Assembly: GCA_000708835.1 (NCBI GenBank)
Contig: DF237219.1
Location: 1 to 64,000 of the forward strand
From: Klebsormidium nitens
Lineage: Eukaryota > Plantae > Klebsormidiophyceae
DNA: 64,000 nt
Reading direction: 5' to 3'
Below, piece by piece: positions 1-64,000 of this stretch; position 1 is the stretch's first letter; every line of letters begins with the position of its first letter. Below the pieces are notes generated by a model. It made no database searches. It saw only the letters and a list, made by a program, of their open reading frames with translations, and was not told the DNA's origin. Made by a program: the position numbers and the translations under genes.

Positions 1-681
1 GGCGCGCGGTGCACGTGGGTCTTAGTCGGACGGTCACGCGGTGAAGCAGTAACCTGGACACGTGGCGTGTAGTGAATCAACATATCAAATAAGTCGATAG
101 CGTATAATAACGGACGATGCGCGGCCGCGAGTTCAGCGCGCAGCCGGGAGTCGGTGCGCAGTCGTGCCGTTACAACTCGGGTTCCTTATAAGCATTTGTC
201 ATCAACTGCACTGATCAAAAGAACCAGTTACTGTAACTGGTCAAGGTAAGATTTCAACAAAGGAACCTGTGTCCTTGTTAGCGAGAATGATGCCGGAGTG
301 TTTGGACAAACCGTTTCAAAGGAAATGAAGATGGATGCGTACTAAAAGAGGCTCTATTGTCTGTAAAGTAACGTGCCTAATCACAGTAATCCCGGTACCA
401 AAACGTTTTTGAACACATCTGATAAGAGAGCCCCATGAGAGGACGGCCTTGAAACGAAGAAGTTTTGCTTTGAATGGCAAAGAAACAGTTTAGAAGCGAT
501 GAACCCTAAGCAGTGGCAGCAAAAGAACCAAGGCCCCGTAAAATACAACGGTTCGTCGAAGTGAAAACCCTTAGCAAGGAAACTTTGCTAGTACCTTCTG
601 ATCATGGCTGACCAAACGCTGCCCAAAGAGACCACTAGCTTTGAACAAACCCCACCAACGTTGAGCTAAGAGGAAGGCTGC

Positions 682-1044
682 TCACAATTGTGTTCTTGAA
701 TCCCACACGAATTCCTGATGTTGCTCATTGAACTTCAACAAAGCCTCCATGCTCGGCTCAAAGCCGGGAGGGCTGGCCGACGCATTCCCAACTCTCCTCC
801 TCTTCCTCTCAGCCAGCGGTTCTGGGAACGACTGCGCAGACCGCCTCGGTACAAAGGACCCATGTTGAGCTTCCAGCTTGTCCTCTACCGTGTTTCCTGG
901 CGTGCGGTAACCTTGCCGCGTGCGGGGACCTTCTCGTTTGATGGGCGTGATCTCTTGCGTCTGATTCTTTGCGAGGTTGAACGAAACGCTTTTGTCAGCC
1001 ATAGAGACAGTGAAGACTAGCCTGTCCAAAGTGTTGATTGCACC
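682..1044 (-). CDS. Possible exon of an unidentified gene
   Basis: Open frame after a TTGTGCAG acceptor (~1045): GAINTLDRLVFTVSMADKSVSFNL...KRRR..., with a possible GTGAGC donor near 685. No family recognised. Confidence 0.25.
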   Translation of the reverse strand, partial: GAINTLDRLVFTVSMADKSVSFNLAKNQTQEITPIKREGPRTRQGYRTPGNTVEDKLEAQHGSFVPRRSAQSFPEPLAERKRRRVGNASASPPGFEPSMEALLKFNEQHQEFVWDSRTQL

Positions 1045-2272
1045 TGCACAAGAAACCAGGAACTGGGGTTTTCACAAGGCCTTTTGCATCAGAGAACCAC
1101 CCTCTCTAGAAACCCGGCAGAAAGTAGATGTGGGTTGGGTGGATTATGCATCAGGGATCTCTAAAATTGAACTGGAATTGAACAGTGGGGCGAATGAAAC
1201 TCTAAACTAATTTCAACTTCCAGCTAGAACGTGCACCGACATGAGTCTTGGGCAAAAGTCCCGCTCTAAGAATCCATCAATCTGCTCATCTGAAATCCTG
1301 ACTAAAGCTCTGAAAGCCCAAGCTTATGTGTGCGTTGCGATGATCTTACTACCACCTTCGATTGGAGAGAAAGGCGGAAGCCCAAGACAAGAGCCAAGAT
1401 TGAAAGAACACGACAAAAATTAGGGTTGTCAAATAAAAGATGACAATCGGGGTGCCATACACCTCAGCGTCACTCTACACCAAAAGACGGAGGATGGTCA
1501 CTTTGATGGAAGGGATGAAAAGTTAGTTTACCTCATGAAACCAACTTGCTTGTGTCAAACCGCGTCTCAACCCCGTCAGCTTCACTTATAGCAAATAAAC
1601 CTACAATGCCTCAGTGCTAGGGCAATGTGAGGTGATTCAGGCTTTGATTGGATCAATCTGCCAAAATGAGAAGCTGCAAACCTAAAGCTTCAAGCAAAAG
1701 AACCAAAGGGCTAGCCAGATCAGCACCCTGGCAGCAGCTTGCCCCTAGCTTGCCCGCACCTTGCCGCCCCCTTGCCGCAGCTTGCAAACGCCTCTGATGT
1801 ATACTATTTGACAATGCCGCTGAAATAGAGGGGAAAGTAAGAATATGCAACGAGTGAAACCTGTGCCACTTTGCACAGCGTCTGTTAACATGAGCTGCAT
1901 AAGCCTAAGGTGCTCTTGGACGCGCAGACGAGCTTGGAAGCCCTTGTAGCGGTTATGTCTATAAGCATCAAGAGTCTTGTCAGTCAGCTGGCGCCGCGTA
2001 TTGCAGTCGGTTTGCCGGTTGTTCCTCCCGGGTCGCGGTGGGGACGACTGGACATATAAGGAGCAAATGCTTGAGTATTGCCCGGTACAGCTGCCAGGAA
2101 GTGCCGTTTAACGAGCCGTAGGTCGCGACCCTGTCACTGGTAACAGTATTGCCGTCAAATCAAACTGGCGGGTATTACGTGTGAGCACTATTTTCGATCG
2201 ACGACATTTCATATTTGAGACGCTGCGTATACATCAGAGCGGCCATATGCGGTCTGAGCTCATATAAGCGGT

Positions 2273-2380
2273 TGGGCCCTACACAATGGCCGTACCCCCC
2301 AAGCCGAACGCAAAGACAACAGTACGAAATTCGACCCGGGTTTTACCAAAATCCGGGCTTTTCCGATCCGGGGTTTAGGG
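2273..2380 (+). promoter_or_regulatory. Putative promoter elements upstream of FIO1 (site II-like TGGGCC and a TTTAGGG)
   Basis: TGGGCC at 2273-2278 and TTTAGGG at 2374-2380, 130-240 bp upstream of ATG 2512. Short motifs that could occur by chance. Confidence 0.25.
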
Positions 2381-2511
2381 AGTCCCGGCGCTTCCCACCC
2401 CACTTGCTACAACCGTAACCGGAGCGGAGTGACAAATGGACAGCTGGCCGCTCGGGCAGCTCACCTGTTTGAGCAAGCTGTTCCGTTTGTCCTGATTTCG
2501 AGGAGGGAGCT

Positions 2512-5500
2512 ATGGAGGCCGCTTCCGCTTCTGACCTGGAGTTTGCGGCAGTAGGCTACAAGGAGCAGCTCGAGCAAGTGAAGAGATTACTGGTTGCTGA
2601 ACCAGGCAATGCTGAATACTTGCAGGTAAGGAGGACAACTGCATTCTGCAATCAGCAAACTCACAAGCAGAATGTAGTGCACTGCAACTGAAAGGGAGTG
2701 CTGATGTACTACCAATTGATGTCGCAGCTGAAAGGGGATGCTGATGTACAGCCAATTGACGTCGAAGCTCGGGTTGCTGCTTGGTGACAGGCAAGCACGG
2801 TTTGCGCAGTATATGATGGTCGTCATCGCAGAGGTGGCACCGTGATTTCGCCCGCTGTTCTTATTGCACCACCCCTTCACTGCATCACATTCTTCTTGCA
2901 GCTGCATGACGAGTTGGTTGAAATCGTCAGCCTCACAGAAGAGCTCCTGAACACCGCACCGCAGATCCTTGAGCAAGCCTTAGAAGCTGGGCATCAAAAT
3001 TTCGAGCTATATCAAGGAGATAGAACTACTGCCGTAGACGCTTCTGACAGCGCTGCCCCAAGCATTGGTCCTTCTTTGCCAGCTTACAATGTAAGGGAGC
3101 AGCAAAGAGCCGAGATTGGGGTGGCTGTTGGAGAGTCGGGTCCGTCTCAAACGCATCAAGAGGATGGGGGGCATCTGGGGCCTTTGCATGGGCATCAGGA
3201 TTGTCCGGAACATAGTGGTCAACACCAGCATCAATTACTGGGAAAGAGAAAACAGATGCATCCTCGAAACAAGTACGCTGACGCGCCACCAGACTTTGAC
3301 CAGCTCGCAGCCAAGTACCCCTCCTTTGCCCCGTATGTGTATCACTCCGCAGCTGGGCGCCCAAACATCGAGTGGTAAGCCTTCTTGTTTCCCGTAGCCG
3401 TAGATGTTTGCATCTTGCAGTCATTTCAAAGAATCTTTGCTATTTGCTGCACCAGCTTTTGGAGACATCTGCCTATGCCCCCCCCAGCAGGTTTCTCGAT
3501 GTTCAAAGGAGAAAATTCCCAAACATGACAGAGGTCTTATTGGTGTGTCCCTTGATGCAGGACTGACTTCAACGCATCTCGGGAGCTGACGCGCGTCCTC
3601 CTCGACCATGATCACGGTGTCAAGTGGTGGATTCCAGATGGCCAATTGTGTCCAACAGTGACAAACCGGGCTAACTACATCCACTGGATTGAAGACCTGC
3701 TGTACCTATCGCCCGCGCCGTGGCATGCCCAGGTAGGGTCCTGTGGAAAAGGAATCCGTTTTGGCCATCCTCAGGAGAGCTACATGGACGAAGCCGATCG
3801 TCTCCTGGATTGTATGCACTTGACGAAAACTTGAAGTGTGTGATTGAGCTAGCTGTAGCAGGGTGGCAAGAATCGAGGTGCTACATTGTGTAGCAATTGA
3901 ATGATGTCTGTTTCGCTTGGAAGTACTCTTGCTCAATTAGAGCAGCAAAGAAAGTCTAAGTAAGTCAATTGAAGCAATCGATGTTTTGTTACTTGATCTT
4001 GCAGGGGCCACAAACGAAAAGCGGACACGTCACCGGGCTTGACATCGGCGTTGGAGCCAATTGCATCTATCCACTCTTAGGTGCAACTTTGAACGGTTGG
4101 AAGCTCGTGGGAACAGGTAAGGCAAGGTCAAAGAACCGAAATTGCGTCAATTGTCTCCAAGGAATTGTCTTGGCCAAGAGACGCACAGTCTGTAATAATT
4201 TCCGATGGAACTGGATCCATTCGACCATGAGAGCTGGCTTCGATCATCGCCTGAGACGAAATTGTTGAAGCGCCGTTGTCGAAGCTGTTTTGTGCTTAGT
4301 CAGTCTTCGTTCTTCAGAGGGCATTCTCATCTCTGCCAGCATCACCATAAAGGATGTCGGCTTTCTAACGTGTCAGCGTATCCAGATTGGAAAGCCGTTG
4401 GTGCTTCTAACCCTTGCACTCGCTTCTTTGCAGACGTTACGCCGGTTGCTCTGACATGGGCCCAGAAAAACGTGGACGCCAACCCGCACCTGGCCCCGCT
4501 GATAGAGATTCGGTCCGCTAAAGTAGAATCAGGTCCAGAACTCGACACCAAGCGAGAGCGTGTGATAGACAAAAAAGAAAGCTCGCATCCGGAGGCAAGT
4601 GGAGGACACAGCCCAGAGGACGGTGGGGCTAACACGACTGGGGGTGAGCACGGGGAAAGTCTTCGCTCAGCTCCTCATAAAGGAAATGGACCTGAAGCAA
4701 GCGCCAGCGAGCGGGGGCCGGAAGAGTCAGCAGACGATGAGGACGCACCGGCCGCACCGCCCCACCCCATTCTGGACGGAGTGCTGCGGCCAGGGGAGTG
4801 CTTCGACTTCTGCATGTGCAATCCCCCTTTTTTCGAGAGCATGGACGAAGCGGCGGCAAACCCGCGTACTGCGTGCGGGGGCACGGAAGCGGAGATGGTG
4901 TACCCGGGGGGGGAGGAGGAGTTCGTGGCGCGCATAATTGCGGACAGCTGTGCGCTCAAGGGGCGCGTGCACTGGTACACCAGCATGGTGGGCAAGAAAG
5001 GCAGCCTCAAGAAATTGGTGGCGCTGCTGCGCAAGAAGCGGGTGAGCGGAATCGTCATTATTGGTTCGACGAACTTTGTGTGGCTCCTACCTTTGGCGCG
5101 TGGGAGGTTTGTGCCGGAATTTTATTGCCTTGACGTTGAAATGAGGGGAATGATTGCCCAGAATTGGAACGAGTAAGGGTATCATTTCTTTTCGCTGGTC
5201 TTTCATCAAGTAGCTTGCGCTATCTGGGAGAACAGAGGAGAAACGCGAAGTTCTTGATTGGGTCCCAGGATCGACCGTTTGATGTTCATCTTCCTGCGAG
5301 TTGACCGTTACTTGCTGGCTGCTTTTGTGACTCCTCAAGCAACAGGTCTTCGTTGCTATTGCGCTGCTTCAAGAACTCATGTCAGAGCCGTGGAAGGTCC
5401 GTCAAGTACGGTTTCAGGAAACGACGCAGTCTTAGGACGTCAAACAAAAATCTCCCAGGCAAGTGATCGACACTTCACAAATTCTCGGGTACCTCACCCC

Positions 5501-6571
5501 AGATCAGCTGGACGATGCGGATCGCTGTGCTCAATTTCCGATTCTGATTCCGTGCAGGTGGCGGCTACAGAAACGACCGAGTTCGTCCAGGGGAAAACCT
5601 CTCGATGGGGCCTAGCGTGGTCTTTCACGCCCAGGAAGATGACAGCCGCCATGAAGGTACGAACGCCTGACACGGTTGGCTCCTTTTTGCCTCCGGTACC
5701 ATCCCGTTGCAACATCAGGGGTTTACTTTCGTCAGCGCTACCTTATTCAAAACAACTTCAGTTTTAGCAAGTTGCCACCCGCAGCGTTCCTGAGATTCCG
5801 GGTTTCCACGTTTCGAGGTGCTCTGGGCCCGAAACAGATGGGATCATAAGGCGACCACAAGTGTAGTACGCTCTTCCTCAAAGGTCACCTTTTTGGTTAT
5901 GGAGTCGGTGACCTTCCCGATGCTGTGGAGTCTGCCTGGATTATCCACAGGCCTACATCTGCAGTGATGAGAGTCGCACAAGCGCCGCAAGTACATGCAA
6001 AAAAAGTAAAATTTTATTACCTGTCGGGGCCACGGGCCCAATACTGGTGGCACGTTCTTTGCTTAAGAGGTCTCTTTCGGGATCTGAAGGTGAATTTTGC
6101 TGTTCGTTCTTGCAGGAGGCGGTAGCGAAGCAGCTGCCGCAGCGCACCAAGATCTCCTTCACCCTGCAGCGACTGGGGCGGCAAACCGCGGCCTGGACCG
6201 TACTGCAAGCGATCCGGGAGGAGCTCCAGCGAGAGCGCGCCACGTGTCAAGTCAACGAGGCGACTTTCGCCCTCCAGGCCCGCATTCCCGCTGGCGCTCT
6301 AACGGTCCCCAGGGGAGAGGCGGATGATAATACGGAGGCAGAAGATACGGGCGAGGCTGGGCCGGAAGAGAAGCGTAGAAGGTTAGAAACAGGTGGAATG
6401 GAGCATGGCGAATTCGCGGTTAAGGTCTCGGTGTTTCAGCAGGCCCCTGGTACCCTGTTGGTGTCGGCCATCTTGACGGAGCAGCGAGTTCCAATAGCCA
6501 CGACGGCTGCTTTCGGAACGTTGTTTGACCGGGTAGAGGAGAAGTTGAGAAAACGCTTCAAGAGTGCTTGA
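2512..6571 (+). CDS. FIO1: U6 snRNA/mRNA m6A methyltransferase METTL16 (plant FIONA1 ortholog) with an N-terminal SPF30-like helical extension
   Basis: Exons 2512-2625, 2902-3374, 3561-3732, 4005-4116, 4434-5041, 5558-5656, 6116-6571, all GT-AG and in phase. Motifs: HPRNKY..PPDF, W.IPDGQLCPTVTNRANYIHWI, GLDIGVGANCIYPLLG (SAM binding), CMCNPPFF (catalytic), WYTSMVGKK, EFVQGKTSRWGLAWSF, and C-terminal VFQQAPGTLLV. Confidence 0.95.
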
Positions 6572-7359
6572 AGCAGCACGTGAAGTCCGTCTTCCTAAGT
6601 CGCATTGTGCACAAGCTTTCACGTTCTATCGCAGCTACGACTTGATTCGTTGTTCGGAAAGGCTGCCAGCCCCCAGAGTCTAAAGTCCCAGAAAGGCGTT
6701 GTACTAGTCGGACGACCTGCCGTTCGTCACCATCCTGCATCGCGATTTCTAACATGGCACCGTCTTAGCATGCTGTGCGGCTGCACCTCACCAGATCGAG
6801 GAATGCTTCAAACGCCCTTGCAAAGTTTCTGACTGCAAGCTGCGCATACATGGTCCGGCGTACTGTACAGCAGCCTGCATGCTCATGCGCCATTTCTTGT
6901 CACACCAATAGGTGGAAGCAAGCATGTCACCGCGCGCGTGTTCATGCAGCCGCAAGTATGCAGATAGCTTCACAAGTGAACTTCGGCGGCGAGAAGGTAC
7001 CATGGTCCATCTTGACGCTACCTGGACACTTATCCAACACGTGTGGTTGCATGCAAGACGCTCGCCGGGTGGAACATAGCGCATGACGGTAGCTGCCCAG
7101 TGTGACTCGAATACCACAATTTAAAGCTTGAATCCAATCTGCCGCGTGCGAGCCCAGTACATCTTGCGCACTCGAAAGCAAGCTTCTAGGTAGGCCGCGG
7201 CAAGACAGGCGCTCAACATAAGAGCCTGTCTACCCGCTGTATTGCGCTTCAGCTTCACTGGACGGACGTGCAGGTTTGTGAAACTCGAGTCCGACTCTGA
7301 ATCAAGCTGTAAGCCCCCCTTATACACCCCGCTACAATGAAGACTATGCAAATTGGCGC

Positions 7360-8835
7360 TCATTGTTCGTTGACGTCAAAGCGGCGAGTATCAGCGTTGT
7401 CGGACCTTGTCGCTACAATAGTACACCCAGTCCCTTTGGGCGAATTGGATTTTGACAGATCCCCTGATTCAAACTCATCAAAGATGTAACCTGCAGAGCG
7501 CCTATCCAAAGCAGTGAAACGTTGTACGACAGAAAGGATACTTGTGAAGCACATTCAAATTTGAGACATTCTGGGGGACTTATGCAACTTAGAAAGCGCC
7601 TGGTCCATAGTGGGGCACTCTCAATAAGAGAAATCATCAGCATGGGGGTCTGATTGGAAGCGGGTCGGGATACTGAGCAGTTTTGTAATCAACGCTCAAT
7701 CTCACGCAGACTGGCGGCTTATTTTTCGGATAGAATAAGGCGATCTACGCTTGCTAGCCCAGGTCTTTCCTCGGCGCGCGGATCTACTTGCATCATGAAT
7801 CATTGCTTCCACGGAAAGTTAAGACGAAGACTTGTCTGTCTCACCTTGCAGCGCTTTCTTGGCGGTGGCCGCGCTCGCGTGACTTTCAAACTCGACGAAG
7901 GCGATTGGGTATTCTGCCGCACTCTACAGGAAGATCAAGACCCGCATAAGGCAACGCACATGTCAGTACCATTCTGACAGAAGCTGATCCCACAAGTTGC
8001 AAATTTTCATATCTGTTTGAATGTTGGAAGCAATTGCCGCAAGAACGCGCCGGGAAGGCGAAACTGACGGATTCGAGGGAGCTCGTGACAAATGACGGTC
8101 GAGGACTTACCGTCAATCGAGTCAAGCTGCGGTATCCGATGAAGGGTCGGAAAATGTTGTACTCTGGAAGATCAAGGTTTGACTTCAAAAGGAGAGTCGG
8201 CCATTCGTTCGTAGCTAAGACCGGCCAGATGAGAGGCGCAAAGAAGAATCGACTACGGTGAAAGACACGAGGATCAAGGCAAATAGGCGGCTGGCTTAGG
8301 ATCCAAGCGAGAAGCCGTTCTGAGTGTGTGGAGAAGTCGGATTTTGAACAGCGTGAATTCTCGAGGTCAAGCTCATTGGAAGCTGAGCAAGGATACGCGC
8401 TAGCTCCCTCCTCTGAACGTCAGGCGGAAACCCCTTGACGAACAGGATTCGAACCCCGCGACCTGGACGAGACTCTGCTGACGCAGTGGGAGCGCCGGTG
8501 GTCTGATAGGCATGCACCGCGGCATTGGGGGAAGGAGGGCCCGGAGTGGGTGGGCAAAAAGCTGGAGCCCAGCCATCTGGAAGGCGCAAAAAGCCATAGC
8601 TGCCAGATAGATTCCAATCCAAATAATTAATTGGGTAATATGGAGTTCCGTTGTAGTGACTTTGACACCTTAGCGTAGCGTTGTTACCAGGCGACAGATT
8701 CTGTGGGGTGGCTGTGAACCGTTGGCTGACTCGACGTTGAGGACTGACGGCACGAAATAGAGTACGACTACAATCGCGAGCTGTGGCAGAGAAGCCTTCT
8801 ATTCTGATCCGCCTGGCGAGCTCTGGCCCTTGCAT
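7360..8835 (-). CDS. Single-RRM RNA-binding protein (plant NSR / RBPMS-like)
   Basis: Exons ~8835-8397, ~8167-8111, 7923-7845, 7490-7360 give RILFVKGFPPDVQRRELA..NIFRPFIGYRSL..PIAFVEFESHASAATAKKALQGYIFDE (RNP2 and RNP1). The 5' end and exon 2 boundaries are less certain. Confidence 0.75.
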
Positions 8836-10248
8836 TTTTACTGCGGCCCGAATGTAACAGCGGCAACGCGTACATCTGCTTCATGAGAACAATAACAGTT
8901 GCTCTGTTAGATTTATTGATCGCCCACTACTCTTCTTGTCAAGCGCCAGCAGCGCAATGATGTCTTGAACAGTGAAATTAGCGTTTTCTGCGCAAGTGTG
9001 AAAAATGTCTTATGGCTTTCGGGGTGCGCTATATTGCCAAAGTGTCTCACCAGAAGAAGCACGCTGCCGCTTGCACGGAGGCCGCTCGTCGAGATCCTGT
9101 TCCCAGTCAGCCCACGCACTCATCTCGTAGAATGCAACAATCTGGGTAGCAAAGAAATTGTTGGCGCAGCTTCCAACCCCTCTTCTAATACAACATGTTT
9201 TTTTCCAGCACGAAGCGCTCTAGACGTCCGCTGTGGTCTGCTCAGAAGCCCGGAATTGGTGTGCCCCTAACTATGACGACGCGGCTTTTGAAGGAGGCGA
9301 TGGATTGTACCGTTCAACGTCCTAAACCGACCAACGCGACTTGCAAATTTGTGCTGGATACATACTCCTCTCTCACTTCAAGGCACAAACCTTCCGCGTT
9401 TGAGTGACGCAGTACGCTTGCAGTCGCGGGTATGATAACTTTCGTACTTCCTTCCGTAGGAAGAGAGGAGCGCCCGTCTTGATCAGTATGGTGGCTCGTT
9501 ATTGATTCTTAGCTTCGACTCTCGTTATGGACGTCAAACGACTTTAAGCGGCCGCCGTCTTCCCTCCAGGAGATGCGACCGCCAAAAAGGCGACGTCTGT
9601 CTGAGTAGACTTCACGAGTGCGCGGAGTTGGAGAGTTGTGCAGCTCGTTATTAGCCCGCCTGAGGAGATGTTGACTTCAATGGCCTCCGCCCATAGTGCG
9701 CGCTTCGGAATGCAAACACGACATACTCAGGAGACCGTGCTACAGTAGTGGCATCATGTGATGCGCAGATGCGCCGCGACAACCTTTCGGCCTTGGCCGT
9801 CATCCTACAACTTGCCAAGCGCCACCACTGACCGTAGCTGGAAGCGATGCGAGCTAGCTGCTTGCCATGCACTTTGGAGTTCGAATGTCACGACAAACGC
9901 GTGCAGTACTGCAGTACGGTATGCACTACGATTGGCTGCATCTATGGGGTGAATCCCTGGGCCTCCGAGATTTAGTCTCTTTAGTGCAGCGCCAACGAAC
10001 AGCTAGCTACTGAAGGACTGGGGCGACTCCAGAACAAGCTCCACTGGAGCTTGGTTATGGTTGAACGAGGTCGTCAGCAGCATTCAGTATCAATGTGGTA
10101 GGATAGTAATCGTGAAAGCACGCGCTCGCTTGACGAGTTATGAGTAGCCGCAGACTTCAGCTGCCCTTGATACCGTCAGACTCAGGGCCCGGGGTGGCAG
10201 CTTCCTGGATAACCTGTAGCACCTGCCAGAATATCAGGCGATTGGAGG

Positions 10249-10420
10249 GCTTGCTTTTGCGATATATCTATCGAGAAAAATATTCGATATTTTGAATATA
10301 TTCGATTTGAAAGCTTGCTTTCACGCTTTTACACTCGTAAAATATTCAATATTTTGAATATATCAGGATTCTGGCCAATATTTGTACTTTATTTGCAGTA
10401 TATTGAATAATATTGGATAT
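10249..10420. repeat. AT-rich island with a ~63 bp imperfect tandem duplication and short palindromes
   Basis: GCTTGCTTT at 10249 and 10313; AAAATAT-TCG-ATATTTT at 10277-10293; AAAATATT-C-AATATTTT at 10339-10355. Confidence 0.6.
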
Positions 10421-11648
10421 ATCCGGGGCAAAATCCTGGCATATCCGTGCTGGCACCCTGCTATTGGAAGTATTCGGTATCTATCGGACCGAATAAATTG
10501 GATAAACATATCCCCCCCCTTGACAAAATCTGAATAAAAGTAGTGATATGTGCTCAGCTCAACGAGACGAATGCAATGGTGCAAACAAAAGTGGAATATT
10601 CACTCATAATCTTGACGATATTTGAATTTATAAGGATTTATTGCAATTATTTTTATCCATGGAGCTGCCATCCCGGGACTCAGGGTACCGATTGGCACAT
10701 GGCACGTTAAAGGGCAGCTGTGATAGGATATTTCCCGCAAGGATTGGAAAGAAAAGCCGGCTTTTGAGGACATGGCTCGTGCGTGAGAAGCATGCTGGGC
10801 ATCATGGCACACAAGCCAATTACAAGCTGAATGATTAAAGCGGCCCCGGTATTCTGAGCGCGGGCCGAGCTGCATCAAAGCATGGGCCCGGCGGCCGCGC
10901 TGGCGTCCTCCTGGCGGCCGCGCGCGTTGTGCGTAGCAGCGCTAACGCACTGCTACCGTCCTATGCAGCCGCGGCGCGGCCGGGCCGTCGACTGGGCGCT
11001 GGGGTTTATTCAAGGGACTTTAGCGGGGTATGATCTGCCCAGCCGGGGTGCCACGTAAGTCATTGGTCGATAGAGCAATGATTGTACCGTATCGTCTCGG
11101 ATTCGATACCTAGCTTCCACGTGTCTTTCAATGTCCTTCTTGCCACCTGTCGCGTTGAGGTGAAGCACTTGGCCGCCACGTCACATCCTCCCGAAGGTAG
11201 CAACTTGAATGCAGATCAGCTGGAGGATCTTTTACTGTTCTCTGATTAGTCGCCTTGAACAAGATCTTGAGATTTCCAGATTGCGATTGAAGTCTCGAGA
11301 TATCGACAGAATGTGACCGTCCTCGGCCGTAGGCCCGTAGCCGACCATTACTGCCAGCTGGCACCTGTCCTTTGAGTTTTACCCAGCACAGCCCAGGCTT
11401 GAGCCTTGAGGCAGCTTGCCAGAGGCTTGAACTGAGGCTGAAGTTGCTCTTGGGGAGAAAGCAAAGAATCTGCCAAAACCTCGCACAAAACACAAGTGCT
11501 CAAAGATCTCGGGAGCTGCTGATCAGGAGAGACTCTACAAGCTGCATTGCACCAGCTCTTTACCTTCATTACGCAAAGAAAGCAGTCCGTTAGTTCTTGA
11601 GTGTTCACGTCACCTTGAAATCATCTCAGAAGTGGCGTCGACGCAACC

Positions 11649-13935
11649 ATGGCAGCTATTGGGGCCGCTGTGCGGCTTTCTTCGCCCCTGACCTCCGGGC
11701 TTGCCTCCACCTCTGCGGCCTCTGCTTCAACTGAGGCCACAAGCATGTCCGCTGCATTCAACTTCCCCCCTCGCATGCAGTCCCAGCCTAACTCCCTCTC
11801 CTTCTCAGCAAGATTGCCAACTCCAGGGCAGACTGGGAGAACTTTCACCGCCCGGATCTCAGCGAGTCTCAGCAATGTGACCACGCACAGGCTGGAGCGG
11901 CAACCTTCCACGCAAAAACCCCCCACTCTCCAGCGGCAGCCAACGCAGAACCTTGGGAGGACAGGATCCGGGATCTTCGCTGGTATTGAGAGAAAGCTCA
12001 GCATCGGGAGCTACAGCCTGGAGAGGAAGGCGTCCATCGGCCTCAATAGGTTGGAGCGTTTGGGGAGTTCAGTTGGCAATGGGGGCTTGTTTGACCACCT
12101 GGCTTCAGTCCCGGAGCAGCCCTGGGGGGGTTCCAGCAACTCCCAGCCTGCAAGCTGGCATGCAGTCCCTGCTCCCCACGGTCATGCGGAGCACCAGAAG
12201 AAGATGGGGGTGGTTGCTTCTGCAGCAGCAGTTGGGGGAGCAGTCCATGCAGGCAGGGCGGCAGCGCAGCGGCGGAGCAATCTAAGCCACAGGCAGACAT
12301 CTGGATCTTGGGGCCCCTCCTCCCTCCCCTCCCACCCTGAAATGGAGGATGGCGAAACCGGGGTCTACTTTGAGGACACCCCCCGTCTGGCGTATGCTGG
12401 CTCGATGAGCGCGGCACTAGAGTTTGACCCTCTGGATCTTGGCTCCTCCCACCTCATGTCCCAGTTGGAGATCCAGAACACGCGCAGCGGGGTTGCGGAG
12501 AAGATCCAGTCTGCCTACCAGGGGCTGCTGAAGCAGGACTGGCCGGTGTTCATTGGGTCACTGTTCGCTGCCCCCGCAGCACTGAGCGCAGTGTTTGGGG
12601 TGCTGTACATGCTGGACCCTGCTGGCCTTGCCCTTGATGACAGGTGAGGACCTTGAACATTAGTAGAGGCAATCGCCTATCACAGTCTTTCATCTTTCCA
12701 TATCTGTGCCATTCTTTGCATTTCTGTGCCAATCTGGATCTGCATCTCTGTGCCGATCTGGATATGCAAAGCCCTTGCAAATATGTCCCATCAAATGCAC
12801 TGTTGATCCTTCTTGACACTTTATCAGTCTGGCATGCGAGACATTGCATTGAGGTTGTGTCTGTCAACAGTCTTCATTGCTTCTTTTCTCATCTCAATTA
12901 GTGACAACCATTCTCATCCGTCTTCATTTCTGTCTGTGCAGTGTCGTCAAGTGTGCTGCCTCCTTTGGCTGCCCTGCCAGCACTGTCGGCACCCCCAGCC
13001 TGTTCACCTACCTCAACGCCGTCATGATGTCCATGTCCATGAGCACCGGGGTGGACCCCGTAATGCACGCCGTCAGCCCCTTCACCATGCTGGTCAGCCA
13101 GCTCAACGGCCTCGCCTCCCAGTGCATGTTCGTCCTCCTCAGCGGCGCCGTCTTTGCCCGCCTGTCCCAGCCCTCCCAGCCAGTGGTGTGCGCAGAGAAG
13201 GCGCTCCTGTGCAATGGTGCAGCAGACACAAGGTGAGGGGATTGACTAATTTTTTTTGCTCCCTGCTATCTCTTCAGTTGCACTTTGGTTCAGTGTCTTG
13301 TGGTCGAACTGTCAGAATGGACAGCAATTGTTCTCCCTTCTTCTGTCTCCCCTAATCAAGATATTGGCAGATTCCATGAAAGCCAAGAGATATGTTTGGT
13401 TGTTTCAGTTTCCTATGTGCATGCCTGTTTGCAGTATTTCAAGAAATATCTCGCAAAGCTGCAATACTTGCTGGTGTTTGCATTTGCCTCCTCACTGCCA
13501 CTTCCGATGACTGCTTGTTTCAGATGCTGTTCCTATCTCTTCATCAAAAGCCTTCACTTGAACACTCTGCTGACAAGCTCTTTTCGCTTTCCCAGGGTCC
13601 TTGCCACCCGCTACGTCACTCGCCACGAAATGGTAGACGTCCGCGTATCCGCAACCATAACCCGCACTGTGCGCACCTCCAATGGCAGCTGGACCCGCAC
13701 CGAACAGCCCCTGCGCCTCGCCCAGTCGGAAGCCGTCTACCAGTCTGAGGGGATGGTTATCCAGCACCTGGTCGACAGGAGCAGCCCCCTTTATGGCTGC
13801 AGCGAGCAGGATCTGAAGGAGCAGGACGTGGTCCTGCGGTGTAGTATTGTGGGGCTGGACAGGGCCACGATGGGGTCTGTGTTCCATGTCGAAGAGTACA
13901 AGGCGAAGGATGGGAAGCTGGCGCTTGCTAGATAA
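11649..13935 (+). CDS. Inward-rectifier K+ channel (Kir/KirBac)-fold protein with a non-canonical filter
   Basis: Exons 11649-12643, 12942-13232, 13596-13935, in phase. Contains TM1 (WPVFIGSLFAAPAALSAVFGVLY), a pore helix, TM2 ending GAVFARLSQP (compare Kir G.VFA(R/K)..(R/K)P), and a cytoplasmic domain with HLVDRSSPLYG and IVGLDRATMGSV. Confidence 0.8.
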
Positions 13936-14914
13936 CGGTAGGGGTGACTGGCCACGAAAATGTGGGCCAGTTTCTGTAAAGAAATAATTGAAACCGTTGA
14001 ATAGGTAAACAGGCACGCTTGTCAAATGATAGTCTAGATTGGATTGCTCGCGCAGAATTGCACGCTTACGGCCTCTTGACAGAATTGAAAGTCTAAAACC
14101 AGAGAACAGTTTGGTAAGTAGAATAGAAAAGGAAAATCACTAACTGAACAAGCACGCTGTGCTATATGATAACGGAAAAATGCTGATATACATAAATTGC
14201 AACTTCGCTCACTGCCGCCTCATCATTTATACTGCTCTCTGCTCGCCTTTAATGGTGTCCTCTTAGAAGAGCTGAATTTTAGTGAAGTTCAGAATTGTAT
14301 GTGCATACTCTGTCAGTAAGCGGAATACTTTGGAATGAATGCGAATGGATGTTTAATGCATCAAAACTCTCCAAATCAAATTCGTGAGGGGGAAAAACGT
14401 TTAAGAAGGTAAAGTTCAAATATACGTCCGCGAGATTGGATCACAACGAACCATTTAGAGTGCAGATCAACGGCCCCCTTCACGTTGCGCAATCCACTTC
14501 GCCAATCTGTCATCAGCCGTATGATTGAACTGTACGTGGGCTGACTGATTATGTTTTCCTTTCCCATTCTGAAAGCTATCGTCCCACACGCATTGAGTTT
14601 CTAAGAGAGAGAGATGAAGACGAAGCTGTGCGCACTGAAGACACTTGTACAAACAGGATGCACCTCACGTACAAAGACTGATGTGACGACATCTGAAGTC
14701 GTGCCTATCCGAATCAGAGTCAGAGAGCTGCCTACCACTGCGCCGGCCCATGCAAATGGAAATGTGGTATTGCATAGCGTGATTAGTCCATCTCAGAAGA
14801 AGCATGTCGACCTTTCTAGAGCTGGAATTCTGCAAAGGCATAATCTTGAGCAACTACCGTAGCACACCTTATAAATAGTCTGCCAACTCGTTTTTCCCCA
14901 CAGTCTGAAAAGCG

Positions 14915-16374
14915 TCAAGGTCTGATGGCCAAGTCTCTAAGTTCTGGTCGTAGGTTCATTGAATTCAGCAAGTAGTGCTGCAATAAGCACTCCTCGGACG
15001 TCACAGTGCGGAGGACGTCCGGGTCTTGCTCCATGGCCTTCATCCACTGGTGGGACTGCCAAAGCACAAACACGCACGTAACTTGAGCAGTGACACCTAC
15101 GGCCTGAAACAATCTGATCAGGATGGCTAGGTATCTTGATTCGATAGAATTTGACGTCACGACTCGGATTCAGGCGAACTTATACCCCAAGGACGCTATG
15201 ATGAGCAGATGACGTCGCTGGGCGGCTGGCCGTTCCTGCCCTTGGATGCACGAAACCAGATCGGTCCGAATGCCCACAACCAGGAGCAGCACTGCATTCG
15301 AGAATGTCAAGAGAAGTGCTTTTGTCGACAATCGGCCCATGGATCGGATCTGTCACCGACGTCCTGGCTAAAAGGTTTCTGACCACGCCTGCAACAAATT
15401 AATGGGGCCTGATCTCTGCAAGAGACTCACGCCGGAAACTCCGTTGTCTCTCGAGCTGCGGCAGGCGGAGCGCGAAAGACGCCAGGTGGATGTCGACAAC
15501 GCTCATGCGGTCATCGAAGAAGAAGGGCTCGGTCTGCGGACGTCTCTTGCAGCGCCTCGTCGAGGTGCGCGCGTCCACAGGTGCGCGCGCAGGGCCTTGT
15601 GAGCGTGTTCGGGGTCGTCGTCGGGCATGCTCCGCGCAACGCGGAAGAAGGCCGGCCCCGACTGCAATGGAAAGTTTATCTCACTTAAACAAGCTTCAGG
15701 AATGGCCGTCTTTCTTTTCGAGGCTCTCCCGGCAAACGATGGCGCACAGCATGATCAACCGCCGCGCGCGGAAAGAGTTGACACGTCAGACATGTCTTCT
15801 TTCCCTGTTACTGGCAGCCCACCTGAGAAAGCCACACCCGCCTCCTTACGTGAGACTCTGATGGCGGTTTATGGATCCCACTTCAATCCAATGTACTTCT
15901 GATTCGAAGTACAGATGAAGCCGCCAGTTTTCTCTTGACAGATCGAAAGCGCAGGTCTGTGGACGTTTGAGATTCAACCGTCGAGCACTATATTCGACCA
16001 GATTCTGAAGCAGAGAAGGATTTGCAGTCTCGAGTGGATTTGAAAAGGTGGCATATCAAGCTACGGCTCGGCTGATTACATTCACGATGATGAAATTGGA
16101 TCCATGTACGCGCTTTCGCTTTGCGGTGCAGCTCTGACGGAAAGAAGGCGGGGTGGCGAGGAGACAGGAACGCCTCGTCGAGGTGCCTGCGGACCTGGGG
16201 CCGCTCTGTCTTGAAAATACGTAACCATGACCACAAAGTGCCACGAATGCAGAGTGAGCACAGACGCGGATTTAGAGGACCAGGAGTTGAAATTCTTCAA
16301 AAAAGATTTCCACCGTTTTAGCTTGGTCAAAACGACGTACTCGATGATGACGGCGGTTTCGCTAATGAGGTGAC
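14915..16374 (-). pseudogene. Frameshifted GST paralog of the gene at 18096-20445 (pseudogene or assembly error)
   Basis: Exon-like blocks: 16374-16341 (GHLISETAVIIE), 16186-16080 (HLDEAF..FFPSELHRKAKARTWIQF), 15661-15431 (GPAFFR..AHLDEALQETS..EPFFFDDRMSVVDIHLASFALRL, spread over three frames), ~15055-14915 (HQWMKAMEQDPDVLRTV). The blocks are colinear with the + strand GST. Confidence 0.75.
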
Positions 16375-18095
16375 CTGCAAATAGCCAGGTGGCGCAGCTC
16401 AGCCAAGGCGAGCCTGTTCAGATGCAGAGAGCAGTAAGTCGCTGTCGAGCGGAGGAGAGTGCAAGCATCTTCGTGAAGGCGCGCGGACCAAGAGTCAGAA
16501 AAAACATGCCATTCAGATTCTTGAACCCCTGCAGAACTGTGGCGCCGCAGCCGTTCTGATGTGGGAAACGTACCGCATCAGATCAATCCTTGCAGCTCAT
16601 AGCCGAAGATAATCAAGCTCACCGCACAGACGGAACTGCGGAGGTCTTGACTTTCTGGGCGATTGATTCGCGGGACTCTTGAGCGAAGCTTTCCTGCTTT
16701 TAAGCAACGAACAGAGTCACAAACAAGCCGCCTGAAGATGCTAAAAGCATCATCCTCCAGTCAGATTGCAAGCAGGTTAGAAACTGATCGGACAATTCAA
16801 CCGAAGCAGGAGAAACGAAACGGGCTTGAGCACTGTGCCCAGGAGCCTTCATATTGCGCGACTGGGCGGCAATGCAGCAAAACTTCTGGGCTGGTAACAA
16901 AAGCAAAGAACGGAGTGCAATGATGAGACGACGGTGAACACAAGTCAAAGCTTTTCTCCAGTTTCTCAGCGGAGGTACAAAACCCAGAAGAAAGGCTGCT
17001 CTCGAACAAAGTTGGCCAAGTATCCCACCCACACGAGTTGCACACGTCAAATGCCTTTGTGATCAGCTCTTTATTGCTCTCTTAGCAGGCCATCGTAGGG
17101 CCCTGGTGCATGTGCCCACAACGTTCCCTGAATTCTGACCGTTGTTGCAGCAGAGTAGGGACTTTCCCTCGAGGGTTGTCACTTGAGCGAATCTGCTTGC
17201 TTCTGAGTCTCAAGTCCTCTTCGACCCGTTGATACCCCGTTGATACTGTACGCCCTCCTTCTCTAACGCTATCCACACTAGTCTCTTTGCAAAAGGAGAA
17301 CCCCAGGCATTGAAGAAACTGACCGTCTCCTCGTTCAGCTGGACCTTCGCCATGATTTTGATCGCACTACTTGGCGAGTACGTCTTGGTACACCGTATGC
17401 GATGCGAAGACGGGCAGGAGACGCCGGGGGGCCCGGTCCTTGGAGTAGTTCCTCGTGCTTACTTACCTGCAAGCTAACGTTCAACAGATTGAGAAACATT
17501 GCTGCACTCGAGTGCCGTATAAGAATCTGCAAATTTCTCCTGAAGTGTCTCTTTGAAGCTATCAAGCTAGTTCTGCAGTGTACCGCTGATACCGGCGCTG
17601 CATTTGTAGCGTCCTCGCGCGAGAAATTGTACTATCTGAACCGTCCATGCACTCTTGTTTAAGCGTCGACGGTGCGAACGCCCCCGCCGGTGGGCTCCGG
17701 CGCTGACCATCGATAAGCGCCATCGGTCCGCTGCATGCACCGACAGCAGTCTCTACGCTGCATCATGCAACCGACCGGCCGAATGGGGTGTGCACTGTGC
17801 ATGCAGAATGCTGTTCACAGTGTAACTTGAAGGCAGGACCCATGATGAATATCCTCCAGCCCCCAGCAATGCCCAAGCTGCACCCCATACAATTCTAGCT
17901 GATCAGCGCTGGAGAAGTCAAGCTTCTAGAGGCTAGTTGAGACACTGGAATTTGGTGAAGTGGGAGCTCAACTTGTCCGCCGTTGGAGATAAGAGTCCTG
18001 TGCCAAAGGGCCGGGTGTTTGTGGGCAATCAGTAGCCGATCCGGGAAGCGCAGCATCTAGATATCTGACAGCAAGCTGCTCTGGCCGCCGCCGCC

Positions 18096-20445
18096 ATGGC
18101 TCATTCGCAGGGTCATTCGCACGACGTGGTCAGGTTCTTTAATGCATGGCCCAGCCCCTTCGCCCAGAGGGTGTGGATCGCCCTCAACAGAAAGGGCATC
18201 GACTATGAGAGGATCGACATCGACCCGTCGTATGAGCGCAAGCCGCCAGAGCTGCTCAAAGCCAATCCCAAAGGGACAGTGCCCACAATCATCCACAAAG
18301 GTGCCAAATGCGCCTGCTCTGGCTGGCCGTCCTTTGAATCATCCTCGCGAAAATCTTCTGCAGTTGCTAATGACATAGGATCTTTCTTGCTTTTCTCATC
18401 ATGCACAAGGGACAGAAACGCCGTTCTGAAGAGAGCTCGTGCAGGTGGTGTGTCAGTACTACTAGTTGGAGTGGTAAGAGGTGTTTGAGTGGTGCGCGCA
18501 TCCTCAATGCACCAGATAGAATCCTGAAATCGTCAAGCTGTCTGACGCTCAGGTTCTGGCACTCAATGGAAAGTTCTTCTGAAAGTGGCACTCTAACACG
18601 ATTGCTCACAAATCATGTTCCAAAACATCTATTTGACCGGGGAACTTTTCGGCTCTATCCATATCAAAGGTCAATGCGTTCAGGGAATCAAATATCAAGC
18701 TGCGACAAGCTGACGCAACGACTCTGCCTGCAGGGCACAGCGTCTATGAGTCCTCCATCGTGATTGAGGTGCGCTGCGCAACGCCCTCCTCCATCGGTCA
18801 TCTTCCAACGTCTGTTCAACATGTGATTTGCTAAGCTCGAGTGTTTGAGGTTTAACAAATGGCAGCTTTTACATTTGGAGACGTCTCTGGAGCACTTCTT
18901 GGATAATTTGAGGACCCAGCAGTTGTGGGCACCATAGATTGATGGAGTGCGGTTACTGAGGGGCTGACGCTCGGAACTTTTTGGGTGTGCTCCAGTACCT
19001 TGAGGATGCCTGGCCGTACCTGCCAGCAGACCGGGCCCTCTTCCCCAAGGAGCCTCACCTCAAGGCGCAAGCGAGGATCCGCATCAACGCTATCAACACG
19101 GAGGTGACACACAGGCCCCGATTGCTTTTTATTGTCAGTAGTCACGCATCCTGTTGATTGAATCAACCCTGCATCTGGGCCCTGTTCAGTATCTGGTTAC
19201 GGAGTTTTCTCTTTGTTGAGTGGAGGCCGACGATGTACATAGAGGGCAGCTTGCATTACGAAACCGAGTTCTTGATGGGCTTTTGATAATGTTCAAGCAG
19301 CAAACACGAAGCTTGAAACGCGAGATCTGCCTTGATCCGCGCACTTTGCCGTTCTGAATCGCTGGCGCCTTCGAAGACGCCCAACCAACGTCCGATCGTT
19401 CCGACTGTCAGTCTCACAATCCAAGGCAAGTCTTGTTTCGACAAAGTATCTTGCAGAGGGAACTGGGCTCCATGTTTCTCATTGAAGTCAATCTACACGG
19501 TTCGAAGCCGAAGTACCGACCCGCTTCCCTTCTCCGCAGTTCGTGCCGTCCTTCTTCTCGCTGTTCCTGGCTAAGACTCAGTCGGAGGTGGAGAAAGGCC
19601 GGGAGAAGTTCACCGAGCAGCTGCGCAACGTGAACGACGCGCTCAAGGAGTCGTCACCCGAGGGGCCGTTCTTCTCGGGACCAAATCTCGAGGCGGTGGA
19701 TGCTAACCTGATCCCGTTCGCGGTCCGGCTTTTCATCTTGGAGCGCCTTCGCGGATACAAGAGTGAGGCGCCGTCTCAGCTGGTTTGTGCAAAGTCGAGA
19801 GACCAGTCTGCATCTTGTCGATTGCCCCAGACATAACCACGTTTTGTATGTGGTTTGAGCAGCTTTGATCTGTGCCGTATGATCATCGAAGCAAACCGAA
19901 GTTTCAGACTGGTTGCGAACGAGCTTCGCCTTTGCCCTCGTCAGCTCACGCCCGACTCGAACGTCGAAGCTTCTTGTGTATCGCTTGCGAGCGCAGCCAA
20001 GCCCTGCACGTTAATCTTACCCCCTCACACGCTCCCTGATACGCACTCTTCTGGAGACTGTCACCTTTCACGAAGGCGGATAGCTCCTCTTGCCTTTGGC
20101 TTTGAGGATGAACAGTAAAGGAGGCAAATACGTACTCTTGCTACGCAAGCATTGTCCGCCTTCAACGGCCAGATCCGCACAATGTTTGGTCTTCGTCTTG
20201 CAGCTCCGTCCGAGGAGGAGCTCCCGCGCTTCTGGCAATGGCTGAAGGCGGCAGAGAAGCACCCGGCGGTGGTGCCCACAATCCACGACCAACAGGAGAT
20301 GCTCGACTTCTATCAGAAGTACGCCGAGAAGAAGGGCGCGCTGCCGACTGGGCCGGAATTGCTGCTGGTTCCTTCAGTGATTGTAGGTCAAAAGGAGCTC
20401 GGAGACCAATCGAAATTCTTATTCTGTATGCCCAGCTTTACCTAA
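18096..20445 (+). CDS. Glutathione S-transferase with a Ser-type active site (Tau/Omega/Lambda-like)
   Basis: Exons 18096-18300, 18734-18768, 18996-19103, 19540-19762, 20204-20445. Motifs: WPSPFAQRVWIAL, NPKGTVP (cis-Pro loop), YESSIVIEYLED, GPFFSG....VDANLIPFAVR. Confidence 0.93.
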
Positions 20446-21384
20446 GCTGCCGTGGCACTTTAACATGTGGTAGCGCTGTCTCGTCAAAAGTAAAGCACTG
20501 CGGGTCTAAGCGACTCGATTCAACCGTTTTCAGGAGAGACAACTTCCCGGTCAAGGTCCGCAACTTTTGACATGTCAGAGTTTTGCCATGCTTTGCATAC
20601 ACAACAATATCCAGGCACTTGAATAAACTTTCAGCACTCGCGCCGGATTCAGTTTTCTAACATGGTTAGCTTCCTGGCCCAGATCTCACATGTCATGTAG
20701 ACGAAACGGACGTCGGGACGCGAATGCACTCGACTCGATCGGGCACGCACATGCATACGCAGTCGCATTCACAGGAAGGCATTCGAGATAGTGTGTGCAG
20801 ATACATGTCGAGTTCGACCCCGTTTAGATTCTATTGATGTCTGAAGACTTCTAACTTGAAGGCGCCAAGGTATTGATAAGGGTCGATACACGCATGGCGC
20901 CGCAAAAAAATTGTTGTGCAGCATGTGGCATCCCATCCAATCATACATGTACAGTCATCACGCGTCTTATTCGTGACAAACAGTATGCCTGACAAGTATA
21001 GCCTGTGATACCGGCAACCTGCTCAATCAAATCCAGTGGTGGACCTTGATAGAGTAGCCGCCACGATACTACCATTTACAGCTTGTGGTTAGGACCCAAC
21101 TTGGACTGCGCTCCAGCTCCACAAATCAACCCCAGACATGATCGACCTCGCACTGGATGCATTCCGGCGATTGTGCACCCAACGTAGATTAGGTAATTGG
21201 ATCTTGGCATGTCACCTAATCTCTTTTTTAAAGCGCAAATATATAGCGCCAGGTATATTCAAAGCGACAACTGTGACTGGTACCTTAGTGTCTGCTACCT
21301 TGGCACTGTAAACGATTGGATCGAGACCACTAGTATTTGACATTTTTCCGTGACTTGAAGAGTGTACGAAAGCTTCGAAGCGGA

Positions 21385-23786
21385 CTACCTCTTTGCCTCC
21401 CCTTTGCTGACGTCTTTCTTCTCAGTAACGGCCGCTGCTCCTGGTGGAAATATTAGACACAAGCGAGGCTTGTACCGCTTCACCCGTTGCTGCCACTCCT
21501 CGCGCTTCCTGTTACGATATACCGTTTTTTGTGAGAAGAAGACAACGTTGCAACCCATTCGTTACGGTTACAGCTTTCGGCCAGCAAGAAGCGTCTCATC
21601 AGGATTGAAAAGGCAGGTCCCGACTCAACCCGGAACCTCGAAGAAACTGGGTCGGGTCGTCCGTTGTTGCCATAGGATGCCAACACTACAAGCAGACCGT
21701 CACCTCTTCGCAGGCGAACCTGCTCGACAGTAAGCAGCCGAAACCTCACTTCTTTCTGATCTCCCGGAAGTTTCGAACATGCGTTCTTAACAGATCTCTT
21801 GGCGTCAGCCTTCCAGAGATAGTATCCTGCATACAAGCGGAAGACGTTTGAAGCCGGTTGCTAAGGACTTGCGCTGCCTCTTGGACGACGTTCCCGCGAG
21901 CCCATTACTCACTGTAGGCACGAAGATATGGAAAACAGGGAGAATAAAAGGCAGGTGAATCTGTTGCCGTCCTGTAAGCTCGAGACATTTCAAGTAGGAG
22001 GGGCGTTAGAGCTCACCTCCAAACTAAAACCACGCTCTTCCTGTCCGCCGTTAGCGTCCGTTTCCCGGCTGAGCGGTTCCAATGGGAGGGGCCTGGGCAG
22101 AACGGATGGCACCACCGGAGCATACCCCAGCTGCAAAAACGAAAGATCAGTTCGTCTCAATTCTCGTTGATGAGAAGGACGCTCCAGCCGAAATCATCGA
22201 AGAGGGCGAACAGGATCTAAGTATAAGTGACGGGGAGCAAACGAGGAGCCACAAAGCGACCCCTGCCAAGATGAAGAAGAACCTCTATCGTGTTGCGGTA
22301 TTGAGCTCCCACCTCCTCATCGTCCGTCGGCCGGTTTCGGACCCATTTCCGGCACAAGCTGTACAAGGAGCTGGGGTCCGCTTCAGAGGACAACCGCACC
22401 TGCACGGAAGAAAGGTCGCTCACAGTCTAGCAGCCTTGCACAGGATTGGCCCCCTGAAACCGAACTTCGGAATCACTCGAACTATCAGAATCTTGTGCGC
22501 CTGCCGTATGGCAAGCTGGTCTCCATGCTCTGGAGCCCAAGATTAGCAACGAAAAGTCCGTGGACGCTAATCTCGTCCTATCTAACGAGACTGATGATAC
22601 GAATCAGAAACGTCCGTGTTTCTTTCTGGCGTCGTTCCTCGTATTTCCGCTTACTTGTTTTTACGAAAATGGTGAGATGGATAAGCGCCGGCAAGAATCC
22701 AATAAGCAAAAGCACAAGCTGCGGCTGACCTTGACAAGATGGGTCAAAGGCAGAGCCAGGCTCACCCTGTGATCGCCCACTGACACAATGATTGGCTCCT
22801 GCACCGTCTCTACATCCGACTGGAGGGGGTGGTCTTGGAACATGGTATGGCCACCTTCTTGGAACACCCTGATACAAGGAACGGTAGAAAGACAACTCTA
22901 TCCGGTGACATCAACCTGAATGCTTTGCGACTTACCCAACCGAACAACAGGAATCTAACATTGGTCTGCAGCACACTACTTAATCAAGCGCAGCAGTATA
23001 AGATGCACCTGAGCACAATTGCTTATTGTAAATGAAGCATCTGAAGCCCAACGTCCCAAGATCTGAGTTCCTCAAAACTCTCGCGCACCCATGGCGCCAT
23101 GTGAGGTGATCGCAAAGTCTCCTGAGCATGTTCAAGTCTTACCCTGAGGCAGGAACTTCATTCCCATCTGCTAGAGGAGCTGCTGCTGCTGGAAGTACAG
23201 ATGTGGCTACAGGGACACGCTCCCCCTGCAGGTAGGCACCGACATAAGATTGTCAGAACGATTCACCCTGTCTGGCCCATGTACATCGCTGCTCCCCTTC
23301 TTCATTTAGTTAGGTTGTGGGCATCACTAAAGATCAGAGGAGGCGGTGCTTGAGGAGCTGCAGTCAGCCACTCAGGGGCACAATTTCGAATGAGCCATCT
23401 CAGATACAGAAATGAGCAGACCTCCGTTTGATTCAGGTCCTTATGTTGCTTACCTCAGGCGTTGACAATGGGGTGCCAGCTGGAACTGGTCGCGCATCCG
23501 CACTCGGTTGCGCCAGCCTATGCTGCTCAGGACGAACTTGCTGGTCCAAGGAAGCAATTCCAGCTGGCTGTTGCTGCAATGCATAACCCTGGGGCTGAGC
23601 CCCAATGCTCGCTGACCCCTGTACCGATGCTTGCACCTGCTGCCCAGCACTACTCATTGCAGGACTTTGATTTGCAGAGAAGTTTGGCCTATTCAAGCCC
23701 GCCGAAGGGACTTGGCCATTAAGAAGCACGGGGTCTCCTCCTGTGAAGGTAGACTGGCTGTGACGAAGGCCATGATCCTCGGACAT
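21385..23786 (-). CDS. LIN37: LIN37-like subunit of the DREAM/MuvB complex
   Basis: Spliced minus-strand exons give a Q/P/A-rich N-terminus, then EPIIVSVGDHR|VRLSSEADPSSLYSLCRKWVRN, LPRPLP, and LLRTHVRNFREIRKKREEWQQRVKRYKPRL. These match recalled plant and animal LIN37 motifs. The start codon is tentative. Confidence 0.8.
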
Positions 23787-24749
23787 GGTCGTGTGAGCAA
23801 TTCACCAGCCCGAGAAGGGAATTGGCTAGTACAGGCCTGATTGAGCACAAGCAAAGAATAGAAGTCCTGCACAACCACCAAATGGAGGCTCTGGTGGGCT
23901 CTGGAAACGCGCCCCTGCCTTGGACAAAAGGCAGACAGCATTGAGCACTGTATTAAAGCTTCATGACTGAGTGCGCGAGGCGGAGATAAGAAGCATGAGC
24001 TGCACGGATTTACGTTTATGATTGACAGGCAGGTAACGAAATTTGTATTTGATTATTGTTCACGTTCATTATCTACAATCGACTGCTTGAGAGCCCTATT
24101 CTGTCTATATGATGGCCAACGCTGATTTCAGCACTGGGTACAGTATTCAAGTGCCACGGACGTATACCCGAATGAAGGCACACATATTACTATTCACTAC
24201 CTAATTAAATAGGTATTATGCAATCTAGGTAAATCATTGGAATCTTCACTGACAGTGAGGCTGATATTAACCATCTGGTGCGCTCAGCATTGCCCATTCA
24301 GTTGAGCTGGCCTAGTGCCTTATGGTGCCATGTCATGGAAGGGCCATGCCTAGCAAGTTAGCAAAGATCATCTTGCTGAAGCCTGATAGTTTGCTACTTG
24401 TTGGGGGCTTATTTGTGCTTTCACGCTGCAGGAGCAGCTGATGACAGTCACCTCCAGCTCAGTGCATTTGGGCAAGGCAAAGTATCTGCTGGCGTCGATC
24501 TGTACAAAGCACAGAAGGGCATACTACTCATGTCTTCATGCAATCAAGCAGCCACTCGCCCTTGCAAGGTCCCGTCCGGAGGAATATAACCTCACCAGCA
24601 TTCTGCATAGACGAGGGCTCTCCAGTCAGTCCTGTAAGAACTTTGCCACTTCTTTGATAGTCCTAGGGGCGGCCAAAGGTAGAACATCATCACGCGTCCA
24701 TGGGAATCTAGATCATCTTGCCACCTTCTGGAAACCTCCTCGTTTCAGG

Positions 24750-26215
24750 ATGGAAGCTGCAGACAAGAAGCATGTGAGGGCAAAGCAGTGGTCGCCAGAG
24801 GGGACAGAAGAGCTCAAGCAGCGCCTGCGAGCTTACGAGGCCCAGCAGCTGTCCTCACTGGTGCAGAAGACGCCCAACCCAGACTCTGCCGGGCTTGAAG
24901 AAGAGAAGAAACCGTCCAAGAAGGCTTCCGTGCTTGTGTTGCTGTTTCAGGGGCCGCAGAATGAGTTGCGGGTTCTCCTCACGGAAAGGTCAAAGGGTCT
25001 TTCTTCACATGGTGGTAGGCAGCCCCCCAGACCAAGTTGTCTAATGGGTTTCTCATTGAGCTGACAATTGTCATGTGTGAGATACATCGTCTCAGCAGAT
25101 TGTACGGTACTGAGTAACCTGGTTCCAAAGTAGTCGGTTTCTCTAAAAGATCTGGGCTCCACAGTTTCTATCACTGGTCAGTGCTGCAGTTTACTTGTCA
25201 CTCCATTGTTAGAGTGCAGATGTCCTTGCTGTCTCTCACAGGTGAAGTTGCCCTTCCTGGGGGCAAGCAAGACGAGAGCGATGCTGATGAAGTGGCCGCC
25301 GCTTTGCGAGAAGCCAAGGAGGAGGTTGGCCTGGATCCAACGAATGTGGAGGTCCTCACAACCTTCGAGCCCTTCCTCAGTAAGGTACAAAATACAGCCG
25401 CCCCAGTGGATGAAGTCTGGGGTCAGTATCCTGGTAACTTGAATAAGGAGAATGCATAGTGTGCTATTTTGAACACTAGATCCCTTGGGGAGTCAGGCTA
25501 CTGACGTGTGCAGTAGACTATCAATTCGAACTCCACTGGTAGCATTTGGTTAACACCCACTTCTGTTGTCGATCTCTTTTACAGCACCTTTTGCTCGTCA
25601 CGCCTGTCATTGGGTCCCCCATAGATCCTGAAAGCTTCAAGCGTACACCCAACTCAGGAGAAGTCGAAACCATCTTCGATGCTCCCCTCGAAATGTTTCT
25701 TGAGGTAAGCAACGCTTCAGGTCTGCCCCCCTTGTAATACACGCTGGCGCTTTTCTACCGAGGAACCACTCCCGTCTGCCAAGAGAAACGGCTCGTAGTT
25801 ATTTGCAGTCACAAGCCCTGCAAACAATCTGCCACCACCAATTGCTTCGTTAGTTGCGTTATGCTCACTCGCTGGACACAGGAGGCTTCTCGGCCTCCTC
25901 GAAGTTTGTACGTATGCAAGCAGGCTTTGGGTGTTGCACTTCATGTTCAAATTGATTCTCTGCTTGCTTCTCCAGGAAGAAGGGCATCGGCATAAGGATA
26001 TCGAGATGGTAAATTTCCCGTTCCGACTGCATTACTTTGACTACACAGACGGCACGCGACAATATAACATCTGGGGCTTAACGGCATCCATATTGATCAG
26101 GATAGCTAGCACAGTTTTCAATAGGGAGCCAGCGTTTGAGGAGTTTCATCCCACGTTACCAAGCTACAGAGAAATTCTCGTTGAAATGTTGAAAAGAAAC
26201 CTCTTCGTCCTGTGA
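24750..26215 (+). CDS. CoA-pyrophosphatase-type Nudix hydrolase (NUDT7/8, plant NUDX11/15/22-like)
   Basis: Four exons give ASVLVLLF..VLLTERSKGLSSHG|GEVALPGG (CoAse motif), the Nudix box AALREAKEEVGL, and IWGLTASILI. An upstream exon is possible. Confidence 0.92.
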
Positions 26216-27338
26216 TCTTGTCAACGTTTTGTTTAGTTAGCTCACTGCTCGTAGCCTAACTTAGTTCTGAAGGCTGCACAACCCTTAGATGTCGAACCGA
26301 AATCTGTGAAAGACGTCCTCGTCACTGTCTCAAAGTAACCGCAATTGTCTACAACCTAGCTGCATGGTAGCTGAGGCTGCCCGCTTATTGAAGTTGACGG
26401 CCTCAGTGCGTTTCGAGTTCGATTTCGGGTTCACGATTGTTGACCAGGCTACTGCACCTGATTCTGCTGAACGTAAGCCAGCGTGTGACACATCATCGAA
26501 TCGAATCAGTTCAGGCGCTTCGGGCTTGTCCGTCTTGCTCGACAATGTAATCGCTGACGAATGCTGCTCCACCGCCAATTCCAGGTCGCTATGACAATAG
26601 ACCTTTAGCCGAATCTGAATATATGAAGCCATGAAACTTCGAGTTGGTTGGAACCCATTCAAATGATTCGAATGATAAGCACAATTCATATGCGTAATTG
26701 AGATCTCGAGCTAATCTTGTGGCGGCGTGGCCATGCTTAAATGGATACATGTCATAAAAGAAGACCTCCAAACGCTGCATGATTGGCATGCAGTGTTGCA
26801 TGAGATGGAGTGCGCTCGCGAGATTGGACTCGGTGTCTGGCGATTATGCACATGAGTCCGTGCACGTTTTAGCCTAGGCAGATGTAGGTCAGCTTAAGTA
26901 TCAATTCTGATTCTGACGCGATCGCGTCCATGCCACAGTTGCCCACGTGTCCAGGTTTCCACTCGCTTGACATCGCTCTTCACCCTCACATAGAATTGGC
27001 CAAATTTGTTGCAATAGTAATGCATCGCATCCTGTGCACTGAGGTTGAATACTTGGACAAACTACGCATGTACATAGCTCCGATTGTGATCCGAAGCCAC
27101 TGCAATTGGATACTAAATATGCTTCGAAGCAATTTCTTGGTCTTACCGGGGTCCCACGTAATCTCAATCGCACATCTCGCGAAAGACGTCACTAGTTACT
27201 GACTATCACAATGGGAATGGATACGCACTTGCTAAACTTCGTCATTCAATAGATACATGAATAAGTTCTCTACTATTTCCAGGTTTAGCAACGCAGTTTC
27301 TCACATGAAAGGTTCGACCTCGTTTGAAACTACACAAA

Positions 27339-28535
27339 TCACGCAAGTACCTTAGAATCTAAGAAGAGTCCCCTTTTCATTTCTATAACCACACGGGTGT
27401 CCACCCCTGTCCTATAGAGTGGTGGCAAGAAAAGCCAATCAGCAGTGAGGAAACAAAATGCTAACGTCAGTCCAATCGCCAACAACCTTGGAAGTTTAGC
27501 AGTAGACGGAAAAGCTGTAAGAACCCATCGTTCAATAATGGTTGCAACTCCGTGCAGAGTAAAGAATGCAGTCATCTCACCCGTCACTGTGTGCGATAGA
27601 TACCAAAGAGCTAGCTCGTGCATTATGCCCGAGACAAAGAATGTTGCCAGTACTGGTAATATTCTCACAGCTAACTTGTTGTTACTTTTTGACGATGTGC
27701 TGACCCGATTGTCTCGATGTATGCCCTGTTCAGGTCCCATTTGCTCACTCGTTAGAGGACGATGGCAATGTCGTTGCTTGAGGTCGAAATCAAGTTGCTT
27801 GGCTGAAGGGTTTTGAAACCCTTCACCTCTTTTGCCACTTGTTAGTTCCAGCAAAGGTTCATAAACAGCCCCCCGCAAAACTCCACTAACCGTTAGATTC
27901 CATCTGCGTGCCCAGAAGTCCGCCAATGACTCGGACAGAAATGGTCGATCAAAATCCGGAAGCAGCTCTATCCCGAGTACCCATGACACTATTGCGGCGA
28001 AGAGATCCATAATGAGCGACGCGAACAAGTACAGGTTGACATAGCAAAAGAAATGGTAAACTAGAGTGTGCAACTGCTCTTTCTTATCCACTATCTGAAC
28101 TGTGACCAGCAAGATTGCCACTTTTAGTACACTTTGACCTAAAAACTTCGAACTGCTTTCTGTTTCCTGTTGGACCATCTTGGAGTTTGGAGTGCGGACC
28201 GTCGACGGCTTTGGATTGATGGGCGAGCAGAGTACAGCCGAAAAGCGAAGGATATTGTCGCTGACTGCAGGGTCTGCCAGGGGACCACGGCCAAACACTA
28301 ACATCAGCAGTTTGAAGGAAGCTAACCAGCTGAAAATGCAGCCCAGTAGTGCGGATGGGATGGTGGCTGTTTGGTAGTCATAGACTAGGACAGGGAGGGC
28401 GAGATAGAAGACGACCACTGGAACTGCAAGAAGGAGCCTAACAGGGAGAGACTTCTGCCGCCTGATGGCAAAGAAAGAGAAGAACGATGTCACTACCGCG
28501 GCGCCCGCAACCCTCACAATAGAAGAGTCCAGCAT
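27339..28535 (-). CDS. MBOAT-family wax synthase / long-chain-alcohol O-fatty-acyltransferase
   Basis: Intronless 398-aa ORF with several TM segments. Motifs: WLASFKLLM..FGRGPL, FDRPFLSESLADFWARRWNL, FFVSGIMHE (catalytic His), FFTLHG. Confidence 0.92.
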   Translation of the reverse strand: MLDSSIVRVAGAAVVTSFFSFFAIRRQKSLPVRLLLAVPVVVFYLALPVLVYDYQTATIPSALLGCIFSWLASFKLLMLVFGRGPLADPAVSDNILRFSAVLCSPINPKPSTVRTPNSKMVQQETESSSKFLGQSVLKVAILLVTVQIVDKKEQLHTLVYHFFCYVNLYLFASLIMDLFAAIVSWVLGIELLPDFDRPFLSESLADFWARRWNLTVSGVLRGAVYEPLLELTSGKRGEGFQNPSAKQLDFDLKQRHCHRPLTSEQMGPEQGIHRDNRVSTSSKSNNKLAVRILPVLATFFVSGIMHELALWYLSHTVTGEMTAFFTLHGVATIIERWVLTAFPSTAKLPRLLAIGLTLAFCFLTADWLFLPPLYRTGVDTRVVIEMKRGLFLDSKVLA

Positions 28536-29253
28536 CTTTTACAGCTGTCAAAGATGGCCCCCGCGATAGCCCCTCTCTACTAACAACCTAGCAAAAAGTG
28601 GTGGTGTTTGATTCCCTTTCCTGTAGTACTTGCTGTCACACCCTCTGCTAACCACTCGTACCACAGGGGCAGCTGATGAGAGGGTGGTGCACAAGAACTT
28701 GACCTTCAAAGACGACGGGCGTCAATACCAACCACTTCCACACCCCTCACCACACTCTCTCACCACTGTCTCACCAATATCCAGGAGAGACAAAGAAGTG
28801 ACCACAGGAAGTGAACCACAGTAAATCCTCACACGAGGCTTCACTCTCCCCTCTCTTCCAATGCCATCCTAACCAACCTTGCGCCGCCGGCCCTTTCGTT
28901 GTGCTGAATCACAACGCCGTCGCTAGCTGTCAAGCTGTCAGATTCCTTGACTGTCTATGTAACCTTTTGGGGTTCAGCATGATGGACCCGGTTTCTGAGC
29001 TAGTAGCTTGCGCATAACCGAACCCTTCAACTGTTTTCAAAACTGCCCGGGTTGTATAGTTCCGAGTCCCTTCTGCTGTACTATCTGCAGCCGGGGTTTC
29101 CATTAAATGATCGGACGGTTGACCGCACCGTTTGAGGTCCACTAACCATTGGCATCGGGTTAGTGTTGTATTACCTAATGCAAGCAATGTTCACCTTGCC
29201 CTGATCAGATTCACTGACAAACATTGCACCTAGCAAACTTCAAGGTGGACACC

Positions 29254-32200
29254 ATGGCGCTGGTCAGCTTGCTCGTCAAGGCTCTCCTCTCCCTCGTCCT
29301 CCTCCTCCCTTTTAGTTCTGCAGCTTGGGAGGGCGAGGCCCAGCTTCCTCCTGATGAGTACAACACGAAGGGGGGCCCTGTGAAGGACAAGCTGAATGTG
29401 CACCTGGTGGCGCATACGCACGACGACGTGGGCTGGCTCAAGACTGTCGACCAGTACTACGTTGGGTCGAACAACTCCATCCAGGTGAGGACTCAAGCCA
29501 ATTGTCAAAGTTGGTGGTGATTAGGTGGCATGCATTGATTGCCCCAACAACATGAATCAGAATTAAGGTGGAAATTGGGAAACATAATGTTTCTTAAAAT
29601 ACTTAAGGGTGAACGCAGCAGCTGGGAATTGTGGTAGGAGCTGCCGAGGCTGCTTGAGAAAACTAGCAAGTGGTACCATTTCTGAGGAAGGTTTCAGCTT
29701 GACATTGTTGATGTTTTTGGTTCCCCAGGGGATGCCAATTTGTGCAATGCATGCCAGGTCAATAATCACAGTATACGCCCGGGTTCTTGACTTGGAAAAA
29801 GCAATTTGTCAACATTTGAGCCAGCCCAGGGCTCTTTTCCACACACTTTGTGGGCTCAAAACTTTGCCCAAATCATAGGCTTGAGCTAAACACTAGAATC
29901 CTTTTTATGCACTCTTGCAGTTTGCAGGCGTCCAATGGATTCTAGACTCAGTAGTCCAGAGTCTGGCGCAGAATCCTGACCGCAAGTTCATCTATGTGGA
30001 GCAGGTGCGTTATACCCTGACATACAATGTTTTGTTTGACATATTTGGCATTTGGCAAATATGGAAATTGAACAAACGCAGTGCATTTCTTCAGTCTCTT
30101 GGGTTGCTCTGTCCCTGAGAATTGTTAGATGTGCCTGTAAATGAGCTTCCTTTTTTCTCTTGTGTCAGCGCTCACCTTTTATTATGTTTCATGCAGGCCT
30201 TTTTCCAACGGTGGTGGCGCCAGCAGAACAAGAAGACCCGCAAAGTGGTTCAGAAGCTGGTCAAAGATGGGCAGCTGGAGTTCATGTAGGGCTTTGCACC
30301 CATTGATAAGCTGGGACTTTATCCATATAGAAGTGCTTACTTCATTCAACTTTGACCGTACGCAATAAAATTGTTCCTGGTGTGCGCAGCTTCAGCTGCC
30401 TCTGCTTTACACTCGGAAAAAGGAATTGCCGGGGGCTTTTTCCAAGACCCGCTCTTGAAAAAAGCTTTGAATGGTTCCTAAACTTTTCAATTTTTATCCT
30501 CTGTTTTCTCCATTAGTATTCTTTTTGTGATTTAACCCTCTTTTTCAATGCCACTTCCTAATCCATTCCTCATTATTTGAGCGGAGACACAAGTTAATAT
30601 TGTGCGTTGTCTTGTGTGTCCAGCAACGGCGGATGGTGCATGCACGACGAGGCCACGACGTACTATGTCGACATGATTGACCAGACTGCCCTGGGCCACC
30701 GCTACATCCGCGACCAGTTCGACCAGTACCCGCGCATCGGTTGGCAGATTGACCCCTTTGGCCACTCCGCTGTCCAGGCGTCGCTGCTCACAGCAGAGGT
30801 CAGACAGCTGCTGTGGTCCTGGGGGAAACTCAGTTGTGAAAGAGTTGTGCAGCTTTGATAGAAAGCAGGCACCTAGCTGAATGGCACTGAAGAAGTAGAT
30901 AAAATTGTTCTCAGATTCTGTCTTGTCAGTGGGCTGCGAAAAAGATTCTTGTATATAAGGATGAGCTAGGCCTTAGAATCCATTTCCACACTGAAGCTTG
31001 ACTTGCAACTTCGTCCCCCCAAAACGATACTGGTGTCCAGTGTCTGCCAAGCTTGACAATCGGTCCTGTCCACATTACTCTACTTTTCTGGTATGCTCGA
31101 GTCATTCAATCGTATGTCTTCCAACAACCGTTGTGTCAGATGTCACGTTTTTTCAGTAATTTGAACAAAAGAAACATCATAAGTCAACATAGTTTGACGA
31201 ATCCTAGCTGCTGTGACACATTCTGACAAGATTCGTTGGGTGCAGCTTGGCTTCGATGGCTTATTCTTTGCGCGCGCCGACTACGACGACGTCAAGAAGC
31301 GCCGGGAGGAGAAGTCCATGGAGATGGTCTGGCGCGCCTCCAAGTCCCTGGGCAAGTCGGCAGAGGTGGGCCGAGAAATCGCCCTGTCTAATCTGCTGGA
31401 GATCAAGATTGAGGACATCTCCAAATCTGGTCGCCCAAGCTAAAGGCCGGTCTTGATCTCGACTCGAAACGCATCAGCGCCCAGAAGACTCACGTTGCAC
31501 GGATTTGTGCAGACATTTGCTGGCGTCATGGGGCACCACTACGATACCCCCGTTGGCTTCAACTTTGACATGTGGTCGAAAGACCCCCCTATCCAGGTGA
31601 GCTCGTCAGCTTCGGTGCTTGACGTCTGGCTGGTCTTTGACGAAGCTGCGAGGGGCTGAGGGACAAAGTTCGATTCGCTACAAGCAACTTCCGGGTCTTG
31701 GCTCAGAGCTGATTCTGCGGATCATAGTAATCCTGCAGTCACTCGTACTCTTTGTCCGAAGGGGAATTAAAATCAAGTGTTTTAGTCCGCCGCCCAGAAG
31801 CCTGTTCTTGTCTTTCCGACTTATATTACAATGAGTCGTGCTTGTGGGAGGGGCCGAGGTTGGGCATGGGCCGCAGGGAAGTACGAGAGCTCAGAAGTTG
31901 ACGCAAGTTGATGCAATTAGGATACCATCTTCTGGGTTCTTTTCGAACTGACATCATCATTTCGCTGGCAGGACGACCCGCGGCTGTACGATGTGAACGT
32001 GGCGGAGCGCATCGAGGCGTTCATCAAGGACAATTTGGCGCAGGCGGCGCAGTTCCGCACGAACAACATCATGCTGTCCATGGGGGCGGACTTCGTGTAC
32101 AGCAACGCCAACACCTGGTTCACCAACATGGACAAGCTCATCCACTACGCCAACAAGGTGACGCAAAAACAGTTGCCGCTTAGCGCAGGCTTGCTCGGCT

Positions 32201-35200
32201 GTCCCATCACTCGAATGACTTGGTTCGGGATTCCGCAGATGAAGCTGTTCAGGGGGGTCTTGCGGAATGCATCTCCCCTTTCTCGAAGTCGAGTAGCAAT
32301 AGGATCCTCCTTGGCGATCTCATCGTTCGCAGGATTGATCATCACAAAGGTTCCATTTTCAACTTTTCCAGGGATCGATAAGAACGCTGTCAAGTTCCCG
32401 TCTCCTCAACACATCCGAAAGTGACGAGGTCTTACGTAAAACACTTATGAGGACTCTGGCCTTGTACTTGTTGCCTCCGGTTCGCAGCTCAAAGCTGTGG
32501 GTCGCGTCTCTTATCGTGCAGGATGGTCGCGTCAACGTTTTCTACTCCACGCCGTCCATCTACCTGGATGCCAAGTACGAAGCCAACGAGACCTGGCCGC
32601 TCAAGACAGACGACTTTTTCCCGTGAGTCGTTTGTAACAGTTTATACATGCTCGCCCTTCTTTCCGGAAAGTACGCGATTATGTGCAGCGAGGCCCCTGG
32701 TCCGCTCTATATTTCGACATCGATCCTCCTCAAGTCATGTCCGAGTTTCGTGTCAACGTCTGCTCAATAATCTTGAAACGCCCACGCGTGAGGAATAGGA
32801 ATGACTTTTCAGAGGAAGCTGTCCAGATTGACCGAAGTGGGCTGCCTCGTCGAGTCGCAAATGAAAAGAAACTCAAAACCTCGGCCCATGCAGGTACGCG
32901 GATTGCCCGCACTGCTACTGGACGGGCTACTTCGCGAGCCGCGTGGGCCTCAAGGGCTACACGCGGGCCCTGTCCGGGTACCTCCAGGCTGCCCGGCAGC
33001 TAGAGTTTCTGGTGGGTCGATCGGCGACAGGGCCCAACACCGACGAGCTGGAGGAGGCGATGGCCATCGTGCAGCACCACGACGGCGTCAGCGGGACGGA
33101 GAAGCAACACGTGGCGGACGACTACGCCAAGAGGCTGGCCATCGGAGCGGCTGAGGTGAGGAAGACGCCCCCTCGACCTTGTTTCACTAGCATGGCATGG
33201 AGATTGCGGTCTCAAGCTGGCAAGTTCTTTTGCGTTGCAATGTCACCTTGATGTCAGCGATCTGTAACGGTTAAGCTCCAGGAGAAGCAATGTGACCCCC
33301 TTGCCCTTCGTGTCTCTATCCTCGATCTGCTGTGGTTGCGTTAGAGCTCTTCACATCGTGCCAAGCGCAGCTGCATCTGCCGGTTCCACAGGAAACAACC
33401 ATCATTAGGGGCCCTGCGAGGAGCAGAAGACGAGGAACCAAATCTCTATGCTTTGGCCCCGGCGATTTTGCATGGAATGGTTTTCTCCCCGCTGCGCAGG
33501 CCGGAGCTGTGGTTGCCAACGCCCTGGTGACGCTCACTGCGGGGCAAAAAGCGGGAGCGAAGGAGGGCCTTTCCTCGTCAGCCGACGGCTTCATGCACGC
33601 CCGTGTTCTTCTGAACGAGAAAGCCGCGCCCCAAGCGGACCACGACTCCGAAGGGCATGCATTCGAGCAGGCAAGCAGAGCTTTCGAGCAAGCAGAGCTT
33701 TTGCTGCTTTCGGGGTCTGGTTGCAATCTGTGCTTTCGCACGTAAGGAAAGCGTCAGTGTCGAAAACCTCCAGTTTGAAAGGCAGCACGCAAATCAGTGC
33801 CGTCGAAAGGCGGTCTTGATTGACCACAGCAGTTGTTCAGTAACCGGTGGCTTCGAGGCTCGAAGGGTGCAGAAGTTCCCGCGTGAGAGGGTTTTCAGCG
33901 GCGTGCCCTTGTCCGGCGCTAACTCTTTAATCGTTTCTTTTCTGATGCAGTGCCCCCTCCTCAACATCAGCAGCTGCCCCATCACCGAGAAGCTCATCGA
34001 GGAGGACACGTCGCTGGTTAGCCGCGCGTCTCGCGCTCTCCGTTATCTTCTCGTCCTGTTTTATCAACATTTGCCACTTGCCATTGAGCGAGGGTTTGTG
34101 CATCAGGAGACAAAAGGACGGTCTTCACTTTTGCGCCTACTGTCTAGGGCCACCCTCGTTTTGGCCTTGCACCGTTTCTGCAGTTTGCCTTCTATTTGAT
34201 CATCTTGAAGACATTCGTGTCCTTGTCCTACCCGGATGGCATTGAGACTTCGCGAGTACGGATTGAGCTGATACAGAAGCAACCTTTCTAAGTACAGCGA
34301 ATGAGCTTTGTAACTCTTTTCGTCTTTCCTTTGGCGTACATTTCCCCTTATTGCTGGTCCGAAAGTCGATCACATAGCCGACTCCCTCGTTTACAGCAAA
34401 ACCATTTCAAACCCCTCCAAACCCCTGTGCCTCTCGCTCGTGTCTGCAGGTGGTGGTTGCGTACAACTCGCTGGCTTGGCCGCGCACGGAGCTGGTGCGC
34501 TTCCCGGTTGCGAGCCAGCTGCTAGCGGTGACCGACATGTACGGCAACCCAGTGCCGTCCCAAGTGGCGCCCATCCACCACGTCACCCGCACCCTCAGGG
34601 CCCGCCACGTGGCAGCCGACCAGGAGGCGCCCTTCGAGCTGACGTTCCTGGCGGGCGTGCCCCCGCTGGGCTTCGCCACCTACTTCCTGGGGACCAAGCA
34701 GGCCGGCCAGCCAGGTAAATTTTATCCACTCAATCTGCAGGGGGCGGGTCGTGGTACACTGGGCTATTAGCCTAAATGTGGGCGATCTCGGTGAGGCTAG
34801 CATTGTCGGCGGCTTTCGGTTGCATGGTTTCTTCTGCTTAACCTGTGCAGCCTCGGATGAATATTGCTATTCTGGATCTTCTTTTGAATGGTTGGAAACA
34901 GTTGGCGTGTTCACTTGCAGTGTATCCTTCGAGATGGGACTGGCATCCTGACATTGGTAACAGCTTGCCCGACTAGACTGGTTCCAGGGCTGAGCTAGAG
35001 GCTTCGAAGGGCTGCGAAGAACATGCTGCTTGTGTATTGTATGAAAATTAGTGACGAAGTGCCGTCTTCTTTCAGGCCTGGCGGCGGTGGCTGTCGAGGA
35101 GCCCGTGAACGGTTTCGGGACAGACTTCGACATCGGGCGCGGCGCATTGAAGCTCACTTTCGGCGGCGACTCCGGAAGCCTGAAACGCATTGCAAACAAG

Positions 35201-38200
35201 CGCACTCAGGCACGTGCAGTCCCTCGCAACCGTTTAGAGCTCTCGTGGGCAAGAAAATCTTCGTCGGTGTATTCTATTGTATGTTTGCTTGCAATCTGCT
35301 GTTTTCTAGTTCGAGTAGGAAGGGAGGCTGCTCTTCTCGTCGAAGGAGAGTTCTGTAGGTGCCTTGCAAAGGTTATTTACAGGCATCACCTCGTGAATTA
35401 CAAGGATGTTCAATCGCACTCACGTACTCCCCTTGCAGACGTCTTTGGGCGTGGTCCACCAGTCGATGTTCTGGTACAACGCCAGCGACGGCAACACCGA
35501 AGCGAACCCGCTGCAGGTGAGAAGGCTTACCAGTCCTTTTGCCGCCGTATACCATGCTTTGCAATTGCACCAGAGTTTTTCGAAGGCCCGCCCCCTGAGT
35601 CGGTGGAATTTGCGCGAGTCACGCTAGAACTCTCGCACGGGCCGAATGCTGACCCTTCAAACGCCCCGAGGGTGGTCAAGGAGCAATTGTCTTTGTGGAA
35701 TGGCCTTCACCTCGCATACAAAACACACTCCTGTCGTTTCTCGTGCGCGCATTCCGCATTTACGATGTTTTCCTTATTTCCGCTCCTCCCTGAGCCGGCT
35801 GTCCGGCTGATTGTCTCCAGTGCCGGTCTCGCTTCCAGGCCTCCGGGGCCTACATCTTCCGCCCCAACTCGTCCACCGAGTATCCGCTCTGGGACACCGC
35901 CGCCGACACCTTCGTAAGCGCCCTTCCAGCTCAGCTTCTACAGAGGGATCCAGCCCACAACCATCCGAAAGCGATAACGCTTGTCTCCAGGCTAGTACAC
36001 GCTTGCTGTAGAAAATGCCTGAGTTGCATCGTCTTCTTTACCCCTGGACAAGTACGCCTAACAGGCCCAGCATGGTGTGTTTAGAAGAACCTCAGTCCGG
36101 CTGCGTTTTGGGCCTGACCCGGAGGTGCCTCCCTACCCCGCCGCTGCTTGTCATTGCTCGCTGACGTGTGTCTCGTGCCTTGTCCAGCCCCGGCTGTCGA
36201 CGGTGCGCGGTCCGCTGTACGAGGAGGTGCGCCAGGAGCTGAGCCCCTGGGCCGTGCAGACCTTCCGCGTCTCCACAGACGGCGCTGATGCCGACGTGCA
36301 GTACACGGTGAGCTGATCAAAGTTTACTAGGTTGCAGACAAGAGTCTTCAATGCACAATCAAATGACGTAAAGCGGTCGGTCCGACGTGTTCTGAACGAC
36401 GGCGATGAGCCGGCTGTCCTGACATGCTCAAGGTAGAGCTGTTGGCAGGAGTCGCAGGACGGATCCAATTCGAGACATCCGCTGCTCTGCCAGAATGTGG
36501 ATGCTGGGAGCTTGTATTGCAGAAGCACGCTCATGCTGAGGGAAAAGAGTAAGTCTTTGGCCCCTAGCACCGTTCCTTGAAAGGTGCGCTTCAGAGAATG
36601 CGGCCTTGGAGTCCGACTCTCGCCCCGTGCTTCCAGGTGGGCCCCATCCCCATCGACGACGGCTTGGGCAAGGAGGTGGTGATGCGCCTCGAGACGGACA
36701 TCCAGAACGGCAAGACCTTCTTCACCGACAGCAACGGCAGGGACCTCATCCAGCGGGTACGCCACCGCCGCGGACTCCACCCGCCCGGTGAATACATGCT
36801 GTGATGCCCGGTTATCAGGTTCGTCAAAACGTGCAAAACGGCTCGAGAGGCTAAATTGTATCCTGAAGGACCGTCCGCTGATAATCCAAACAAGGTTGCA
36901 AAGCTCAGCACACTCAGGAAAGAGGTTGCAATCCAACATGATACACCATCTTTCTGACTGCCAGGTGGTGGACAAGCGGCCGACGTGGAAGCTGAACGTG
37001 ACGGAGCCGGTGGCCGGCAACTACTACCCGGTGAGGAGCCAAGCACGGCGAGCAGCAGTGACGCGCGCTGGGTCGCTCTCTCTCGTTGTGAAAGAGATCC
37101 TACAGCTCCATCCTGAAGCAATTTGGGGCTCAGGATGGTACGTCAGAAATCGACTTACTTTCCACTATACGCCGCAAGGCTTCTGATTCAGCATTTCATC
37201 TCAACCGAGCTACGCATGGAGCAGGACGCATCACCTGATCCTGCTACGCGTCTGGCTGAGCATTTGCGCGGTTTGCCCTTGCTCCTGCCAGGTGAACGCG
37301 GCCATCTTAATCCGCGACGCCGCCACTCAGCTGACGGTGCTCACAGACCGCTCCCTGGGCGGGGCTAGCCTGGCGGACGGCCAGGTTGACGTCATGCTGC
37401 ACAGGTAAGCAAAACATGCAGATACACCGCGGCCACGCCCCAGGCTGGTATAGGCAGAGTAGGCTGGGTCGTGAACCTCAATCTGAAGGTGGACTGAAGG
37501 AGGCAAAGTGGGATGTTGTTGTGCGGTTTGGGTTGCGAAGCAGCCAGTGAGAGCTGCGAGCGGAACGAAAGCTTTGGCCTTCTGAAACATTCGCGCCTTG
37601 TGAGCCGCCTCCGTGGACTGCCGATCCCTCAGGTTGCGAAAGTCTCCTCCTGCTAGCTGGGCGTTTTTACAACATTGCGCTCTGCTGCCTCGGCCTTATC
37701 TCTGATAATTTGCATCATGTGCAGGCGCCTGCTCCATGACGATGCGCGCGGAGTAGGAGAGCCGCTGAACGAGACCGCTTACGGCGAAGGCCTCGTGGTA
37801 AGGACCGGCCACGCTTCGGCACACCCAACATCCACGAAATGTTCTCTGCCGTTCGTACGTGATTCCGTGTAGTTTCGGTTGGGGTCCCCACGTCAAGAAA
37901 TGTTCCATCCTCGTCTCAATCGTTATTAATTGTGGCTGCAAGTCTTTAATGTCCTCCCTCCTGCCTGTGCTGACCTTTGGTTTGGTTGCTTGGCTGCAGA
38001 CGCGCGGCGTGCTAAAGGTCGGCGTCCACCCCACCAACGAGTCCGCCCGCTGGCTCCGCGAGAACGCGCTCCGGGTCTATAGCCCCCTCCAGCTCGCCTT
38101 CACCACGCAGGTAAATGCGTGCCACCTGGGCCCCCGATAAACGAGTGTCAAGAATCTTCTATGCGAATCCATTAGGAAGGGTGTAAAAGGAATCTTATCC

Positions 38201-39328
38201 TGCGTCCTTTGTTTGGTCCCAGTGTACCCCCAACATTTTTGGATTGGTTGGGACTCGGTCGGTGAGTGCGCGCCAAACGGTCTAGGAGGTCTACCTGAAG
38301 GGCTTTCGGTTGATTTCGGGGACGGTTGCATAGACCATGCTCCGATCGCCGGAAATGCAAGTGCTTCACAACTCAAGAGCGCCTTTCAGAAGCGCCCTCC
38401 TCCTCACGCCGTGGTCTTCTGTGCGTAGAAGAGCGGCGGCGCGCCCGCGTGGCTGCGGTCGCATCGCGGCAGTTTCTCGGGCCTGCGGGAGGGCGCGCAG
38501 CTGCCGCCCAACGTGGCGCTCACCACGCTGCAGCAGCTGCCCGACGGGACGGTCCTCCTGCGGCTGGCGCACCTGTACGAGGTGCGCCACGAGGACCTCC
38601 TGACTGATCGCTGACGTCGTGCTGACGCCTTGCCCGGCTTATTAAAGCCCTGCACGATTGCTTGGGACTTGTGTGCTGAGTCTACGTACAGTGTGCTCAG
38701 AGCAGTCACAATCGTTGGTGAATTAGAGAGCGAACCAGAGAAAGTTGTGAGTTTGGACGGACATTTTCCTCGTTCAAGCGGGTGCGAGGACGGTCTCCTT
38801 TTGAGTGCCTAGTCACAGCAACCCTCAGAATTCTAACCTCTCCGTTCAGGTGGACGAAGATCCTGAGCTGTCGCAGCTGGCACGCGTGAACCTACGGGCC
38901 CTCTTCCCCACCAAGGTAAGCCCCAGCGCTGCTCTCAGCTGAGACCTCGCACCTGGCTGCGTCCAAGTGGGTGTGGTCTGAGGTGCCGTCTTCGGGCTTA
39001 CTGAAGAGCCCGCTGTCGGATCTTTTCGCCCTTTTGGACAAATAGGAAGGGAGGGAGGCGAGTGCTCTGCTCCATGCACGTTGTTGTGTAAGCAGGACTC
39101 ACGATCCAGCTGTCACCTGCACAGATCGAAAAGGCAACGGAGCTGACGCTGTCCGGCAATCAGCCCAAGTCTGCGGTGAAAAAGAAGGTGTGGCGGGTGG
39201 AGGGCGAGGAGAGCACCCGGCACGCCAGCCTGAGGGGCGGTCCCTTCAAGGACGACGACCTGACCGTGGAGCTAGGGCCGCTGGAGATCCGCACCTTCGG
39301 GATCCTTTTTGCGGAGAAGGTCATGTAG
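29254..39328 (+). CDS. Glycoside hydrolase family 38 alpha-mannosidase (vacuolar/lysosomal type)
   Basis: More than 20 exons and an N-terminal signal peptide. Motifs: [20 protein letters not shown] (Zn site), [10 protein letters not shown] (nucleophile), [56 protein letters not shown]; stop at 39326-39328. Confidence 0.96.
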
Positions 39329-39938
39329 TCAGGACCTGGCCCCCAGGTTAGTCCCCGGTTCAAGTGGCACCTCGTCTGGAGGAGGTGGCCTTGCAATTGG
39401 AGTCGGTAGGTGAAATGGATGTACCTTGAGCTGATGCGCGGTCAGAGAGGCACGCGAGGTTCCGAACATGAGATACTTCTATGACAAGATTGCCATCACA
39501 ACAGTTGCTCAGATAGTCAATTCACTTCCTCGTGATTGTTAACAATCTCAATCTTGATTTTTGAATCTCTGAACCTGTTGCGATACAAAAGACACACCAA
39601 AGGCCCGACTCTGAAGCTAAGTCCATAATCTTCCGTTCAATCAGTGTCATTTAACAATTGTATTCTCCGTTGAGCAATCAGTCTTGGATCACTGTGCGTC
39701 GCTCGTTTTCCAATGCGTGGATCTACTCATCACTAATTCCATACATGTACGCATCCATGCGTGTCACCAAGTTCTGCACGCTGACTCAATTCATGCATTG
39801 TCTTGCTCATGCATGCACTGGGCCTTAATGCTTTATAGCGCATGCAAACTTTCCATATATGCATGATTGGATATATAAGCATGTGGTATACAATGTGAAT
39901 TAACTAAATTACTGAAATGTCGGCTGTGGGGACTTACA

Positions 39939-40286
39939 NNNNNNNNNNNNNNNNNNNNNNNNNNNNNNNNNNNNNNNNNNNNNNNNNNNNNNNNNNNNNN
40001 NNNNNNNNNNNNNNNNNNNNNNNNNNNNNNNNNNNNNNNNNNNNNNNNNNNNNNNNNNNNNNNNNNNNNNNNNNNNNNNNNNNNNNNNNNNNNNNNNNNN
40101 NNNNNNNNNNNNNNNNNNNNNNNNNNNNNNNNNNNNNNNNNNNNNNNNNNNNNNNNNNNNNNNNNNNNNNNNNNNNNNNNNNNNNNNNNNNNNNNNNNNN
40201 NNNNNNNNNNNNNNNNNNNNNNNNNNNNNNNNNNNNNNNNNNNNNNNNNNNNNNNNNNNNNNNNNNNNNNNNNNNNNNNNNNNNNN
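39939..40286. other. Assembly gap (N run)
   Basis: Run of N. Confidence 1.
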
Positions 40287-40675
40287 CTTGTTGACCCGGG
40301 TGTAGTTAGTGAAATGGACGGTGACTAGCAGCCTGCAAAAAAAATGAACGATGCCGCGCTAGCTGTAATCACAACGGTCTAAAGAGGTTAGCTACATTCT
40401 GGTGCAATACATACTCGTGACGAGCTCCGGTTTACTCCTACTTCAATAGCCTAGCTAGGTCAGGGGAAGGTTCATGAATAAGCAAAACAGCAAGGGACAG
40501 AGAATATGCTCATACACAGTTGATCTGTCCTGTTAATCGAGGTATCCTGGCCTGCTGTTAACGACATCTTACGAGGCGTTCCAGGATCTTTGAGCGTTCT
40601 GTCATTCTAGCCCGTATTCGGTTCTATGCATTGAACGGGCCTGATCTCGGACAGTCTGATAGAACAAGACGTGCC

Positions 40676-43600
40676 TCATTGGCCTGTCGATCGGCACGCC
40701 GCACAGCCGAGGCAGTACTCCTCCCCTTGTCGCGGATGCTCCACCCCCAGCTTGCACCGCGTGGCCCCGGGGCACGGCTTCACGAGCCCGGGGTTCCTGT
40801 CGGGCCGGCTAGAGTGGCAGTCGTCGCAGAAGTGGGTGTGACCAAAGCAGAAGAACGTGGCGACACTGCAACAGAACCTGCGCACGAAGAAAGCCCCGTG
40901 TTCGACGGCCTAGAGCAGGATCAGGGTCTGAGGCCAAGTCTGCAAAGTCTGAGATCCAGGTTGTCCTTTCAAATGCGCAGCCTCTCCAGGGTCAGAGCGA
41001 GGCCAACCAGAAAAGCTTCACAAGATGAAAGTCGGTTGGGCGGAAATCTTGCCTGCATTTGTATTCGATGAAGTCCCTGCCGTGCCCCCTTTTGCAGAGT
41101 CCCTTGCTGCCCGCCAAGCAGCCCCCGCACACCAGCTCATCCGCCCTGAAAACATTCTCCGCTGGGCCCTCGAATGCAGGTGCGCACCGGCGCTCCCCCC
41201 CGTAGTACGGAACTTTGCACCGGGAGCACAGGTAAAACTGGTACCTGAATTTGAAGCTCAATCGGCTCGGTCAGAAACAGGGGCACGAGGTACACGCTAG
41301 GCAAGGACTTCAACAGAAGAACCAAACTCCTCAAATCTCGGCCTCTCTGTATGAGCTGGGCCTGTCTACATTGTTTCCCGGTCCTCGGAGAGCAAGACTG
41401 GAAGAGATGATTTGACGGCCTTACTGAGCTAGCGCGGCCGCCTCCTCGCCTGCGTCTGCTCCTTTGCTGGCTGCTGCGCGGCGCCGTTGCCGCTGGTCTA
41501 GGGTCAGCCGGAACCGGGCGCGTCCACGCTCGCGGACCTAGACACAAATAGGCCGCCGTATAAAGTACAGCTGGGAGCGAACAAAGCTTTTGTCCAGCTC
41601 AAGGCGGCCAGCAAGAAACGCCCCCTCAGGTGAGCGAGTCGGTTCAATCATATGCGGACCAGATTGAAAATTATCGAAATAGAAAGGACCCGGGTGTTTT
41701 GGCTGGACGTGCCAAGCGGTACTTACCTGCGCCTCCAGCGTGAGCGCAGGTGCGAGGACTTTGTGCAGGCTGGGGTGGCGCATCCGCTCTGAGCAGAGGG
41801 GGCAGCGCAGGAAGCCGAAGCTGATCGCGGGACCGGGGTAGCCTGCACCCGGAGCGTGCCGAGCTTAGACAATTCTCCTTGGTGCGAAAACTGGCGTAGG
41901 CCAATCAAGGCAGTCCACGACGATGTGCTGGAAAGACGGTCGGCTTTGAGAACGGGCTCACAGATCAGCGAGTAAACCGCAGTGCGAGTTGCAAAGCCTG
42001 TTTCAAAGTACTGCATCGAAGAGCGCAACACTGACCTGCCGCAATCTTTTTCTCGGCACACTGGAAGTGCACCACGTGACCACACTCCAGGCGAATCTGC
42101 GAGACCATGTTAAAACAGGTGCCGCGCTTCAGACCAGGAGGTGTGCCAGCTGCGGAACAGACGGCAACTGGAAGACTTCAAATTGGAGCTTGCGGTTCCT
42201 CAACAATTGGGAGTGAGTATTATAGAAAAAGGTATGCAAGGATCTCAACAGGCTGAGCCAGATAAAGTATCGAATGGTGACGCACAGATGCTTTTGCTGA
42301 GTCGCAATTGAGTGGTGCGCTCACCGCCGGCCCCTGGCGCAGCGAGTCAACAAAGCAGATGGAGCAGTCATCGTCCGCCCGAGGCAGCGCACCCGCGGGG
42401 TGGGGCCGCCCGTGGGGCTCTCGGCAGGGGCTCTGAGGTTGCGGAGAGAAGCGAGGTCGAGCCGGCTGGCCACGAGATTGGAGGGAGTAGGCAACGAACG
42501 TTGCTGAGCTGATACCTGGGTCGCACCCCAAATTACAGCTTCGCATGGTTTGCAATCCCAGAAGAACGGCTTCACCGCGAAACAGCCTGCCGGTTTCCTT
42601 CAGTCTAGGCAGCGGGGAAACTGCATCACTTGGGCCGCCAGTGATCAGATTGACACGAACAGGGGGCTTACCTCCAGGCACGGCAGGCACTCCCTCTCGC
42701 CCCTGACCCCCCCACAATGGTGCCCGCACGGCAGCATACGGGTGCACGACTTCTCCAGCCTGCTCCAGACAACGACACAACGTGAGCACCTACACAAAGC
42801 CCATGTCCTCAAAGATGAATCGCAACCGGTTGGAATCCGAGGTGTAGCCCCCAAGTCCCTGTCTACTGGCGGGATCACAGTGCATTTTCTCCGGTGACTC
42901 ACCTCTGGCGGCACGCCTGGTCGGGACACACGGATGCGGCCCACAGCAGCACCTCCACCAGCTCCGCCTTCTCAATACACCTGGAACGGTTTATCAGGGT
43001 CACTGTCGACCGGAAGGAGTCAAAAGCCCTAGGACTCGATCGTGCCAACTTCGCACTCATTGTGCTTAGAACCCCGTCAACTATCGGAAAGTGGTCAATG
43101 CGCTGGAATTAACCTGCCAAACTCGTATGACTGACTCCCCCACCTTTTAGTCACAGGGGCCCTTATGGAGAGGGTTTCAGTTGGTCGAAACACCAGGAAG
43201 TGACAATCAGACGATCTCCGAGAGCAGGAATAGACACTAGGGTAAAGCGCAGCATGACGGTCAAAGGCACCCTTCTCGTGAAGAAATTTTATCTACAAGT
43301 CCCTGCTGCTACCTCACCAGCTAGTGTCCACTCTTTCTTGCTCTGATTCGCGCCGGAGCATCTTCACAGGGCGGGCCAGCAACGACGACGTGTCCAGCGC
43401 TTCTCCACACAACGAGTCACAGAAGCGGCAGCGGCGCGCATGCTGCTGCGTGATGTTCTGTATGACCGCAAACGAGCACTGATGTAAGTAACACGAATGA
43501 TTCATGGAGGGATACTTGACTCTGCAGCAATACAAGTCATTTAGCCAAGGGCAGAATCAGAATGTGTTCAGGCCTGCGCTTCCAGTCTCCAAAATTCACA

Positions 43601-44930
43601 AAAAAGGGAGTCTGATAAGTTACTAGGGCATTTTTTACCCCGCCAGATGATTGGTCATCACCATTCAATACTTGCACTCTGAACAAGTTTCTCAGTTTCA
43701 CTCATCAAGTATGGCAGGGCCGGCCTCACCTCCTTGCAGCTGATGCCAAGATGGTAAGGAGCCGTAAGGCAGCCGCCGCAGAAGTCTGTACAGCATTTTC
43801 CGCAGCGGTATAGGAACTTGGCTCGGTGGACCAAAGCCTGGCGGGACAGCGGGGTGCCCGAGGGGGAGCGCTCCAGGAAGGGCGCTGTGCGGTCCAACTC
43901 AGGAACGCCTGTCAGCTCCAGGCCAAAGGGTAGGGGGGCGTAACCAAGCTGGACACGAAGAGGAGACGTTTAAGCAGAGAATTGCGCCCAAGTTCATGAT
44001 GGCTATGAGGGCTTTCAAGTTGGCGCAGTGGAGATCAATGTTGCTGCTTTGAAAGGTCAGATTGTGATTGCCTTGATGCCTGCTGAAAGTGGAGTGCTCT
44101 AATCCCAAATGAACATGGACACAAGCATTGTCTTAAAATGATTTTGAAGTGCATCGGGGAGACATTTGTATGAACAATTCCTTTGATGAGTGTGCTCACT
44201 TTCTCAATGGGAATGCCACATTCTGGATTAAGGCAGTGAATGAAGGTATCATCCTCCTCCAACAAGGTCTCGCTGGCGGCCTCGCACCAGCGGGCAAAGG
44301 CCTCAGGGGCAAGTGCCTGCACAGGTCAAACAACTCACTTAGCTCCCCAATTGAGGACCAGGTCTCCAGCCGACCGTCGCTTGCAGTCCACCTTCTCATG
44401 AAGTGCATTCTCTTTTGGAACAGGCTGGCTTCTCAGGCTATCAGGTTGCCCAAAGCAGACTGAACAAATGGGGTCCTAGAAGCCTGACTTAAGAATCACG
44501 CAGTCACCTGGCAGTCTGCCGCCATCAGCTTCCCGCGGCATGCCTGAGTGGGGCAGCCAATCTCCCACCCGCCGTCTCCAGGTTCTGCTTGTAAGCTGCC
44601 CAGCTCTCGCCCCACAAAAGCTTGGATACAGCTCTTGCAGAACAGGCAGGGGCAGGCAGGCATGGGCACCACCTCGTGCAGCGGGGCATGCCGGGAGCAC
44701 AGCGGGCAGAAGAAAACGTCCTGGCCCTCCTCCGACGCCTCAGGCTGCTCTCTGCTCTGGAAACTCTCAGCCGACGAGTCTGATCCTGCACCTTGTGCTG
44801 CGCTGCGCGGGCGGGCCTCGGCCTCGATCTCCTCAATGTCAGACTCGTCGTCAGTGTCACCTGCGAGACCCCCACGTGCAAAGTGCTCCTCTCCCTCAGC
44901 GCAACGCTCCACCACCGGCTCGAATTCCAT
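40676..44930 (-). CDS. E3 ubiquitin ligase: RING1-IBR fused to a MYCBP2/Highwire-type RING-Cys-Relay (RCR) C-terminal module
   Basis: Twelve in-phase exons. Successive motifs: RING (CPLC..CPCLFCKSC..CPTQAC), IBR (HCLNPEC..CGKCCTDFCGGC..H....C), CRFC..SVCPDQAC, CTRMLPCGHHCGGVRGERECLPCL, RING (DDDCSICFVDSL..LECGHVVHFQC..GPAISFGFLRCPLC), and a tandem-cysteine domain [70 protein letters not shown]. Confidence 0.92.
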
Positions 44931-45030
44931 CCTAACACCGCCAGCACTGGGCGCAGCAACTGCCAACACAGAACGTGAAGGTTCAGAGGGTTTATGAGAT
45001 GCTGAGGCACTGCCAGTGCAGGCTCATCCT

Positions 45031-45051
45031 TTAACACACACACACACACAC
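45031..45051. repeat. (AC)n microsatellite
   Basis: An ACACAC... run upstream of the ligase gene. Confidence 0.85.
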
Positions 45052-45292
45052 GAGCCCGGTATAAATGGGTCGGCAACGCCAACAGTCCGAAGATATAAGA
45101 GTCCGGTCTCGGTCTAGGATCCTCCTACCTTAGGATCCTTTAAGGTATTTGGCTGCCAGTGCAGAGGGAACCCTCAACTTCACTGGCATTGCATTAGCAG
45201 CAACCCGAAATGGGGTTTTGGCACCAGATGCGGAGGTCGACTGCCGGCCCTGCCGTGACGGTGCTCATGCCGGCAGAAATTAAGGTTTTACC

Positions 45293-45327
45293 GGTAGTCG
45301 GTAGTCGGTAGTCGGTAGTCGGTAGTC
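45293..45327. repeat. (GGTAGTC)5 heptamer tandem repeat running into an assembly gap
   Basis: Five perfect copies directly abutting the N run. Confidence 0.95.
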
Positions 45328-46033
45328 NNNNNNNNNNNNNNNNNNNNNNNNNNNNNNNNNNNNNNNNNNNNNNNNNNNNNNNNNNNNNNNNNNNNNNNNN
45401 NNNNNNNNNNNNNNNNNNNNNNNNNNNNNNNNNNNNNNNNNNNNNNNNNNNNNNNNNNNNNNNNNNNNNNNNNNNNNNNNNNNNNNNNNNNNNNNNNNNN
45501 NNNNNNNNNNNNNNNNNNNNNNNNNNNNNNNNNNNNNNNNNNNNNNNNNNNNNNNNNNNNNNNNNNNNNNNNNNNNNNNNNNNNNNNNNNNNNNNNNNNN
45601 NNNNNNNNNNNNNNNNNNNNNNNNNNNNNNNNNNNNNNNNNNNNNNNNNNNNNNNNNNNNNNNNNNNNNNNNNNNNNNNNNNNNNNNNNNNNNNNNNNNN
45701 NNNNNNNNNNNNNNNNNNNNNNNNNNNNNNNNNNNNNNNNNNNNNNNNNNNNNNNNNNNNNNNNNNNNNNNNNNNNNNNNNNNNNNNNNNNNNNNNNNNN
45801 NNNNNNNNNNNNNNNNNNNNNNNNNNNNNNNNNNNNNNNNNNNNNNNNNNNNNNNNNNNNNNNNNNNNNNNNNNNNNNNNNNNNNNNNNNNNNNNNNNNN
45901 NNNNNNNNNNNNNNNNNNNNNNNNNNNNNNNNNNNNNNNNNNNNNNNNNNNNNNNNNNNNNNNNNNNNNNNNNNNNNNNNNNNNNNNNNNNNNNNNNNNN
46001 NNNNNNNNNNNNNNNNNNNNNNNNNNNNNNNNN
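45328..46033. other. Assembly gap (N run)
   Basis: Run of N. Confidence 1.
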
Positions 46034-46482
46034 TATAAAATAAATTGATTGATTGATTGACCGGTACACGGAGACTCGACTTCCGTTCAACAGCCAAGAA
46101 CCGCTCGGACCTTGGTTGACCAACCGGACTGTGAAAGCTCGATGGTGTGATTGTATCACTCTGGTCAAGCTTGACCCAGGCTTGACCCGGTTGAGCTGAG
46201 CTGCATGCAAGGGCTGCATGAGACTGCGGCCCTGGGGCCCGGGGTGGGGCGCCACGGCCAGCATGTTGACAACCAAATAGGTAGTGGGTGCGGGCAAGGG
46301 CATATGGCGGCACAGCTCTAAGATAAGCAGCAGGCCCCCTCTGTTCGTTGGGATGTATGCATAATCTGTGCGGAGGGGGACGCTTTTGGATCCTGGGGCT
46401 CACCTGCATGTTCTTCGCAAAGGTCACCAATTTAACCACTTTGAGAGGGACAGCAGCGGAGGGCAGTCAAGAATCTGGAAGC

Positions 46483-49400
46483 ATGACGTTCAGCCCGGGC
46501 ACTCTGGTCTACCTATCAACTTTGATGTTGGTGGTGCTAGCGGGGGGGGTGGAAGCTGCTCGCGACCCCCATCAGAGACAGGCAGGAGCAAGGGAAGGAA
46601 GCTGGCCGCCACGCTTTGCAGGACATGTGAAGGATATAGCCTCCGCTGATACCCTGTATCATGAATTGGGCCACAGCCATAGTGAGCACATCCCCCAAGA
46701 GGAAGGCTCCACGCGTTGGTTCACCAGGCGAAGCGACATTTTGGGAGGGCGCCCCCTCGCCACTGTCACGTACGTCCTTGAGGCCGTCAAACGGTTTGAG
46801 AGACGGCATGCAAGTGCGTTTGGGAAGGCACCGGAGCGCACGCGGCGGCGGCACCTCTTGGCAAGCACACTGCCACTGGGAGCGAACCCCAATGCGACAG
46901 CGCTGCAAGGAGAGCTTGATGTTGACAGGTGCGCTCGCAATCATAGACAACTCGTTGGTGCAGATTGGTTGCACGGAGCTTGTGATGACGCCTTAAATGG
47001 TGCTGATGTTGAGAGGTGGCCACATGCATGACGTCACTGCTAGACGTCATGAGCAGTGCCCCAAAGCGAGAGCTTTGATGACCGTACGTCCTTCTCTTGG
47101 TTGCGCACATTCTCCCGTGTTTGGGCCCAGTTGACGCCGCACGTTTGTGGACCTGTTGCCTGCAGCCTGTACTGGGCTACCCTCAAGCTAGGAACCCCCC
47201 CAACACAGACGGCCACTGTGCAGATTGACAGCGGGAGTGATCTCCTCTGGATACAGTGCCACGAATGTGGCAACTACTGTGTTCCCACCAAGGTATCGAT
47301 GCAAGGTTGTTCAAGAGACATTGGAATGCTGCTCAACCTCCCTACCTCAGAGACTCCTTCCGTGGCCCACAGTATATCCCAGTCTTTTTGTGGTGCTCTA
47401 GAACTCACTGGTGTTAGTTTCCGGCTACGTCAAGCACAGTGCCTTGATCATACTTCCAAGAGGGCAATCAATGGCTGGTTAGTGCAAGTTGGAACATTAT
47501 GTCTCCCGGCATGTTCTTGGCATGGCCTTTTTCACTCATAGATTGTGGAGTCAGCCGAAACTCCCTGGGCTGGGGCCGTGTCCGGCTGGCCCCTTGCAGC
47601 AACAACATCCCTTGCCCTCCTGACGGCTTCCGCAACTTCTTTTCTGTGCGCAGGTTGTCCCGTATCGTTCGTCTGCCTCCAGCACCGCGACGTATGCCGC
47701 GTGCAGCCAGTGCCCCTCGCTAAATGCAACGCTGTGCCCGGTGGGGCAGTGCAGCATAGCATGCACGCGCTCCGGAATGAGCGCGCCATCCCCCTCCAAT
47801 GTCTGCCAGTCAGTCTACGGTTATGGGGACAACTCGCAGGTGCTCTTTAACGTACAGAGTGACATGATCACCTTCTCCCAACTGGGCGGAACCACTTTGG
47901 GCACACCCATCACTTTTGGGTGAGCGGTGGATCCATCTGATTTGATTTTGTGCCTTCATCTGAGATGATTCTGTTCAGTGGGAAAGTTTGTGGGGCAGTG
48001 GTACGTTTGTTCCACTGTGGCTGGAAACAATATGCTGAAGGTCCGTCGCCCAGGGCCTAGCGGCAGAGAAGCTTCGACCGGCAGTCTATCAGCAGCTTAT
48101 AGAGGCGTGTATTGTACCCTGCGTAGGTGCGACATTGCTGAGACTCCAGGCTTGATCACGAATTCCAAGGTGAACGGCCTCGCTGGCTTGGGGCGCTCCA
48201 ATCTGTCCATCCCCAGCCAACTGTATGCGGCCGGCAAGATCAAGCAGGACTCCTTCTCCGTGTGCCTGGGCGGCTTTGAAGGAGGCGGCGCGCTGCTGTT
48301 TGGCAACGATACCATGCCCCCCCAAGCAATGGTGTACACACCCATGGGGAACGGCTCCCTAGACACGTGAGCCTCCGCAAGAGCAGTCATCGACTCATCG
48401 AGTGTACTTCGTAGATTATCCAGCTTTTGACTTGAGACTAATTGCCAGGATGTGCCGATGTTTTCCTCAGAGTTTAAGTTGCTGTTAACGGAAGTTCGGC
48501 AGGCGCTCCAGCTGCACTGTTTGCTCCTGTCTCATGCCGGGCTGCTTCGTCTGTGGCCCTGCAGGCTCTACAATGCGACCATGACTTCCGTGACGGTTGG
48601 CAACGTCACGCTCAACGCGTCCGCCGCTGCCTTCTACAACGGATCCAACGATCGGCCCGATGCCATCTTTGACACCGGCTCCGACCTGATTGCCCTCCCC
48701 AGCCTCTTGTACAACGCCATCTTTGCACAGGTGAGGCAGCCGGCCGTCTCAGCGGGAAATGTGGCGTTTCTTGTGACTCTGGCCAACTTCCTCCATCGAA
48801 ACGATAAACTAGAGGTTGCCGACTCAGGACTGCCCAACGAAAACTGGCAGCTTTGGTTCACCTACTGATAGTCGGACTGATCGGGGTTCGTAGGTGTGGA
48901 GCTTCCTTTGCAACTTCCTGGGTTTTCGCCTTAATTAGTCTGTCGTTGATTGATCACACCGCAGGATACCGTTCACGGCTCTTTCTTATCCATTCACATA
49001 CTGGCAGGAGAGAATTTCCGCACTTCAAACCGTGTCCTTCCGTCGACCTTCGTTTCCGCAGTTGAATAAGAGCGTCACTCTTCCTCCCGTCTCATTTAAC
49101 ACCCTCCTCAACGGCGGGACACCTCCGACCCCTTCCCCGCCCCCCGCACCTGCCCCGCCCGGCAGCACCCCTTCTTTTGCCAACAGCCTCGGCTTCCCCA
49201 CGTGCTACCAGCTGGATGCCGCCCTTGCCACCAGTCGAGCGCCGTACGACGCCAACACAAATTTCCCCCTGCTCTCGTTTACGTTCCCCGGCAACGCGAG
49301 CCTCGTGTTGCACCCGGACGACTACGTCCAGTTCATCATACTTGAAGACCCACTGGTGAGTGCCGCGCCATGTGCCCAGCCCGCTTGTGCCTGCAATAGC

Positions 49401-50585
49401 CTGTGGGCAAAGCTCCGGGGTACTGTCTGAACAACACCTGGGAACGTTTACCCAAGTTTGAACAACGGATACCCCAGCTCGGAGCACGCTTTTAAGAGGC
49501 AAAAAGATCGCTATTTCTAAACCATTGAGCTACGTCTTTAACGCTTTTGCATACTTTGTGCAGAAGTCGACCCGGGTGACCCCGGCTTACCTGGTGTATG
49601 GATGCCCCTTCATCTTCAACACGTATGGGGGCTACAGCTTGCTGGGAGGTAAGCAGGCTGCTACTCTGCCTCGGCACGGCTCATCCAATGGGGCAGGGTC
49701 AGATTTCAAAACCTGCTGGTTGAACCTTATTTCAATTGAGTGGCAGTATGGCTTCATAAACCCAATTCGCGTTACGTTTAAATGTTGTACCAAGGGGTTA
49801 TCTAATGGAAAGCGACTGTTTCAGTACGTCCTGTACATGTTTTTGTCACGTGGCTTGAACGTATCATAAACGACCGCTGTCTCTTGTGTTCCTGCTAGAA
49901 CGGCTCACCTTAACAAAGGGCTTAAAGCTCTCGTCATCCGCCTAGCTACGCCATTGATGGTGACTTTGGTCTTGCTTGAAGAAGCACGAGCTTGGTTGTG
50001 CCCCCGGATACTTTGACTGGTTGGTACGGGTTAACGTTGTTGGTCATTATCTAACACGACCTTCTCTGTCTTACAGATTATGCCATGCGAAATCGTACGT
50101 GCCAACCTCCAGCTGGTTTGTCTTCATTGCTTATGTGGTTCTTGCTCATTGCATGTTTTCAGCGGGAAGCAGCGCTTCCTTATTTCTTGGTGTGCCGTTT
50201 CGTTTCCTTCGCTGCTACTGTTCGGTCCCTCGAAGTCCGGAGGTTCTCCTTCAACCTTCTGCAGGTCCAGCTTGTTGCCACCTGCGTGCCTCACCCTTGG
50301 CGGATTGACTTGTTGCAGATTATTTTACCTTCGACAGAACGCGACAGCTTATCGGATTCGCAGCCTTGAACTGTAAGCGGGAATCTGTCCTTCCCATTCG
50401 TTTCAAGCTCTCAGCGCTGATTGTGGTGGTGTCCTGGCAATAAGAACATCTCTTCAGAAAGCTATTACTCCTTGATGATCGATACAGCTTATTGATACCT
50501 ACTTTCCCTCACGAGTCCTTAAATCCTTGTTTTCGCAGGTTCGACGTACCAACCTCGGTCTAGTTCTGCGCTTATAGCGTTCTAA
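46483..50585 (+). CDS. Secreted A1 (pepsin-like, plant atypical/TAXI-type) aspartic protease
   Basis: Signal peptide MTFSPGTLVYLSTLMLVVLAGGVEA. Motifs: LYWATLKLGTPP..VQIDSGSDLLWIQC (Asp1), ITFG|C, NGLAGLGRSNLSIPSQL, FSVCLG, AIFDTGSDL (Asp2), GDYAMRNHYFTFDRTRQLIGFAALNC. The last exon (50539-50585) is tentative. Confidence 0.92.
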
Positions 50586-51497
50586 CAGTTGGCAATGCCA
50601 TAACCCCCTTCTTGTATCAAAGCAGCAGCGCGAAAGCAAGGACACATATATCTTTGCAAAAGCGTTAGGTAATGTATTATTTGAGGCTAGCTTTTGAGTG
50701 ACTGCCTTTATTTATTGGTAAAAGAGGTATTTTATTTTTTGGTCGTTTGAGTCCACCATTTCAGTGGCAACCCTTCATACCGCCGGTCGCCTATAGTCAG
50801 TTTCTGGCCCTCCTGGGCCGCAAACGTTTGAGCCAAATTTTTGCAAACTATGAACGACAGTTTGCTATTCAGGCATCATACTTCTCTGCACCCAAACTCC
50901 GCTTCACCAGCTATTGGAGTCCTGTTCATGCTCTGGTACAAGTCGATACCCAGTGTGTCCTTGTAGAAAGTCAGCGCACACCCTGACACCGGCCATGGGA
51001 CAATGTACATCCGTTGATTGATGGAGGCAGCCCCCCACTTGGGGTGGCTGCGTCGTCGACATTGGTCGATGCCGCCTCCTAACTGCACCGACCTCTTGAG
51101 AAATTCTCTGAAAAATGGTCGCCTGGGATGCCTCCGCAAACTTTCTGTTTTGACACTTGGGGCCCCGCTTATGTCGATCGCAGTGTGTTTTGGAGCTCAG
51201 AACTGGGGCCACCGCCACATCCGTATTGACTGTCAACAAATGAATACAACAATTCAGATAAAGTTGCAGCCGTGAATGACCCCAGCTAGGCCGTGGCCCT
51301 GGACGCAAACAATGACCATCTCATCAAAACCAATTCAGGGTGACTCGAATGTTCGTTGCAACTCGGCCAATCTGCCTCGATACAAGCTTCAAATCCCCTT
51401 GAAATTGCTGCAGGCCCATCGATTGGTTCATTTTTGTAGTATGGATGCAGCTAGCTCCGCGCTGTATGTAGTTGACCCTTGAGTTGTTTAGTTGCAA

Positions 51498-51523
51498 CAC
51501 GCCCTAGCCATGGCTAGGGCGTG
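51498..51523. repeat. Perfect 26-bp palindrome
   Basis: CACGCCCTAGCCA|TGGCTAGGGCGTG with no spacer. Confidence 0.9.
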
Positions 51524-52170
51524 ACATATTCATACTTGACAATCGGGTGCAGCTAGCTAAATGAGCAACCTAGTAGCAACTCATAAGCCGGCTCCTCGAT
51601 CGCAAAATCATCTCGGCGGCACTGATACATTGATTTATGCATCACGCAAGGATCTCCAGTCAGATATTCATAAATGTGTGGCATGCATTCTACGATTCAT
51701 CCACCAGTGCAGCAGGCGCTTGCACACCATGGGATCATGCATGTGATGTTGGGGGCAAGAATTGAAGCTGTCTTTGCCACCCGCCGGAATAAAAGTTAAG
51801 CAAGAATCGTCATCCTCATAATACATCTTGTTTTTCGTTTTCCTCTTTGTACGCACATAAAATCTTCATGCAACCCAGATCGACAAATATTTCAGTTGCT
51901 AGATTCTGACGACAATTATAAAAGAGCTGGAAAATGTAAACGTTCTATGGAGGTGCTAACGGTAGAACTCAACGAGCCATAACATGACAATCGAAAGTCT
52001 CACCTTCTAAATCTCACAGTCCTGTTCTCCTTACACAACCAAAGTTTTGCAACTAATGGCAGCAGACGTCGAAAACAATCTAAGCATCCCCGCACCCTGT
52101 ACAAGACATGACCTCAAGGGCATGTGAAAGGACTCTCAGTCACCAGCTCGTACTTTCCCGGAAAAGAAGA

Positions 52171-53273
52171 CTAAACCGTATGCTTGCTATCGCCGAGGGC
52201 TCTGATTATACTTCCTACGCCTACCTTCTCAGTCAATTTTTCATGTAATCGCAAGCATTGGTCGCAAATCGCTTTTTCTCCAGAAGCAAGGCCTTTGTAC
52301 AAGTACCTGGACAAGACAAAAGAGTAATGGCGTCTGGAAATGTAGGCAGTCCTGCTTGACAGCAACTGGGACACCCTCTCCAACACTCGACCATTCAAGG
52401 CTTTGAAGAAATCTCAACACTCGGTATTCAGGGCTTGTCAAACAAAGCTCAGGTTTCAGCAGACTTTATCAAAATGGCGTGTTTACCATGAGGGCGAAAA
52501 GTAACTTACTTCATCAGAATATCGGCTTCCTTTGAGGAGAGCTGACTCAAAACTGGGTCTACCTCCTTCACGGACATTATCGCCTTCAGCATGACGGCAT
52601 AATTGGCATCCTGCAGTATTGAAAAGGAACACTTTTTGGCTCAAGAGTGACTAACAATCTGGAAGCAGCAATCCTGCACTCTACACATGAAGTCTAACGC
52701 TCCTCTACCATGCATGAAAGATGGAGAAGCAGAATCTTTACAGCCCATAGAAAAGACGCCGCTCGGGAAAACAGGCTGTCTAGTGGTCACTTGCACAGAC
52801 CTTACAGTTTTCGTCCCGTGTGTTCGTTGGAGGATCTGCTAAGGCGGTCTTAAGGGCATCTGCGACTTGCTGCCTGCACATCGGAGGGTGTACTTGTCTG
52901 GTCAAACATCTGAATGTAGCAGACTTTCTGGTATGAAAGTGACTCTGGGTACAAGAGCTTCATGGATGAAAGCTACCGGGGGACAGAGTAGACGTGGAAG
53001 TAGGAGATGATTTACCTTAGAGATGCCAAGATATGATGGTGCGGTCAATGTACACACAGGACTGCCTTCTCTCCACAGAAGGGAGCTGGTCCAAGAAGGG
53101 GACCGATCTGACAAGGCGATAGATGCACGCTAAGAGGCTTACTTCCTAAGAAGCGCGTCCACATCCTTTCCACGCTGCTCAATTTTGGCCATGATGAGCG
53201 CTGGCGCCTCATTCGTCTCATCGGCTTCAGGCGCAAGCTGTTCACCATCTCCACCATCTGCGTCGTCCGCCAT
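52171..53273 (-). CDS. ARPC5: Arp2/3 complex subunit 5 (p16-Arc)
   Basis: Four exons give IMAKIEQRGKDVDALLRK|QQVADALKTALADPPTNTRDENCK|DANYAVMLKAIMSVKEVD..EADILMK|YLYKGLASGEKAICDQCLRLHEKLTEKVGVGSIIRAL. Confidence 0.93.
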
Positions 53274-53816
53274 TACAATCACAATGTCCTGAAAAACTCT
53301 TTGAGATAGCACGTGGGCTGGCAAGCTTAAAAAAGCAACGAGCTTCGCAGATTGCGCTGCTCAATGGACTGCCCTCTCAGTGTCAGGAGAAATGCAGTTC
53401 ACCAACTTCCAAGTGGCGTTGCCCAATTTGCATGATGTGCTATCTTCAAGAATTAGGTCTCAGAACCCCTCGGAAACGGGGAGGCCCATGTCACTAGCTT
53501 CACGTTCGTCAATCCAAGGGGGTCCCCCTAGTTTGGGCCTTATCGTCCGTTCGATGAGGGTCAACTGAAGCCCAGCTCAGCCGGATCTTCCTGTGCGGAA
53601 AACCCCGCCCTATCTGATCGTCGCTGTGCCCTTGCCCTGCACATACATGTGGTTAAAACTGGGACGAGCCTCAGAGGCCAGCGATCAGGTGATTTGTAGG
53701 CAGGTGCTAGGGAGGGGTGGGTTGAGCGCTCGGGAGGGGCAGGGGCGTTATTGTAGCAGGGTGGCAGGGGTCAGGGTGGAAGGTGGGCGGGTGGTGGGGC
53801 TCAGTGGACTTGCACC

Positions 53817-56373
53817 ATGGAGACGGACCTTCTGGATCTTCCCCTGCCTTTGTTAGGATTAGTCCTTGCAAAGCTTCAGAGTGTCGCCGATGTTGCCTCA
53901 GTCGCCTGCAGTTGCAAGGTACTGAGAAGTGCTTGCCAAGAAGCCCCGCTGGCTCTACGAGTAGAGCCTCAGGAGGTTGGTGGCGATGTTCCGCTATCAA
54001 GGGTCCTGCCTTTGAAGGTGGCGCTGAAAGGGATCTGTGAAACACTCAACAATGTTGTCGCCCTGGACCTGAGAGGTTGCGCGGTGTCAGACATGGACCT
54101 CCACTTCCTTCAAAGCATCTCTGCGCTGAGGAGCCTGAATCTTGGGGGGTGTCAGAAGCTGTAAGTTTTGCAAGGTTTCTCAACCGTTGAAAAGTTGTAC
54201 ACAGTGTTTTACATCAGCCTGGCTCAAACTTGTTTCTACAAGGTTGTTTACTAGGAAATCTGAGATTGCTATCTCCAAGAGGTGGCTGGTCGGGCGCAAG
54301 ACTCTGCTGGTTAACCACAGCGCTCCTCGCTTTACGTGCTTATCGCTTTCTGCGGGGTTTTGTTTCTGGTCGGTGGTGCTTGTGGTGGGCTCTTTTCCTT
54401 GTTTTTGAAAACTCCAGATTCAGGGGCTGTTGTTCTGCACGCTGAGCTGAAGCCAATCTGGATCTTTGTTTGTGCAGAACGGTGGCAGCCGTGCAAGCTC
54501 TTAATTCAGGCCAATTTGGGCAGGGACTCGAGCTGCTCAACCTGCAGCGGTGCTTCCGGATGTGGACCGCTGATTACAGCTTGCCTTTGCTAGAGCTCCT
54601 CACGGGAGCAGGGTCTTCTGGCCGCTTCCTCAGGACTTTGCTCCTTAGCCACATCTCCTCCTTGGACGCCCTAAAAGCCATTCTCGAGCATGACAAAATA
54701 AGCATCCTGGGGCCTTCGTTGTCAGATGCGAATGCTTGCCCTCAGTCAGGAGGGCCGCCTGCAGAGGTAGGGGAGTCACCTTTACAGAGGGTGCGCCTTG
54801 CTGGCCAACGTCTGCGAATCCTTGCGATGCACAACTGTGGCAAGATTGAAACGGAACATCTTCTTGCCTTGGCGACTGCCTCAAGCAAGCTTGAGGTTCT
54901 ATGCCTTGGGGGCTCAAAAGTGGATTGCCAGAGAGTAGATGAGGTGGCCGACGCATTTTCCAGATTCCAGCAGCTGCGCTTGCTTGAGGTCACCTTCTGG
55001 GAAGGGCAAGGAGCATGGTCGAACGGAAATGCCAACGGCTCAGTTTCCTGTGGGACGGCACTTCTTGCCTCTCTCCGGGCATCCCTATCCTCCAACCAGC
55101 AGCAGCGTCAAGTGCGGGTCTGGGACCTCTGCAACACTAAGGATCTCGAGGAGGCCCACTCGTGGTTTCATAGTCATGCATCAGCTCAGGAGAGAGCCGC
55201 TCTCACTGCGGCTTCGAACTGCTCCGATCAGCGGCGGCGCACACCCCTGCATGTAGCTGCATCAAGGGGAGACACCGCATCAGTGGTCCGCTTGCTAGCG
55301 CTTGGGGCGTCAGCAGGAGGGGAGGGAGTAGTGGTTGGAGATGGTCCACGGGATGTCGGGGGGGCAACAGCGCTGTTCCTAGCCGCCGAGAACGGGCATG
55401 CGGGCTGTGTAGACGCCCTTATCCGAGGGGGTGCCAATGTCCTCGCTGCCAACCGGGGGAACGAGAGCCCACTGTACATAGCTTCTCTGAAAGGTCATTG
55501 CGACGTGGTCGCGGTGATGTTGCAACACTGCCACACGAGGAATCTTGAGTGGCAAGATGCTAACGCGTATGGTGAGGATGTCCTTCTCAGCTTTGGAGGC
55601 AACGCAGTTTTGGAGTTGAGTCTGATTGCCACTGTTGCTAGGCAGTTGTCAACATGTTATGCTGTTGTCGTTTTCTGCACAGGCCTGCCCTTTGTCTCAA
55701 TGCCCATGTCGTTGTCTGCACAATCCCTTTCCTGTCGCTCACAAGGAGCTGGAAATACGAACGGTGACCCAAACGTTACACACGACCTGCAGGGGATGGG
55801 TGGACACCCCTGATGGCTGCTGCAGTGGCCAACCGTCAGGATGTTGCTAATCTCCTGCTTCAGACAGCGTTTAAGGAGAGTGCATCTGAACCGCCGGACC
55901 TCCTCCCGCCTGGGCTACCCTCCTTCGTCTCCAGCACTGTGCTAGCTCGAGAGACCCGTCATGGCCTGCACTCAGGGGCCCAACTAGGGCCCTCAAAACG
56001 GGTCAGTTTAGGTGTGGATAAAGAGCAGATTAGCAGCTTCTCAGCACGCGCTGGCAACTTGGGAAGCATTCCCCTCATTGATGCTCGGAACAGGTATGGA
56101 AGCACGGCGCTGCATATCAGCGCAACGAAGAGCCTTACTTGGTTTGTTCTCAATCTGCTTACTGCTGGGGCAGATTGGCATATCCAAGATTCTTATGGCT
56201 TAACCCCGCAGCAGGTTGCTGCAAAGTTAGGGCATAGGGATGTTGAGCAGATTCTGTCGAAGTGGGATGTTGATTTGTCGGGGTCGTCAAAGCTCCCATC
56301 GGGTAGGTCGCGTGCAAGGGAGCGGCGAAAGGGACGGGCTTCAAGGAGGTTGGCTGCATCTGGAGACTCTTAA
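53817..56373 (+). CDS. F-box / LRR / ankyrin-repeat protein
   Basis: Exons 53817-54160, 54478-55571, 55793-56373. F-box-like start (LLDLPLPLLGLVLAKL..VASVACSCKVLR); AMN1-type LRRs (LRSLNLGGCQKLT, LRILAMHNCGKI); ankyrin repeats (RTPLHVAASRGD, ATALFLAAENGHAGCVDALI, ESPLYIASLKGH, GWTPLMAAAV, GSTALHISA). Confidence 0.88.
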
Positions 56374-56914
56374 CCGGGTATCACACGTCAACGAACGAAC
56401 AGGGAGCCCGAGTCACAACTTGTCGATTGCAGTCAAGTCGCAGTCAATTTACTGAGCTGCAAATCGTTGCAGGCATGCCTTACTTGCACGCAGAATTACA
56501 TAAGGGGTCGATCAATTGGGTGTCTCTTGACACTTCGATGAAAATGACAAACGAAATCATTACATCCACCTGCGAGGTGTCTCAGCACAGGCATTGCATT
56601 GAATGGGCTTGCATGATTGACCAGATTACATGCTGAATTCTAGTAATGGTGCACTACTCAAATCGTTGTCCCTTTCCGTATATTTGTTACTAATAAGACC
56701 ACGTGTCTGAGTGCGGGCAGCTGGCTGGCAACAAAAGGAATTTTGTTTCAAGGTTGGCTGAGAGTTGTCATGTAAATTACTAGTGGCACAAATATGGTTC
56801 GAATTGTCCTGCAAGTATGTACACGTATATACTAACTGGTCACCACCGGACAGAAGCGCAGCTCTCCGACCAATCGTATATGCATGCGGCCGGCTAGCTC
56901 ACCCGTGTCATTAA

Positions 56915-57669
56915 GGTGGTAGGACGGTAATTCAGGTTGGATTGACCCTGGTTTACGTTCTGGTTCATAGAATGTTCAAAACTAAACCAAATCAGGTTTC
57001 GTCTTCTCCAATGGCTTCGAGACACCCTCGGGGTCCTCTCGAAGCTCCTCTAACCACCTCGAAGTAGTTTGGGTCAGTCTGAGAAACCCTGCCAACTCCA
57101 AACAACCTGGTTCAAAGGGGTATTTCCATTGGATTTTCTGCCTGTCAACTGCCACGATAAATTTCCTTCGAACAAGAGGAAATCACCTTCGGGGCAAGCT
57201 GGGATGTCAAAAACATTTTTCCAAAAAAAATCTGACGGAAATGTGCACCGCCAGGGGGGAACATACCTGGTCAACAACCTGAGAAAAAACCATTTTGAGC
57301 ATATAAGCTGGGAGTTTTGACCATTAACGGTGCACATTTTCGTCAATATTGTGATTTAACCGTTCGATAGACATCCCAGCTTGCCCCGATTCAGTTTTAG
57401 GGGGGTCAATGAGAATTCTATCATTTCGTTTTTCTGACGGCCAAGGGTTCATGTAGGGGGGTAAATGTTCAAACTTCCTCAACTTCAGACTTTCCTCGAC
57501 AAGTCGTCAGTGAGTTCGAGGTGGTCCCAGAGTGCTCGAGGGGGCCTCCTTGGTCCCCCCCGAAAGATGCAAAAGACGGGACTCGATTTGACCACGTTAT
57601 GACCAAGTTACGCCCCTTCAAACCCTAGAAACCCTCTTTTCTGGCTGAATTACCGTACGTCCTACCACC
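56915..57669. mobile_element. Non-autonomous foldback/MITE-like DNA element with TIRs, flanked by TTAA
   Basis: Left end TTAA|GGTGGTAGGACGGTAATTCAG; right end CTGAATTACCGTACGTCCTACCACC|TTAA (4-bp indel). Internal inverted-repeat blocks are centred on ~57289. No coding capacity recognised. Confidence 0.8.
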
Positions 57670-58377
57670 TTAATTATCATGTAGCTAGCTATACCGCGAA
57701 CTTGATTCGGAAAATCCGTGCGGGAGGTTCCGACCACTTCGACTAGATATATAATTCATAGGTTTGAAAAAGTGATCTCAACTTCAAGTATGCTAAAAGC
57801 CGAACATGGGGCAACAGCTCGATCAGAGACATAAATTCTACCATCTGCATAGGTTTTACATGGCACGCAATGACTCTTCTCTTTGTGCATTGATGATCAT
57901 ACGCATCAATTGAGACGGGCCCGAACCAAAGAATCTCGAAACTCCGCTCGATCTCGGTGATCATGTAAGCGTGCAAAAGGGCACATAACAAAATGGCCGG
58001 AGCATTGGATGGTGCGACCTATCTCGTCATAGCGGAAGCTCTCTAAGTAACCGGCGCCCTTTTAGTCATAAAGTCCTAGTTTCTTTCATGGATGTGCTTC
58101 GTTAGAGGCTATAACATGGTACATTGGACGCGATCAGACCAAAATTCTTCAATATGTCTAGCATCGCTTGTAGAGCCTTGATAGCAAAGCCTCGACCATC
58201 GTTCCTCTTTGATTGTTCGTCATAAAGCAAAGAAGAAAGAAGGTAACATGCACAAAGGCATGCTTCAAAAGCTGTGATTGACCCTTCCTGCATTTCCGCA
58301 AAGGTTCTGCTAAGTTCGTCCGGAAGGCCTTCTTCAAAGGCCTGAAGGACGTTTGCCTCCTTTCATGGACCTTGTTG

Positions 58378-59563
58378 TCAGAGGCTTTTGACGTAGGCAT
58401 CAAGTGTTGACTCAAAAAGCTCACACCTGCACATTCGACCTGTCAAGTAAGCGATGTCCTATTGAAAGACACACGTATGAACCTCCTGATGGACGTGATG
58501 GTTGTGCCTGAGAGATAATCTGGTATTTGGCTATGAAATCGACCCTTAACAAACATTGAAGACATGTTTACTTTCAGAAGGTGGACTATTAAAGACGAGT
58601 TCTTGATTCAGCAAAGCATTGCGCCAGTGCAAGAGTCTTCATGTTAAGAATGTGTCCAGGAAACTGACCGGAAAGGCTGTCCCGGAGTGTAGATGGGATT
58701 CTTGGAGACGTACTCAACATAGATATTGCTGTAGATATTCCTCAGCGCTTCTCGCAGGTCTCCCATCCTTGGATCAGTCACAAGGACAAACTGCGCAACA
58801 AAGACATGCTATGAATCAGCAGCCTCCAGGGAACAGATTGAGTGCCAAGCAAAGGGCCCCACGGACACACAATAAGGGCAACACCAGTCGTCACACCGAA
58901 ACAGATTTAAGTGCTTGGACAACCAAAGTCATGATGCACCTACTGAGCAGAGTAGATTAGAAGCACCACAATAGCACAGATCCGACTCTCAGGACATCTA
59001 TCTTCCATTAAGTTTTTGTGTAGATTATACAATCTCTGACAAACTCTGCTGCCCACCTTGACACCAGCAGCAGTCTCGAAGTAGCTGAGCTTGTAAGTGT
59101 TGGTTTTGAAACTATGAAAGGAGCACCCCTTTCCTGCTTGACCAGCATTGTCACCGCTGCAGAGCACACAGTATCAGTTCTGTTGGACCAGACGTGTAGT
59201 GAAGAGGTCTCAAACAGCACTCCATGTGCTTGGACAATTCAATCACATGCCCATGTTTTGAAGAATTCGGGTGCAGGACGATTGAGGCTCAATTTTACCC
59301 ACGTTCAAATGCGCCTCAAACTATGCAAAGAGCAGCAACGTGGACAGAAAGGAGGCAGCGATAGCTCACTTGATAGGATCCAATTTTGCAGTGAATGATT
59401 TCAGGGAGAAGAGCAAGCCAAACATCAGCTTCTGATCTTCTTGAGAGCTCAGTGTCACCAGTGGTCGCGTCCATTCTCGGTAGTGGATGCATATTCCCTG
59501 CTTGTTATAGACATAAAACGTGTAGATTCCCGGTCTACTTGGCTGATTTAGTTGGTTTAGCAT
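58378..59563 (-). CDS. TRAPPC1: TRAPP complex subunit 1 (Bet5, sybindin family)
   Basis: Four exons give IYTFYVYNKQGICIHYREW..EDQKLMFGLLFSLKSFTAKLDP, FHSFKTNTYKLSYFETAAGVK|FVLVTDP..IYVEYVSKNPIYTPGQPFR|CELFESTLDAYVKSL*. Confidence 0.93.
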
Positions 59564-61385
59564 GGTGAGAAGGAAGCGGGTATATCCTCCTCAACAGCAA
59601 AGTTTAGTGGGAAGAAAGCACGTAAGCCAGCGCTTGTGAGACACTTGTAGAAAGATACATGCTAAGTTTTCAGTCGCATGGAAGCCAATGCTGAACATGC
59701 ATGAAGTGTGCAAATGGCAAGGTGCTGATTTGGGAGAACATTGCCGCTATTTGATTGTATTTGTAGCTGCGCCCCTGCAAGCATTTGATTTCGACTCTGA
59801 GCTGTCGAGACTGGACCGACTCGGAGCTGCAATGTATTACAGTAGGTAGATCGATGGGCGCGCGCGCGATCAAGTCTGCAACAAGGGCGCACGCGCGAGT
59901 TTCAGATCTCTGTACACGGTTTTGAGCGAGTTCGAATTCGCGGCGCCTAGCCAGCCAGTATGGAAGTGGGCAACAAAAGGACTCCTTTTCGGTGATGACA
60001 AATTTGATGTCACTTATAACCACGTACGGCCGTCGATCTCTTCAAAGCGTCACTCGCGCGGATGATCGAAGGTGCATATGGATTTGACGCATAGTGCTGA
60101 GCTTGTGCTCGACGAGGAATCTGAGCTTTTCGTGGCATGTAGCGAATGGTACTCAGACTGCGTTGACTCGTCCCGCGTACAGGGTCACCATCACACGGTT
60201 TGCGGTCGGTACAAAATCACACTGAGCTCAGCTGCGTCTGCTTTGTCCAAGTACAGTAGCGTACAGATTCAAGATTCAGAGCTTTTCAAAGTTTGCACGA
60301 ACGTCGCGTGCTTTTGGAGAGGGAGAGAGGAAGAGCTCGCCAAAGTGTTTGCGTTCATGAACCTTGATGGTATGGCTTTACCAGCTTCTAGGAATGGTTT
60401 TGAAACCTTGGCGGCTTGTTCTTGAGCATCTCGGTGTTGGTAATCGCATAGGGAGGCCGGCACCATGAAATGCTGTACCTTGCGACAGAAACTGGAGAGC
60501 TCCTGGTCGTTGTCCATGTACTGAGTTAGTCGACCTCTTAGTCGAAAGAAGTACGCAATAAGCCCAAGGATTGAACCCACGCCAAGTCTGTCGGTGAGTT
60601 GCTTCGTTTTTTTCATCAGCATTGCCTTTTCTTCAGCTAGATAGAGTTGTGTTCATCTGCCCAAGCACAAGGTCTGATGCGGACAGGTAAATCACCATGT
60701 TGAGAATTGGCTGATTTTGGGAGCCGCATGTTTGTGCGAAGAATGCTGCATGTTAAATGGGCAACTCAACCCCTACTAGCAAGGTAACAAATGCTGAGGA
60801 AGTGCTATTTCGTCTGTTGTGTATGTGCCGAGAGACTTGTGATTGTTCAGGTGGTGCTGTGCCAAGCGTGGCTTTAATTTTAGAGCCGCATCATGTTTGA
60901 CACAGCAACTTTGGATCTTGGAGCCGAGTAGAGCAGGGAGGGATGCTTTAAAGTTCTCGTCATGTGATTGTCACAGTGGTCAAATCTCCTGTTGCAGTGA
61001 GTGTATGGAACGAAGGAATGATCTTTCGCTTCCAACAAGAATTAGGGACCAGCAAATTTTATCTTGCCTGCGTAGTGCAGCATTGCTTGCTTCGTTGAGA
61101 GCCTGTTTAAGTGCATGATTACTGGTTTCTTCATCCCTGGCCTGCAGGGCAAGAGCTATTCTGGACTATTCAATGATGGAGTTGCTCTTCTTGTCCTTCA
61201 ATACCAGGGGGGGTTGTTCAGCTTTCAGGGAGACCACAAAATGCTGTTGCACGACAAGCTGTTCAGAGGTCAATGAGTCTGGAACCAGTATTACTCGCTT
61301 CAGGAATGCTGAATCGAGTTGTCACAGAACAATCAAAGCGGCCAGGCTGATCCGAAGCGTTGTATGCAGGCTAATGCTGCTTGCC

Positions 61386-64000
61386 ATGGACGTGCCGGGG
61401 CCATCTGAAGTGGTCCAGGCCAGCCCATCCCAGCCGCCCTCCTCCAGTGCATCAGAGGGTCATCAGCAGCCCGCCAGCGAAATGCTGCCGCCGGCCCAGC
61501 ACTCATTGCCTGCTTCATCTCCCATAACCACTAGTAGCGCACCGGGCATGCAGACCGTGCTGGCCCAGGTTGCAGACTTCAACCAGGTGCCCCAGGGCCT
61601 TGTGTTAGCAGCCGAGCAGTACCTCCTAGCATCCGAACGAGGGGTGCAAGGAGGGAGGCCCGCACCACATGGGGCGGTTGTTCAAGAAGGGACTGAGAAA
61701 AGCGGGGCCACCGCACAGCCCGTGCGCAACACGCCTGCTTCCATGGCCACAGGCCTTCCAAGTGCTGCGCCAGGGACCTCCTCTGAGAAAGGTAAAATGC
61801 TGTGAGGGTGACCCCGCCCAGCATCAGCCCGCCCTCATCACAGCTAAGCATGCACATTTGGTGACTAGTACTAGCATTGATAAGAGGAGGTCTTGGAGAG
61901 TAATCTTGTCGATCCTACTGATTTGTTCAGTTCTGATTCAGGGCTCCAGGGCTGGACAAGTCCCAACCCACTCTCCAACCATCTTGCAGGAAGTGGCACA
62001 GCCCGTCATGTCAGCGCCGCTGTTCAAACAGGCCCACCAACAGCTGCAAGCGCAGGCGTGCAAGCAGGAGGGGGGCTGCAACCGATCATGTCTGGTAAGC
62101 TTTGCAGCCGCCCTGCCAGACTGCCCCTGACTTGCAAGGGCAAAGCATGCAGAGGTGGCCAATGTTCATCCAGCCTTCTTGAGGCTGTGCTGCAGCGCCC
62201 AGGTCTGCTGTAATCGGCATTGTGCTGGCTGCACTGCTCCACAATACTTCTTTTCAGGGGCCCTTTTGTTCAGATGCTCTTTCTTTTTGTCTTCTCATCT
62301 TGTCAACCTGTACAGCATTTGTGTACAGCAGCCCTTATATGTTGTTCCTTGTTTGCAGAAGCCCCCACTCAGTACCCTGCCACTGCATCACGCTCTGCCG
62401 GCATTGCCCGGCCCCAGCTGATCTTGCCGCGGCCCCCAACGCCGCGCTCGGTGGGGCTTCCAACTGCCAGCCCAAGATTCTTTCTGCCATCAGGTGAGCC
62501 TTTAAACGTGCATGCTTAATCTGAAGGATTGTACAGGGAATTATTGGACCTGGTTAGAATGCCTTGTCGCAAGTTGCCATCTCGCAAGTTGTAGACCCTG
62601 GGACTGCGCTCGTGCAGGTTGAATCAACCTTCTTTGCCGATGTCACAAAGACGAAACATATGATCTCTTTGCTGCCTTGTGATATTGTCCCTTTGACATC
62701 GATACCCTTCTTTGTCTCGCTTGCTCAGATTTGTGAGCGGTATGACTTCATGAACAAGTTTAGCCACTAGCTGGTGAGGGATGCAGGCTCTTCCATGTTG
62801 CCCAACTCAGCAACGCATAACATGTAAGTGTGGGTTGTCTCTTACAGGCGCTGCCGTCACTGTGACCACCACTCATGGCGCGCATCAGCCACAGGGGCGC
62901 CATCCAGGGCATCCGCGCGGTGGCCCAAACGCTTCTAACGCTGGTCATCCCCCCACAGTGTTTCGCATTGAGCTTAATGCAAACGCCCCTCCCCGCACCC
63001 CTGCTCTGTCCCCCTTGGGAACTCAACCGACCCCTGGGGGCCCCTCTCAACAGTGGGGCGGGCCTGCCGTAACTTCGCTGGGAGGGAATGCAAGCAGTGG
63101 CCCGGTGCCAGGGGCCTTGCAGCCGGGACAGTCAGGGGGCTTGGGCGGGCTTTGGGGCTCTCAGACGCCCCTGTCACAGGGTCCACCCGGTGACTGGCCC
63201 TCAGGCCCTGAGTCCAGCGATGGTAGCGCTAGGCAGGCGCTTGGACCAGAAAGCCTTCCAGCCCTCTACTCTCCACTGTCGTCACCGTACGGCGCGCCCT
63301 CTTTCAGGGACTTCAAGAGCCCCCGGGGCGGGTCGACATTGAGAGCAAGGGGCCGGGGTCGTGGCCGGGGTGGCAGGGGGCGGAGGGGTCCGGAAGACGG
63401 CGGCTTCTTTGGTTCTGCGCTCTCTCCCGGTAAGCCTGCACGTTCGGCTACTGACTGGTCTGGAGACTGCTGAGACAACTAAGCATCGGAGTCGCTCTTC
63501 TTGCACCTTTTTCCCTTTTCAAAGTGCTGATCGCAAGAGTGGTTGAAGACAGTTTAAATAGAACGTCGTAGTTGTTCAAAGCTTTGGAGATCTTTGAAAC
63601 CTTCGGCACATGAATGCTAACGTCTTTCGTTGTCTGTCAAGGGTTACCTCCTAATATTCCGATGGCAGCTGTTCATGCTTCGTCGTATCCGCAGCAGCCT
63701 GGTTGGCGCTCTTGGCTGAATTACTTCTTCTGTCTCGCGCCAGGGTTTTTGCTGGCGTCCACGAACGCAATCCAGGAGGCAGTGCAGCGCACGGTGGCGG
63801 GGATGACCCCCGAGCAGATCCGGCAGGTCGCGCGCCTGTACGGTGTCACAGGGGACACCGTGGACATGCCGTCGCCCAACACCGTCGTCTCACACATGGT
63901 CAACGTCTTCAGCACCTCCGCGGACGCACTTGCCCGCGGGGCGGGGCAGCACCCGCAGGACCCCACCAGGAGAGTGGAGGAGCAGCGGCCGCAGGGGCAG
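61386..64000 (+). CDS. Uncharacterised P/G/S/A-rich protein with an RG-rich box; continues beyond the window
   Basis: In-phase GT-AG exons at ~61386-61791, 61990-62094, 62359-62493, 62848-63428 and 63744-64000+. Contains RARGRGRGRGGRGRRG and a GC3-rich helical last exon (TPEQIRQVARLYGV). The start codon is uncertain. Confidence 0.6.

What the first reader, a model, noticed from the sequence alone, without database searches (positions are those of the whole stretch)
2512..2965. METTL16/FIONA1 carries an N-terminal SPF30 (SMNDC1)-like helical hairpin
Seen: exon 1 (ATG 2512, CAG|GTAAG at 2625) splices in phase to exon 2, giving YKEQLEQVKRLLVAEPGNAEYLQLHDELVEIVSLTEELLNTA. Established (recalled): plant SPF30 begins ...YKEQLEQVRQLLSEDPRNSEYADMEKELKEVIALTEE..., ZGPAT has a similar start, and Arabidopsis FIO1 starts almost directly at HPRNKY. 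SPF30 bridges U2 snRNP and the U4/U6.U5 tri-snRNP, while METTL16 methylates U6 snRNA. Inference: an exon-shuffled fusion that could tether the U6 m6A writer to the spliceosome.
Basis: partly seen in the sequence, partly recalled or inferred. Interest (0 to 1): 0.75.

Follow-up and report, generated by a model that had tools for sequence, protein, structure and literature searches.

The report
Algal U6 methyltransferase with SPF30-type hairpin
This green alga's enzyme that methylates the spliceosome's U6 RNA carries, on a flexible tether, a small two-helix module that is clearly related to the front end of the splicing factor SPF30; many other green algae have the same add-on, land plants do not, and what it binds is unknown.

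Summary
RNA-derived contigs from four studies join ATG-exon 1 (2512-2625) to exon 2 (2902) in frame. They give a 7-exon, 677-aa METTL16/FIO1 gene.

The SPF30 likeness is also real. I recovered algal SPF30-type genes (hairpin + Tudor + basic tail) from public contigs.
- The window's exon 1 matches their hairpin profile: hhalign probability 97.7%, E 2e-12. Exon 2 continues the match in register.
- A METTL16-hairpin profile built without the window matches the SPF30 hairpin profile: probability 97%, score 50.7. Column shuffles reach at most 13.
- AlphaFold2 gives the same fold for both types: a 24-residue helix, a 4-residue turn, then a second helix.

The fusion is not a local exon shuffle.
- The same N-terminal hairpin sits on METTL16 of Chlorophyceae, Trebouxiophyceae, Ulvophyceae and Mesotaenium.
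- It is under purifying selection in a sister species.
- Its intron position differs from that in the algal SPF30 genes.
- The annotated proteins I saw from four land plants, Mesostigma, Spirogloea and Closterium lack it.

Tethering to the spliceosome remains an inference. The ZGPAT comparison could not be tested. The scan had no earlier finding of this on other DNA.

The parts
2372..2511 (+). 5' UTR (minimum extent), holding a 19-codon upstream ORF at 2436-2495
   Evidence: An RNA-derived contig of run X1 covers 2372-2625. The upstream ORF was translated.
2512..2625 (+). Coding exon 1 (38 aa): helix 1, the EPGN turn and the first five residues of helix 2 of the hairpin
   Evidence: Translation. 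Joint 2625^2902 in four runs. hhalign against the SPF30 hairpin profile gives probability 97.7%, E 2e-12. 82% identical in L026, with dN/dS 0.18.
2626..2901 (+). Intron 1 (GTAAGG..TTGCAG, 276 nt). It holds a 40-nt tandem repeat at 2684-2769, and a retained-intron contig is present in all four runs.
   Evidence: If retained, the reading frame stops at 2691.
2902..2988 (+). Start of exon 2: the rest of hairpin helix 2 (LHDELVEIVSLTEELLNTAPQILEQALEA)
   Evidence: Translation. hhalign against the SPF30 profile gives E 4e-4, colinear with exon 1. dN/dS against L026 is 0.05. Conserved in L028.
2989..3243 (+). Linker of about 85 aa, low in complexity (rich in G/S/P/Q/H/E) and poorly conserved
   Evidence: Translation. 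It diverges from L026 and cannot be aligned, with insertions, in L028. Homologues have linkers of 16-88 aa. Disorder is inferred from composition; it was not modelled.
3244..3374 (+). End of exon 2: the basic N-terminal RNA-binding segment of the methyltransferase (KRKQMHPRNKY...). The alternative Met lies at 3256.
   Evidence: Pfam PF05971 positions 4-43. Human METTL16 residues 6-46, E 3e-6.
3561..3732 (+). Exon 3, methyltransferase domain
4005..4116 (+). Exon 4, methyltransferase domain (SAM-binding GxGxxxIYPLLG)
4434..5041 (+). Exon 5, methyltransferase domain with an acidic/Gly-rich insert of about 80 aa and the catalytic NPPF at 4820-4831
5558..5656 (+). Exon 6
   Evidence: 97-100% identical in L026 and L027.
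6116..6571 (+). Exon 7, C-terminal domain and stop codon. The 3' UTR runs to about 6755.

Best explanation
SHOWN. The locus is the orthologue of the U6 snRNA m6A methyltransferase METTL16/FIO1. It is transcribed and spliced as seven exons into a 677-aa protein. Its first ~65 residues, encoded by exon 1 and the start of exon 2, belong to the same sequence family as the N-terminal two-helix hairpin of the splicing factor SPF30/SMNDC1. In homologues the fold is a 24-residue helix, a 4-residue (D/E)PxN turn and a second helix. The module is joined to the basic RNA-binding N-terminus of the methyltransferase by a poorly conserved linker of about 85 aa. The hairpin-linker-METTL16 architecture is old in the green lineage. 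It is present in Chlorophyceae, Trebouxiophyceae, Ulvophyceae, Mesotaenium and this alga's relatives. It is absent from the four annotated land-plant proteins I examined. The hairpin is under purifying selection.

INFERRED. The hairpin arose as a copy of the 5' part of SPF30, or both derive from one ancestral module, early in green-algal evolution. It works as a protein-protein docking module. It would bind the same, still unidentified, partner as SPF30's hairpin, or pair with another such hairpin. That would hold the U6 m6A writer on a flexible tether near snRNP/spliceosome assembly or recycling sites. Nothing here shows what it binds.

The confidence given is for the whole statement. For the shown part alone it is about 0.9. 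For the docking or tether function it is about 0.35-0.4.
For: - Gene model and expression.
- Hairpin in 14 or more METTL16 homologues, with taxa.
- Algal SPF30-type genes recovered (hairpin + Tudor + basic tail, 293-299 aa). Tudor hits appear. The nearest named ESM Atlas clusters are 'SPF30' / SMN_Tudor at 0.91-0.93.
- Homology-level similarity: a METTL16-hairpin HMM built without the window scores SPF30 hairpins at 39-45 bits. hhalign of A8 against A7 gives probability 97%, E 9e-11, score 50.7; the reversed profile scores 9.6 and 200 column shuffles reach at most 13. Window exon 1 against A7 gives probability 97.7%; the start of exon 2 aligns colinearly.
- Same predicted fold. Human SMNDC1 has two interacting N-terminal helices at 2-25 and 30-52 (PMC10432564).
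- Selection: dN/dS 0.18 and 0.05. The hairpin is conserved while the linker drifts. Linker length varies between 16 and 88 aa.
- SPF30 is a spliceosome assembly factor that contacts U2AF and the U4/U6 protein Prp3 (PMC12393150, citing Little & Jurica 2008).
Against: - No partner of the SPF30 hairpin is known from what I could read, so the tethering step has no direct support.
- METTL16 is thought to act on free U6 snRNA, whereas SPF30 acts at tri-snRNP recruitment. A shared partner need not be spliceosomal.
- The algal SPF30 identification rests on architecture, weak Tudor hits and language-model look-alikes. Pfam's SMN_Tudor model did not hit, and no named SPF30 was retrieved.
- The hairpin profile also resembles one consensus TPR turn.
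- Several streptophyte algae lack the hairpin in their annotated proteins. That could be loss, or first exons missed by annotation.
- Intron-1-retained RNA in all four runs means part of the transcripts cannot encode the hairpin form.
- The window's own spliced N-terminus was not folded or searched as one piece.
Confidence: 0.5

Rival explanations
1. The hairpin is a recent, lineage-specific acquisition or gene conversion from this alga's own SPF30 gene. The hairpins of chlorophyte METTL16 would then be older or separate copies.
For: - The window's pieces score higher with the SPF30 hairpin HMM (37.7 + 13.8 bits) than with the chlorophyte METTL16 hairpin HMM (26.0 + 4.4 bits).
- Helix 2 carries the SPF30 motif E(V/I)(I/V)xLTE(D/E)L, which other METTL16 hairpins lack.
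- YKEQLEQ and RLLVAEPxNAEY are identical to the SPF30 of locus L017.
Against: - A hairpin sits at the same N-terminal position, followed by the same kind of linker, in four or more green-algal classes including a streptophyte alga.
- Three related species share it with the same splice sites.
- The intron position differs from that of the algal SPF30 genes.
- SPF30 hairpins score like a slowly evolving consensus of all METTL16 hairpins, at 42-47 bits. Slow divergence in this lineage therefore explains the pattern equally well.
Confidence: 0.15
2. The module acts within METTL16 rather than as a spliceosome tether. It could be a homodimerisation element (two hairpins forming a four-helix bundle). 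Or it could be a regulatory cap that folds back on the basic N-terminal RNA-binding segment.
For: - Antiparallel hairpins commonly pair into four-helix bundles. The fold search finds only generic hairpins and bundles.
- The module lies directly upstream of the K/R-rich RNA-binding N-terminus.
- The flexible linker would allow it to fold back.
Against: - The same module sits on SPF30, which has no methyltransferase domain. An element specific to the enzyme is therefore unlikely.
- No test of oligomerisation or intramolecular contact was possible. No multimer prediction was available, and the prediction tool reports no PAE (predicted aligned error).
Confidence: 0.2
3. The likeness to SPF30 is convergence on a generic TPR-like helix-turn-helix, with no common origin and no shared partner.
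For: The hairpin profiles hit designed consensus TPR proteins and BepA/Fis1 TPRs through the motif AL..(D/E)P.NAE. There is no Pfam family for the module.
Against: - The match to SPF30 runs over 50 columns and both helices, not only the turn. It scores 50.7 against at most 13 for shuffles.
- About 60% identity to some SPF30 hairpins.
- Both modules are at the extreme N-terminus and have the same helix lengths.
- The individual TPR matches cover about 22 residues, at per-domain E 0.4-15.
Confidence: 0.07
4. The hairpin form is a minor product. Most functional enzyme starts at the Met just before HPRNKY (3256), produced from intron-1-retained or internally initiated RNA.
For: - An intron-1-retained contig (2596-2924) is present in all four runs. 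Other introns show retained pieces only sporadically.
- Retention stops the frame at 2691.
- A Met directly precedes HPRNKY.
Against: - The spliced joint is present in all four runs.
- The hairpin codons are under purifying selection and conserved across classes.
- A downstream start would lie more than 700 nt into the RNA, behind several AUGs.
- Contigs cannot give isoform ratios.
Confidence: 0.08

Closest known systems
METTL16 / FIONA1 / METT-10 / Mtl16 (U6 snRNA A43 N6-methyltransferase, Pfam PF05971)
   Same: The whole catalytic part is shared. This covers the basic N-terminal RNA-binding segment (HPRNKY), the Rossmann-fold domain with NPPF, and a C-terminal domain.
   Different: Human METTL16 and the four land-plant proteins I examined begin at or within about 20 residues of HPRN. 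This protein has about 155 extra N-terminal residues, a hairpin plus a linker. It also has an acidic insert of about 80 aa inside the domain.
SPF30 / SMNDC1 N-terminal 'tandem alpha-helical' domain
   Same: Both sit at the extreme N-terminus. Both have a helix of about 24 residues, a 4-residue turn and a second helix. The sequence profiles match in register. [quoted passage not shown]
   Different: In SPF30 the hairpin is followed by a Tudor domain that reads dimethyl-arginine, then a basic tail. Here a methyltransferase follows. The function of the hairpin is not established in either protein.
Hairpin-bearing METTL16 of other green algae (Polytomella, Gonium, Chlorella ohadii, Auxenochlorella, Ostreobium, Mesotaenium)
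   Same: The same architecture of hairpin, variable linker and METTL16.
   Different: Their hairpins are only 20-38% identical to the window's and have drifted towards Ala/Leu-rich helices. The window's hairpin and its relatives' hairpins stay much closer to the SPF30 type. The databases name them only U6 methyltransferase or '23S rRNA methyltransferase'. I found no description of the N-terminal module.
Tetratricopeptide repeat (TPR)
   Same: Helix-turn-helix with the AL..DP.NAE turn motif.
   Different: There is a single unit rather than a tandem array. The helices are about 24 residues or more, against about 14 in a TPR. The matches cover only about 22 residues.
ZGPAT N-terminus
   Same: I recall a YRAQLQQVE...LIELTE-type start. 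I retrieved no sequence with the tools.
   Different: Not tested here.

Membership tests
METTL16/FIO1 U6 m6A methyltransferase | Methyltransf_10 (PF05971) domain over its whole length | tested here: met
   Exon-by-exon hits cover profile positions 4-273 of 299, with E 8e-5 to 5e-23. 1796 homologues in the representative library.
METTL16/FIO1 U6 m6A methyltransferase | Basic N-terminal RNA-binding segment aligned to human METTL16 residues about 5-46 | tested here: met
   KRKQMHPRNKYADAPPDFDQLAAKYPSF aligns with 6b91 residues 6-46, E 3e-6.
METTL16/FIO1 U6 m6A methyltransferase | Catalytic NPPF motif | tested here: met
   CMCNPPFFES lies at window 4820-4831.
METTL16/FIO1 U6 m6A methyltransferase | Methylates A43 of U6 snRNA | not testable with these tools
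   This needs an enzyme assay or m6A mapping in a mutant.
SPF30/SMNDC1 (whole protein) | Central SMN-type Tudor domain after the hairpin | tested here: not met
   A linker and a methyltransferase follow the hairpin. There is no Tudor hit in any exon. The gene is not an SPF30; it shares only the N-terminal module.
SPF30-type N-terminal hairpin module | Sequence-profile match to SPF30 hairpins, in register over both helices | tested here: met
   Exon 1 gives probability 97.7%, E 2e-12. The start of exon 2 gives E 4e-4 and is colinear. The family-level comparison gives probability 97% with shuffle controls. The SPF30 set consists of algal proteins identified by architecture, weak Tudor hits and Atlas look-alikes, not of named reference proteins.
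SPF30-type N-terminal hairpin module | Two antiparallel helices at the extreme N-terminus | tested here: inconclusive
   AlphaFold2 models of a METTL16 homologue (H2-25, H30-59, pLDDT 92.8) and of an algal SPF30 (H9-32, H37-60, pLDDT 91.6) agree. The window's own hairpin spans an intron and was not folded as a joined model, so its fold is inferred from the alignment.
SPF30-type N-terminal hairpin module | Shared binding partner or function | not testable with these tools
   No partner of the SPF30 hairpin is reported in the papers I could read (PMC10432564, PMC12398788, PMC12393150).
TPR repeat proteins | Tandem array of three or more 34-residue repeats | tested here: not met
   There is one hairpin only. 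The matches to designed TPRs cover about 22 residues around the turn. Pfam TPR models hit 2 of 15 hairpins weakly.
ZGPAT | N-terminal helical segment similar to SPF30's | not tested
   None of the three word-index searches returned a ZGPAT sequence.

The most novel reading that the evidence does not exclude
The SPF30-type hairpin is a portable address tag for one site in the snRNP/spliceosome cycle. Green algae would use it to place the U6 m6A writer at that site. On this reading U6 methylation in these organisms is coupled to U4/U6 or tri-snRNP assembly or recycling rather than acting only on free U6. Land plants and animals would have lost or replaced this coupling. Regulated retention of intron 1 could switch between the tethered and the free enzyme.
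Probability: 0.2. Interest if true: 0.75.

Novelty: new variant of a known kind. Interest (0 to 1): 0.5.

Why it matters
The N-terminal hairpin of SPF30/SMNDC1 is conserved from algae to humans, but the papers I could read give it no function. The same module on a second protein of the U6/spliceosome world is a domain-sharing clue. Whatever it binds is probably relevant to both proteins, and the two hairpins can serve as parallel baits to find it.

It also bears on METTL16 biology. In a large part of the green lineage the U6 m6A writer has a dedicated interaction module that the studied enzymes (human, worm, fission yeast, Arabidopsis) lack. Results from those models on how the enzyme finds U6 may therefore not transfer.

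On the practical side, gene models that start at the Met before HPRNKY may be missing a real first exon.

Tried and rejected
- Pfam on exon 1 and on 15 hairpins found no family, only weak TPR-type hits.
- PDB sequence searches with exon 1, with the METTL16 hairpin profile and with the SPF30 hairpin profile hit only designed or natural TPR turns. No solved SPF30 hairpin appeared.
- Foldseek of the hairpin model against PDB returned generic hairpins, none with E <= 0.001.
- ESM Atlas with a 62-aa hairpin gave no usable hit.
- The word-index protein search was used three times.
  - The profile of 14 hairpins found only more METTL16 fragments.
  - The profile of 4 hairpins gave one borderline hit, P0161 at E 3.1. 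This turned out to be the lead to algal SPF30.
  - The P0161 hairpin region found only itself and a close relative.
  - No named SPF30 or ZGPAT was ever retrieved. The index needs shared 5-mers and a length window, so these blanks mean little.
- The representative library does not hold this gene's full protein; its best hit is a 196-aa fragment from a sister species. No database id for the spliced protein was therefore available.
- I looked for the METTL16 target motif UACAGAGAA in the gene. There is none, and the window-wide count is at chance. The UACAG in the intron-1 repeat is not the nonamer.
- Rfam on the window found nothing. The intron-1 RNA fold is not unusual, z -1.6.
- Little & Jurica 2008 and Meister 2001, which may map SPF30 interaction regions, are not held in the library.
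- All window comparisons were made exon by exon and summed by hand.
Full report
**1. What is in the sequence**

On the + strand, ATG 2512 opens a 114-nt exon that ends CAG|GTAAGG at 2625. After a 276-nt intron, the acceptor TTGCAG is followed by exon 2 at 2902, in phase 0. The protein therefore reads MEAASASDLEFAAVGYKEQLEQVKRLLVAEPGNAEYLQ | LHDELVEIVSLTEELLNTAPQ....

Exon 2 runs through about 85 residues rich in G, S, P, Q, H and E into KRKQMHPRNKYADAPPDF. That stretch aligns with residues 6-46 of human METTL16 (E 3e-6). Pfam PF05971 (Methyltransf_10) matches exons 2, 3, 4 and 5 in order, covering profile positions 4-273. The catalytic NPPF lies at 4820-4831.

**2. Is exon 1 real?**

I found 20 public runs that hold the stretch and laid four of them, from four studies, on 2000-7500. 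Their contigs skip six introns, all GT..AG, so they derive from spliced RNA.

The gene model is:
- exon 1: 2512-2625
- exon 2: 2902-3374
- exon 3: 3561-3732
- exon 4: 4005-4116
- exon 5: 4434-5041
- exon 6: 5558-5656
- exon 7: 6116-6571

This gives 677 codons plus stop. The 5' UTR reaches at least 2372 and the 3' UTR about 6755.

The 2625^2902 joint is present in all four runs. Its junction-specific contig is short, with 23 unique plus 7 ambiguous letters on one side. The reason is that an intron-1-retained contig (2596-2924) is also present in all four runs and breaks the assembly graph on both sides. Contigs cannot show whether there is also an internal start, and they cannot give isoform ratios.

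A sister species (Logan contig L026) has all seven exons with the same splice sites. Its exon 1 is 82% identical at protein level. dN/dS is 0.18 for exon 1 and 0.05 for helix 2, compared with 0.00 for exon 3 and 0.13 for exon 7.

A more distant relative (L028) keeps helix 2 (LHADLVEVVNLTEELLDTAP) while its linker has insertions and cannot be aligned. The hairpin is therefore coding sequence under selection, and the linker behaves as a free tether.

**3. Is the extension peculiar to this genome?**

No. A full HMMER search of 1.84 billion representatives with exon 5 gave 1796 homologues. Among the best 150, a local iterative search seeded with the N-terminus of P0131 found the same two-helix segment at the N-terminus of at least 14 proteins.

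Sources named in the collection:

| Protein | Species | Class |
|---|---|---|
| P0131 | Polytomella parva | Chlorophyceae |
| P0113 | Gonium pectorale | Chlorophyceae |
| P0079 | Chlorella ohadii | Trebouxiophyceae |
| P0030 | Auxenochlorella protothecoides | Trebouxiophyceae |
| P0048 | Ostreobium quekettii | Ulvophyceae |
| P0019 | Mesotaenium endlicherianum | Zygnematophyceae |

The linker between hairpin and HPR(N/S) varies from 16 to 88 residues.

The annotated proteins I looked up from four land plants (Taxus, Heliosperma, Ceratopteris, Adiantum) start within about 20 residues of HPRNKY. So do those of Mesostigma and Spirogloea and one Closterium protein. A second Closterium protein (P0083) has a 60-residue N-terminus without a hairpin. 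For the algae this may reflect missed first exons, because a Met often precedes HPRN.

**4. Is it SPF30-like?**

There is no Pfam family for the module. The only hits in PDB are the turn region of designed or natural TPRs.

The word-index search with a four-row hairpin profile returned one borderline protein, P0161 (26 bits). It is an exon-level ORF on a Logan contig, L001. Read across its exons, that gene encodes four parts:
- MAEEEGQSADEMARNLASYREQLAQ | VDELLAAEPGNAEYLDVKESLTEVIALTEDLLAST
- an Ala-rich linker
- a Tudor-like segment
- a basic tail ending ...SSWQNF...SMFAVPEGGKVGVVGSG

A scan of metagenome contigs with the tail found 23 more loci. Several hold intronless ORFs of 293-299 aa with the same layout.

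Evidence that these are SPF30:
- The layout and length match published descriptions. Arabidopsis SPF30 is 300 aa with an N-terminal coiled coil, a central Tudor domain and a low-complexity C-terminus (PMC12393150). Human SMNDC1 has N-terminal helices at 2-25 and 30-52 followed by the Tudor domain at 64-128 (PMC10432564).
- There are weak Tudor hits: Pfam TUDOR at E 0.007, TDRD1 Tudor at E 0.0015 and SPF30 Tudor 4a4f at E 0.5.
- The three nearest named ESM Atlas clusters all carry SMN_Tudor. One is a chlorophyte 'Tudor domain-containing protein' at 0.93. [quoted passage not shown]

Pfam's SMN_Tudor model itself did not hit, so this identification is good but not formal.

The comparisons gave these results:
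- An HMM of METTL16 hairpins built without the window scores the SPF30 hairpins at 39-45 bits among 599 ORFs.
- hhalign of the METTL16 hairpin alignment (A8, no window rows) against the SPF30 hairpin alignment (A7) gives probability 97%, E 9e-11, score 50.7 over 50 columns. The reversed profile scores 9.6. Two hundred column shuffles average 7.5 with a maximum of 13.0.
- Window exon 1 against A7 gives probability 97.7%, E 2e-12, with columns 14-37 matching 17-40. The start of exon 2 gives E 4e-4, with columns 3-21 matching 44-62, which continues the exon 1 alignment.
- Read by eye against locus L017, exon by exon, YKEQLEQ and RLLVAEPxNAEY are identical. About 26 of 42 positions match.
- AlphaFold2 gives H2-25/H30-59 for a METTL16 hairpin (pLDDT 92.8) and H9-32/H37-60 for an SPF30 hairpin (pLDDT 91.6).

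The likeness is therefore at the level of homology and extends well beyond the TPR-like turn.

**5. Origin**

The window's hairpin scores higher with the SPF30 HMM (37.7 + 13.8 bits) than with the chlorophyte METTL16-hairpin HMM (26.0 + 4.4 bits). SPF30 hairpins in turn score 42-47 bits with the METTL16 HMM, as a slowly evolving consensus would.

Two readings fit these numbers. One is a single ancient copy that this lineage has kept conservative. The other is a later conversion from SPF30. I favour the ancient copy for three reasons:
- The architecture is shared across classes.
- Three related species have the same exon structure.
- The intron inside the hairpin (after AEYLQ) is not the SPF30 intron, which lies after EQLxQ.

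This alga's own SPF30 could not be retrieved, so the question stays open.

**6. Function**

This part is inference. SPF30 is needed to bring the tri-snRNP to the prespliceosome, and it contacts U2AF and Prp3 (PMC12393150, citing work I could not read). The papers I could read describe its hairpin only as a predicted ordered element (PMC10432564, PMC12398788).

The module is conserved and N-terminal, and it sits on a variable, low-complexity linker in front of the RNA-binding N-terminus of a U6-modifying enzyme. That arrangement is most simply read as a docking module. My estimates are:
- about 0.35-0.4 that it targets the enzyme to an snRNP or spliceosome-related partner shared with SPF30;
- about 0.2 that it acts within METTL16, through dimerisation or as a regulatory cap;
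- smaller odds for convergence, or for the hairpin form being a minor product.

**7. Limits**

- All window comparisons were made exon by exon.
- ZGPAT was not tested.
- The organism is coded in the run table. The closest named METTL16 relatives are land plants and streptophyte algae, so it is probably a streptophyte alga.
- I found no paper that mentions this module on METTL16.

Noticed in passing
window 2596-2924: A contig that retains intron 1 is present in all four RNA-derived runs beside the spliced joint. For the other introns only scattered partial pieces appear (introns 4 and 5). With intron 1 retained, the frame from ATG 2512 stops at 2691 after 59 aa. This could be regulated retention that switches the hairpin form off, or simply a slowly spliced first intron.
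   Followed up: partly
window 2684-2769: A 40-nt tandem repeat of 2.2 copies, 84% matching, lies inside intron 1. Each unit contains GCTGATGTAC(A/T)(G/A)CCAATTGA. The intron's fold is not unusually stable (z -1.6).
   Followed up: partly
window 2436-2495: A 19-codon upstream ORF (MDSWPLGQLTCLSKLFRLS*) lies in the 5' UTR. It is out of frame with the main ATG and ends 17 nt before it. It lies within the transcribed region of run X1.
   Followed up: no
window 4520-4770 (inside exon 5): An insert of about 80 residues, acidic and Gly/Ser/Pro-rich, interrupts the methyltransferase domain between Pfam positions of about 135 and 167. Its sequence is variable in the relatives L026 and L027.
   Followed up: no
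L028 224-292 and 1037-1078: In a related species, short degenerate copies of the start of exon 2 (NLTEELLNIAPGVLEAALQKKYQ) and of its end (SFAHYVYHSAANRP) lie in the flanking introns. This suggests local duplication around the hairpin exon.
   Followed up: no
L003-L025 (marine metagenome contigs), e.g. L012 3491-4375: Marine pico-algal SPF30-type genes fall into two kinds. Some are intronless. Others have one intron exactly after EQLxQ in helix 1. Their Tudor domain is divergent enough to escape Pfam SMN_Tudor.
   Followed up: partly
P0113 (Gonium pectorale KXZ55155.1), P0015, P0052, P0130: There are database naming problems. The Gonium model of 1297 aa fuses the hairpin-METTL16 to a beta-amylase, and UniRef names it 'Beta-amylase'. 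JGI/IMG names many eukaryotic METTL16 proteins '23S rRNA (adenine1618-N6)-methyltransferase'.
   Followed up: no
window 26165-26173: This is the only exact UACAGAGAA (the METTL16 target nonamer) in the window, on the + strand. The count with up to one mismatch is at chance level. I did not examine its context.
   Followed up: no
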